Shown: positions 1 to 32,903 of the stretch, in pieces
Position numbering within the stretch: the first letter of the stretch is position 1
Layout of the letters: each line of letters opens with the position of its first letter
Source of the DNA: a virus
Lineage: Duplodnaviria > Heunggongvirae > Uroviricota > Caudoviricetes
DNA: 32,903 nt
Reading direction: 5' to 3' (one strand)
IMG/VR virus record: IMGVR_UViG_2778261576_000007
Translations under genes and position numbers: made by a program
The notes under the pieces: generated by a model
What the model was told of the DNA's origin: nothing
Seen by the model: only the letters and a program-made list of their open reading frames with translations
Databases searched by the model: none

Positions 1-1014
1 TTACTCTACTGTGGACACTGTGTGGACACTCTCGGCCTCAGTACCACCTCTTAGCGGATTAAGAGAAATGGCGTCCTGAAGGTACTCTGGCGCAAAATGA
101 GCGTAAACCATAGTTTGTTCAATCCGCGTGTGACCTAGTATCCGTTGTAGCGTGATAATACTTCCTCCATTAATCATGAAATGAGTGGCAAAGCTGTGCC
201 TTAGTGCATGTGTGGCTTGCCCCATTGGCAAATCCGGTTTTATTGCTTTCATTGTTCGTCTGAAGCGAGGGTAATCAGCATCAGGGAATAAAAAACCTCG
301 TTTGTTATCCGCGATCATTTTGGCAACAGCCTCTGAGATCGGGACGGTGCGTGGTTTGTTTGTTTTCGTTTTAACAAACGTGACGCGGTTATGGATGATA
401 TTTTCTGCTTTCAAACGAGCTGCTTCTCCCCAACGTGCTCCAGTACTCAGGCAAAGAATCGCAATCTTTTTATTGTCGCCGTCAAGAGCAGCAAGCAGTA
501 AGGCAATTTCTTCCTGCGTGAGATAGCCTGTGTCTGGTTTTTCCTCCTTAAGCCTTTTTGTCCCTCTGATAGGGTGCTCACCAAAGAATAACTCCGCTTC
601 AATCAGGGCTGTAAACATGCCGCTAATACATGTTAAATCACGATTGATACTCGAAGGTTTAATACCCTGACTTCTTCGGGTGGCGCAGTACTGGCTGATA
701 AGCGATTTCGTAATTTGAAATGCGCATGGGTCATTCGTTATTTTTGTGAAGATTTCAATTTTTCCAAGATTAGATTTCCCATGCTCTTCGTGTTTACCCT
801 TTAAATCCCACCAGATCTGTGTCAGCTCCGACAGACGTCGCTTGTCTGTTGGTTTTGATAGCCATTCTTTATTGTGGTGGTTGTACAACGTGTATTTCTC
901 GAAAGCGACAGCTTCGCTTTTCTTATCAAACTTCCTACGGATGCGTTTTCCATTACGTCCAGTAGGGCGGATGTCCACTTCATATCGACCATCATCGAGT
1001 TTTTTGATTGCCAT
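1..1014 (-). CDS. int: Tyrosine integrase (P2 Int-like, 337 aa)
   Basis: ORF 1..1014 on the minus strand. C-terminal catalytic region shows the tyrosine recombinase signature (ATHALRHSFATH ... LGHTRIEQTMVYAHF). Position at the prophage end next to repressor C; length matches recalled P2 Int. Confidence 0.92.
   Translation of the reverse strand: MAIKKLDDGRYEVDIRPTGRNGKRIRRKFDKKSEAVAFEKYTLYNHHNKEWLSKPTDKRRLSELTQIWWDLKGKHEEHGKSNLGKIEIFTKITNDPCAFQITKSLISQYCATRRSQGIKPSSINRDLTCISGMFTALIEAELFFGEHPIRGTKRLKEEKPDTGYLTQEEIALLLAALDGDNKKIAILCLSTGARWGEAARLKAENIIHNRVTFVKTKTNKPRTVPISEAVAKMIADNKRGFLFPDADYPRFRRTMKAIKPDLPMGQATHALRHSFATHFMINGGSIITLQRILGHTRIEQTMVYAHFAPEYLQDAISLNPLRGGTEAESVHTVSTVE
10..30. repeat. 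Tandem direct repeat TGTGGACACT x2 (period 11), putative Int arm-type binding sites (P' arm)
   Basis: TGTGGACACT occurs at 10-19 and again at 21-30 inside the 3' end of int. Related TGTGGnC repeats with the same 11-bp period occur next to the right att core (31312-31333). Confidence 0.5.
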
Positions 1015-1107
1015 CAGAAAACCCTCCGAGTGGTGTGTTTTTTGGCGACTACTAATCGCTTTTTTCGTGGTGGCTGAAATTTAGCCACCAATAGTAGGCA
1101 CTTGTGA

Positions 1108-1119
1108 TGAATATATTCA
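1108..1119. promoter_or_regulatory. Perfect 12-bp palindrome TGAATATATTCA between C and int
   Basis: The sequence reads identically on both strands. It lies in the 115-bp C-int intergenic region, just downstream of the C stop. Function unknown; a protein-binding site is possible. Confidence 0.3.
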
Positions 1120-1129
1120 CGATGAATTG

Positions 1130-1429
1130 TTAACCAGTCTTTTGACCGGAGTGGGGCGACGTTGTTTCGTTTTGCCCAAAGTGTGCGAGAGCGGGCGCAA
1201 TTTGCCCGGACTCAGGAGCGATCTGATTGGTCATGAACCATAAAGTGTATTTGGTGAATTGTGGGGTCTGCAGGATGTTCATCATGACATCTGTTGGAGG
1301 TGTTGAACGACCACTTTCATAGTAACTCAGCGTGCCATACGGAACCCCTGTTAAATCAGCAAGTTGTTGTCTGCTCAAATACTCTGATTTTCGCATTAAG
1401 ACTATCTTCTCGCTTATCGTGTTTGACAT
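1130..1429 (-). CDS. C: Immunity repressor C (99 aa, HTH)
   Basis: ATG at 1429 (minus strand). Helix-turn-helix segment LSRQQLADLTGVPYGTLSYYESG. Divergent from cox; the sequence matches my recollection of the P2 C repressor. Confidence 0.9.
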   Translation of the reverse strand: MSNTISEKIVLMRKSEYLSRQQLADLTGVPYGTLSYYESGRSTPPTDVMMNILQTPQFTKYTLWFMTNQIAPESGQIAPALAHFGQNETTSPHSGQKTG

Positions 1430-1543
1430 GGTGTTTAGATCTCAATAGTATTTAGTTTAGATGTAGATTGTTTAGTGCTTGGATGTGTGCACTAAAAGGC
1501 ATTATAAGGCATTAAACGCAATTCATGAGGGCTGGAGGACGAC
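1430..1543. promoter_or_regulatory. Immunity switch region (divergent Pc/Pe promoters with operator and Cox-box candidates)
   Basis: 114-bp AT-rich region between divergent C and cox. Contains direct repeats of TTTAGAT/GTTTAG (1434-1480) and AAGGCATTA x2 (about 1496-1516). P2 C and Cox are known to bind directly repeated sites here; exact operator assignment was not attempted. Confidence 0.6.
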
Positions 1544-1819
1544 ATGAGCAAGCAAGTAACACTCATGACTGATGCGATTCCTTATCAGGAGTTCGCAAAA
1601 CTAATAGGAAAATCGACAGGAGCGGTTCGTCGGATGATCGATAAAGGAAAGCTGCCTGTAATTGATATGACCGATCCACAATCAGCTTCAGGTCGTGCAG
1701 GTGAATATTGGGTATACCTTCCGGCATGGAATAACGGACTAAAACTGGCTTATGAAAGCCGCCCTAAAGAGATTCGTGACGGCTGGTTGATGTGGTTAGG
1801 TCTCGGTGAACCACGTTAA
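1544..1819 (+). CDS. cox: Cox excisionase / early repressor (91 aa)
   Basis: First gene of the rightward early operon, divergent from C; size and sequence consistent with P2 Cox. Confidence 0.88.
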   Translation: MSKQVTLMTDAIPYQEFAKLIGKSTGAVRRMIDKGKLPVIDMTDPQSASGRAGEYWVYLPAWNNGLKLAYESRPKEIRDGWLMWLGLGEPR

Positions 1820-1829
1820 GGAGAACCGT

Positions 1830-2000
1830 ATGAATGAACCTCGTTGTATTGCTCAGTTATTGCGTAACGAAAGCCCCAGGGCGATTGACTTCACCATCAC
1901 CCACGGTAAGGGGCGTAAGGGAATCATTATCCGCACCAAAAAACAGAGTCCGTTAAAAAAGGCTCTGACCTTTCTGAAAAGCCGGAGGGTATGGAAATGA
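1830..2000 (+). CDS. Small early-operon hypothetical protein (P2 orf78 position)
   Basis: The track ORF begins at a GTG at 1806. The ATG at 1830 is preceded by AAGGAG with 7-nt spacing, so it is the preferred start. The stop overlaps the B start. Confidence 0.55.
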   Translation: MNEPRCIAQLLRNESPRAIDFTITHGKGRKGIIIRTKKQSPLKKALTFLKSRRVWK

Positions 2001-2497
2001 CAGTGATGACGCTCAATCTCGTTGAAAAACAGCCAGCAGCTATGCGCCGGATAATTGGTAAGCATCTTGCCGTTCCTCGCTGGCAGGATACATGTGATTA
2101 TTATAATCAGATGATGGAGCGCGAACGGTTAACGGTTTGCTTCCATGCGCAGTTAAAACAGCGTCACGCAACGATGCGTTTTGAAGAAATGAACGACGTC
2201 GAACGTGAACGGCTGGTTTGTGCAATTGATGAATTGCGTGGGGCATTCTCAAAACGCCGTCAGGTTGGCGCAAGTGAGTATGCATATATTAGTTTTTTAA
2301 CAGTCAGTCAGCGTCGTACTTTATTTATGCATGCCGGATTGACTGAAAAAGAATTCAACCAGCCATACTGGCGAATTAATGAAGAATCATGTTACTGGCG
2401 TGATGCTTTATTCCGTGCATTACGTGAATTATTCAGCCTGTTTGAGTATGCACCGACAATTCTGACGTCGGTAAAACCAGAGCAATATCTGCATTAA
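1991..2497 (+). CDS. B: Replication protein B (lagging-strand synthesis / helicase-loader-like)
   Basis: Position after cox in the early operon and length about 166 aa. The start may instead be the ATG at 1997, which has better spacing from GGAGGG. Confidence 0.8.
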   Translation: MEMTVMTLNLVEKQPAAMRRIIGKHLAVPRWQDTCDYYNQMMERERLTVCFHAQLKQRHATMRFEEMNDVERERLVCAIDELRGAFSKRRQVGASEYAYISFLTVSQRRTLFMHAGLTEKEFNQPYWRINEESCYWRDALFRALRELFSLFEYAPTILTSVKPEQYLH

Positions 2498-2560
2498 ATA
2501 ATTAACCAGAGTTTTTAACGCACTTAATCGTGCGGGGCTTCTTTTTGCCTGGAGAAAGTC

Positions 2561-2785
2561 ATGCATACAGTTTCTGAAAACAAGTGCGGTAAATACGCAT
2601 TACTGCTGCAACAGGCCAGAGCCGAAGCACAGGCCGACGCAGCGACACGCTTTTCTTCTCATCTTGACGCCATGATTCGCCATATCACAAAGGCGGAGTT
2701 ATCCCGCGTGGAGATAGTCGAGCTGCTCAGTCAGGAGTCGGAAAAATTTCACAATATCGGATTGTCTCGCGGGGAGGTGCTTTGA
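2561..2785 (+). CDS. Early hypothetical protein (P2 orf80 position)
   Basis: ORF with RBS GGAGAAA; the stop overlaps the next start (ATGA). Confidence 0.7.
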
Positions 2786-3084
2786 TGTCCTGTTCTCATT
2801 CAGTTGTATTACTGAATAACGCCTTAAAAATCGCCGTTATGAAAAATGGCGATTTGTCTCTTATTCAACTTTGCCTTGATAAAGAAAAACGCGACATAAC
2901 TGAATCTGTTATCGCGATTTATCAGAATGAATTAAACCTCCTGTCTGATGTGGTCAATTTACTTGTTAAACGCGCTGTATTCCACAAGCAAATTTCCTCA
3001 GTGGATGAACTGACAAAATTAACGACAGAACTTGCCAGTTATTGCGCTGATGTATCCAGGCAACTTAACGATAAAAGGAGCTGA
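2785..3084 (+). CDS. Early hypothetical protein (P2 orf81 position)
   Basis: ATG at 2785 is preceded by GGGGAGGTG. The track ORF starts at an upstream in-frame TTG at 2782. Confidence 0.7.
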   Translation: MSCSHSVVLLNNALKIAVMKNGDLSLIQLCLDKEKRDITESVIAIYQNELNLLSDVVNLLVKRAVFHKQISSVDELTKLTTELASYCADVSRQLNDKRS

Positions 3085-3086
3085 TA

Positions 3087-3311
3087 ATGCCGGACAACGT
3101 AGATTTTATTCAGGAACAACAGGCTGAATTACTGGAGCGCCAGATTAACGCGGCAAGGGTAAAACATTGCGGTGCTTCTGCGCTGGTTTGCGAAGAGTGT
3201 GACGCGCCAATACCTGCAGCCCGTCGTGCGGCTTACCCGTCAGCCACGCGTTGTGTTTCCTGCCAGTCAGTCTTTGAAGCAAAAAACAAACATTACCGGA
3301 GAACGGCATGA
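3087..3311 (+). CDS. TraR/DksA-type C4 zinc-finger protein (P2 orf82 position)
   Basis: C-x2-C ... C-x2-C motif (CEECDAPIP ... RCVSCQ) in a 74-aa protein; RBS AAAAGGAG. Confidence 0.75.
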   Translation: MPDNVDFIQEQQAELLERQINAARVKHCGASALVCEECDAPIPAARRAAYPSATRCVSCQSVFEAKNKHYRRTA

Positions 3312-3583
3312 GTATTCGTATTGAAATTGGCGAACGTTATGTCGTTACCAGTGACAGCTTTCAGTTTATTCTCCACGAGAAAAAGAGAGCGGAAAGCGGT
3401 AAAAACGCCGGTCAGGAATGGCTGGCGGTGGTTGGTTATTACCCGAAATTAAGCCAGCTCGTTTCCGGCCTGATGCATCACGATATTCTGACCGGAAGCG
3501 CAAAGTCTTTTGCTGATTTAAACGCGCAGGTTGAGCAACTCAGCAGGCGTTGTTCAGAGGCTTTTGGCTCATATGGCCGTTAA
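3308..3583 (+). CDS. Early hypothetical protein (P2 orf83 position)
   Basis: ORF translationally coupled to its neighbours (ATGA overlap at 3308-3311). Confidence 0.7.
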   Translation: MSIRIEIGERYVVTSDSFQFILHEKKRAESGKNAGQEWLAVVGYYPKLSQLVSGLMHHDILTGSAKSFADLNAQVEQLSRRCSEAFGSYGR

Positions 3584-5852
3584 AGCCTCCGGGCGTTTTG
3601 TCCCTCCGTCAGCATTTGCTGCAGGCACCGGTAAGGCGTTTACCGGTGCTTATGCATGGAACGCGCCACGCGAGGCCGTCGGGCGCGAAAGACTCCTTAC
3701 ACGTGACGAGATGCGTCAGGTGCAAGGTGTTTTATCCACGATTAACCGCCTGCCTTACTTTTTGCGCTCGCTGTTTACTTCACGCTATGACTACATCCGG
3801 CACAATAAAAGCCCGGTGCACGGGTTTTATTTCCTCACATCCACTTTTCAGCGTCGTTTATGGCCGCGCATTGAGCGTGTGAATCAGCGCCATGAAATGA
3901 ACACCGACGCGTCGTTACTGTTTCTGGCAGAGCGTGACCACTATGCGCGCCTGCCGGGAATGAATGACAAGGAGCTGAAAAAGTTTGCCGCCCGTATCTC
4001 ATCGCAGCTTTTCATGATGTATGAGGAACTCTGCGATGCCTGGGTGGATGCGCATGGCGAAAAAGAATCGCTGTTTACGGATGAGGCGCAGGCGCATCTG
4101 TATGGTCATGTTGCTGGCGCTGCACGTGCTTTCAATATTTCCCCTCTCTACTGGAAAAAATACCGTAAAGGACAGATGACCACGAGGCAGGCATATTCTG
4201 CCATTGCCCGTCTGTTTAACGATGAGTGGTGGACTCATCAGCTTAAAGGCCAGCGTATGCGCTGGCATGAGGCGTTACTGATTGCTGTCGGGGAGGTCAA
4301 TAAAGACCGTTCTCCTTATGCCAGTAAACATGCCATTCGGGATGTGCGTGCACGCCGCCAGGCAAATCTGGAATTTCTTAAATCGTGTGACCTTGAAAAC
4401 AGGGAAACCGGCGAGCGCATCGACCTTATCAGTAAGGTGATGGGCAGTATTTCTAATCCTGAAATTCGCCGGATGGAGCTGATGAACACCATTGCCGGTA
4501 TTGAGCGTTACGCCGCTGCAGAGGGTGATGTGGGGATGTTTATCACGCTGACCGCGCCGTCAAAGTATCACCCGACACGTCAGGTCGGAAAAGGCGAAAG
4601 TAAAACCGTCCAGCTTAATCACGGCTGGAATGATGAGGCATTTAATCCAAAGGATGCGCAGCGTTATCTCTGCCGTATCTGGAGCCTGATGCGCACGGCA
4701 TTCAAGGATAATGATTTACAGGTCTACGGTTTGCGAGTCGTCGAGCCACACCACGACGGAACGCCGCACTGGCATATGATGCTTTTTTGTAATCCACGCC
4801 AGCGTAACCAGATTATCGAAATCATGCGTCGCTATGCGCTCAAAGAGGATGGCGACGAAAGAGGAGCCGCGCGAAACCGTTTTCAGGCAAAACATCTTAA
4901 CCAGGGCGGTGCTGCGGGGTATATCGCGAAATACATCTCAAAAAACATCGACGGCTATGCACTGGATGGGCAGCTCGATAACGATACCGGCAGACCGCTG
5001 AAAGATACTGCTGCGGCTGTTACCGCATGGGCGTCAACGTGGCGCATTCCGCAATTTAAAACGGTTGGACTGCCGACAATGGGGGCTTATCGTGAACTAC
5101 GCAAATTGCCTCGCGGCGTCAGTATTGCTGATGAGTTTGACGAACGCGTCGAGGCTGCTCGCGCTGCCGCAGACAGTGGTGATTTTGCGTTGTATATCAG
5201 CGCGCAGGGTGGGGCAAATGTCCCGCGCGATTGTCAGACTGTCAGGGTTGCCCGTAGCCCGTCGGATGACGTTAACGAGTACGAGGAAGAAGTCGAGAGA
5301 GTGGTCGGCATTTACGCGCCGCATCTCGGCGCGCGTCATATTCATATCACCAGAACGACGGACTGGCGCATTGTGCCGAAAGTTCCGGTCGTTGAGCCTT
5401 TGACTTTAAAAAGCGGCATCGCCGCGCCTCGGAGTCCTGTCAATAACTGTGGAAAGCTCACCGGTGGTGATACTTCGTTACCGGCTCCCACACCTTCTGA
5501 GCACGCCGCAGCAGTGCTAAATCTGGTTGATGACGGTGTTATCGAATGGAATGACCCGGGGGTCGTGAGGGCGCTCAGGGGTGCATTAAAACACGGTCGG
5601 AGAACGCCAAGTCGTCAGCAAAGAAACGGAAGCCCGTTAAAACCACATGAAATTGCACCATCGGCCAGACTGACCCGGTCTGAACGATTGCAAATCACCC
5701 GTATCCGTGTTGACCTTGCTCAAAACGGTATCAGGCCGCAGCGATGGGAGCTTGAGGCGTTAGTACGCGGTGCGATCGTCAATTACAATGAAAAGCAATT
5801 TTCATATCCTAGTGTAGATGAGTGGAGTGGGTTTTCTGGTTATTCAGAGTAA
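3573..5852 (+). CDS. A: Replication initiator A, HUH rolling-circle endonuclease
   Basis: HUH motif (PHWHMMLF) and tandem-tyrosine motif (AGYIAKYISKN) are visible. The preferred start is the ATG at 3573 (MAVKASGRF...), giving 759 aa; the track ORF starts further upstream at 3531 and overlaps orf83. Confidence 0.92.
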   Translation: MAVKASGRFVPPSAFAAGTGKAFTGAYAWNAPREAVGRERLLTRDEMRQVQGVLSTINRLPYFLRSLFTSRYDYIRHNKSPVHGFYFLTSTFQRRLWPRIERVNQRHEMNTDASLLFLAERDHYARLPGMNDKELKKFAARISSQLFMMYEELCDAWVDAHGEKESLFTDEAQAHLYGHVAGAARAFNISPLYWKKYRKGQMTTRQAYSAIARLFNDEWWTHQLKGQRMRWHEALLIAVGEVNKDRSPYASKHAIRDVRARRQANLEFLKSCDLENRETGERIDLISKVMGSISNPEIRRMELMNTIAGIERYAAAEGDVGMFITLTAPSKYHPTRQVGKGESKTVQLNHGWNDEAFNPKDAQRYLCRIWSLMRTAFKDNDLQVYGLRVVEPHHDGTPHWHMMLFCNPRQRNQIIEIMRRYALKEDGDERGAARNRFQAKHLNQGGAAGYIAKYISKNIDGYALDGQLDNDTGRPLKDTAAAVTAWASTWRIPQFKTVGLPTMGAYRELRKLPRGVSIADEFDERVEAARAAADSGDFALYISAQGGANVPRDCQTVRVARSPSDDVNEYEEEVERVVGIYAPHLGARHIHITRTTDWRIVPKVPVVEPLTLKSGIAAPRSPVNNCGKLTGGDTSLPAPTPSEHAAAVLNLVDDGVIEWNDPGVVRALRGALKHGRRTPSRQQRNGSPLKPHEIAPSARLTRSERLQITRIRVDLAQNGIRPQRWELEALVRGAIVNYNEKQFSYPSVDEWSGFSGYSE

Positions 5853-6056
5853 TAAACATAATGTTTTAGATTGGTTGCATAATGGTAAGGTTGCTGTTTA
5901 TCTGTATATGTTAATATGATTACGCTACGTACAAATAATCGACATTTCTTTTTTTTCTATATATTAATATTGATGATTTTACTGGTGGTACAATAAGTCT
6001 ATGTTGAAATTCGAGAATTGTATTATTAACAATAAAAACTGGTTCTTTTTATTATA

Positions 6057-6087
6057 CAAGGACCACCTCCTTAGGAGGTGGTCTTTT
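6057..6087 (+). terminator. Rho-independent terminator downstream of A, shared by the convergent cargo gene
   Basis: Perfect 10-bp stem GACCACCTCC (6061-6070), loop TTA, stem GGAGGTGGTC (6074-6083), then TTTT. It sits between the convergent 3' ends of A and the helicase-nuclease gene. Confidence 0.75.
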
Positions 6088-6092
6088 ACTGT

Positions 6093-8576
6093 TTAACGAG
6101 GGTTTCGCGTATAGGTTTCAACTATGTCTGATGCACGTAATTTACATGTGATCAATTGTTCTCTTATAAATATCTCATCGTGTCGTTTATCACTTGTACA
6201 AATGGCCGTGATAAAACTGAGGATAGATGCTTTAAAACGTTCAAGATCATTTATGGTCATTATTCGAGACCCTTCGTTTAGTGTTGCGGCATATTCAGGC
6301 ATGTTAGAGTGATGTATCATTATAGGTGTGGCGGTAGCAGTTTGATCATACATGTTTCTGAACCATGCACCCGACCCATTTAACTGATTGCAGTCATGCT
6401 TACTTATTCTTTCTGCGGTTGCTCCATTTTTGCATTCAATTACTAGATAATTGTTTTCTCCCATTGCCCATAAATTGTCAGGTCCTTTACCTGTATCATT
6501 TTCTGGCCGTTGGCTACGAAAACCGATCAAATATGCAACTTTTTCGATAGCATCTTCGAAGGGATTCGATGTGCCCTCGGAGAAAATAAGGTTTTCTATT
6601 ATTGAATTAGTATGCACAACGACTTGATTCGCCGATTCAAAATTACTTCTGAGATAGGAGCTACATTCCCTGGCCTGTTCAAGTGCCGCACCATTAAGTC
6701 TATTATATGTTACGCCGATTAGTGGTTTTAATACCCGATAGTTATCGTTTGATGCAGACTGAAGCAATATCTGAGCTTCAGATTTGTCATATAAGTTTAC
6801 ATATTCCGCAGCATGTTCTTTTAGATAACCCTTATAAACTTTGTCAGCTGTACTACTATCATTTTTTAGAGTTAAAGCGGCTTGTTGAAACATATTTCGT
6901 GATGCGAAGTCATATGCCAATCTTTTGTTTATAGTATGCTGGTCAATCTGCTTATTTTCCAATGTTAAGCCAGTCAATATACCTTTGCTTTTTGAGACCC
7001 AGTCAGAATTGCGTAACAGACAATAATCAAGAGCACCTTTGATTGAATCAATAGTTGTATCCGGCAGTATCGATACCAATTGCTGTGAAAGTTGAATTTG
7101 TGCTTTCGTTGCTGGAGAAAACCTTTCTAAGGAGGAGCCAAGGAAAACAGCGCCATTTAATGCTTTGCCAAGTAAGATCACTCCGCAGAAGTCGTCGCTT
7201 GATCTCACTCCTCGCCCCATTCCTTGTTCAATTTTCTGGATAATTTCATCTTTGGTTTTTTCGCTTCCAAGCAATAAGCTTTGTGAGACTTTATCTATTA
7301 GTCTACGAACGTCAGGAAGTCCATCTATTACTAATAGACGACATGCGGTATTTGGTAAATCAATACCATCATATCTATTAACTAGGACTACTAAGCCAAC
7401 ATGTTGTGTCCTTAATTCTTGTACACCTTGATAAATTGTATTTTTATCTAATATTCTGTCTGCAACATCTTGCCAAAATCTAGTTCTGTAATCGGATGGT
7501 ACAATTACAACAACATTATGTTTGGAGGATATCTCCTTGCACATAGCTTTGATATCTACATCAGAAAGACTAGGGTTTATAACCTGAGGCATTAGTATCA
7601 TTCTATCACCAATATCACCAATTGTTTTTGGTGTTATCGGATTAGAGAGTGATTCATCCGTTATTCCGAAGTGGCTCGCTAGAATGGATTCATCGACAAG
7701 AGTAGCTGTCATGAATATTTTTCTTCTTGCGTTTGATAGGCTTGGGATCATTTGGATTGGTATGCAATGAGGTGATATCTCTATTTTGGAAGCACTTACA
7801 ACGCATTTCGATAATATTAGATTGTCTTTTATTAATGGCCATTTGAAACTCAAGTCATCATGGTCTTTATTTTCTAACAAGATTGTCATTATATCATTTA
7901 TGCTTTCTTGCCATTTCCAAAATGGAACTCTCACATAAGCATTTCTATCGCCGGATTTTATCTCTAGTGTTTTTGCACCAGCTTGTGTCATTAGTGAATT
8001 TTCAAAAATTCTGAATAATTTATCATAGGCAGGGTTATTTTTTTGAATGCTAATGGAGAATTGTTCTTCAATTGAAGAAAGGCAAGCGTGAGCATCGTCA
8101 ATTATTATAGAACCTATTGGTATTTTTTGTCCATCATCTCCAACGCCAAATGCAGAACGTCCATTAACCACTTTGAATATATTTGTAACTAAAATTTCTT
8201 TACCTGCAATAAATTTGGGGGACCTCTCATCTTGAGTTACAGGTATACCAAGTTGATTAGCCTCCAAAACCACTTGCTCAACTAGATAGTTGTCAGGAAC
8301 AACATATACAGCGGGACCTTCTCCTTCATTTATACAGCTTTTAAGAATGATTAACCCAACTGAAGTTTTACCGCTTCCGGTATTCATTTTTATTACATTG
8401 GTTGGGCTTCTCCTTGCTTCATACCATTTTTCCCAGACCTCTGATTGCACATCTCGAGGGTATTGAAATTTGGTGTCTTTGCTCGGTAGAGCTGTAAATA
8501 TATCTCGTGGTGGAATCGCTGTGTCGCTATTTACACTGGGCGAAAGCTTGGTTAAATCAAGGAAAAAACCAGACAT
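6093..8576 (-). CDS. Cargo protein: SF2 helicase fused to a C-terminal PD-(D/E)xK-like nuclease (827 aa); candidate anti-phage defence protein
   Basis: Helicase motifs: I NTGSGKTS, II IIIDDAHA, III FMTATL, VI QGMGRGVR. Near the C-terminus, GPDNLW followed 12 residues later by LVIECK fits a PD-(D/E)xK nuclease. About 38% GC in a sampled segment against about 50-55% in the backbone. Occupies the old/tin position between A and cos. RBS AAGAGGA precedes the ATG at 8576. Confidence 0.6.
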   Translation of the reverse strand: MSGFFLDLTKLSPSVNSDTAIPPRDIFTALPSKDTKFQYPRDVQSEVWEKWYEARRSPTNVIKMNTGSGKTSVGLIILKSCINEGEGPAVYVVPDNYLVEQVVLEANQLGIPVTQDERSPKFIAGKEILVTNIFKVVNGRSAFGVGDDGQKIPIGSIIIDDAHACLSSIEEQFSISIQKNNPAYDKLFRIFENSLMTQAGAKTLEIKSGDRNAYVRVPFWKWQESINDIMTILLENKDHDDLSFKWPLIKDNLILSKCVVSASKIEISPHCIPIQMIPSLSNARRKIFMTATLVDESILASHFGITDESLSNPITPKTIGDIGDRMILMPQVINPSLSDVDIKAMCKEISSKHNVVVIVPSDYRTRFWQDVADRILDKNTIYQGVQELRTQHVGLVVLVNRYDGIDLPNTACRLLVIDGLPDVRRLIDKVSQSLLLGSEKTKDEIIQKIEQGMGRGVRSSDDFCGVILLGKALNGAVFLGSSLERFSPATKAQIQLSQQLVSILPDTTIDSIKGALDYCLLRNSDWVSKSKGILTGLTLENKQIDQHTINKRLAYDFASRNMFQQAALTLKNDSSTADKVYKGYLKEHAAEYVNLYDKSEAQILLQSASNDNYRVLKPLIGVTYNRLNGAALEQARECSSYLRSNFESANQVVVHTNSIIENLIFSEGTSNPFEDAIEKVAYLIGFRSQRPENDTGKGPDNLWAMGENNYLVIECKNGATAERISKHDCNQLNGSGAWFRNMYDQTATATPIMIHHSNMPEYAATLNEGSRIMTINDLERFKASILSFITAICTSDKRHDEIFIREQLITCKLRASDIVETYTRNPR

Positions 8577-8759
8577 TTTTTATCCTCTTACAGGTACATT
8601 AGTTTAATTGTTAACGCAGAATTATCATTACCATAACTTGCATTAAGTTGCATTACATTGCATTCATAAACGTTAGCTAGGGGCGAAGTCTGAGGTTTGA
8701 TGGGCTATGGTGTCCCCTTTAATACGAGGTTGCATCAAAACTGCCCCATGAAGCGGGCG

Positions 8760-8778
8760 GGCGAGGCGGGGAAAGCAC
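8760..8778 (+). other. cos site (19-nt cohesive-end sequence GGCGAGGCGGGGAAAGCAC)
   Basis: Exact match to the P2 cohesive-end sequence as I recall it. It lies between the cargo gene and Q, as expected for a P2 prophage. Confidence 0.75.
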
Positions 8779-8920
8779 TGCGCGCTGACGGTGGTGCTGA
8801 TTGTATTTTTTCAGCGTCTCAGCGCGTCGTGACGGCGCTTAGTCTGCCCGTTGAGGCGTTGGTGTGTCTGCGGGGTGTTTTGTGCGGTGGTGAGCGTGTG
8901 AGGGCGTGATGACAGGGTGT

Positions 8921-8942
8921 AAAAAAGCCGCCCGCAGGCGGC
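8921..8942 (-). terminator. Rho-independent terminator of the P-Q operon
   Basis: On the minus strand: GCCGCC-UGCG-GGCGGC followed by UUUUUU, immediately after the Q stop codon. Confidence 0.7.
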
Positions 8943-8947
8943 GATGT

Positions 8948-9982
8948 TCAGCCGTTGTCTGTGTCCAGTGAGTAGTTTTTAAAGCGGATGACCTCCTGAC
9001 CGAGCCAGCCGTTTATTTCCCGAATCCTGTCCTGTAACGGGATAAGCTCATTGCGGACAAAGACCTTTGCCACTTTCTCAATATCACCCAGCGACCCGAC
9101 GTTCTCCGGCTTGCCGCCCATCAACTGAAAGGGGATGCGGTGCGCGTCCAGCAGGTCAGCGGCGCTGGCTTTTTTGATATTAAAAAAATCGTCCTTCGTT
9201 GCCACTTCACTGAGCGGGATAATTTTAATGCCGTCAGCTTTCCCCTGCGGGGCATAGAGAAACAGATTTTTAAAGTTGTTGCGGCCTTTTGACTTCACCA
9301 TGTTTTCGCGAAGCATTTCGATATCGTTGCGATCCTGCACGGCATCGGTGACGTACATGATGTATCCGGCATGAGCGCCGTTTTCGTAATACTTGCGGCG
9401 GAACAGCGTGGCTGACTCATTCAGCCAGGCAGAGTTAAGGGCGCTGAGATATTCCGGAAGGCCGTACAGCTCCTGATTAATATCCGGCTCCAGCAGGTGA
9501 AACACGGAGCCGGGCGCGAAGGCTGTCGGCTCGTTGAAGGACGGCACCCACCAGTAAACATCCTCCTCCACGCCACGACGGGTATATTTGGCCGGTGAGG
9601 TTTCCAGTCTGATGACCTTACCGGTGGTGCTGTAACGCTTTTCCAGAAACGCATTACCGAACACCAGAAAATCCAGCACAAAGCGGCTGAAATCCTGTTG
9701 CGAAAGCCACGGATGCGGGATAAATGTCGAGGCCAGAATATTGCGTTTAACGTAAATCGGTGAGCTGTGATGCACGGCAGCACGCAGGCTTTTCGCCAGA
9801 CCGGTAAAGCTGACCGGTGGCTCATACCATCTGCCGTTACTGATGCACTCGACGTAATCCAGAATGTCACGGCGGTCGAGTACCGGCACCGGCTCGCCAA
9901 AGGTGAATGCTTCCATTTTCGGGGAGCTGGCGGTCATTTTTTTTGCCGCAGGTTGCGGTGTTTTCCCTTTTTTCTTGCTCAT
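8948..9982 (-). CDS. Q: Portal protein Q (344 aa)
   Basis: Size and position after the terminase; start overlaps the P stop (TGATG). Confidence 0.9.
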   Translation of the reverse strand: MSKKKGKTPQPAAKKMTASSPKMEAFTFGEPVPVLDRRDILDYVECISNGRWYEPPVSFTGLAKSLRAAVHHSSPIYVKRNILASTFIPHPWLSQQDFSRFVLDFLVFGNAFLEKRYSTTGKVIRLETSPAKYTRRGVEEDVYWWVPSFNEPTAFAPGSVFHLLEPDINQELYGLPEYLSALNSAWLNESATLFRRKYYENGAHAGYIMYVTDAVQDRNDIEMLRENMVKSKGRNNFKNLFLYAPQGKADGIKIIPLSEVATKDDFFNIKKASAADLLDAHRIPFQLMGGKPENVGSLGDIEKVAKVFVRNELIPLQDRIREINGWLGQEVIRFKNYSLDTDNG

Positions 9983-11754
9983 CAGTAAAACTCCAGAATG
10001 GTGGATGTCAGCGGAGTGCTGATACCGGCGGTGAGTGGCTCATTTAACAGGGCGTGCATGGTCGCCCAGGCGAGGTCGGCGTGGCTGGCTTCCTCGCTGC
10101 GGCTGGCCTCATAGGTGGCGCTGCGTCCGCTGCTGGTCATGGTCTTGCGGATAGCCATAAACGAGCTGGTGATGTCGGTGGCGCTGACGTCATATTCCAG
10201 ACAGCCTCGGCGGATAACGTCTTTTGCCTTGAGCACCATTGCGGTTTTCATTTCCGGCGTGTAGCGGATATCGCGCGCGGCGGGATAGAACGAGCGCACG
10301 AGCTGGAACACGCCGACACCGAGGCCGGTGGCATCAATACCGATGTATTCAACGTTATATTTTTCGGTGAGTTTGCGGATGGATTCAGCCTGGGTGGCAA
10401 AGTCCATGCCTTTCCACTGGTGACGCTCAAGTATTCTGAATTTGCCACCGGCCACCACCGGCGGTGCCAGCACCACGCATCCGGCGCTGTCGCCACGGTG
10501 TGACGGGTCGTAACCAATCCATACCGGGCGGGAGCCGAACGGATTGGCGGCAAATGGTGCATAATCTTCCCATTCTTCCAGCGTGTCGACCATGCAGCGT
10601 TGCAGCTCCTCGAACGGGAATACCGACGCTTTGTCGTCAACAAATTCACACATGAACAGGTTTTTAAAATCGTCGGCGCTGTTTTCGCGTTTAAGCTGCT
10701 CAATGTCGAACAGCGTGCAGCCGCCTTTCAGCGCGTCCTCAATGGTGACAATCTGCCGCCACTGACCGTCCGCACAGAGAAGCCCACCGGCAAGGGCGTT
10801 ATGACTGACGTCGATTTCCACGCGTTCGGTGGCGCTGGCGCGTCCCCGGTTGAACAGTTCACCCGACCAGAACGGGTAGGCGTCGTGCGCCAGCGTGGAC
10901 GGGGTGGAGAAATAGGTCGAGCGCAGGTGACTCTGTGAGGCCATACCTGATGCCACCTTACGCAGTACCTGAAAATTCGGGATCCAGAAAATCTCGTCGA
11001 CGTACAGGTCGCCGTTATGGCTCTGTGCGGTGTTGGAGTTGGTGCCGAGAAAAATCAGTTTTGCGCCGTTATTGCCCAGGACAATCGGGTCACCAGTCAG
11101 TTCAACGTCAACCAGCCGGGCAAAGGCGATGATGTATTCGCGGAACACATACGCCTGTGTTTTACTGGCCGACAGAAAAATCTGGTTATGGCCGGTTTTC
11201 AGGGCGCGCAGCAGCGCCTCACGGGAAAAATAAAACGTCGCGCCAATCTGACGGGATTTCAGGATATCGCGGATGCGGTGCTCAAGCCCGGCGCGATACC
11301 AGTGCAACTGATAGTCGAAAGACTGCTCAAAGAAAATCTGCTCCAGCTTTTCGATAGCCTCGTCACTGAAAAAATTCTTTTTCGGTTTGCGCCGCCCGCC
11401 TTTGTTGCGGTTAGCAACGTTCGGATTAAGGTCTGCCTCGTTGCCGGTCTGACTGTAACGGTTGACCCGTGCCAGTCGTTCAATCTGGCGTCCGAGCAGG
11501 TCAATTTCCTTGAAGTCACCGCCGGTTTTCTGCGGTTTGATGATGAGCTGGGTCAGCCGCGCTTCCAGACTCATTTCGACACGGCTGATGGGGGCAACGC
11601 TGTCCCAGCCGTCGCGCTGTTTCCAGCTCTGCACCGTCGGGCGTTTCATCTGCAACATGGCGGCAATCTGCGGCACGGAAAACCCCTGCCAGTACAGCAG
11701 CGCCGCCTGACGACGCGGGTCGTGTAAAAGAGTGGTGTCTGTGGTGATGGTCAT
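9982..11754 (-). CDS. P: Terminase large (ATPase) subunit P (590 aa)
   Basis: The preferred start is the ATG at 11754 (MTITTDTTLL...), divergent from O. The track ORF begins at an upstream TTG at 11784. Confidence 0.9.
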   Translation of the reverse strand: MTITTDTTLLHDPRRQAALLYWQGFSVPQIAAMLQMKRPTVQSWKQRDGWDSVAPISRVEMSLEARLTQLIIKPQKTGGDFKEIDLLGRQIERLARVNRYSQTGNEADLNPNVANRNKGGRRKPKKNFFSDEAIEKLEQIFFEQSFDYQLHWYRAGLEHRIRDILKSRQIGATFYFSREALLRALKTGHNQIFLSASKTQAYVFREYIIAFARLVDVELTGDPIVLGNNGAKLIFLGTNSNTAQSHNGDLYVDEIFWIPNFQVLRKVASGMASQSHLRSTYFSTPSTLAHDAYPFWSGELFNRGRASATERVEIDVSHNALAGGLLCADGQWRQIVTIEDALKGGCTLFDIEQLKRENSADDFKNLFMCEFVDDKASVFPFEELQRCMVDTLEEWEDYAPFAANPFGSRPVWIGYDPSHRGDSAGCVVLAPPVVAGGKFRILERHQWKGMDFATQAESIRKLTEKYNVEYIGIDATGLGVGVFQLVRSFYPAARDIRYTPEMKTAMVLKAKDVIRRGCLEYDVSATDITSSFMAIRKTMTSSGRSATYEASRSEEASHADLAWATMHALLNEPLTAGISTPLTSTILEFY

Positions 11755-11927
11755 GAATACCTCGCCGTGATGAATACACGGCAAGGCTACTGAGTCGCGC
11801 CCCGCGATTCGCTAAGGTGCTGTTGTGTCAGTGATAAGCCATCCGGGACTGATGGCGGAGGATGCGCATCGTCGGGAAACTGATGCCGACATGTGACTCC
11901 TCTAATCACTATTCAGGACTCCTGACA
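11755..11927. promoter_or_regulatory. Divergent late promoter region (P leftward, O rightward), presumably Ogr-dependent
   Basis: 173-bp intergenic region between divergently transcribed late operons. Contains a partial dyad TGTGACTCCTCTAATCACT near 11892-11910. No specific promoter elements were assigned. Confidence 0.45.
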
Positions 11928-12782
11928 ATGGCAAAAAAAGCATCAAAATTCTTTCGTATCGGCGTTGAGGGTGACACCTGTGACGGGCGTGTCATCAGTG
12001 CGCAGGATATTCAGGAAATGGCCGAAACCTTTGACCCGCGCGTCTATGGTTGCCGCATTAACCTGGAACATCTGCGCGGCATCCTGCCTGACGGTATTTT
12101 TAAGCGTTATGGCGATGTGGTCGAACTGAAGGCCGAAAAGATTGACGATGATTCGGCGCTGAAAGGCAAATGGGCGCTGTTTGCGAAAATCACCCCGACC
12201 GATGACCTTATCGCGATGAACAAGGCCGCGCAGAAGGTCTATACCTCAATGGAAATTCAGCCGAACTTTGCCAATACAGGCAAATGTTATCTGGTGGGTC
12301 TGGCCGTCACCGATGACCCGGCAAGCCTCGGCACGGAATACCTGGAATTCTGCCGCACGGCAAAACACAACCCTCTGAACCGCTTCAAATTAAGCCCTGA
12401 AAATCTGATTTCAGTGGCAACGCCTGTTGAGCTGGAATTTGAAGACCTGCCTGAAACCGTGTTCACCGCCCTGACCGAAAAGGTGAAATCCATTTTTGGC
12501 CGCAAACAGGCCAGCGATGACGCTCGTCTGAATGACGTGCATGACGCGGTGACCGCTGTCGCTGAGCATGTGCAGGAAAAACTGAGCGCCACTGAGCAGC
12601 GCCTTGCTGAGATGGAAACCGCCTTTTCCGCACTTAAGCAGGATGTGACTGACAGGGCGGATGAAACCAGTCAGGCATTCACCCGCCTGAAAAACAGTCT
12701 CGACCACACCGAAAGTCTGACTCAGCAGCGCCGCAGCAAAGCCACCGGCGGTGGCGGTGACGCCCTGATGACGAACTGCTGA
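11928..12782 (+). CDS. O: Capsid scaffolding protein O (284 aa)
   Basis: ATG at 11928 (MAKKASKFFRIGVEG...) is preceded by AGGA. The track ORF starts further upstream at 11862. Confidence 0.9.
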   Translation: MAKKASKFFRIGVEGDTCDGRVISAQDIQEMAETFDPRVYGCRINLEHLRGILPDGIFKRYGDVVELKAEKIDDDSALKGKWALFAKITPTDDLIAMNKAAQKVYTSMEIQPNFANTGKCYLVGLAVTDDPASLGTEYLEFCRTAKHNPLNRFKLSPENLISVATPVELEFEDLPETVFTALTEKVKSIFGRKQASDDARLNDVHDAVTAVAEHVQEKLSATEQRLAEMETAFSALKQDVTDRADETSQAFTRLKNSLDHTESLTQQRRSKATGGGGDALMTNC

Positions 12783-12840
12783 CCGGCGTCAGTCAGTCCG
12801 GAAAAACCTTCACGATTAACCCTTAATTTCAGGAAAAACT

Positions 12841-13914
12841 ATGCGCCAGGAAACCCGCTTTAAATTTAATGCCTACCTGTCCCGTGTTGCCGAACTGAAC
12901 GGCATCGACGCCGGTGATGTGTCGAAAAAATTCACCGTTGAACCGTCGGTCACCCAGACCCTGATGAACACCATGCAGGAGTCCTCTGACTTTCTGACCC
13001 GCATCAACATTGTGCCGGTCAGCGAAATGAAAGGGGAAAAAATTGGTATTGGTGTCACCGGCTCCATCGCCAGCACCACCGACACCGCCGGTGGCACCGA
13101 GCGTCAGCCGAAGGACTTCTCGAAGCTGGCGTCAAACAAGTACGAATGCGACCAGATTAACTTCGATTTTTATATCCGCTACAAAACGCTGGACCTGTGG
13201 GCGCGTTATCAGGATTTCCAGCTCCGTATCCGTAACGCCATTATCAAACGCCAGTCCCTTGATTTCATCATGGCCGGTTTTAACGGCGTGAAGCGTGCCG
13301 AAACCTCTGACCGCAGCAGCAATCCGATGCTGCAGGATGTGGCGGTCGGCTGGCTGCAGAAATACCGCAATGAAGCCCCGGCGCGCGTGATGAGCAAGGT
13401 CACTGACGAGGAAGGGCACACCACCTCTGAGGTCATCCGCGTGGGTAAGGGCGGTGATTATGCCAGCCTTGATGCACTGGTGATGGATGCGACCAACAAC
13501 CTGATTGAGCCGTGGTATCAGGAAGACCCTGACCTTGTGGTGATTGTGGGACGTCAGCTACTGGCGGACAAGTATTTTCCCATCGTCAACAAGGAGCAGG
13601 ACAACAGCGAAATGCTGGCCGCTGACGTCATCATCAGCCAGAAACGCATCGGCAACCTGCCAGCGGTACGCGTCCCGTACTTCCCGGCGGATGCGATGCT
13701 CATCACGAAGCTGGAAAACCTGTCCATCTACTACATGGATGACAGCCATCGCCGCGTGATTGAGGAAAACCCGAAACTCGACCGCGTGGAGAACTACGAG
13801 TCAATGAACATTGATTACGTGGTGGAGGACTACGCCGCCGGTTGTCTGGTGGAAAAAATTAAGGTCGGTGATTTCTCCACACCGGCTAAAGCGACCGCAG
13901 AGCCGGGAGCGTAA
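12841..13914 (+). CDS. N: Major capsid protein N (357 aa)
   Basis: Position after O; size; RBS AGGAAAAAC. Confidence 0.92.
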   Translation: MRQETRFKFNAYLSRVAELNGIDAGDVSKKFTVEPSVTQTLMNTMQESSDFLTRINIVPVSEMKGEKIGIGVTGSIASTTDTAGGTERQPKDFSKLASNKYECDQINFDFYIRYKTLDLWARYQDFQLRIRNAIIKRQSLDFIMAGFNGVKRAETSDRSSNPMLQDVAVGWLQKYRNEAPARVMSKVTDEEGHTTSEVIRVGKGGDYASLDALVMDATNNLIEPWYQEDPDLVVIVGRQLLADKYFPIVNKEQDNSEMLAADVIISQKRIGNLPAVRVPYFPADAMLITKLENLSIYYMDDSHRRVIEENPKLDRVENYESMNIDYVVEDYAAGCLVEKIKVGDFSTPAKATAEPGA

Positions 13915-13917
13915 CCG

Positions 13918-14661
13918 ATGACGAGTCCCGCACAGCGCCACATGATGCGGGTCTCGGCAGCGATGACCGCGCAGCGGGAAGCCGCCCCGCTGCGACATGC
14001 AACTGTCTATGAGCAGATGCTGGTCAAGCTGGCCGCAGACCAGCGCACACTGAAAGCGATTTATTCAAAAGAGCTGAAGGCCGCGAAAAAACGCGAACTG
14101 CTGCCGTTCTGGTTGCCGTGGGTGAACGGCGTGCTGGAGCAGGGCAAAGGTGCACAGGATGACATTCTGATGACGGTCATGCTGTGGCGTCTGGATACCG
14201 GCGATATTGCCGGTGCGCTGGAGATTGCCCGTTATGCCCTGAAGTACGGTCTGACCATGCCGGGTAAACACCGCCGCACCCCGCCGTACATGTTCACCGA
14301 GGAGGTGGCGCTCGCGGCCATGCGTGCTCACGCTGCCGGTGAGTCTGTGGATACCCGCCTGCTGACGGAGACCCTTGAACTGACCGCCACGGCTGACATG
14401 CCTGATGAAGTGCGCGCAAAGCTGCACAAAATCACCGGTCTGTTTCTGCGTGATGGTGGTGATGCCGCCGGTGCGCTGGCTCACCTGCAACGTGCGACAC
14501 AGCTCGACTGTCAGGCAGGCGTCAAAAAAGAGATTGAACGACTGGAGCGGGAGCTGAAACCGAAGCCGGAGCCGCAGCCCAAAGCGGCCACCCGTACCCC
14601 GCGTAAGACCCGGAGCGTGACACCGGCAAAACGTGGACGCCCGAAAAAGAAAGCCAGTTAA
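13918..14661 (+). CDS. M: Terminase small (endonuclease) subunit M (247 aa)
   Basis: Position after N; basic Lys/Arg/Pro-rich C-terminus. Confidence 0.88.
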   Translation: MTSPAQRHMMRVSAAMTAQREAAPLRHATVYEQMLVKLAADQRTLKAIYSKELKAAKKRELLPFWLPWVNGVLEQGKGAQDDILMTVMLWRLDTGDIAGALEIARYALKYGLTMPGKHRRTPPYMFTEEVALAAMRAHAAGESVDTRLLTETLELTATADMPDEVRAKLHKITGLFLRDGGDAAGALAHLQRATQLDCQAGVKKEIERLERELKPKPEPQPKAATRTPRKTRSVTPAKRGRPKKKAS

Positions 14662-14760
14662 CAACCGAATGCGCCCCGCGCCAGGGCGGCACGCCGGTCA
14701 GTGAGGGTGAATCACCTGACGCTGTACCGGCGTCCACCGCCCGACTTTTCAGAGGTAGTC

Positions 14761-15270
14761 ATGATGACGCTGATTATTCCGCGAAAGGAGGCTCCCGTGT
14801 CCGGTGAGGGTACGGTGGTCATCCCGCAACCGGCAGGCGACGAGCCGGTGATTAAAAACACGTTCTTTTTTCCCGATATCGACCCGAAGCGCGTCCGGGA
14901 ACGTATGCGCCTTGAGCAGACCGTCGCCCCCGCCCGTCTGCGTGAGGCCATCAAGTCAGGCATGGCGGAGACGAATGCGGAGCTGTACGAGTACCGCGAA
15001 CAGAAAATTGCCGCCGGTTTTACGCGTCTGGCGGACGTTCCGGCGGACGACATCGACGGTGAAAGCATCAAAGTTTTTTACTACGAGCGCGCCGTGTGTG
15101 CGATGGCGACCGCGTCGCTTTATGAGCGTTACCGCGGCGTGGATGCCAGTGCGAAAGGCGACAAGAAGGCCGACAGCATTGACAGCACCATTGATGAGCT
15201 GTGGCGGGATATGCGCTGGGCGGTGGCGCGTATCCAGGGCAAGCCGCGCTGCATCGTGAGTCAAATCTGA
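14761..15270 (+). CDS. L: Head completion / stabilisation protein L (169 aa)
   Basis: The preferred start is the ATG at 14761 (MMTLIIPRKE...). The track ORF extends upstream to 14701. Confidence 0.85.
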   Translation: MMTLIIPRKEAPVSGEGTVVIPQPAGDEPVIKNTFFFPDIDPKRVRERMRLEQTVAPARLREAIKSGMAETNAELYEYREQKIAAGFTRLADVPADDIDGESIKVFYYERAVCAMATASLYERYRGVDASAKGDKKADSIDSTIDELWRDMRWAVARIQGKPRCIVSQI

Positions 15271-15473
15271 TGAAGACCTTTGCGCTACAGGGCGACACGC
15301 TCGACGCCATTTGTGTCCGGTATTACGGGCGCACTGAGGGCGTGGTTGAGACCGTGCTCGCCGCAAATCCGGGACTGGCTGAACTGGGCGCGGTGCTGCC
15401 GCACGGCACCGCCGTCGAACTGCCCGACGTTCAGACCGCGCCCGTGGCTGAAACTGTCAATCTGTGGGAGTAA
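15270..15473 (+). CDS. X: Tail protein X (67 aa)
   Basis: ATG at 15270 overlaps the L stop (TGATG): MKTFALQGDTLDAICVRYYG... Confidence 0.85.
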   Translation: MKTFALQGDTLDAICVRYYGRTEGVVETVLAANPGLAELGAVLPHGTAVELPDVQTAPVAETVNLWE

Positions 15474-15476
15474 CGC

Positions 15477-15758
15477 ATGACAGCAGAAGAAAAAAGCGTC
15501 CTGTCGCTTTTCATGATTGGGGTGCTGATTGTTGTCGGCAAGGTGCTTGCCGGTGGTGAACCCATCACCCCGCGTCTGTTTATCGGGCGCATGTTGCTCG
15601 GTGGTTTTGTCTCGATGGTTGCCGGTGTTGTTCTGGTGCAGTTTCCTGACCTGTCACTGCCTGCGGTGTGCGGCATCGGCTCCATGCTGGGTATCGCCGG
15701 TTATCAGGTGATTGAGATTGCCATTCAGCGCCGCTTTAAGGGCAGGGGGAAACCGTAA
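15477..15758 (+). CDS. Y: Holin Y (93 aa)
   Basis: Small membrane protein with hydrophobic helices, placed directly before the endolysin. Confidence 0.88.
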   Translation: MTAEEKSVLSLFMIGVLIVVGKVLAGGEPITPRLFIGRMLLGGFVSMVAGVVLVQFPDLSLPAVCGIGSMLGIAGYQVIEIAIQRRFKGRGKP

Positions 15759-16255
15759 TGCCGGTAATTAACACGCATCAGAATATCGCCGCCTTTCTCG
15801 ACATGCTGGCCGTGTCCGAAGGGACGGCGAACCATCCGCTGACGAAAAACCGGGGCTATGACGTGATAGTCACCGGACTGGACGGAAAGCCGGAAATTTT
15901 CACCGACTACAGTGACCACCCGTTCGCGCATGGCCGACCGGCGAAGGTGTTTAACCGTCGCGGTGAAAAATCCACGGCCTCCGGTCGCTATCAGCAGCTT
16001 TACCTGTTCTGGCCGCATTACCGCAAACAGCTTGCCCTGCCGGATTTCAGTCCGTTGTCACAGGACAGGCTCGCCATTCAGTTGATCCGCGAACGCGGTG
16101 CGCTGGATGACATCCGGGCGGGGCGCATTGAGCGCGCCATTTCACGCTGTCGCAATATCTGGGCGTCCCTGCCGGGTGCCGGTTACGGTCAGCGTGAGCA
16201 TTCACTGGAAAAACTGGTCACCGTCTGGCGTACCGCTGGCGGCGTACCGGCTTAA
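15758..16255 (+). CDS. K: Endolysin K (lambda R-like lytic transglycosylase, 165 aa)
   Basis: Segments LDMLAVSEGT ... GYDVIVTG ... FTDYSDHP ... IWASLPGAGYGQ resemble lambda R. Confidence 0.9.
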   Translation: MPVINTHQNIAAFLDMLAVSEGTANHPLTKNRGYDVIVTGLDGKPEIFTDYSDHPFAHGRPAKVFNRRGEKSTASGRYQQLYLFWPHYRKQLALPDFSPLSQDRLAIQLIRERGALDDIRAGRIERAISRCRNIWASLPGAGYGQREHSLEKLVTVWRTAGGVPA

Positions 16256-16269
16256 ACGGAGTAAACACC

Positions 16270-16695
16270 ATGAAGAAATTATCCCTTTCACTGATGCTGA
16301 ACGTGTCGCTGGCGCTGATGCTTGCACTGTCCCTGATTTACCCGCAGAGCGTGACCGTCAGTTTTGTCGCTGCCTGGGCGATTCTGGCGACGGTTATCTG
16401 TGTGGTTGCCGGTGGTGTCGGCGTTTATGCCACTGAGTATGTGCTGGAACGCTACGGGCGGGAGCTGCCACCGGAGTCGCTGGCCGTGAAGATTGTCACG
16501 TCGCTGTTTTTGCAGCCGGTGCCGTGGTGCAGACGGGCAGTGGCTCTGGTGGTGATGGTGGCGACATTTATCTCGCTGGTCGCTGCCGGGTGGATTTTTA
16601 CTGCGCTGATTTACCTCGTGGCGTCGGTGTTCTTCCGGCTGATACGTACGGCCTGCCGTCAGCGTTTTGAGGGGCGGGAACCATGTCAAAGCTGA
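16270..16695 (+). CDS. lysA: Lysis-timing membrane protein LysA (141 aa)
   Basis: Polytopic hydrophobic protein following K. Confidence 0.8.
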   Translation: MKKLSLSLMLNVSLALMLALSLIYPQSVTVSFVAAWAILATVICVVAGGVGVYATEYVLERYGRELPPESLAVKIVTSLFLQPVPWCRRAVALVVMVATFISLVAAGWIFTALIYLVASVFFRLIRTACRQRFEGREPCQS

Positions 16696-17108
16696 TGATT
16701 GTGCTGGTCGTGTTGTTATCGCTGGCGGTGGCGGGGCTGTTTCTGGCGAAGCATGAAAACGCCAGCCTGCGCGCCTCGCTGGACAGGGCGAACAACGTCG
16801 CCAGCGGGCAGCAGACGACCATCACCATGCTGAAAAATCAGCTTCATGTTGCCCTCACCAGAGCAGACAAAAACGAGCTGGCGCAGGTGGCACTGCGTCA
16901 GGAACTGGAGAACGCCGCGAAGCGTGAAGCACAGCGCGAGAAAACCATCACGAGGTTACTCAATGAAAACGAAGATTTTCGCCGCTGGTACGGCGCTGAC
17001 CTGCCTGATGCTGTGCGCCGGTTGCACCAGCGTCCGGCCTGCACTGACGCCAGTGATTGTCCACAACGCCTGCCCGAAAGTGAGTCTTTGCCCGATGCCG
17101 GGCAGTGA
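16683..17108 (+). CDS. lysB: LysB, Rz-like inner-membrane spanin (141 aa)
   Basis: N-terminal transmembrane helix followed by a coiled-coil-like periplasmic domain; overlaps lysA. Confidence 0.8.
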   Translation: MSKLMIVLVVLLSLAVAGLFLAKHENASLRASLDRANNVASGQQTTITMLKNQLHVALTRADKNELAQVALRQELENAAKREAQREKTITRLLNENEDFRRWYGADLPDAVRRLHQRPACTDASDCPQRLPESESLPDAGQ

Positions 17109-17253
17109 CCCGGAGACGAACGGCGATTTAAGTGCCGATATCCGGCAGCTTGAGAACGCGCTGGCACGCTGTGCCAGCCAGGTAAAAATGATTAAACACT
17201 GTCAGGACGAAAACGATGCTCAAACCCGACAGCCTGCGCAGGGCGCTGACTGA
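16963..17253 (+). CDS. lysC: LysC, Rz1-like outer-membrane lipoprotein spanin (96 aa)
   Basis: ATG at 16963 in an alternative frame inside lysB. Signal peptide with lipobox (LMLCAGCTS). The track ORF is a longer no-stop extension from 16846. Confidence 0.75.
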   Translation: MKTKIFAAGTALTCLMLCAGCTSVRPALTPVIVHNACPKVSLCPMPGSDPETNGDLSADIRQLENALARCASQVKMIKHCQDENDAQTRQPAQGAD

Positions 17254-17683
17254 TGCCGTCACGGTGCTGAAAACCAGTCCAGAGATGCTGCGGATATTCG
17301 TGGATAACGGGAGTATTGCCTCCACACTGGCGACGTCGTTGTCATTCGAAAAGCGTTACACGCTCAATGTGATTGTGACCGACTTTACCGGTGATTTTGA
17401 CCTGCTCATCGTGCCGGTGCTGGCATGGCTGCGGGAAAATCAGCCCGACATCATGACCACCGACGAAGGCCAGAAAAAGGGCTTCACGTTTTATGCAGAC
17501 ATCAACAATGACAGCAGCTTTGATATCAGTATCAGCCTGATGCTGACCGAGCGCACGCTGGTCAGTGAGGTGGACGGCGCGCTGCATGTGAAGAATATCC
17601 CGGAACCTCCGCCGCCGGAGCCGGTCACCCGCCCGATGGAGCTGTATATCAATGGCGAACTCGTGAGTAAGTGGGATGAATGA
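17216..17683 (+). CDS. R: Tail completion protein R (155 aa)
   Basis: Synteny and size. Confidence 0.85.
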   Translation: MLKPDSLRRALTDAVTVLKTSPEMLRIFVDNGSIASTLATSLSFEKRYTLNVIVTDFTGDFDLLIVPVLAWLRENQPDIMTTDEGQKKGFTFYADINNDSSFDISISLMLTERTLVSEVDGALHVKNIPEPPPPEPVTRPMELYINGELVSKWDE

Positions 17684-18128
17684 GTTTAAGCGTTTTGAAG
17701 ACCGGCTGACCGGACTGATTGAGTCGCTGTCACCGTCAGGGCGTCGGCGACTGAGTGCCGAACTGGCGAAACGTCTGCGGCAGAGTCAGCAGCGCCGGGT
17801 GATGGCACAGAAAGCCCCGGATGGCACACCCTATGCGCCACGCCAGCAGCAGAGCGCCAGAAAAAAGACCGGTCGCGTTAAGCGAAAAATGTTTGCGAAA
17901 CTTATCACCAGTCGTTTTTTGCATATCCGCGCCAGCCCGGAACAGGCATCAATGGAATTTTACGGCGGGAAGTCACCGAAAATCGCCAGTGTGCATCAGT
18001 TCGGTCTGTCGGAAGAAAACCGGAAAGACGGTAAGAAAATTGATTATCCGGCGCGTCCTCTGCTCGGCTTTACCGGTGAGGATGTGCAGATGATTGAAGA
18101 GATTATCCTTGCTCACCTCGACCGTTAG
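17676..18128 (+). CDS. S: Tail completion protein S (150 aa)
   Basis: Synteny and size. Confidence 0.85.
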   Translation: MNEFKRFEDRLTGLIESLSPSGRRRLSAELAKRLRQSQQRRVMAQKAPDGTPYAPRQQQSARKKTGRVKRKMFAKLITSRFLHIRASPEQASMEFYGGKSPKIASVHQFGLSEENRKDGKKIDYPARPLLGFTGEDVQMIEEIILAHLDR

Positions 18129-18194
18129 TTGTGCCATTCCTGACACCTCATCGTCACATTGCCGCCGGTATGACCCGGCGGCATCCTTCCCGTT
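18129..18194 (+). promoter_or_regulatory. Putative late promoter region upstream of V, containing a GC-rich hairpin
   Basis: Intergenic region between S and V with TGTG..ACAC elements at about 18130-18147 and a perfect inverted repeat GCCGCCGG-N6-CCGGCGGC at 18161-18182. Confidence 0.35.
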
Positions 18195-18830
18195 ATGAAC
18201 ACTCTCGCAAATATCCAGGAACTCGCGCGCGCACTGCGCAACATGATCCGCACCGGCCTTGTCGTCGAAACCAACCTTAAAGCCGGTCGCTGCCGTGTGC
18301 AGACCGGCGGCATGTGCACCGACTGGCTTCAGTGGCTGACCTGTCGTGCCGGGCGTTCGCGCACATGGTGGGCACCTTCCGTGGGGGAGCAGGTGCTGAT
18401 TCTGGCCGTGGGCGGTGAACTTGACACGGCGTTTGTTCTGCCGGGGATTTATTCCGGCGATAACCCCGCGCCGTCTGCGTCGGCGGATGCCCTGCATATC
18501 CGTTTCCCTGACGGGGCGGTGATTGAATATGAACCCGAAACCAGTGCACTCACGGTAAGCGGAATTAAAACGGCCAGCGTGACGGCTTCTGATTCTGTTA
18601 CTGCCACGGTGCCGGTGGTCATGGTGAAAGCGTCAACCCGCGTCACCCTGGACACCCCGGAGGTGGTCTGCACCAACAGGCTGATTACCGGCACGCTGGA
18701 AGTGCAGAAGGGCGGGACGATGCGCGGCAACATTGAACACACCGGCGGTGAACTCTCATCAAACGGTAAGGTACTGCATACCCATAAACACCCCGGCGAC
18801 AGCGGCGGCACAACCGGGAGTCCTTTATGA
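18195..18830 (+). CDS. V: Baseplate central spike protein V (211 aa)
   Basis: Synteny and size. Confidence 0.88.
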   Translation: MNTLANIQELARALRNMIRTGLVVETNLKAGRCRVQTGGMCTDWLQWLTCRAGRSRTWWAPSVGEQVLILAVGGELDTAFVLPGIYSGDNPAPSASADALHIRFPDGAVIEYEPETSALTVSGIKTASVTASDSVTATVPVVMVKASTRVTLDTPEVVCTNRLITGTLEVQKGGTMRGNIEHTGGELSSNGKVLHTHKHPGDSGGTTGSPL

Positions 18831-19174
18831 CAGCGCGTTATCTCGGAATGAATCGCAGTGATGGCCTGACTGTCACTGACCTTGAGCATATCAGCCAGAG
18901 TATCGGCGATATCCTGCGCACACCGGTCGGCTCACGGGTGATGCGTCGTGATTACGGCTCGTTGCTGGCATCAATGATTGACCAGCCGCAGACCCCGGCG
19001 CTTGAGTTGCAGATTAAGGTCGCCTGTTACATGGCGGTGCTGAAATGGGAACCCCGCGTCACCCTGTCATCCGTCACCACGGCGCGCAGTTTTGACGGGC
19101 GAATGACGGTCACGTTAACCGGTCAGCACAACGACACCGGCCAGCCACTTTCGTTAACCATCCCTGTGAGTTGA
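18827..19174 (+). CDS. W: Baseplate protein W (gp25-like, 115 aa)
   Basis: Synteny and size. Confidence 0.88.
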   Translation: MTARYLGMNRSDGLTVTDLEHISQSIGDILRTPVGSRVMRRDYGSLLASMIDQPQTPALELQIKVACYMAVLKWEPRVTLSSVTTARSFDGRMTVTLTGQHNDTGQPLSLTIPVS

Positions 19175-19178
19175 AACC

Positions 19179-20087
19179 ATGCCGATTATCGACCTGAACC
19201 AGCTACCCGCACCGGATGTGGTCGAGGAGCTGGACTTTGAAACCATTCTCGCCGAACGCAAGGCGACACTGATTTCCCTTTACCCGGAAGACCAGCAGGA
19301 GGCGGTCGCCCGTACCCTGACGCTGGAATCTGAGCCTCTCGTCAAACTGCTGGAGGAAAATGCTTATCGTGAGCTTATCTGGCGTCAGCGTGTGAATGAG
19401 GCCGCACGGGCGGTGATGCTGGCCTGTGCTGCCGGTAATGACCTTGATGTGATTGGTGCCAATTACAACACCGCGCGCCTTATTATCACCCCGGCAGATG
19501 ATTCGACCCTCCCGCCGACACCGGCCGTGATGGAATCTGACACCGATTATCGTCTGCGTATTCAGCAGGCGTTTGAAGGTTTAAGCGTCGCCGGGTCGGT
19601 GGGGGCCTATCAGTATCATGGTCGAAGTGCCGACGGGCGTGTCGCAGATATCTCTGTCACCAGTCCTTCTCCGGCCTGCGTCACCATCTCTGTGCTGTCA
19701 CGTGAAAATAACGGTGTGGCATCCGAAGACCTGCTGGCCGTGGTACGTAACGCCCTGAATGGCGAGGACGTCAGACCGGTGGCCGACCGCGTGACCGTAC
19801 AGTCTGCCGCCATCGTTGAATACCAGATAAACGCCACGCTTTACCTTTACCCTGGTCCCGAAAGCGAACCCATCCGCGCTGCCGCCGTGAAAAAACTGGA
19901 AGCGTACATCACGGCACAGCACCGGCTGGGGCGCGACATCCGTCTGTCTGCCATTTATGCCGCTTTGCATGTGGAAGGCGTGCAGCGTGTCGAACTGACT
20001 GCACCGCTGGCCGACATCGTGCTCAACAGTACGCAGGCGTCTTTCTGTACCGAATACCGCGTCGTGACCGGAGGCTCGGATGAGTGA
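19179..20087 (+). CDS. J: Baseplate wedge protein J (302 aa)
   Basis: Synteny and size. Confidence 0.88.
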   Translation: MPIIDLNQLPAPDVVEELDFETILAERKATLISLYPEDQQEAVARTLTLESEPLVKLLEENAYRELIWRQRVNEAARAVMLACAAGNDLDVIGANYNTARLIITPADDSTLPPTPAVMESDTDYRLRIQQAFEGLSVAGSVGAYQYHGRSADGRVADISVTSPSPACVTISVLSRENNGVASEDLLAVVRNALNGEDVRPVADRVTVQSAAIVEYQINATLYLYPGPESEPIRAAAVKKLEAYITAQHRLGRDIRLSAIYAALHVEGVQRVELTAPLADIVLNSTQASFCTEYRVVTGGSDE

Positions 20088-20610
20088 TTCGCGACTGCTG
20101 CCGACCGGCTCATCACCGCTTGAAATTGCTGCCGCAAAAGCCTGTGCGGAAATTGAAAAAACGCCGGTCAGGATTCGTGAACTGTGGAACCCGGACACCT
20201 GCCCGGCAAATCTGCTGCCGTGGCTGGCGTGGGCGTTTTCGGTCGACAGGTGGGATGAAAAGTGGCCGGAAGCGACCAAACGCGCCGTTATCCGCGATGC
20301 CTATTTCATCCACTGTCATAAGGGCACTATCGGTGCAATCCGGCGTGTGGTGGAGCCGCTGGGCTATCTCATCAACGTGACGGAGTGGTGGGAAACCAGT
20401 GACCCGCCGGGCACCTTCCGGCTTGATATTGGTGTACTGGAAAGTGGCATCACAGAGGCAATGTATCAGGAAATGGAACGGCTGATTGCTGATGCCAAAC
20501 CTGCAAGCCGTCACCTTATTGGCCTGAACATTACCCGGGACATTCCCGGCTACCTGTTCGCCGGTGGTGTGGCTTACGACGGCGATGTAATTACGGTTTA
20601 CCCCGGATAA
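20080..20610 (+). CDS. I: Baseplate protein I (176 aa)
   Basis: Synteny and size; overlaps the J stop. Confidence 0.88.
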   Translation: MSDSRLLPTGSSPLEIAAAKACAEIEKTPVRIRELWNPDTCPANLLPWLAWAFSVDRWDEKWPEATKRAVIRDAYFIHCHKGTIGAIRRVVEPLGYLINVTEWWETSDPPGTFRLDIGVLESGITEAMYQEMERLIADAKPASRHLIGLNITRDIPGYLFAGGVAYDGDVITVYPG

Positions 20611-20620
20611 GTGAGGAATA

Positions 20621-22939
20621 ATGAGCACAAAATTCAGAACCGTTATCACCACTGCCGGTGCAGCAAAGCTGGCAGCGGCAACCGCGCCGGGAGGGCGGAA
20701 GGTCAACATTACCACGATGGCCGTCGGGGATGGCGGTGGTAAATTGCCTGTCCCGGATGCCGGACAGACCGGGCTTATCCATGAAGTCTGGCGACATGCG
20801 CTGAACAAAATCAGCCAGGACAAACGAAACAGTAATTATATTATCGCAGAGCTGGTTATTCCGCCGGAGGTGGGCGGTTTCTGGATGCGTGAGCTTGGCC
20901 TGTACGATGATGCGGGAACATTAATTGCCGTGGCGAACATGGCCGAAAGTTATAAGCCAGCTCTTGCCGAAGGCTCAGGGCGTTCGCAGACCTGTCGCAT
21001 GGTCATCATCGTCAGCAGTGTGGCCTCAGTGGCGCTGACCATTGACACCACAACGGTGATGGCGACGCAGGATTACGTTGATGACAAAATTGCAGAGCAT
21101 GAACAGTCACGACGTCACCCGGACGCCTCGCTGACCGCAAAAGGTTTTACTCAGTTAAGCAGTGCGATCAACAGCACGTCTGAAACACTGGCCGCAACGC
21201 CGAAAGCGGTAAAGGCCGCGTATGATCTTGCTAACGGGAAATACACTGCGCAGGATGCCACCACAGCGCGAAAAGGCCTTGTCCAGCTCAGTAGCGCCAC
21301 CAACAGCACGTCTGAAACGCTCGCCGCAACACCAAAAGCGGTAAAGGCAGCATATGACCTTGCTAACGGGAAATACACTGCACAGGACGCCACCACAGCG
21401 CGAAAAGGTCTTGTCCAGCTCAGTAGCGCCACCAACAGCGATTCTGAAACGCTTGCAGCAACGCCAAAGGCGGTTAAGACAGCGTATGACCTTGCTAACG
21501 GGAAATACACTGCGCAGGATGCCACCACGGCGCGAAAAGGTCTTGTCCAGCTAAGTAGCGCCACCAACAGTGATTCTGAAACCCTCGCGGCAACGCCAAA
21601 AGCAGTGAAGTCTGCCTATGACAATGCTGAAAAACGTCTTCAGAAAGATCAGAACGGTGCGGATATTCCGGGAAAGGATACCTTCACGAAAAATATCGGA
21701 GCCTGTCGTGCTTATAGCGGCGCTTTGAGCACTGAAGCCGGAAACTGGACAACCGCTCAGTTTATTGAATGGCTGGATTCCCGTGGTGCATTTAATCATC
21801 CGTACTGGATGTGCAAAGGCTCCTGGTCATATGCAAATAACAAAATCATTACGGATACCGGATGTGGTGATATCCACCTGGCTGGTTGTGTCGTCGAGGT
21901 CATGGGAACTAAATCTGCAATCACTATCCGAGTGACCACGCCGACAACATCAAGCGGTGGCGGTACAACCAGCGCGCAATTCACTTACATTAATCATGGG
22001 GACGGCTACTCCCCCGGCTGGCGTCGTGACTGGAATCGTCAGGGCGACGCAATGACCGGAACGATTAATCAGGATGGCGGAAGCCAGAATGCCTATATGT
22101 CTACGGCCTTATGTTCAGGCACCAGAGGCGGCAAAAAATATCTCAGAAAGTTTCGTGGTGGAGAAGGAGACACTATCTGGCATGAAACAGTACAGGGCGG
22201 GGTAGTTCGCTGGGCGACTGGTAATACTGATGCTCAGGAAGAATTATCACTCAGCTCCGCTTATGGTCTCCGTTCAAGAGGTGAGATTACATCAAGCAGT
22301 GCTAATGGTCTGCGCATTGCTTATGGCAATTATGGATTCTTTATCAGGAATGATGGCAGCAGCACTTATTTTATGTTGACTAAATCAGGTGACAGATTAG
22401 GCACTTATAATAATTTAAGACCACTGATTATAAATGATGCCACGGGTGCTGTATCAATGGGGCATGGCCTGAGTGTTACTGGTGATATTGCCTCAAGTAC
22501 CAAAGTACGTGCCGGTAGCGGGAAAAAATTCACGGTCAGCAGCAGTAATACATCCACGAAGGAAGCCGCATTCAATTTGTGGGGAAACTCAAGTCGTCCG
22601 GTGGTGGCTGAATTAGGTGATGATGCAGGCTGGCATTTTTACAGTCAGAGAAATACAGATAACAGCATCACTTTTGCTGTTAACGGGCAGGTATCACCAT
22701 CTAACTATAGTAATTTTGATTCACGCTATGTCCGGGATATCCGGCTTGGTGGTGCTGCCACATACAAACCTGCGAACAATGGCATGACATGGACACATCA
22801 GGCACCGTCCGGGTGTGTATATTCCGGCATTATTGTTCAGGATACCGGCTCAAACTCTGCCGATAACATTGGTGGCGTATATTACAGACCGGTGCAGAAA
22901 TACATTAACGGGACATGGTATAACGTGGCACAGGTATAA
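20621..22939 (+). CDS. H: Tail fibre protein H (772 aa) with internal tandem repeats and an AT-rich distal domain
   Basis: Conserved N-terminal part, four 44-aa repeats, and a distal part that is visibly more AT-rich. It is longer than the 669 aa I recall for P2 H. Confidence 0.88.
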   Translation: MSTKFRTVITTAGAAKLAAATAPGGRKVNITTMAVGDGGGKLPVPDAGQTGLIHEVWRHALNKISQDKRNSNYIIAELVIPPEVGGFWMRELGLYDDAGTLIAVANMAESYKPALAEGSGRSQTCRMVIIVSSVASVALTIDTTTVMATQDYVDDKIAEHEQSRRHPDASLTAKGFTQLSSAINSTSETLAATPKAVKAAYDLANGKYTAQDATTARKGLVQLSSATNSTSETLAATPKAVKAAYDLANGKYTAQDATTARKGLVQLSSATNSDSETLAATPKAVKTAYDLANGKYTAQDATTARKGLVQLSSATNSDSETLAATPKAVKSAYDNAEKRLQKDQNGADIPGKDTFTKNIGACRAYSGALSTEAGNWTTAQFIEWLDSRGAFNHPYWMCKGSWSYANNKIITDTGCGDIHLAGCVVEVMGTKSAITIRVTTPTTSSGGGTTSAQFTYINHGDGYSPGWRRDWNRQGDAMTGTINQDGGSQNAYMSTALCSGTRGGKKYLRKFRGGEGDTIWHETVQGGVVRWATGNTDAQEELSLSSAYGLRSRGEITSSSANGLRIAYGNYGFFIRNDGSSTYFMLTKSGDRLGTYNNLRPLIINDATGAVSMGHGLSVTGDIASSTKVRAGSGKKFTVSSSNTSTKEAAFNLWGNSSRPVVAELGDDAGWHFYSQRNTDNSITFAVNGQVSPSNYSNFDSRYVRDIRLGGAATYKPANNGMTWTHQAPSGCVYSGIIVQDTGSNSADNIGGVYYRPVQKYINGTWYNVAQV
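21139..21625 (+). repeat. About 132-bp (44-aa) tandem repeats inside H, roughly 3.7 copies
   Basis: The repeated unit (K/R)G(F/L)(T/V)QLSSA(I/T)NS(T/D)SETLAATPKAVKxAYDLANGKYTAQDATTAR is visible in both DNA and protein. Boundaries are approximate. Confidence 0.8.
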
Positions 22940-22942
22940 TTT

Positions 22943-23470
22943 ATGCAGCATTTGATAAATATAACCGCGGGTAATCCAAAAACGGTTGAACAATATCAAT
23001 TGACAAAGGGCTTTGATGTTGTCTGGTTTTTTACAGAAGATGGTAAGAACTGGTACGAAGAACAAAAGTATTTTGCTGATGACACGATAAAAATAGCGTA
23101 CGACAAGGATAATATTATCCGCTATGTGGAAAAAGATGTGACAGCTATCAGACCAGATGGATTAAGTGTGGTTGAAGTGGCGGATATTACTGCTAACCGA
23201 CGGGCGGACATTTCAGGGAACTGGATGTTTAAGGACGGCAAAGTGATTAAACGCATTTATACGGCAGAGGAATTGCAGCAGCAGGCAGAAAACCGGAAAG
23301 CCAGACTTCTTGCAGATGCTGAATCCGTGATTTTGCCACTGGAGCGCGCGGTCAGACTGAACATGGCAACAGATGAGGAGCGTAGCCGACTGGAAGCATG
23401 GGAGCGTTACAGCGTTCTGGTCAGTCGTGTGGATCCTGCAAATCCTGAATGGCCGGAAATGCCGCAATAA
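22943..23470 (+). CDS. G: Tail fibre assembly chaperone G (175 aa)
   Basis: Immediately downstream of H; AT-rich like the distal part of H. Confidence 0.82.
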
Positions 23471-23519
23471 GTTGTATGAGCTTACATATCTATTGCATAG
23501 AGTAAAGCCTAATCTGACA

Positions 23520-23543
23520 GTCCGCTCTGTGCCAAGAGCGGAC
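23520..23543. terminator. Inverted repeat between convergent G and cargo gene (possible bidirectional terminator without a U-tract)
   Basis: GTCCGCTC (23520-23527), 8-nt loop, GAGCGGAC (23536-23543). Neither strand has a clear T-run after it. Confidence 0.3.
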
Positions 23544-23597
23544 ATTATAGATGGTATATGTAGAAAGTGAACTTGCGTCGATTTTATGATCTAGCAG

Positions 23598-24407
23598 TCA
23601 CTTAATTATTGGATAACTCACACATGTATGGCCGTTGCTTATAGCATACATTTGGTTTCCCTTAAGATTTACAAATGGAAATGTCGTATACTCATAATTT
23701 ACAGATGTCATGTTAAATGTAAGGAATTTATCTTTAAGTTCTAATTTTGTTGAGTGTGCAGGGTATATTCCTTCATTTTTAATTGTGATAATAAAACCGA
23801 TAGGAAAAAAATGTAAAGCACAAATAAATGCTACATGTCCTTCGTTCATAAATGCTACACTTTGAGCTGATATGTGCATTCTGTGTGGGTAAAACCAGTA
23901 GTAAATATCATGAGTCTCCTCAAAACTTGGATTCTTACCCAAAACATAATCTTTTAAAGGTGTATAGAAGGGGCTATCTACGGGTTCTTTTTTACAATCT
24001 TCAACTGAAGTTGCCGATAGCACGTGTCCAATCATAGCCTTAGTGAAAGATATGCTATCAAAAGGTATTCTAATGAATGGATATACATTCATACCATTCA
24101 TATATTGACTCAACTGTTCTTTAAAGGACTTTGCTACATTTTCAATTGCAACGTCGAGTCCACCTAACACCTTATTGTTACAGTGGCTGCAAATGGTTTT
24201 GAAATAAGAGCCGTTTTTAGCATTTAATGGTTTAACTGGTTCCTGAACACCAAAAAATTCGCTAACTGTTTTCTGAAGAACAGGACCTAAGGTTATGGCA
24301 CACTTTGGAGGAACATGATCTTTTGTGAGGAAGTCATATTTTCCACAAATATTGCAATAACCTTTAGTAATGCCGTTGTGCTTCCATCGTTCACTAATTT
24401 GCGTCAT
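23598..24407 (-). CDS. Cargo protein with N-terminal HNH (His-Me finger) nuclease motif and an uncharacterised C-terminal domain (269 aa)
   Basis: CNICG ... DHVPPK ... N ... CSHCNNK fits the HNH pattern. About 27% GC in a sampled segment. The preferred start is the ATG at 24407 with GAGGGA 7 nt upstream; the track ORF begins at a TTG at 24422. Occupies the Z/fun position between G and FI. Confidence 0.55.
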   Translation of the reverse strand: MTQISERWKHNGITKGYCNICGKYDFLTKDHVPPKCAITLGPVLQKTVSEFFGVQEPVKPLNAKNGSYFKTICSHCNNKVLGGLDVAIENVAKSFKEQLSQYMNGMNVYPFIRIPFDSISFTKAMIGHVLSATSVEDCKKEPVDSPFYTPLKDYVLGKNPSFEETHDIYYWFYPHRMHISAQSVAFMNEGHVAFICALHFFPIGFIITIKNEGIYPAHSTKLELKDKFLTFNMTSVNYEYTTFPFVNLKGNQMYAISNGHTCVSYPIIK

Positions 24408-24542
24408 TTTTTGTTCCCTCAATAGTATAAGCTATCTATACATTTTTTAATCCTATCAAAGATACAACTTAACGTCAGGGAAATGATAGTGTTTTGGCTA
24501 TGTAAATTGTCAGTCGGAAAATGAGTGAGTACAAATCAGGAC

Positions 24543-24570
24543 AGGCGGGCAGATTGCCCGCCTTTTCTTT
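24543..24570 (+). terminator. Rho-independent terminator (plus strand) upstream of the FI promoter region
   Basis: Stem GGCGGGCA (24544-24551), short loop, stem GCCCGCC, then TTTTCTTT (24563-24570). Confidence 0.6.
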
Positions 24571-24666
24571 ATCTGTTGTTTCATCCACTGACCAGCCAGG
24601 TCAAATAGCGTCTCATGCTCTGCCCAACAGAAAATAGTTGCACCCATTAACCACGGAGTTAAACGG
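24571..24666 (+). promoter_or_regulatory. Putative late promoter region for the FI-FII-E-T-U-D operon
   Basis: Intergenic region between the terminator and FI. In P2 this operon is driven by an Ogr-dependent late promoter. No specific motif was assigned. Confidence 0.4.
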
Positions 24667-25857
24667 ATGAGTGACTATCATCACGGCGTGCAGGTGCTGG
24701 AGATTAACGACGGCACCCGCGTCATTTCCACCGTATCCACGGCCATTGTCGGCATGGTCTGCACGGCCAGCGATGCGGATGCGGAAACCTTCCCCCTCAA
24801 TAAACCGGTGCTGATTACCAATGTGCAGAGCGCAATTGCAAAGGCCGGTAAAAAAGGCACGCTGGCGGCATCGTTGCAGGCCATCGCCGACCAGTCAAAA
24901 CCGGTCACCGTTGTCGTGCGTGTGGAAGACGGCACCGGCGACGACGAGGAAACGAAACTCGCGCAGACCGTTTCCAATATCATCGGCACCACCGACGAAA
25001 ACGGTCAGTACACCGGACTGAAAGCCCTGCTGGCGGCGGAGTCGGTAACCGGTGTAAAACCGCGTATTCTCGGCGTGCCGGGACTGGATACCAAAGAGGT
25101 GGCTGTTGCACTGGCATCAGTCTGTCAGAAGCTGCGCGCTTTCGGATATATCAGCGCATGGGGCTGTAAGACCATTTCCGAGGTGAAAGCCTACCGCCAG
25201 AATTTCAGCCAGCGTGAGCTGATGGTCATCTGGCCGGATTTCCTCGCATGGGATACGGTCACCAGTACCACCGCCACCGCGTATGCCACCGCCCGTGCGC
25301 TGGGTCTGCGCGCTAAAATCGACCAGGAGCAGGGCTGGCATAAAACGCTGTCCAATGTCGGGGTGAACGGTGTTACCGGCATCAGCGCATCCGTCTTCTG
25401 GGATTTGCAGGAGTCCGGCACCGATGCTGACCTGCTTAACGAGTCAGGCGTCACTACGCTGATTCGCCGCGACGGTTTCCGCTTCTGGGGTAACCGTACC
25501 TGCTCCGATGACCCGCTGTTCCTCTTTGAAAACTACACCCGTACCGCGCAGGTGCTGGCCGACACGATGGCTGAGGCGCACATGTGGGCGGTGGACAAGC
25601 CCATCACCGCAACGCTGATTCGCGACATCGTTGACGGCATCAATGCCAAATTCCGTGAGCTGAAAACAAACGGCTATATCGTGGATGCGACCTGCTGGTT
25701 CAGCGAAGAATCCAACGATGCGGAAACCCTCAAGGCCGGAAAACTGTATATCGACTACGACTATACCCCGGTGCCTCCTCTTGAAAACCTGACCCTGCGC
25801 CAGCGTATTACCGATAAATACCTGGCAAATCTGGTCACCTCGGTTAACAGCAATTAA
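24667..25857 (+). CDS. FI: Tail sheath protein FI (396 aa)
   Basis: Synteny and size. Confidence 0.92.
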   Translation: MSDYHHGVQVLEINDGTRVISTVSTAIVGMVCTASDADAETFPLNKPVLITNVQSAIAKAGKKGTLAASLQAIADQSKPVTVVVRVEDGTGDDEETKLAQTVSNIIGTTDENGQYTGLKALLAAESVTGVKPRILGVPGLDTKEVAVALASVCQKLRAFGYISAWGCKTISEVKAYRQNFSQRELMVIWPDFLAWDTVTSTTATAYATARALGLRAKIDQEQGWHKTLSNVGVNGVTGISASVFWDLQESGTDADLLNESGVTTLIRRDGFRFWGNRTCSDDPLFLFENYTRTAQVLADTMAEAHMWAVDKPITATLIRDIVDGINAKFRELKTNGYIVDATCWFSEESNDAETLKAGKLYIDYDYTPVPPLENLTLRQRITDKYLANLVTSVNSN

Positions 25858-25869
25858 GGAGCCTGACCG

Positions 25870-26388
25870 ATGGCAATGCCGCGCAAACTCAAGTTAATGA
25901 ACGTCTTTCTGAACGGCTACAGCTATCAGGGCGTCGCGAAGTCCGTCACGCTGCCAAAACTGACCCGTAAGCTCGAAAACTATCGCGGTGCGGGGATGAA
26001 CGGCAGCGCACCGGTAGACCTCGGCCTTGATGACGATGCGCTGTCAATGGAGTGGTCGCTCGGGGGCTTCCCGGATTCGGTTATCTGGGAGCTTTACGCC
26101 GCAACCGGTGTGGATGCCGTACCGATTCGTTTTGCTGGCTCTTACCAGCGCGACGATACCGGCGAAACGGTGGCCGTCGAAGTGGTCATGCGTGGACGTC
26201 AGAAAGAAATCGACACCGGCGAGGGTAAACAGGGAGAAGACACCGAGTCGAAAATCTCCGTGGTCTGCACCTATTTCCGGCTGACGATGGACGGCAAGGA
26301 GCTGGTCGAAATCGACACCATCAACATGATTGAGAAGGTGAACGGCGTCGACCGGCTGGAGCAACACCGCCGAAATATCGGCCTGTGA
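25870..26388 (+). CDS. FII: Tail tube protein FII (172 aa)
   Basis: Synteny and size. Confidence 0.92.
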   Translation: MAMPRKLKLMNVFLNGYSYQGVAKSVTLPKLTRKLENYRGAGMNGSAPVDLGLDDDALSMEWSLGGFPDSVIWELYAATGVDAVPIRFAGSYQRDDTGETVAVEVVMRGRQKEIDTGEGKQGEDTESKISVVCTYFRLTMDGKELVEIDTINMIEKVNGVDRLEQHRRNIGL

Positions 26389-26444
26389 TTTTCATCCGGT
26401 CAGCCTGGCTGACCGGTTAACCCTGATTCAGAAGTGAGAAAACC

Positions 26445-26720
26445 ATGAACAAAGAAAATGTGATTACCCTGGACAATCCGGTCAAGCGTGGTGAGCAGGT
26501 TATCGAACAGGTCACGCTGATGAAACCCAATGCCGGGACGCTGCGCGGTGTCAGTCTGGCTGCGGTCGCAAACTCCGAAGTCGATGCACTGATTAAGGTG
26601 CTGCCGCGCATGACGGCACCGATGCTGACCGAACAGGAGGTCGCCGAGCTGGAACTGCCTGACCTTGTGGCGCTGGCCGGTAAGGTGGTCGGTTTTTTGT
26701 CGCCGAACTCGGTGCAGTGA
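26445..26720 (+). CDS. E: Tail assembly chaperone E (91 aa)
   Basis: Small ORF between the tube and tape-measure genes; contains a slippery site near its 3' end. Confidence 0.88.
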   Translation: MNKENVITLDNPVKRGEQVIEQVTLMKPNAGTLRGVSLAAVANSEVDALIKVLPRMTAPMLTEQEVAELELPDLVALAGKVVGFLSPNSVQ

Positions 26721-26872
26721 CGTTTCCGAAAAATCTCTCGGTCGATGACCTGATGGCGGATGTGGCAGTGATATTTCACTGGCCGCCATCAGAACTGTAT
26801 CCCATGAGCCTGACCGAACTCATCACATGGCGCGAAAAGGCGCTCCGGCGAAGCGGAAACACGAATGAGTAA
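26445..26872 (+). CDS. E': E+E' tail assembly chaperone made by programmed -1 frameshift (142 aa)
   Basis: Slippery heptamer T TTT TTG at 26693-26699. The -1 frame stays open from 26699 to TAA at 26870-26872, encoding ...VAELGAVTFPKNLSVDDLMADVAVIFHWPPSELYPMSLTELITWREKALRRSGNTNE, and overlaps the T start. Confidence 0.8.
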
Positions 26873-29312
26873 CAATGTAAAATTACAGGTATTGCTCAGG
26901 GCTGTTGACCAGGCATCCCGCCCGTTTAAATCCATCCGCACAGCGAGTAAGTCGCTGTCGGGGGATATCCGGGAAACACAAAAATCACTGCGCGAGCTGA
27001 ACGGTCACGCATCCCGTATTGAGGGATTCCGCAAGACCAGTGCACAGCTCGCCGTGACTGGTCATGCACTTGAAAAGGCTCGGCAGGAGGCCGAAGCCCT
27101 TGCCACACAGTTTAAAAACACCGAACGTCCGACCCGTGCTCAGGCGAAAGTGCTGGAATCCGCAAAGCGTGCGGCGGAGGACTTACAGGCGAAATATAAC
27201 CGCCTGACGGATTCCGTTAAACGCCAGCAGCGGGAACTGGCCGTTGTGGGAATTAATACCCGCAATCTTGCACATGATGAGCAGGGACTGAAAAACCGTA
27301 TCAGTGAAACCACCGCACAGCTTAACCGGCAGCGTGACGCGCTGGCGCGTGTCAGTGCACAACAGGCAGAACTTAACGCAGTCAAACAGCGTTATCAGGC
27401 CGGAAAGGAACTGGCCGGAAATATGGCCTCAGTGGGCGCTGCCGGTGTGGGGATTGCTGCTGCGGGAACGATGGCCGGAGTTAAGTTGCTGATGCCCGGT
27501 TATGAGTTTGCGCAGAAAAACTCAGAATTGCAGGCCGTGCTCGGTGTGGCAAAAGACTCCGCCGAAATGACCGCAGTACGCAAACAGGCGCGCCAGCTCG
27601 GCGACAATACCGCCGCCTCGGCGGATGATGCGGCCGGTGCACAGATAATCATCGCGAAAGCGGGTGGGGATGTTGATGCCATTCAGGCGGCAACGCCGGT
27701 CACGCTGAATATGGCGCTGGCGAACCGCCGCACGATGGAAGAAAACGCCGCCCTGCTGATGGGGATGAAATCCGCCTTTCAGCTTTCAAACGATAAGGTC
27801 GCTCATATCGGGGATGTTCTCTCCATGACGATGAACAAAACCGCCGCTGATTTTGACGGCATGAGCGATGCGCTGACCTATGCCGCACCAGTGGCAAAAA
27901 ATGCCGGTGTCAGCATTGAAGAAACCGCCGCAATGGTCGGGGCGCTGCATGATGCAAAAATCACAGGCTCAATGGCGGGGACGGGAAGCCGTGCCGTGTT
28001 AAGTCGCCTGCAGGCACCGACTGGAAAAGCATGGGATGCACTCAAAGAGCTTGGCGTGAAAACCTCAGACAGCAAGGGGAATACCCGACCAGTATTTACC
28101 ATTCTGAAAGAAATGCAGGCCAGTTTTGAGAAAAACCGGCTCGGTACTGCCCAGCAGGCTGAATACATGAAAACCATTTTCGGGGAGGAGGCCAGTTCAG
28201 CCGCCGCCGTGCTGATGACTGCCGCCTCAACCGGAAAGCTGGACAAACTGACCGCTGCGTTTAAAGCCTCAGACGGGAAGACCGCCGAGCTGGTAAATAT
28301 CATGCAGGACAACCTCGGCGGTGACTTTAAGGAGTTTCAGTCCGCTTATGAGGCGGTGGGGACTGACCTGTTTGACCAGCAGGAAGGCGCGCTGCGTAAG
28401 CTCACGCAGACGGCCACAAAGTATGTGTTAAAACTCGACGGCTGGATACAGAAAAACAAATCACTGGCGTCAACCATTGGTCTCATTGCCGGTGGCGCAC
28501 TGGCGCTTACTGGCATCATCGGTGCCATTGGCCTCGTAGCCTGGCCGGTTATCACCGGCATCAATGCCATCATCGCGGCAGCAGGCGCAATGGGGGCAAT
28601 CTTCACGACGGTTGGCAGTGCCGTTATGACGGCCATCGGGGCGATTAGCTGGCCGGTTGTGGCCGTGGTGGCCGCCATTGTCGCCGGGGCGTTGCTTATC
28701 CGTAAATACTGGGAGCCTGTCAGCGCATTCTTTGGCGGTGTGGTGGAAGGGCTGAAAGCGGCATTTGCGCCGGTGGGGGAACTGTTCACGCCACTTAAGC
28801 CGGTGTTTGACTGGCTGGGCGAAAAGTTACAGGCCGCGTGGCAGTGGTTTAAAAACCTGATTGCCCCGGTCAAAGCCACCCAGGACACCCTGAACCGTTG
28901 CCGTGATACGGGCGTCATGTTCGGGCAGGCACTGGCTGACGCGCTGATGCTGCCGCTTAATGCGTTCAACAAACTGCGCAGCGGTATTGACTGGGTACTG
29001 GAAAAACTCGGTGTTATCAACAAAGAGTCAGGCACGCTTGACCAGACAGCCACCAGAACTCATGCCGCCACGTATGGCACCGGTGGTTATATTCCTGCGA
29101 CCAGCTCTTATGCAGGCTATCAGGCTTATCAGCCGGTTACGGCACCGGCTGGCCGCTCTTATGTGGACCAGAGTAAAAACGAATATCACATCAGTCTGAC
29201 GGGCGGTACTGCGCCGGGGACTCAGCTCGACCGCCAGTTACAGGATGCGCTCGAAAAATACGAGCGGGATAAACGTGCGCGCGCCCGTGCCAGCATGATG
29301 CATGACGGTTAA
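26865..29312 (+). CDS. T: Tail tape measure protein T (815 aa)
   Basis: Long Ala/Gly-rich coiled-coil and membrane-like protein in the conserved position. Confidence 0.92.
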   Translation: MSNNVKLQVLLRAVDQASRPFKSIRTASKSLSGDIRETQKSLRELNGHASRIEGFRKTSAQLAVTGHALEKARQEAEALATQFKNTERPTRAQAKVLESAKRAAEDLQAKYNRLTDSVKRQQRELAVVGINTRNLAHDEQGLKNRISETTAQLNRQRDALARVSAQQAELNAVKQRYQAGKELAGNMASVGAAGVGIAAAGTMAGVKLLMPGYEFAQKNSELQAVLGVAKDSAEMTAVRKQARQLGDNTAASADDAAGAQIIIAKAGGDVDAIQAATPVTLNMALANRRTMEENAALLMGMKSAFQLSNDKVAHIGDVLSMTMNKTAADFDGMSDALTYAAPVAKNAGVSIEETAAMVGALHDAKITGSMAGTGSRAVLSRLQAPTGKAWDALKELGVKTSDSKGNTRPVFTILKEMQASFEKNRLGTAQQAEYMKTIFGEEASSAAAVLMTAASTGKLDKLTAAFKASDGKTAELVNIMQDNLGGDFKEFQSAYEAVGTDLFDQQEGALRKLTQTATKYVLKLDGWIQKNKSLASTIGLIAGGALALTGIIGAIGLVAWPVITGINAIIAAAGAMGAIFTTVGSAVMTAIGAISWPVVAVVAAIVAGALLIRKYWEPVSAFFGGVVEGLKAAFAPVGELFTPLKPVFDWLGEKLQAAWQWFKNLIAPVKATQDTLNRCRDTGVMFGQALADALMLPLNAFNKLRSGIDWVLEKLGVINKESGTLDQTATRTHAATYGTGGYIPATSSYAGYQAYQPVTAPAGRSYVDQSKNEYHISLTGGTAPGTQLDRQLQDALEKYERDKRARARASMMHDG

Positions 29313-29326
29313 GGAGGTGACGAAAA

Positions 29327-29806
29327 ATGATGCTCGCGTTAGGTATGTTTGTTTTTATGCGCCAGACGCTGCCACACCAGACCATGCAGCGCGAATCAGA
29401 TTATCGCTGGCCGTCAAATTCCCGTATCGGTAAACGGGATGCCTTTCAGTTTCTCGGTGTGGGTGAGGAAAACATGACGCTTGCCGGCGTGCTTTATCCC
29501 GAACTGACCGGCGGGAAGCTGACGATGACCACGCTCAGGCTGATGGCAGAGGAAGGCCGGGCGTGGCCGTTGCTGGATGGCACCGGCATGATTTACGGCA
29601 TGTATGTCATCAGCAGGGTGAGTGAAACAGGGAGTATTTTCTTTGCAGACGGCACACCCCGGAAAATTGATTTTACGTTGTCGCTCACCCGCGTTGATGA
29701 ATCACTGGCCGCGCTTTATGGCGATATCGGTAAACAGGCGGAATCGCTCATCGGTAAGGCTGGCAGTATGGCGACTAAATTCACGGGTATGACGGGGGCG
29801 GGATAA
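29327..29806 (+). CDS. U: Tail protein U (159 aa)
   Basis: Synteny and size. Confidence 0.88.
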   Translation: MMLALGMFVFMRQTLPHQTMQRESDYRWPSNSRIGKRDAFQFLGVGEENMTLAGVLYPELTGGKLTMTTLRLMAEEGRAWPLLDGTGMIYGMYVISRVSETGSIFFADGTPRKIDFTLSLTRVDESLAALYGDIGKQAESLIGKAGSMATKFTGMTGAG

Positions 29807-30969
29807 TGCTGGACGCGCTGACATTTGATGCAGGCAGTACGCTGACGCCGGATTACATGCTGATGCTCGACAGCAGGGATATTACCGGCAATATCAGCGA
29901 CCGTCTGATGAGCATGACCCTGACTGATAACCGGGGCTTTGAGGCTGACCAGCTTGATATTGAACTGAACGATGCCGACGGGCAGGTCGGGCTGCCGGTT
30001 CGTGGCGCTGTCCTGACGGTGTATATCGGCTGGAAAGGTTTTGCCCTGGTATGCAAAGGGAAATTCACCGTTGATGAGGTTGAACACCGGGGCGCGCCGG
30101 ATGTGGTCACCATCCGCGCCCGGAGTGCAGATTTCCGCGGGACGCTCAATTCCCGCCGTGAAGGCTCCTGGCATGACACCACGCTCGGTGCGATTGTTGA
30201 GGCGATAGCCTCCCGTAACAGACTGGAAGCCAGTGTCGCTCCGTCACTGGCCGGAATTAAAATCCCGCACATCGACCAGTCGCAGGAGTCTGATGCGAAA
30301 TTCCTGACCCGTCTTGCAGAACGCAACGGCGGTGAGGTCTCTGTAAAAATGGGAAAACTGTTGTTTCTCAAAGCGGGGCAGGGGGTGACGGCCAGTGGTA
30401 AAAAAATCCCGCAGATTACCATCACCCGCAGCGACGGCGACCGTCATCATTTTGCGATTGCTGACCGTGGAGCTTACACCGGCGTAACGGCAAAGTGGTT
30501 ACACACCAAAGACCCGAAGCCGCAAAAGCAGAAGGTAAAACTGAAACGCAAAAAGAAAGAGAAACACCTGCGCGCACTGGAGCACCCGAAAGCGAAACCA
30601 GTCACGCAGAAGAAAGCGCCAAAAGTACCGGAAGCGCGCGAAGGTGAATACATGGCAGGTGAGGCTGACAACGTTTTTGCCCTGACCACGGTATATGCCA
30701 CGAAAGCGCAGGCCATGCGCGCCGCTCAGGCGAAGTGGGATAAGCTGCAACGGGGCGTTGCGGAGTTCTCCATCAGTCTGGCTACTGGTCGGGCAGATAT
30801 TTACACGGAAACGCCGGTCAAAGTATCAGGCTTTAAGCGCGTCATAGACGAGCAGGACTGGACAATCACTAAGGTGACACATTTTCTGAATAATAGCGGC
30901 TTCACGACGTCCTTGGAGCTTGAGGTCAGGCTTTCTGATGTGGAGTACGAAACAGAAGATGATGAGTGA
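29806..30969 (+). CDS. D: Tail protein D (387 aa)
   Basis: Synteny and size; start overlaps the U stop. Confidence 0.88.
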   Translation: MLDALTFDAGSTLTPDYMLMLDSRDITGNISDRLMSMTLTDNRGFEADQLDIELNDADGQVGLPVRGAVLTVYIGWKGFALVCKGKFTVDEVEHRGAPDVVTIRARSADFRGTLNSRREGSWHDTTLGAIVEAIASRNRLEASVAPSLAGIKIPHIDQSQESDAKFLTRLAERNGGEVSVKMGKLLFLKAGQGVTASGKKIPQITITRSDGDRHHFAIADRGAYTGVTAKWLHTKDPKPQKQKVKLKRKKKEKHLRALEHPKAKPVTQKKAPKVPEAREGEYMAGEADNVFALTTVYATKAQAMRAAQAKWDKLQRGVAEFSISLATGRADIYTETPVKVSGFKRVIDEQDWTITKVTHFLNNSGFTTSLELEVRLSDVEYETEDDE

Positions 30970-31050
30970 TGCTTTTGTTTTATCTGTTTGTTTTGTAAGG
31001 ATAAATTAACTAAAATGGCACCATCAACAAAACCGGAAGAGGTGCTCGCG

Positions 31051-31269
31051 ATGTTTCATTGTCCTTTATGCCAGCATGCCGCACATGCGCGTACAAGTCG
31101 CTATATCACTGACACGACAAAAGAGCGTTATCACCAGTGTCAGAACGTGAATTGCAGCGCCACGTTCATCACTTATGAGTCGGTACAGCGATACATCGTG
31201 AAGCCGGGAGAAGTCCACGCCGTAAGGCCGCACCCGTTGCCGTCAGGGCAGCAAATTATGTGGATGTAA
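31051..31269 (+). CDS. ogr: Late gene transcription activator Ogr (72 aa, zinc finger)
   Basis: MFHCPLCQHAAHARTSRYITDTTKERYHQCQNVNCSATF with four Cys. The ATG at 31051 is preceded by GGAAGAGG; the track ORF extends upstream to 30988. Confidence 0.92.
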   Translation: MFHCPLCQHAAHARTSRYITDTTKERYHQCQNVNCSATFITYESVQRYIVKPGEVHAVRPHPLPSGQQIMWM

Positions 31270-31281
31270 TTACAAACAGAA

Positions 31282-31306
31282 AGCCCCTCAGTCGAGGGGC
31301 TTTTTT
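31282..31306 (+). terminator. Rho-independent terminator after ogr
   Basis: Stem AGCCCCTC, loop AGTC, stem GAGGGGC, then TTTTTT (31301-31306). Confidence 0.8.
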
Positions 31307-31311
31307 GTCGA

Positions 31312-31333
31312 TGTGGTCAATGTGTGGACGTGA
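31312..31333. repeat. Period-11 direct repeats TGTGGTCAATG / TGTGGACGTGA, putative Int arm-type sites (P arm)
   Basis: The TGTGGnC motif is repeated with the same spacing as the repeats at 10-30. Confidence 0.45.
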
Positions 31334-31370
31334 CCAGAAATAAATCCTTTTATTTCAATTTTTTGTACGT

Positions 31371-31397
31371 AAAAAATAAGCCCGTGTAAGGGAGATT
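31371..31397. other. Phage attachment core (attR core), AAAAAATAAGCCCGTGTAAGGGAGATT
   Basis: Matches the 27-bp P2 att core as I recall it. It coincides with the terminator and 3' end of cyaR. Confidence 0.75.
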
Positions 31398-31457
31398 ACA
31401 CAGGCTAAGGAGGTGGTTCCTGGTACAGCTAGCATTTTATGGGTTATGTTTTTCAGC
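31371..31457 (-). ncRNA. cyaR: CyaR (RyeE) Hfq-dependent small RNA
   Basis: The minus-strand sequence GCTGAAAAACATAACCCATAAAATGCTAGCTGTACCAGGAACCACCTCCTTAGCCTGTGTAATCTCCCTTACACGGGCTTATTTTTT matches my recollection of E. coli CyaR, including the CCUCC seed loop and an intrinsic terminator. Confidence 0.8.
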
Positions 31458-31464
31458 GAAACGG

Positions 31465-31507
31465 ATGATAACCTTAATAAATGCAGCTGTATGTGATCGG
31501 TTTCTAA
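31465..31507 (-). promoter_or_regulatory. cyaR promoter: -10 TATCAT and a class II CRP site candidate
   Basis: On the minus strand, TATCAT (plus coordinates 31465-31470) lies at -8 to -13 from the proposed 5' end. TGTGA-N6-TCTAA (31492-31507) is centred about -42. CyaR is known to be CRP-activated. Confidence 0.45.
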
Positions 31508-31541
31508 GAATTTTCCATCCGGGAAAAATAATCGAAATTAA

Positions 31542-32903
31542 TCACTTACCGTGGGGGTTACGCGTGGTTTCCCCGGAGAAATTACGCATCAGCAGCGCGT
31601 AATTTAGCTCAAGATCCTGCGGGACCGGGATCCACACAGTATAACCATCGCCCGGTGCGACCGGCATTGCTTCGCCTTTGGCGTTTTCCATATGCTCAAG
31701 GGTAAAGTTAATGTTCCCTTGCGGCGTCATCAGCTCAAGGCTGTCGCCAACGGAGAATTTATTTTTCACCGCTACCGCCGCGAGGTCGCCCTTGCGCTCA
31801 CCGGTAAACTCACCAACAAACTGCTGGCGGTCAGAAACTGAATAACCGTATTCGTAGTTCTGATAATCGTCGTGAGTATGACGACGCAGGAAACCTTCGG
31901 TATAGCCACGATGCGCCAGACCTTCCAGAGTTTCCAGCAGGCTGGTATCGAATGGTTTTCCCGCAGCTGCGTCATCGATAGCTTTACGGTAAACCTGCGC
32001 GGTGCGTGCGCAATAGTAGAAAGATTTTGTACGACCTTCGATTTTCAGCGAATGCACGCCCATTTTGGTCAGGCGTTCAACGTGGGCGATAGCGCGCAGA
32101 TCTTTCGAGTTCATGATGTAAGTGCCGTGCTCATCTTCAAACGCAGTCATATACTCGCCCGGACGCTGAGCTTCTTCGATCATAAACACTTTGTCGGTTG
32201 GCGCGCCGATGCCCAGCGTCGGCTCAACATTTTGCACCGGAATCGGCTCGTACTTGTGCACGATGTTGCCAACGTCATCTTCTTTCCCTTCCTGGACGTT
32301 GTACTCCCAGCGGCAGGCGTTGGTGCAGGTGCCCTGGTTCGGGTCGCGCTTGTTGATATAGCCAGAGAGCAGGCAGCGACCGGAGTAGGCCATGCACAGC
32401 GCACCGTGAACGAAGATCTCGATCTCCATATCCGGCACCTGATTACGGATCTCTTCAATCTCTTCCAGCGACAGCTCGCGAGAGAGGATCACGCGGGTCA
32501 GTCCCATTTGCTGCCAGAATTTCACCGTCGCCCAGTTCACGGCGTTAGCCTGCACCGAGAGGTGGATCGGCATTTCAGGGAAGTGCTCGCGCACCAGCAT
32601 AATCAGCCCTGGATCGGACATAATCAGCGCATCCGGCCCCATCTCCACCACCGGTTTCAGGTCACGGATAAAGGTTTTCAGCTTGGCGTTGTGCGGTGCA
32701 ATGTTGACCACGACATAAAACTTTTTCCCCAGCGCGTGGGCTTCATTGATGCCGAGCTGAAGATTTTCGTGGTTGAATTCGTTGTTGCGCACACGCAGGG
32801 AGTAACGCGGCTGGCCCGCATAAACAGCATCTGCGCCATAAGCGAAAGCGTAACGCATATTTTTCAGCGTTCCCGCCGGGGAAAGGAGTTCCGGTTTAAA
32901 CAT
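31542..32903 (-). CDS. yegQ: Peptidase U32-family protein YegQ (453 aa)
   Basis: Complete ORF beginning MFKPELLSPAGTLKNMRYAFAYGADAVYAGQPRYSLR... It lies upstream of cyaR on the same strand, matching the E. coli yegQ-cyaR arrangement as I recall it. Confidence 0.8.
   Translation of the reverse strand: MFKPELLSPAGTLKNMRYAFAYGADAVYAGQPRYSLRVRNNEFNHENLQLGINEAHALGKKFYVVVNIAPHNAKLKTFIRDLKPVVEMGPDALIMSDPGLIMLVREHFPEMPIHLSVQANAVNWATVKFWQQMGLTRVILSRELSLEEIEEIRNQVPDMEIEIFVHGALCMAYSGRCLLSGYINKRDPNQGTCTNACRWEYNVQEGKEDDVGNIVHKYEPIPVQNVEPTLGIGAPTDKVFMIEEAQRPGEYMTAFEDEHGTYIMNSKDLRAIAHVERLTKMGVHSLKIEGRTKSFYYCARTAQVYRKAIDDAAAGKPFDTSLLETLEGLAHRGYTEGFLRRHTHDDYQNYEYGYSVSDRQQFVGEFTGERKGDLAAVAVKNKFSVGDSLELMTPQGNINFTLEHMENAKGEAMPVAPGDGYTVWIPVPQDLELNYALLMRNFSGETTRNPHGK

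Follow-up and report, generated by a model that had tools for sequence, protein, structure and literature searches.

The window, a stretch of 32,903 nucleotides of viral DNA (IMG/VR record IMGVR_UViG_2778261576_000007), carries a phage P2 backbone that is interrupted between gene A and the cos site by a segment of much lower GC content. The positions that the sequence-only reading had given for A, cos and Q were all confirmed (Table 1), and the cos site is identical to P2 cosR. The GC content is 0.366 for positions 5853-8730 and 0.532 across the remaining window, placing the cargo 16 points under the backbone. When compared with the P2 annotation, the A-cos slot of the reference phage contains orf91, tin and old; none of these three genes was found between A and cos in the window. 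As that reading had proposed, old and tin are replaced by one leftward gene of low GC content at 6093-8576, referred to hereafter as hna. Megablast homology to sequenced P2-like phages stops at about 5825-5843 on the left side and restarts at about 8731 on the right side. In one P2-like phage that carries a different cargo, this homology reaches 5920.

Table 1. Features of the A-cos cargo and of the adjoining P2 backbone, with positions in the window.
Feature	Position	Strand	Basis or remark
Gene A	3573-5852		RefSeq-equivalent start; backbone left of the cargo
AT-rich non-coding spacer at the left cargo edge, 3' of the gene A stop	5853..6057		GC 0.33
Terminator-like hairpin, 13-bp stem with 7 GC pairs, T-run	6058..6086	+	Between convergent A and hna
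hna, Hna-family helicase-nuclease anti-phage protein, 827 aa, ATG start	6093..8576	-	PADLOC PDC-S28; phrog_16128
C-terminal PD-(D/E)xK nuclease domain, residues 666-827	6096..6581	-	
All-helical extension and linker from ATPase core to nuclease, residues 471-665	6582..7166	-	AF2 secondary structure
DinG/XPD-like SF2 ATPase core, residues 39-470	7167..8462	-	Pfam ResIII, DEAD and Helicase_C_2 matches
Ribosome-binding site AAGAGGA, 6 nt 5' of the ATG	8583..8589	-	Direct sequence reading
Probable resident hotspot promoter region	8611..8667	-	Alignment to the annotated P2 old upstream region
Position aligned with the mapped P2 old-tin transcript starts	~8611-8613	-	
-10-like GATAAT in the promoter region	8626..8621	-	
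Three tandem TTGCATTNNN units	8638-8667		Common to the window and P2
P2 cos, 19-nt cohesive end GGCGAGGCGGGGAAAGCAC	8760-8778	+	Identical to annotated phage P2 cosR
Terminator-like hairpin and T-run directly downstream of Q	8927..8942	-	Backbone, not cargo
Portal gene Q	8948-9982	-	Backbone right of the cargo

The cargo is organised as a single gene. hna is the sole ORF of more than 45 aa wholly inside it (5853 to ~8730), in agreement with the earlier statement that neither a methyltransferase nor a partner gene accompanies it, and the spacer left of hna contains no ORF of more than 33 aa. A 70-aa ORF at 8697-8909 overlaps cos and lies in the shared backbone. With 827 codons at a GC content of 37% and thousands of full-length homologues, the hna ORF is far beyond what would be expected by chance.

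The gene has its own ribosome-binding site, as noted before. The hairpin that the sequence-only reading had assigned to the terminator of gene A is found 6 nt from the hna stop, and it is located 206 nt past the A stop; it was scored on the + strand only, and a role as the terminator of hna is putative. On the upstream side, a sigma-70 consensus scan returned no site and the total of promoter-like sites was that expected from shuffled sequences; the promoter assignment is therefore drawn from the alignment with P2. This alignment suggests that transcription of hna probably starts from an old/tin-type promoter that is resident at the hotspot and adjoins cos.

Profile searches (Pfam, PADLOC), structure prediction and fold searches were run on the 827-aa protein. 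The helicase motifs I, II, III and VI and the nuclease motifs are present where they had been read from the sequence. The ATPase core contains the Q-motif residues R41/Q44, the Walker A lysine K70 (GSGKT, 67-71), DDAH (160-163), TATL (290-293) and motif VI, EQGMGRGVR (450-458, with QGMGRGVR at 451-458); these motifs are invariant in both homologue alignments. Its Arch insertion is reduced and, with respect to an FeS cluster, the sequence contains no four-Cys cluster. The nuclease domain carries GPDNLW (698-703) and IECK (713-716), and GPDNLW and LVIECK are separated by 7 residues rather than by the 12 previously counted. The catalytic residues P699/D700 (nt 6477-6482) and E714 and K716 (nt 6429-6437) are invariant across 38 homologues. 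The "~250 residues of unknown function" of the sequence-only reading correspond to an all-helical extension and linker of ~200-240 residues; the helical stretch 471-665 is also present in solved Hna and is covered by the superposition described below.

Resemblance to type III Res subunits and to helicase-nucleases of the Hna kind had both been proposed. The first is reduced to a generic match, as the Pfam ResIII hit (E = 8.7e-10) is confined to the N-lobe of the ATPase (residues 40-168). A weak match to TIGR04095 (dnd restriction) scored 23 bits, compared with a cutoff of 600 bits. It is extremely improbable that the gene encodes an orphan Res subunit or a different helicase-nuclease of the restriction type, directed against unmodified incoming DNA: the hna island contains neither a methyltransferase nor any other gene, and Res subunits are not among the top structural matches, which are Hna and then XPD/DinG. 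A type IV CRISPR CasDinG (Csf4) was also considered and rejected; the profile match is partial (E = 2.5e-12, residues 265-476), TM-scores are ~0.35-0.37 and the neighbouring genes are P2 A and Q. Likewise, no match to the HamA, HamB or Nhi models of PADLOC was obtained and the domain order is helicase then nuclease, so that Hachiman and Nhi were set aside.

The resemblance to Hna was borne out by sequence, profile and fold, and the protein is a member of this family. For comparison, the full Sinorhizobium meliloti Hna ORF was taken from pSymA by tblastn of the plasmid collection. By blastp, the two proteins are 32% identical over 732 residues (E = 1e-130), and their global identity is 30%. A phmmer search against the PDB retrieved the Hna entries 10uj/9yhn/9ykj (845 aa) with E = 4.7e-121 and residues 60-792 aligned; the alignment to these chains does not include the N-terminal 60 residues. 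On the PADLOC profile PDLC04986 (PDC-S28), the window protein scored 1056 bits over profile positions 2-826 of 831, and S. meliloti Hna also matched this profile end to end with 941 bits. NCBIfam gave sub-threshold matches only. The AF2 model (pLDDT 83, pTM 0.72) superposed on the cryo-EM monomer of Hna, 9YHN, with TM-scores of 0.90/0.90, an rmsd of 2.9 A and E = 3.6e-62; the second tier of matches, comprising XPD, DinG and CasDinG, reached TM-scores of only 0.35-0.5. In a genome contig scan, S. meliloti was absent among the best 80 homologue loci, and the proteins of these loci are all about equally far from S. meliloti Hna (~32% identity).

Conservation extends to the residues on which activity depends. 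R41/Q44 correspond to R36/Q39 of S. meliloti Hna, which are needed for ATPase activity, and P699/D700/E714/K716 align with P712/D713/E727/K729, which were mutated experimentally in that protein. R41/Q44, K70, DDAH, EQGMGRxxR, P699/D700, E714 and K716, all of them invariant in the family, align with residues of S. meliloti Hna whose replacement eliminates ATPase or nuclease activity.

The distribution of the gene is that of mobile cargo. The earlier proposal to survey P2-like prophages was followed up; of 5426 complete E. coli genomes, 70 (~1.3%) carry the hna island in a P2-like prophage; these 70 represent ~3% of the 2140 E. coli genomes with a cos-Q flank. None of the isolated P2-like phages of the phage collection carries hna. 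The identical protein occurs on 156 contigs, copies that are 98-99% identical are found in E. coli, E. albertii and Salmonella, and, elsewhere, integrative elements and plasmids carry homologues as lone cargo genes. In Table S5B of Rousset et al. 2022, this same protein appears as P2-hotspot system #28, 'ResIII/DEAD', with 130 occurrences, and the same study describes many other cargos in this slot. A literature search under the name "PDC-S28" retrieved nothing beyond an unrelated survey.

These data bear on two further readings. Since the ATPase core is DinG/XPD-like and the gene adjoins the replication gene A, hna might encode a replication, repair or recombination helicase that serves the life cycle of the P2-like phage itself. 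This is hardly credible for a gene that is missing from all isolated P2-like phages of the collection, is present in few of the E. coli genomes with the cos-Q flank and is far poorer in GC than the backbone; furthermore, the same slot holds old and tin in P2 and other cargos elsewhere, and S. meliloti Hna has no unwinding activity. The second reading, in which the gene is a decayed or inactive remnant that no longer has a function, could be suggested by the absence of system #28 from the validated P2 systems reported by Rousset et al. 2022, but its probability is next to nil given that the ORF is full-length with all catalytic motifs intact and that identical or 98-99% identical copies are spread over many contigs and three taxa. 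We consider that the gene is very probably a prophage-borne hna, i.e. a single-gene Hna defence carried as lysogenic-conversion cargo by an E. coli P2-like prophage in place of old and tin.

Hna is a helicase-nuclease that mediates abortive infection, and its founding member is encoded by S. meliloti pSymA (Sather et al. 2023; Hooper et al. 2026). For S. meliloti Hna and for an E. coli Hna, the literature reports resistance to phage through abortive infection with the phage SSB as the trigger; a citing paper also describes E. coli Hna as activated by SSB. By homology, the most likely activity of the window protein is that of a 3'-5' ssDNA exonuclease restrained by ATP; the SSB of a superinfecting phage would unleash it, and abortive infection would follow. 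On the model of S. meliloti Hna, it would be a Mg-dependent exonuclease and not a processive unwinding helicase. The PD-(D/E)xK site (D700/E714/K716) would be kept off as long as the DinG-like ATPase core binds ATP, a restraint that would take the form of an auto-inhibited homodimer if the S. meliloti case applies. Expression of its own SSB by a superinfecting phage would relieve this inhibition; DNA integrity would then be lost to the unchecked exonuclease, and the infected lysogen would die or arrest with no release of phage. Sister lysogens, and hence the prophage, would be protected. No SSB-like gene was detected within the window, so the prophage should not set off its own cargo; a prophage that lacks an SSB would be a logical host for a suicide nuclease triggered by this protein.

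The way in which the nuclease is restrained may differ between the two proteins. In S. meliloti Hna, the HEL1 loop residues T30/D31/P34 form the ATP-stabilised auto-inhibited dimer; these residues, which were mutated in that protein, align with D34/T35/Q38 of the window protein and are not conserved. Given these replacements, the ATP-dependent auto-inhibited dimer may be differently built or absent. The clade of the window protein has an invariant N-terminal motif of its own, P23 R24 .. L30 P31 .. Y39 P40 R41 D42 .. Q44 (PR..F..LP.K...YPRD.Q), and the loop region shows strong conservation inside this clade. The dimer-loop residues are a mechanistic detail of one member and not a family-defining motif.

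These differences raise the question of whether the window protein is a divergent one with the Hna fold, in which the catalytic machinery is kept whilst regulation or trigger are unlike those of S. meliloti, for example with no HEL1-loop homodimer and with a phage factor other than SSB. An identity of only ~30%, the replaced loop residues together with the separate motif of the clade, and the diversity among Hna orthologues in phage-factor recognition that Hooper et al. expect are consistent with it. Against it stand the superposition over the whole chain, the retention of the Q-motif and of all catalytic residues, and the activation of E. coli Hna by SSB that the citing paper states. Such a divergence of the protein is quite unlikely in our view. 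A related proposal, which we regard as unlikely, is that the P2-borne enterobacterial clade with its own N-terminal motif has a different auto-inhibition or trigger, for example by responding to another phage protein or by sparing the SSB-less P2 whilst killing competitors that encode an SSB. If this were the case, the clade would provide a natural comparison for the retargeting of a sensor on one defence scaffold.

The sequence-only reading is supported in part. Its fusion of an SF2 helicase to a PD-(D/E)xK nuclease as a single-gene candidate anti-phage cargo of the P2 A-cos hotspot is upheld. Its suggestion of an undescribed single-protein system did not survive: the protein belongs to PDC-S28 over its full length, shares this profile with S. 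meliloti Hna, matches the Hna PDB entries in sequence and in fold and had already been listed as system #28, and the finding of a known named system by domain searches, here Hna, is an outcome that the reading itself had set against its proposal. The family is already named, with cryo-EM structures, a published mechanism and detection by PADLOC, and the protein is already tabulated at the hotspot. As hna belongs to a named and structurally solved family and had been catalogued at this position, it is ordinary known defence cargo and no new system. What is gained is a common reading, Hna, for PDC-S28, system #28 'ResIII/DEAD', phrog_16128 and the RefSeq name "DEAD/DEAH box helicase family protein", an outcome that amounts to bookkeeping and has little weight as a discovery.

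When compared with known systems, the gene shares with P2 old and tin the slot, the leftward orientation, the upstream region beside cos and a role in exclusion by the prophage; however, Old (an OLD-family ATPase-nuclease) and Tin are unrelated to the hna product, and Old lacks its combination of DinG-like ATPase and PD-(D/E)xK domain. Nhi and Hachiman (HamAB) are also defences that associate a helicase with a nuclease and are likewise reported to be responsive to phage SSB. In contrast to the window protein, Hachiman consists of two proteins, the DUF1837 nuclease HamA and the helicase HamB, and in Nhi an N-terminal nuclease is followed by the helicase, which belongs to SF1. DinG, XPD, CasDinG and ExoDinG have two RecA-like lobes and an Arch-type insertion in common with the window protein, and ExoDinG proteins are likewise 3'-5' ssDNA exonucleases. 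The window protein differs from these helicases by TM-scores of only 0.35-0.5, by the lack of an FeS domain, by the lack of nearby type IV CRISPR genes and by its nuclease, a C-terminal PD-(D/E)xK domain; the exonuclease domain of ExoDinG is N-terminal. PDC-S28, system #28 of Rousset et al. 2022 and phrog_16128 are one family, the table and PHROG entries being the same protein; they are catalogue labels with no mechanism attached and are tied to Hna through the PADLOC match of the S. meliloti protein. S. meliloti Hna itself differs by its sequence (30-32% identity), by a deletion of 7 residues between the Q-motif and motif I in the window protein, by its dimer-loop residues and by its carrier, a rhizobial megaplasmid instead of an E. 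coli P2-like prophage. The two also have features in common: each system consists of one gene, the products are close in length (827 and 845 aa), and both combine an N-terminal DinG-like SF2 ATPase that lacks FeS, a helical linker and a C-terminal PD-(D/E)xK nuclease; they have the same R/Q residues in the Q-motif and the same residues at Walker A, DDAH, motif VI and PD..ExK; and they share one PADLOC profile and one fold (TM 0.90).

The window is a complete P2-like prophage in which a single cargo gene, hna, holds the slot occupied in reference P2 by orf91, tin and old. The sequence-only reading had placed a leftward gene of low GC content here instead of old/tin, and this was borne out: hna is the sole long ORF from the stop of gene A to cos, and the GC content of the island is 0.33-0.40, compared to 0.50-0.57 in the flanks (0.366 at 5853-8730 and 0.532 in the remaining window by direct computation). 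The motifs quoted in that reading were all found where it had put them, with GPDNLW and LVIECK separated by 7 residues rather than 12. In megablast comparisons with sequenced P2-like phages, homology ends on the left at ~5825-5843 (at 5920 in one phage with a different cargo) and restarts on the right at ~8731; the cargo is thus ~2.9 kb long. An ORF search found no second ORF of more than 45 aa wholly inside it. E. coli 6EVA carries an identical island, and its RefSeq gene order runs from int, C-like repressor and cox through to replication endonuclease, "DEAD/DEAH box helicase family protein", portal and terminase. A housekeeping phage helicase was excluded by sporadic presence, low GC content and the other cargo found in the slot of related phages.

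Features of the window, of an hna homologue and of the encoded proteins
Feature	Position	Strand	Description
Gene A stop	5852		replication gene, left neighbour of the cargo
hna ORF	6093..8576	leftward	827 aa, ATG start
Ribosome-binding site AAGAGGA	6 nt 5' of hna ATG
-10-like GATAAT	8626..8621		upstream of hna
Tandem 10-bp units TTGCATTNNN, x3	8638-8667	+	62-91 nt upstream of hna start
70-aa ORF	8697-8909		overlaps cos, belongs to shared backbone
cos	8760-8778		19-nt cohesive end GGCGAGGCGGGGAAAGCAC, same as reference P2
Portal gene Q	8948-9982	minus	beyond cos
Tail-fibre assembly gene	22943-23470		one flank of second cargo gene
Second cargo gene	23598-24422	-	274 aa
Tail sheath gene	24667-25857		other flank of second cargo gene
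Pectobacterium homologue	L084 (Pectobacterium locus) 6001-8490		80% identical; integrase-bounded island, adjoins Hcp and genes with LmuB_C and MC3 Pfam hits
ATP-coordinating Q-motif	R41/Q44		R36/Q39 in S. meliloti Hna
Walker A lysine	K70		K72 in S. meliloti Hna
Motif II	DDAH 160-163		DDAH in S. meliloti Hna
Motif VI	EQGMGRGVR 450-458		EQGMGRxxR in S. meliloti Hna
Nuclease residues	P699/D700/E714/K716		P712/D713/E727/K729 in S. meliloti Hna
Dimer-interface loop	D34/T35/Q38		T30/D31/P34 in S. meliloti Hna

The 180 bp from the hna start to cos can be aligned with the region upstream of P2 old; the aligned stretch covers three repeats with TGCAT and the sites where old-tin transcripts were mapped to begin. 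Together with the -10-like GATAAT, this alignment suggests that cargo genes of the A-cos slot share one resident promoter; a generic sigma-70 scan gave no support for a consensus promoter upstream of hna. The TGCAT triplet is also kept upstream of old in phage P2 (L086, ~5952-5981), in the interval that separates cos from the mapped starts of old-tin transcription. The three TTGCATTNNN units could be promoter elements, operator elements or part of an extended cos region.

A second low-GC cargo gene (GC ~0.34-0.37) lies in the window at P2's second accessory hotspot and probably starts at M6, giving 269 aa. Its product contains the Cys motifs CNICGK..DHVPPK and CSHCNNK and has no PADLOC match, no significant Pfam match and no PDB relative; the only family match is phrog_21495, of unknown function, and RefSeq labels it 'hypothetical protein'. 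Present in 133/5426 E. coli genomes, this gene may be more novel than the hna finding.

For the 827-aa protein, Pfam returned generic helicase pieces only (ResIII and DEAD at residues 40-172, Helicase_C_2 at 400-471). The PADLOC profile PDLC04986, which defines the candidate single-gene system PDC-S28, was matched end to end (E = 0, 1056 bits, profile positions 2-826 of 831), and phrog_16128, of unknown function, is apparently the same protein. Among PDB sequences there was one strong relative of 845 aa (entries 10UJ, 9YHN and 9YKJ; E = 4.7e-121); the alignment spans residues 60-792 and takes in the GPDNLW...ECK segment. It is named "Helicase ATP-binding domain-containing protein" and its fold-library labels are "Hna Monomer" and "Hna Dimer". 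The complete hna ORF of S. meliloti was taken from pSymA (L083:5815-8352, 845 aa); its numbering agrees with the residues named in published Hna work. Two unannotated convergent ORFs of 308 aa and 415 aa lie directly downstream (L083 8431-10622). Identity between the window protein and S. meliloti Hna is 32% over 732 residues locally (E = 1e-130) and 30% globally. As S. meliloti Hna also matches PDLC04986 (941 bits), PDC-S28 and Hna are one family. An AlphaFold2 model built with 38 homologues (mean pLDDT 83, pTM 0.72) matched the Hna monomer with TM 0.90/0.90 (rmsd 2.9 Å, E = 3.6e-62), the next tier being XPD, DinG and CasDinG at TM 0.35-0.5. CasDinG was ruled out because only part of its profile matched, TM was low and there are no CRISPR genes. 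The resemblance to type III Res subunits noted in the sequence-only reading is confined to the N-lobe, where ResIII matches; with a Mod gene lacking and a fold that does not agree, an orphan Res subunit was excluded. The gene belongs to the known, named, structurally and biochemically characterised Hna family.

The gene had also been recorded at this position. Rousset et al. 2022 surveyed all E. coli genomes for P2-like prophages and their gpA-gpQ locus, finding 18,150 loci and curating 169 systems. Their Table S5B lists, as "system 28, ResIII/DEAD, 130 occurrences", a protein whose N-terminal sequence is that of the window protein; system 28 is not named among their three newly validated P2 systems. 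The earlier view of defence cargo in a low-GC island of the A-cos slot was right; that of a possible undescribed single-protein system has to be abandoned. Among 5426 complete E. coli genomes, 70 contain this 3.1-kb island with at least 99% identity. In public databases the exact protein occurs on 156 contigs, and its 90% cluster, drawn from E. coli, E. albertii and Salmonella, has 206 members. With intact motifs and a protein that is conserved in different hosts, the gene is unlikely to be a dead remnant. Nucleotide and protein searches of the phage collection found the island in no isolated phage genome. The sole protein-level match there, H86, is on AFYI01000007.1, a 501-kb Salmonella Infantis contig, evidently of bacterial origin although classed with the phage records; an Hna homologue is thus absent from every isolated phage of the collection.

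Residues were compared with S. meliloti Hna through alignment A2 and a pairwise global alignment. The positions mutated in S. meliloti ATPase and nuclease tests are invariant or nearly so among 38 diverse homologues. In the S. meliloti protein, K729A abolished exonuclease activity, P712A/D713A/E727A reduced it, and R36A/Q39A abolished ATPase activity (Hooper et al. 2026). No four-cysteine cluster was found between motifs I and II of the window protein, which fits the published description of Hna as FeS-less with a reduced Arch. The dimer-interface triplet is the sole tested feature without a counterpart, and the window clade has its own invariant N-terminal motif (P23, R24, F27, L30, P31, K33, Y39, P40, R41, D42, Q44).

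S. meliloti Hna is a Mg/Mn-dependent 3'-5' ssDNA exonuclease that does not unwind DNA; its homodimer is stabilised by ATP binding, not hydrolysis, with the nuclease domain disengaged, and mutants unable to bind ATP or to dimerise are hyperactive and toxic (Hooper et al. 2026). It is reported to be triggered by phage SSB, with abortive infection as the outcome. By homology, the window protein would likewise be a Mg/Mn-dependent 3'-5' ssDNA exonuclease without unwinding activity, ATP binding would hold a homodimer with disengaged nuclease domain, and activation would end in abortive infection. We transfer the catalytic chemistry with good confidence, and the dimer switch and trigger with only moderate confidence because the dimer-loop residues are not conserved; the only rival still live is an Hna fold that is regulated in a divergent way. 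The window gave no SSB-like match in tblastn with E. coli SSB (E <= 10), a search that a very divergent SSB would escape, so the prophage should not trigger its own hna.

More than 3900 90%-identity clusters, uniformly ~827-835 aa in length, match the window protein at E <= 1e-5. Two peptide patterns were enough to retrieve relatives from 280 species-representative genomes (Gammaproteobacteria, Alphaproteobacteria, Cyanobacteria, Bacillota, Actinomycetota, Acidobacteriota and others), and relatives are also carried by a further 205 plasmids. A distant second member (full length, 29% identical, E = 2e-94, matches H55-H62) is carried by a conserved ~37.7-kb plasmid of many Salmonella enterica and some E. 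coli. Two or more Hna lineages, borne by different mobile elements, thus occur in enterobacteria; this bears on which E. coli Hna the literature tested. The Pectobacterium homologue, whose LmuB_C and MC3 neighbours are possibly Lamassu-type, sits outside any P2 prophage; the same gene therefore moves between kinds of mobile element. The P. aeruginosa homologue is in an integrase/RepC element, and that of Legionella shares its element with an anti-restriction gene and HigBA-like toxin-antitoxin pairs. All sampled contexts were mobile and the gene was always solitary, in agreement with the broad distribution and horizontal transfer published for Hna.

Follow-up and report, generated by a model that had tools for sequence, protein, structure and literature searches.

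In phages P2 and Mu, the assembly proteins G and U are needed for the folding or trimerisation of the cognate tail fibre (PMC7460101, PMC9608196). The Mu chaperone is composed of a variable N-domain, which binds the fibre tip, and a conserved C-domain, which trimerises (PMC9608196). The GpH fibre protein of phage L-413C is a hybrid of four regions, including a P2-like N-terminus, a mosaic middle part different from P2, and a C-terminal part that is distantly P2-like (PMC7460101). The H proteins of P88 and pro147 carry two hypervariable regions, HR1 and HR2, toward the C-terminus, as well as a domain resembling T4 gp34, and exchange of the 31-aa HR2 alters the host range of P88 (PMC5285337).

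Here, we analysed a 32,903-nt stretch of viral DNA (IMG/VR record IMGVR_UViG_2778261576_000007; hereafter the window), with particular emphasis on gene H (20621..22939, plus strand), an open reading frame (ORF) encoding a tail fibre protein of 772 aa with matches to PF12571, PF21446 and, four times, PF03406, and gene G (22943..23470, plus strand), encoding a tail fibre assembly protein (chaperone) of 175 aa with a match to PF02413. The two genes belong to a complete P2-like (Peduovirus) prophage, where they close the V-W-J-I-H-G late operon; the sheath, gpD, portal, gpA and integrase were all found elsewhere in it. A homologue of gene I (20080-20610, 97% DNA identity to P2) is followed by H, as in P2, and H resembles P2-type gpH proteins in its PF12571 collar, its I-H-G position and the PF03406 units after the collar; NCBIfam contained no model for it. 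H is longer than P2 gpH (772 vs 669 aa), as the preliminary description had stated. The exact H allele of the prophage is common in E. coli, and clusters with 98-100% identity to H occur on hundreds of E. coli/Shigella contigs. By analogy with the P88 HR2 swaps and the L-413C GpH binding assays, we infer that H binds a receptor on the host surface and plays a role in host range. Our main reading, to which we assign a probability of about 0.85, is that H is a block-assembled trimeric fibre and G a chaperone of the Mu U type, that the tip and the N-domain of G form one cassette, and that the repeat array of H is old.

Along H, all on the plus strand, the blocks follow in the order collar, repeats, three distal blocks, tip and C-terminal end. 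The conserved P2-type N-terminal tail-collar (baseplate attachment) domain (aa 1-167; 20621..21121), matched by the full PF12571 profile at aa 1-151 (E 3e-58), would dock the fibre on the baseplate; aa 1-251 share 95% amino acid identity with P2 H, and the DNA from gene I to 21346 is 97% identical to P2. The four tandem 132-nt/44-aa units that follow (21122..21649) are of the type known in Pfam as the phage tail fibre repeat (PF03406) and would serve as a shaft spacer. Distal block 1 (aa 344-475; 21650..22045; GC 0.515) is common to P1 Sv', Mu S' and lambdoid side tail fibres, with 82-85% amino acid identity to P1 Sv' and the lambdoid proteins. Distal block 2 (aa 476-626; 22046..22498), which has the lowest GC in H (GC 0.453, GC3 0.364), includes a T4 gp34-type trimerisation domain at aa 541-604 (PF21446, E 3.5e-26) and matches Mu S (5YVQ_A, 260-343) and T4 gp34 (4UXE); homology to GMS190 stops near aa 626. 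Distal block 3 (aa 627-710; 22499..22750) is P2-H-like and ends in the motif NFDSRYVRDIRLG (22712-22750), which is kept in the window, P2, Yersinia phage vB_YpM_115 (Yp115), N41, ETEC1734 and L-413C. These three shaft blocks would have been drawn from a pool common to Mu S/S', P1 S', lambdoid side fibres and T4 gp34. They are followed by a short hypervariable tip (aa 711-755; 22751..22885), designated type B (GAATYKPANNGMTWTHQAPSGCVYSG...) and presumed to be the receptor-contact region, and by the conserved C-terminal end (YRPVQKYINGTWYNVAQV; 22886..22939, including the stop codon), which is nearly invariant across all compared H proteins and Mu S.

The preliminary description had counted about four 44-aa repeats in H, and PF03406 indeed matched four times (E 7.6e-78), with the units, in protein register, at 21122-21253, 21254-21385, 21386-21517 and 21518-21649. 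Tandem Repeats Finder reported a period of 132 nt with 3.4 copies at 21169-21622 (89% matches, score 691), and a second repeat search placed the array at 21139-21628. At the protein level, copies 2 and 3 differ in 2 of 44 residues and copies 1 and 2 in 7, whereas copy 4 deviates in its last 9 residues, which make up the junction to the next domain. It is this near-identity of the protein copies that speaks for a recent expansion of the array in this lineage, which had been proposed and which belongs to a highly improbable reading in which, moreover, everything from about 22200 to the end of G arrived in one event as one low-GC block from a foreign, AT-richer phage. In the DNA, however, 13-53 of 132 nt differ between copies (11-30%), mostly synonymously, with dS of 0.36-1.7 and dN of 0.014-0.21, as compared with dS of 0.07-0.22 between positional orthologues, and each copy lies only 2-4% in DNA from its same-position counterpart in Yp115, P2 or ETEC1734. 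A copy pair with at most 2% DNA divergence was present in only 2 of 49 genes. High dS between copies and positional orthology with other phages show that the copies are old, and that the array is an old structure kept by selection on the protein.

The number of repeats varies among relatives, from one to six copies in clean 44-aa steps when counted by HMM: among the 120 closest homologues, 3 copies were present in 33, 4 in 75, 5 in 10 and 6 in 3, while P2 H has two copies and N41 one. Variants of one backbone that differ in length share 95-100% identity outside the array. Copy number shifts occasionally through unequal crossing-over, and such changes would alter the length of the fibre.

Alignments confirmed that the H-G pair lacks collinearity with its P2 counterpart. 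Beyond 21346, a position that falls within repeat copy 2, P2 matches only 22523-22731 (73% DNA identity, in distal block 3) and 22885-23549 (76%). Yp115 keeps 98-100% identity as far as about 22700, falls to 36-70% across the tip and the early part of G (36-42% in the tip itself) and then returns to 93%; ETEC1734 is 92% identical over 21139-22731. N41 shows 95.6% identity over 22710-23531, with an identical tip, and the rest of its H is unrelated, while fiAA91-ss matches 20621-21996 and 22709-23382 only, and homology to OU784750 also ends at 21996. Junctions in H are found at about 21346-21740, 21996-22080, 22480-22520 and 22709/22710, and sequence comparison shows that H consists of several separately exchanged blocks. 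At about 22200, where a single breakpoint had been suggested, none of the relatives breaks, and identity continues across at 92-100%.

The 17 other late genes of the prophage have a mean GC of 0.570 (sd 0.023) and a GC3 of 0.661, and the H-G segments have a GC of 0.555 (H N-terminus), 0.538 (repeats), 0.477 (21650-22709), 0.478 (tip) and 0.453 (G). All but one of the 500-nt H/G intervals starting at or after 21421 lie below all 109 intervals from the other late genes in GC, the exception (21721-22220) being under 99% of them, and the minima are located at 22200-22500 and 22900-23200. The AT-richness previously described from distal H through G is therefore real as a drop to 0.45-0.48, but its onset lies at about 21600 rather than 22200, and low GC does not hold throughout G, the last third of which has a GC of 0.545.

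The lowest GC from about 22200 onward, together with a fall of GC3 beyond that of total GC (0.36-0.51 vs 0.66), is what favours the import of a single AT-rich block; since GC3 drops more than total GC, the shift is one in the DNA and not in amino acid content alone. However, the relatives show no break at 22200, at least four junctions cut up the low-GC stretch, the 3' third of G has recovered, and P2 displays the same GC step (0.56 to 0.476 to 0.438) over non-homologous sequence, as Yp115 does. The step is family-wide; it marks no junction at 22200 and is not evidence of the acquisition by this prophage that had been suggested from it. The near equality of the unrelated distal sequences of P2 and the window in GC (0.476 and 0.477) could also result from functional constraint, either through a fibre rich in Ser, Thr, Asn and Gly or through slow translation that aids chaperone-assisted folding, in which case the low GC would not stem from horizontal origin and the mosaicism would be incidental. 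We consider this improbable: GC3 is down by 0.15-0.30, beyond total GC, for which amino acid content is insufficient; a GC of 0.54 is found in the repeat array and the conserved 3' part of G, although both are likewise fibre or chaperone sequence; and the blocks common to Mu, P1 and lambdoid phages directly attest to horizontal movement. Low GC in distal H and G is thus characteristic of the exchangeable pool as a whole, P2 included, and not the trace of a recent event here.

Gene G starts 4 nt after the stop codon of H, matches PF02413 (Caudo_TAP; E 6.8e-35, 120.5 bits vs a cut-off of 22.1) and aligns over its full length with Mu U (5YVQ_B, E 2e-82). It conforms to the Mu U, P2 G and lambda Tfa type in having a variable N-domain and a conserved C-domain and in lying directly downstream of the fibre gene. 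The variable part comprises aa 26-75 (23018-23167), where identity to the P2/Yp115 type per 25-aa block is 0.4-0.68, and the last ~50 aa are conserved (0.88-0.96 at the end); against N41, all blocks are at 0.96-1.0.

The exchangeable tip-plus-chaperone cassette (22710..23400, plus strand) is composed of H aa ~697-772 and the variable N-domain of G. At its left edge, similarity sets in at 22709, 22710 or 22718 in 22 Peduovirus phage records, which match the cassette at 93.6-97.1%; at its right edge, within G, identity to Yp115 is back to 0.86-0.94 from about 23350. The conserved flanks are NFDSRYVRDIRLG in H and the 3' part of G. That tip and chaperone move as a unit had been proposed from the window itself, and the survey of IMG/VR bore this out: among the 80 best matches to the window's G, 79 loci had a full-length readable end of H, and all 79, each with the window's G type, carried the window's tip, the last 67 aa of H being at least 93% identical to those of the window on at least five backbones (H lengths of 772/728/860, 919/917, 709/665/621, 749 and 736/692 aa). 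These 79 loci probe whether a type-B G predicts a type-B tip, and the converse comes from four phages only (P2, Yp115, ETEC1734 and L-413C). The window, Yp115, N41 and L-413C together make up a two-by-two reassortment in which both backbones occur with both tips, and G tracks the tip each time. The tip and the variable N-domain of G are co-inherited as one cassette of ~0.7 kb between two conserved sequences.

Such co-inheritance would also be expected from adjacency alone if any chaperone of the family could fold any tip, given that the cassette measures only ~0.7 kb and has conserved sequence at both sides, and co-expression of L-413C G gave no better yield or solubility of GpH (PMC7460101). 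We regard this as rather unlikely, since the variable aa 26-75 of G fall in the domain that touches the fibre tip in Mu (PMC9608196), and since the conserved island at 22886-22999 could allow the tip and G to be separated by crossover, which was seen in 0 of 79 loci. In the cassette that we favour, the variable N-domain of G would clamp the fibre tip and the conserved C-terminal helices would drive trimerisation, as the Mu structures suggest, so that a tip would have to travel with its matching chaperone domain; the conserved flanks would supply the places of crossover for homologous recombination.

To the right, the fibre module is bounded by a variable cargo island (23550..24483), which lies outside it in the slot of fun(Z) in P2; P2 homology ends at 23549 and resumes at 24484, and the distance from G to FI ranges from 1080 to 2908 nt over 54 loci. 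The island of the window holds an ORF on the minus strand (23598..24407) of 269 aa from its ATG, or 274 aa from an upstream TTG at 24422, with a GC of 0.345. The encoded protein is rare. PADLOC, Pfam and NCBIfam returned nothing for this ORF, PHROGs only a family without assigned function; its predicted fold, a confident model, had no match among PDB or BFVD structures, and the protein had no profile match to PDB sequences. Among the HNH (His-Me finger) profiles, HNH_5 scored 12.3 bits, below its cut-off of 27.5, and HNH-family hits in 23 of 36 relatives were weak, with E no better than 0.0077; C21, D30, H31, C73, C76 and N77 never vary in this protein family, and the conservation of C18 is 90% or more. 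The protein might represent a novel phage-exclusion factor, encoded by a single gene in the fun(Z) slot. The P2 defence hotspot described by Rousset et al. (2022) is not the slot after G but the old/tin locus next to cos, which in the window contains a PDC-S28 protein (6093-8576). A scan for promoters and terminators around the island found sites no more numerous than in shuffled sequence, and the sole strong hairpin nearby (24543-24563) belongs to conserved sequence that precedes the sheath gene.

A broader reading, which we hold to be doubtful as a whole, goes beyond these observations: the array as a tunable spacer, its distal edge as a crossover site, the divergence of the copies as selected and, separately, the 269-aa protein as an exclusion protein. 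Copy number, with variants on at least three backbones, may set the reach of the fibre to the depth of the host surface layer, separately from tip specificity. The conserved distal edge of the array may double as a crossover site at which P2-, Mu- and P1-type distal blocks are traded, and synonymous divergence with near-identical protein may itself be selected, stabilising the array against deletion.

The feature that had been singled out is an ordinary one: H is a block-built P2-type fibre, its parts are routinely traded among phages, the pattern is real and well described in P2-like phages, and its block structure follows rules known for P2, L-413C, P88, Mu and P1. The practical gain is the exact map of this allele, including the start (22709/22710) and end (~23400) of the cassette, its flanking motifs and the independently moving blocks, and this is the knowledge needed for designed retargeting of P2-type particles or tailocins. 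The survey also offers a clear natural case in which repeat number varies while the backbone stays fixed, and this could be used to address the relation of fibre length to adsorption.

The block architecture of H agrees with the published descriptions of P2, L-413C, P88 and Mu, and the window differs from each of them in particular ways. P2 gpH/gpG (AF063097) share with it the operon position, the 44-aa repeat, the junction motif, the C-terminal end and the GC step, and the two G proteins are of equal length and 74% identical; in contrast, P2 has two repeat units rather than four, its residues from the repeats to about aa 530 are unrelated to aa ~340-628 of the window, and its tip is of type A (TRVVQ...GEVDGDD), the last 144 aa being 59% identical overall. 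The P2-like Yersinia phages vB_YpM_115, 117, 46 and P37 have the backbone of the window (98.3% DNA identity over 20621-22749) with four repeat copies in the same order, but carry a type-A tip and a type-A G, with an H of 764 aa and 36-70% identity across 22750-23350. L-413C H (913 aa) has one repeat, an N41-like backbone and a type-A tip, and aligns with the window only at aa 1-207 (84%) and over the last 89 aa (46%), whereas its G is 76.6% identical; the tip of the window is not that of this plague-diagnostic phage, the receptor of which is known, as L-413C has both a type-A tip and a type-A G. The tip of the window (aa 711-755) occupies a position that, judged from its place in the protein, is equivalent to HR2 of P88, the experiments having been performed on the P88 allele, and only 55% of the query was matched in pro147, at 87% identity. 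Mu S and S' with U and U' (PDB 5YVQ, 8JU3, 9KI1) have one PF03406-type repeat just ahead of the variable part; aa 335-487 of the window closely match Mu S' (8JU3) 179-332, aa 544-628 and the tip match Mu S, and the alignment of G with Mu U spans all 175 residues. By inverting its G segment, Mu alternates between two sets of tip and chaperone, and the relative ETEC1734 has such an arrangement. The window, in contrast, carries a single set: in the interval from G to the sheath gene, the ORF list and Pfam revealed neither a serine invertase nor an inverted second tip set, only the 269-aa ORF, which has no Pfam recombinase or fibre domain. The N-terminal baseplate domain of H is of the P2 type and not of the Mu type.

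Across its 32.9 kb, the window represents a complete P2-like (Peduovirus) prophage. Its genes include an integrase at 1-1014 on the minus strand, replication gene A at 3531-5852, and those for the portal, sheath and gpD. The U32-family peptidase gene that closes the right end (31542-32903, minus strand) extends beyond the window and is presumably host DNA beside the attachment site. Tail fibre gene H (20621-22939) and chaperone gene G (22943-23470, 175 aa) close the V-W-J-I-H-G late operon, and the flanks and gene order around them agree with P2. As given in the preliminary description, H is longer (772 aa) than P2 gpH (669 aa). The cos-adjacent slot described as the P2 defence hotspot, which here separates gene A from the portal gene, holds an 827-aa helicase-like protein (6093-8576, minus strand; ResIII/DEAD; GC 0.37), for which PADLOC's candidate system model PDC-S28 gives a full-length match at 1055.7 bits.

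Comparison with relatives reveals that H is a mosaic. DNA identity with P2 is 97% starting at gene I and extending to position 21346 within the second repeat copy, beyond which P2 identity is found only at 22523-22731 (73%) and 22885-23549 (76%), so full-length collinearity with P2 H/G is absent. Yersinia phage vB_YpM_115 (Yp115) is 98-100% identical up to approximately 22700, 36-70% across the tip and the beginning of G, and 93% by 23400, whereas N41, whose H is otherwise unrelated, is 95.6% identical over 22710-23531. ETEC1734 matches at 92% over 21139-22731, phage fiAA91-ss matches at 20621-21996 and 22709-23382 with nothing in the stretch between, and GMS190 homology stops near aa 626 of H. 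On foreign backbones, N-terminal similarity stops at aa 359-374 for two of them, the first represented by three length classes, and at aa 516 or approximately aa 204 for one each. Residues 344-475 share 82-85% identity with P1 Sv' and with lambdoid side tail fibres, and Mu S' (8JU3) is also a close match there. Mu S (5YVQ), which carries one copy of the tail fibre repeat directly before its variable part, matches residues 544-628 and the tip, and a T4 gp34-type trimerisation domain occupies aa 541-604. Because the relatives' matches break at several places within it, the low-GC stretch is not a single block but at least three shaft blocks plus a tip cassette, and no compared sequence breaks at approximately 22200, where the breakpoint had been placed. 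In the P2-like ETEC1734 (L004, 4826-6725), which has the H middle region in common with the window, G is followed downstream by a second assembly gene in inverted orientation, part of a fibre gene and a 'recombinase family protein'; this amounts to an invertible host-range switch of Mu/P1 style, here attached to a P2-type fibre.

The left boundary of the tip cassette lies at a conserved motif in H, NFDSRYVRDIRLG (22712-22750), after which the window tip is GAATYKPANNG..., as in N41, whereas P2, Yp115, ETEC1734 and L-413C share TRVVQ...GEVDGDD. Per 25-aa block, the window G and that of N41 are 96-100% identical, but over aa 26-75 identity to the P2 type is only 40-68%; in the final 50 residues it is 88-96% in all compared. 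Among 80 IMG/VR loci selected by the window's G type, 79 have an H end that is readable at full length, and every one of these carries the window tip (identity of 93% or more across 67 aa); the remaining locus, with a truncated end, also matches (98% over the 51 aa available). These loci span at least five different backbones. Two backbones occur with both tip types, giving a 2x2 table (window/Yp115 and N41/L-413C) in which tip and G agree in 4/4 phages, and in 22 sequenced Peduovirus records the cassette match starts at 22709, 22710 or 22718 (93.6-97.1% identity). By these alignments, G covaries with the fibre tip. In Mu, according to the statement in PMC9608196 citing North et al. 2019, binding of the fibre tip falls to the variable N-terminal domain of the chaperone and trimerisation to its conserved C-terminal helices; in phage P88, exchange of the 31-aa hypervariable region 2 altered host range (PMC5285337). 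Our comparative data are consistent with both. The proposal that tip and chaperone were acquired as a unit was thus right in kind, since the covariation fits these published results, but the unit begins at 22710 and the support is comparative, not compositional.

Distal H (GC 0.477-0.478) and G (0.453) are indeed AT-rich compared with the 17 other late genes (mean 0.570, sd 0.023), and the 500-nt windows of H/G from 21421 on, except 21721-22220, fall below all 109 windows from those genes. GC does fall, although the onset is at approximately 21600, the repeat end, instead of 22200, and the last third of G returns to 0.545. The GC3 drop (0.36-0.51 vs 0.66) exceeds the total GC drop, and therefore the signal lies in the DNA, beyond amino-acid content alone. 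This shift had been taken as a sign of acquisition, but P2 shows the same step in non-homologous sequence (gene I 0.561, H start 0.56, distal H 0.476, G 0.438), as does Yp115. The most economical explanation is a lower-GC pool of exchangeable fibre blocks common to phages; the step is uninformative on any recent event in this prophage.

The array of about four 44-aa repeats is borne out by Tandem Repeats Finder (period 132 nt, 3.4 copies, 21169-21622, score 691), by four units in the protein register (21122-21649) and by four matches to Pfam PF03406, 'phage tail fibre repeat' (E 7.6e-78). The copies are near-identical in protein, but 13-53 of 132 nt differ, chiefly at synonymous sites (Nei-Gojobori dS 0.36-1.7, dN 0.014-0.21), whereas dS is just 0.07-0.22 when a window copy is set against the corresponding one of Yp115 or P2. 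By the distance matrix, orthology is strictly positional: the four window copies lie 2-4% from Yp115 copies 1-4, P2 copies 1-2 and ETEC1734 copy 5, yet 11-30% from one another. The array is therefore older than the split of these phages, contrary to the recent expansion initially suggested, and is maintained by selection on the protein. Recent duplication does happen in other alleles, with DNA-identical copies in ETEC1734 (2 and 3) and in an 860-aa allele (two copies), but a copy pair at ≤2% divergence was found in only 2/49 complete genes. The predicted variation in repeat number held: two units occur in P2 and a single one in N41; among the 120 closest database homologues, three units occur in 33 proteins, four in 75, five in 10 and six in 3, with protein length following copy number exactly; and 80 viral contigs show 44-aa steps on three different backbones (860/772/728, 709/665/621 and 736/692). 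Length variants of one backbone keep 95-100% identity in the flanks of the array. We infer that fibre length changes with copy number.

Downstream of G, P2 homology ends at 23549 and restarts at 24484, leaving an island (23550-24483) in the slot of fun(Z) in P2. This slot, between G and the sheath gene (FI), is highly variable: the G-to-FI distance is 1080-2908 nt in 54 viral loci, and RefSeq occupants in E. coli P2-like prophages include Lit-family exclusion, SIR2 family, HNH-motif and DUF3800 proteins, with Ser/Thr kinase, FlxA-like, DUF8453 and DUF3606 proteins as further occupants. In the window it holds a 269-aa ORF (23598-24407, minus strand; GC 0.345), found in the same slot in 1/5,426 complete E. 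coli genomes and 1/80 viral loci. Its family is small and Gammaproteobacterial, with members labelled 'chaperonin' or 'metal-binding protein' in the sources, and no Pfam, NCBIfam or PADLOC model covers it. The AlphaFold model is confident (pLDDT 92.5), with no structural match in PDB or BFVD. The only functional lead is the invariant pattern C-x2-C...D-H-x-P-P...C-x2-C-N together with recurrent sub-threshold HNH_5 matches; these Cys, Asp-His and Asn residues and matches hint at a candidate His-Me finger. Homologues in Vibrio and Serratia sit at the edges of mobile elements: that of Vibrio cyclitrophicus (L006, 8001-8822) lies where a filamentous (Zot/secretin) prophage ends, adjoining a DUF2726 gene, and that of Serratia marcescens (L008, 8001-8810) adjoins gpD of a P2-like prophage remnant. 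A strong terminator-like hairpin (24543-24563, plus strand; 9-bp stem with seven G-C pairs, then a T run) occurs in the conserved region approximately 100 nt upstream of the sheath gene start codon.

The observation in the preliminary description is thus confirmed and its interpretation partly supported, being right on modular exchange and copy-number variation and wrong on recent expansion, breakpoint position and the meaning of GC. The modular H/G exchange that it read correctly is an already known phenomenon, because the allele is common, with hundreds of contigs from E. coli and Shigella bearing clusters 98-100% identical to the window H, and with 21650-23470 present at ≥80% coverage in 183/5,426 complete E. 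coli genomes, because a 2008 description already presented the fibre of L-413C as a four-region hybrid of the same type (PMC7460101), and because P2 fibre chimeras have already been engineered on such a basis (PMC9594776).

What the first reader, a model, noticed from the sequence alone, without database searches (positions are those of the whole stretch)
23471..24666. Second cargo island in the G-FI (Z/fun) hotspot: very AT-rich 269-aa protein with an N-terminal HNH motif and unknown C-terminal domain
Between the tail-fibre chaperone G and sheath gene FI, where P2 carries Z/fun, sits a single minus-strand gene (23598-24407) with markedly lower GC than its neighbours. Its N-terminus contains CNICG ... 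DHVPPK ... N ... CSHCNNK, the spacing expected of an HNH nuclease. The remaining 180 or so residues are aromatic-rich and I could not place them. The gene has a good RBS (GAGGGA) and is flanked by an inverted repeat (23520-23543) and a plus-strand terminator (24543-24570). I cannot exclude that it is the P2 Z/fun protein itself, whose sequence I do not recall.
Basis: partly seen in the sequence, partly recalled or inferred. Interest (0 to 1): 0.78.

Follow-up and report, generated by a model that had tools for sequence, protein, structure and literature searches.

The report
Orphan HNH nuclease in P2 hotspot
A P2-like prophage carries, in a spot where such phages keep anti-virus genes, a single AT-rich gene for an uncharacterised nuclease that also travels on lambda-like prophages and conjugative plasmids. 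It is most likely a one-gene defence against other phages, but nobody has tested it.

Summary
A 269-aa minus-strand gene (23598-24407, GC 0.35 against 0.52 for the window) lies between tail-fibre chaperone G and sheath gene FI. It is not P2 Z/Fun. It belongs to a large family of ~270-aa proteins (1725 clusters at 50% identity) with no Pfam, NCBIfam or PADLOC model; PHROG 21495 is listed as 'unknown function'.

The N-terminus is a genuine His-Me (HNH) finger. C18/C21/C73/C76, D30-H31, N77 and D85 are invariant or nearly so in 140 diverse homologues. The motif is split by a ~35-residue omega-loop, which hides it from Pfam in this copy. The C-terminal ~165 residues model with very high confidence but match no solved fold.

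The gene is always solitary and is under purifying selection (dN/dS ~0.13-0.17). It sits on a ~970-bp cassette bounded by a 24-nt hairpin. The same cassette occurs in lambdoid prophages and IncF plasmids. Distant homologues occupy the P2 old/tin hotspot and an inovirus prophage, or lie next to CBASS-like, Septu-like and Mrr-type genes.

Best reading (about 0.55): a single-gene anti-phage or anti-mobile-element nuclease whose new C-terminal domain sets specificity or activation. It is a new variant of a known kind and is worth a plaque assay.

The parts
23511..23543 (.). Left junction element. AATCTGACA is followed by the 24-nt hairpin GTCCGCTCT-GTGCCA-AGAGCGGAC (23520-23543). Sequence shared with other cargo and other hosts begins or ends exactly here.
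   Evidence: The same hairpin type flanks unrelated cargo in L-413C, P2, E. coli S10, a lambdoid prophage and many IMG/VR contigs.
23598..24407 (-). Cargo gene for a 269-aa solitary HNH-family protein (WP_000192157-type; PHROG 21495). The stop codon is 23598-23600.
24123..24368 (-). Residues ~14-95: His-Me (HNH) finger with a CCCC zinc knuckle (C18, C21, C73, C76). D30-H31 lie at the end of beta1 and N77 in the first turn of the helix, with D85 eight residues further on. A ~35-residue omega-loop (res 32-67) lies between beta1 and beta2.
23601..24095 (-). Residues ~105-269: alpha/beta C-terminal domain, aromatic-rich. Conserved residues are G127-H128, W171, Y173, P174, F200, P202 and P244. It has no family or fold match.
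24415..24420 (-). Shine-Dalgarno GAGGGA, 7 nt upstream of the ATG.
24408..24490 (-). 5' leader and presumed promoter region of the cassette. It is truncated here: other copies continue ~65 bp further to the right-hand hairpin. The scan found no convincing sigma-70 promoter.
24485..24494 (.). Deletion junction (GATAGTGTTT). The 78 bp that carry the right-hand hairpin GTCTGCTTT-TCGCTC-AAAGCAGAC in S10, L-413C and P2 are missing in this window and in phage pro147.
24543..24573 (+). Intrinsic terminator-like hairpin plus T-run. It is part of the conserved P2 backbone upstream of FI, not part of the island.

Best explanation
The island is a ~970-bp, hairpin-bounded, single-gene cassette lodged in the P2 Z/fun hotspot. 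I infer that its product is an active one-metal His-Me (HNH) DNA nuclease, stabilised by a CCCC zinc knuckle and fused into one compact globule with a previously undescribed C-terminal domain. It most likely works as a stand-alone anti-phage or anti-mobile-element effector made by the lysogen. The C-terminal domain would supply target discrimination or activation. That could mean recognising a feature of foreign DNA, as Type IV modification-dependent enzymes such as McrA do. Or it could mean holding the nuclease off until an infection cue arrives. The HNH site would then cut the invader's DNA, or in an abortive variant the cell's own. Shown by computation: an intact gene under purifying selection; a conserved catalytic tetrad; a confident two-domain model; no partner gene; promiscuous carriage by prophages and plasmids in hotspots that are experimentally known to hold defence genes. 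Inferred: nuclease activity, the substrate, the role of the C-terminal domain, expression in the lysogen, and the defence phenotype itself.
For: Nuclease. D30, H31, N77 and D85 (N77+8) and the four Cys are invariant or at least 90% conserved in 140 homologues. They occupy the positions that define the His-Me active site in PMC5714182. HNH_5 is hit by 45/140 members, with P0165 at 27.9 and P0196 at 27.6 bits against a cut-off of 27.5, and Endonuclease_7 by 3. With the omega-loop removed, the window protein hits HNH_5 (E = 4e-4) and PF01844 (E = 2e-3) across the whole motif. The AF2 model has pLDDT 95.9 and pTM 0.93 with beta1 24-31, beta2 68-73 and a helix from 74. Function under selection. dN/dS is 0.13-0.17, and the family has 1725 clusters at 50% identity, nearly all ~270 aa. 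Solitary. No neighbour family occurs in more than 14 of 78 loci, and that one is a serine recombinase; no DNA methyltransferase is among the 25 families most often matched by immediate neighbours. Location. Vassallo et al. found three validated systems plus fun in the Z/fun locus (PMC9519451). A 36%-identical homologue sits between portal and gpA (the old/tin hotspot) of a Tatumella P2/186-like prophage. Other homologues are inovirus cargo next to DUF2726, lie in a Plesiomonas array with AbiU2, Shedu and PLD genes, or lie beside SMODS+SLATT, PtuA, Mrr_cat, nSTAND3 and AbiTii genes. The same 95%-identical allele is in lambdoid prophages and in 52 plasmids, 44 of them conjugative. The other hotspot of this prophage carries PADLOC candidate PDC-S28.
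Confidence: 0.55

Rival explanations
1. It is a free-standing HNH homing endonuclease: a selfish gene that cuts phage genomes lacking it at the G-FI junction and is copied in during repair.
For: HNH nucleases are the commonest free-standing homing endonucleases of phages (group 1 of PMC5714182). The gene is an AT-rich intergenic insertion between conserved late genes.
Against: Near-identical copies sit at unrelated sites: the P2 G-FI gap, the replication-nin region of lambdoid prophages, and IncF plasmids beside IS26 and BetT. Homologues sit in the P2 old/tin hotspot, an inovirus, beside a lambda-like terminase, and in chromosomal islands. The same hairpin junctions flank unrelated cargo, so insertion does not depend on this nuclease. 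There is no NUMOD, IENR or HTH DNA-binding module. The gene is transcribed against the late operon.
Confidence: 0.07
2. It is a housekeeping or recombination nuclease that serves the mobile element itself. Examples would be a structure-specific resolvase like T4 endonuclease VII, RusA or NinG/Rap, or an HNH helper of terminase.
For: Three family members hit Pfam Endonuclease_7. In the lambdoid prophage the gene lies in the nin-type region near RusA. In Enterobacter it abuts a lambda-like terminase.
Against: The gene is present in only a minority of each element type and is variable cargo. It has the opposite orientation to, and a different composition from, the operons it sits in. It is also found on plasmids, in inoviruses and in non-phage islands. 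P2 and lambda complete their cycles without it.
Confidence: 0.1
3. It is a toxin or addiction module, or an inter-bacterial weapon: a nuclease whose loss or delivery kills cells and so stabilises the carrier element, with an antidote that has not been recognised (a small RNA, the hairpin, or a host factor).
For: The gene is carried by conjugative plasmids next to RelB and PemIK loci. Orphan nucleases are common toxin domains (PMC5714182).
Against: There is no conserved adjacent ORF in 78 loci and no Rfam RNA in the island. I saw no secretion or delivery domains or fusions; the longer family members have no added Pfam domain. The protein is a fixed ~270-aa globule.
Confidence: 0.1
4. It is a catalytically silent zinc-ribbon protein, a regulator or DNA binder, in which the HNH-like motif is only structural.
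For: The window protein itself scores only 12.3 bits on HNH_5. Databases call it 'metal-binding protein' or 'chaperonin'.
Against: It is not only the cysteines that are conserved. The catalytic His31, the metal ligands N77, D30 and D85 are also invariant or nearly so across 140 sequences of 20-45% identity. A purely structural zinc ribbon would not require that.
Confidence: 0.05

Closest known systems
McrA of E. coli prophage e14 and other Type IV (modification-dependent) HNH restriction enzymes
   Same: A prophage-borne, solitary protein of ~270-280 aa with no methyltransferase partner. It has an HNH finger with a CxxC...CxxC zinc site plus a second domain that would set specificity. The McrA properties are from my own knowledge and from group 1 of PMC5714182.
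   Different: The domain order is reversed: HNH is N-terminal here and C-terminal in McrA. There is no sequence or fold match to any solved structure, McrA-type readers included. Modification dependence is untested.
[quoted passage not shown]
   Same: Zinc knuckle, D-H at the end of beta1, Asn in the first turn of the helix, and an acidic residue at +8. Family members reach the HNH_5 gathering score.
   Different: A ~35-residue structured omega-loop splits the motif, so most members, this one included, fall below the threshold. The domain is always fused to the same unknown ~165-aa C-terminal domain.
P2 Z/Fun and the other cargo of the P2 G-FI hotspot (three PD systems of Vassallo et al. 2022; the ECOR P2 'Z-region' ORFs of Nilsson et al. 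2004)
   Same: Same insertion point, same flanking inverted-repeat or hairpin elements, and the same single-gene AT-rich moron style.
   Different: There is no sequence similarity to Fun or to the L-413C ORF, and no PADLOC model hits. Fun lies on the other strand in P2.
Single-protein nuclease defences with swappable sensor domains (Shedu, END nucleases, PvuRts1I-type enzymes)
   Same: The architecture is a nuclease plus a specificity domain in one solitary polypeptide, carried in defence islands or on mobile elements (PMC12191111; the Shedu abstract).
   Different: The nuclease fold differs: His-Me here, PD-(D/E)XK or Type IIS-like there. The C-terminal domain has no detectable relation to iEndoIII or other solved reader or sensor domains.

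Membership tests
His-Me finger (HNH) nuclease superfamily | Catalytic His at the C-terminal end of the first beta-strand, usually preceded by D/E/H | tested here: met
   H31 is invariant and D30 at least 90% conserved in 140 sequences. The model strand is 24-31. The definition is from PMC5714182.
His-Me finger (HNH) nuclease superfamily | [quoted passage not shown] | tested here: met
   N77 is invariant; D85 (+8) is at least 90% conserved; the helix starts at residue 74.
His-Me finger (HNH) nuclease superfamily | Beta-beta-alpha core, optionally with a zinc knuckle (treble clef) | tested here: met
   The order of secondary structure is knuckle C18/C21, beta1, omega-loop, beta2 68-73, C73/C76, helix. 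No 3-D superposition was possible.
His-Me finger (HNH) nuclease superfamily | Structural match to a solved HNH domain | tested here: inconclusive
Pfam HNH_5 (PF14279) | Score at or above the gathering threshold of 27.5 bits | tested here: not met
   The window protein scores 12.3 bits, or 20.7 bits after removal of the omega-loop. Homologues P0165 (27.9) and P0196 (27.6) pass, and 45/140 have E <= 0.01. The link to the family is therefore transitive rather than direct.
His-Me finger (HNH) nuclease superfamily | Metal-dependent nuclease activity | not testable with these tools
   Needs purified protein.
P2 Z/Fun | Sequence similarity to the P2 ORF between G and FI | tested here: not met
   BLASTP best E = 0.46 over 10 residues.
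Known or candidate defence systems in PADLOC-DB 2.0 | HMM hit to any of the 5027 models | tested here: not met
   0 families at E <= 10 and again at E <= 0.01. Newer DefenseFinder models could not be run.
Type IV modification-dependent restriction enzyme (McrA-like) | Solitary nuclease without a cognate methyltransferase | tested here: met
   No conserved partner in 78 loci; no MTase among the 25 Pfam families most often matched by the 147 immediate neighbours.
Type IV modification-dependent restriction enzyme (McrA-like) | Recognisable modified-base reader domain (SRA, EVE/YTH/PUA, McrA N-domain and the like) | tested here: not met
   The C-terminal 162 aa have no Pfam hit and no PDB fold neighbour.
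Type IV modification-dependent restriction enzyme (McrA-like) | Cleavage dependent on DNA modification | not testable with these tools
   Needs plaque assays with modified and unmodified T-even phages, or in-vitro digests.
Free-standing HNH homing endonuclease | One cognate insertion or target site shared by the copies | tested here: not met
   Alleles at least 95% identical occur in at least three unrelated contexts, and homologues in at least five more.
Phage moron / hotspot cassette | Independent unit with deviant composition, variable presence and its own signals | tested here: met
   GC 0.35 against 0.52. The unit is present in a minority of P2-like genomes. It has the opposite strand, an RBS and hairpin junctions. 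The promoter was not identified.

The most novel reading that the evidence does not exclude
Two linked readings are not excluded. First, the C-terminal ~165 residues may be a new fold that acts as the sensor of a new single-gene immune nuclease family, spread from Enterobacteria to Cyanobacteria, Nitrospirae and candidate-phylum (CPR) bacteria. Second, the 24-nt hairpins that bound this and other cargo may be the substrates of a dedicated hairpin- or ssDNA-based cassette-exchange mechanism. Such a mechanism would resemble attC or IS200/IS605 ends in spirit, and would shuttle defence cargo between P2-like phages, lambdoid phages and F-type plasmids.
Probability: 0.15. Interest if true: 0.8.

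Novelty: new variant of a known kind. Interest (0 to 1): 0.55.

Why it matters
If the defence reading is right, a family of at least 1700 sequence clusters that annotation currently labels 'chaperonin', 'metal-binding protein' or 'hypothetical' becomes a compact (0.8 kb), partner-free immune nuclease. It is carried by about 2.6% of complete E. coli genomes, including ETEC prophages and IncF resistance-type plasmids. That carriage would affect phage-therapy host range and plasmid or phage traffic. A confidently modelled domain with no solved relative, fused to a minimal HNH, is also an attractive target for structure determination and for learning a new way of telling self from non-self DNA. 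The hairpin-bounded cassette architecture offers a concrete handle on how phage hotspots swap cargo so fast.

Tried and rejected
1. Identity with P2 Z/Fun or the L-413C hotspot ORF: rejected by BLASTP.
2. Direct family assignment with Pfam, NCBIfam and PADLOC: nothing above threshold. PHROG 21495 gives only 'unknown function'.
3. PDB by sequence profile, with 24- and 140-sequence alignments: no hit better than E = 1.4.
5. A conserved partner, immunity or methylase gene: none in 78 loci.
6. Informative domain fusions in the longer family members: none.
7. An RNA element in the island: none in Rfam.
8. A sigma-70 promoter for the gene: the scan found none upstream and my manual reading was ambiguous.
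9. Literature: no paper holds the protein accessions, the PHROG id or the DHVPPK motif. The supplements of Rousset 2022 and Vassallo 2022 do not list it. Nilsson et al. 2004 could not be read.
10. The small 'site-specific integrase' next to the plasmid copies as a cassette recombinase: it is unrelated to the serine recombinases seen near distant homologues, so I found no consistent recombinase.
11. attC-like or terminator readings of the hairpin: I saw no R'/R'' core sites and no T-run by eye, and I ran no formal test.

Full report
THE OBSERVATION

The window is a complete P2-like prophage; its closest relatives are E. coli PEC1012 (99.7%) and phage pro147 (99.2%). Between the tail-fibre assembly gene G (22943-23470) and the sheath gene FI (24667-25857) lies one minus-strand ORF, 23598-24407, of 269 aa.

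- Its GC is 0.346 and its third-position GC 0.285, against 0.518 for the window and 0.572 for FI.
- The Shine-Dalgarno GAGGGA is at 24415-24420.
- The hairpin at 23520-23543 is a perfect 9-bp stem with a 6-nt loop.
- The plus-strand terminator at 24543-24563 is real.

The terminator, however, lies in the 24491-24666 stretch that every P2-like phage shares, so it is backbone and not cargo.

NOT Z/FUN, AND NOT ANY NAMED FAMILY

BLASTP against the 299-aa ORF that P2 carries at this position finds nothing. The same is true for the L-413C hotspot ORF. Pfam, NCBIfam and PADLOC give no hit above threshold. PHROG 21495 matches full length but is listed as 'unknown function'. Source databases call the protein 'chaperonin', 'metal-binding protein' or 'hypothetical'. 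I found no paper that mentions its accessions, the PHROG id or its DHVPPK motif. It is absent from the held supplements of the two main P2-hotspot studies.

THE FAMILY

A word-indexed search gave 86 relatives across Gammaproteobacteria. An exhaustive profile search gave 1725 clusters at 50% identity with E <= 1e-3, and 321 at E <= 1e-30. Nearly all are 260-290 aa and match end to end, so the architecture is fixed.

Genome loci come from Gamma- and Betaproteobacteria, Cyanobacteria, Nitrospirae, Planctomycetota, Bacillota and a CPR bacterium. Longer members carry no added Pfam domain. Between this gene and its 95% allele, and the Kluyvera and Erwinia orthologues, dN/dS is 0.13-0.17. The protein is therefore under purifying selection.

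THE N-TERMINAL DOMAIN IS A HIS-ME (HNH) FINGER

In 140 homologues that are 20-45% identical to the query, C21, H31, C73, C76 and N77 are invariant. C18, D30, P33, P34, G66, L81, G82 and D85 are at least 90% conserved.

The His-Me classification paper defines the site as follows (PMC5714182):
- a catalytic His at the end of beta1, often preceded by D/E/H;
- an Asn or His in the first turn of the helix that binds the metal;
- a further polar residue at +4 or +8.

Here these are D30-H31, N77 and D85 (+8). The AlphaFold models place them as expected: beta1 at 24-31, beta2 at 68-73, and the helix from residue 74.

The motif is interrupted by a structured omega-loop of about 35 residues, which is why this copy scores only 12.3 bits on HNH_5. 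The link is nevertheless solid:
- 45 of 140 members hit HNH_5 at E <= 0.01, and 3 hit Endonuclease_7.
- Two members pass the gathering score (27.9 and 27.6 bits against 27.5). Their N-terminal half aligns to profile positions 1-27 and their C-terminal half to positions 22-53.
- With the loop cut out, the window protein matches HNH_5 (E = 4e-4) and PF01844 (E = 2e-3) over the whole motif. This is an engineered sequence and counts as supporting evidence only.

I could not show a 3-D superposition on a solved HNH.

THE C-TERMINAL DOMAIN IS UNPLACED

Residues ~105-269 form an alpha/beta domain with conserved G127-H128, W171, Y173, P174, F200, P202 and P244. The domain models at pLDDT above 90.

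A SOLITARY, PROMISCUOUS CASSETTE

I called ORFs in 78 genome loci and clustered the neighbours. No family accompanies the gene in more than 14 loci, and that family is a small serine recombinase. Next come LysR (9 loci), an SMODS+SLATT_4 pair (5), large serine recombinases (5) and tyrosine integrases (5 and 5). The 147 immediate neighbours include Resolvase 4, SMODS 3, integrase 3, Mrr_cat 3, Septu-type PtuA 2, nSTAND3 1 and AbiTii 1. No methyltransferase is among the 25 families they most often match.

In E. coli the gene occurs in 141 of 5426 complete genomes, with 29 copies on plasmids. PLSDB has it on 52 plasmids, 44 of them conjugative, from Escherichia, Klebsiella, Shigella, Enterobacter and Kosakonia.

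The 95% allele occurs in three contexts:
- in lambdoid prophages of ETEC strains, between the replication genes and hokD/nin, again on the opposite strand;
- in the P2 hotspot of E. coli S10, behind BetT and DUF2254;
- on IncF plasmids beside the same two genes and IS26.

More distant homologues occur in six further contexts:
- between portal and gpA, the classical old/tin defence hotspot, of a Tatumella P2/186-like prophage;
- at the end of a Vibrio inovirus prophage next to DUF2726;
- in a Plesiomonas gene array with AbiU2-, Shedu- and PLD-type genes;
- beside a lambda-like terminase;
- in an island that splits a his operon;
- in a Pseudomonas island with serine recombinases.

CASSETTE BOUNDARIES

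Alignments of the junctions show that homology between contexts starts exactly at the hairpin GTCCGCTCT-GTGCCA-AGAGCGGAC (window 23520-23543). In other copies it ends at a sister hairpin, GTCTGCTTT-TCGCTC-AAAGCAGAC. The outer arms AATCTGACAG and CTGTCAGATT are inverted repeats. They correspond to the 'left/right inverted repeat' annotated in the ECOR P2 Z-region entries of Nilsson et al..

In this window and in pro147 the right hairpin is missing, through a 78-bp deletion between GATAGTGTTT and GATAGCGTTT. This also shortens the region upstream of the gene.

The hairpin type is not P2-specific. Of the 80 loci I could read, 55 have neither G nor FI nearby. Of 83 hairpins, 76 are intergenic. They mark GC discontinuities more than random positions do: median |dGC| is 0.073 against 0.033, Mann-Whitney p = 3e-11. 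The loci are not independent, so that p-value is inflated. How the cassettes move is unresolved.

INTERPRETATION

The Z/fun locus is an experimentally supported defence-enriched locus: Vassallo et al. found three validated systems there plus fun. The old/tin locus is the main P2 defence hotspot (Rousset et al.). Most untested cargo from the analogous P4 hotspots proved protective, 6 of 8 loci.

The gene has these properties:
- a conserved nuclease active site;
- no partner gene;
- purifying selection;
- carriage by several kinds of mobile element;
- repeated placement in defence hotspots and beside defence genes.

It is therefore most economically read as a single-gene anti-phage or anti-mobile-element nuclease. 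An orphan nuclease must spare its host. I therefore infer that the C-terminal domain either restricts cutting to a foreign feature (Type IV-like, as in McrA) or gates the enzyme until infection. This is inference, and I put it at about 0.55.

The rivals are weaker:
- A homing endonuclease (about 0.07) is contradicted by the many unrelated insertion contexts and by the shared hairpin junctions around unrelated cargo.
- An element-serving recombination or packaging nuclease is about 0.10.
- A toxin or addiction role is about 0.10.
- A non-catalytic zinc protein is about 0.05.

The remaining probability is for something I have not thought of. The hotspot is known to be mixed-purpose.

VERDICT

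The thing is a new variant of a known kind: an HNH nuclease effector joined to an unplaced domain, riding a hotspot cassette. No one has characterised it as far as I could find. It is cheap to test. Interest is moderate, 0.55.

Noticed in passing
window 6093-8576 (-): The other (old/tin) hotspot of this prophage, between gpA and the portal gene, carries an AT-rich (GC 0.37) 827-aa gene. It matches PADLOC candidate system PDC-S28 full length (E = 0, 1056 bits). It is also related to PDB 10uj_A, 'Helicase ATP-binding domain-containing protein' (E = 5e-121).
   Followed up: partly
window 23520-23543; L011 7009; L012 328 and 5009; L097 2250; L099-L178: A 24-nt hairpin, GTCYGCTYT-N6-ARAGCRGAC, marks cargo boundaries in P2-like prophages, lambdoid prophages and IncF plasmids. 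It occurs in more than 120 IMG/VR contigs, most of them not P2-like. It is mostly intergenic and sits at GC discontinuities. Its role (recombination site, or something else) is unknown.
   Followed up: partly
window 24485-24494: This prophage and phage pro147 share a 78-bp deletion between 10-bp direct repeats. The deletion removed the right-hand hairpin and part of the region upstream of the HNH gene, so this copy may be immobile and differently expressed.
   Followed up: partly
L012 (E. coli S10) 328-5032; L097 and L098 (IncF plasmids): A 4.7-kb block, BetT (BCCT transporter) - DUF2254 - HNH gene, is shared between a P2 Z-hotspot and conjugative IncF plasmids. That is a direct plasmid-phage cargo exchange. 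In two plasmids the HNH cassette sits on opposite sides of a small integrase-plus-hypothetical pair, which points to local rearrangement.
   Followed up: partly
L014 / L062 (Tatumella saanichensis) 7001-7831: A 36%-identical homologue occupies the other P2 hotspot (portal-gpA) of a P2/186-like prophage. The family therefore uses both P2 hotspots.
   Followed up: no
window 21150-21570 (within tail-fibre gene H, 20621-22939): Gene H contains three to four tandem copies of a ~45-residue unit (…ATTARKGLVQLSSATNS-SETLAATPKAVK-AYDLANGKYTAQD…), visible in the translation.
   Followed up: no
window 24510-24647 (-): A 45-aa ORF lies wholly in the conserved backbone between the island and FI and overlaps the terminator. 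The pro147 record annotates a shorter version of it as ORF8, 'hypothetical protein'. It is probably not a gene.
   Followed up: no
L151 2765-4038: Another P2-like contig has, between the same two hairpins, a different minus-strand cargo gene of 346 aa with no obvious similarity to the HNH protein. This illustrates cassette replacement at the site.
   Followed up: no
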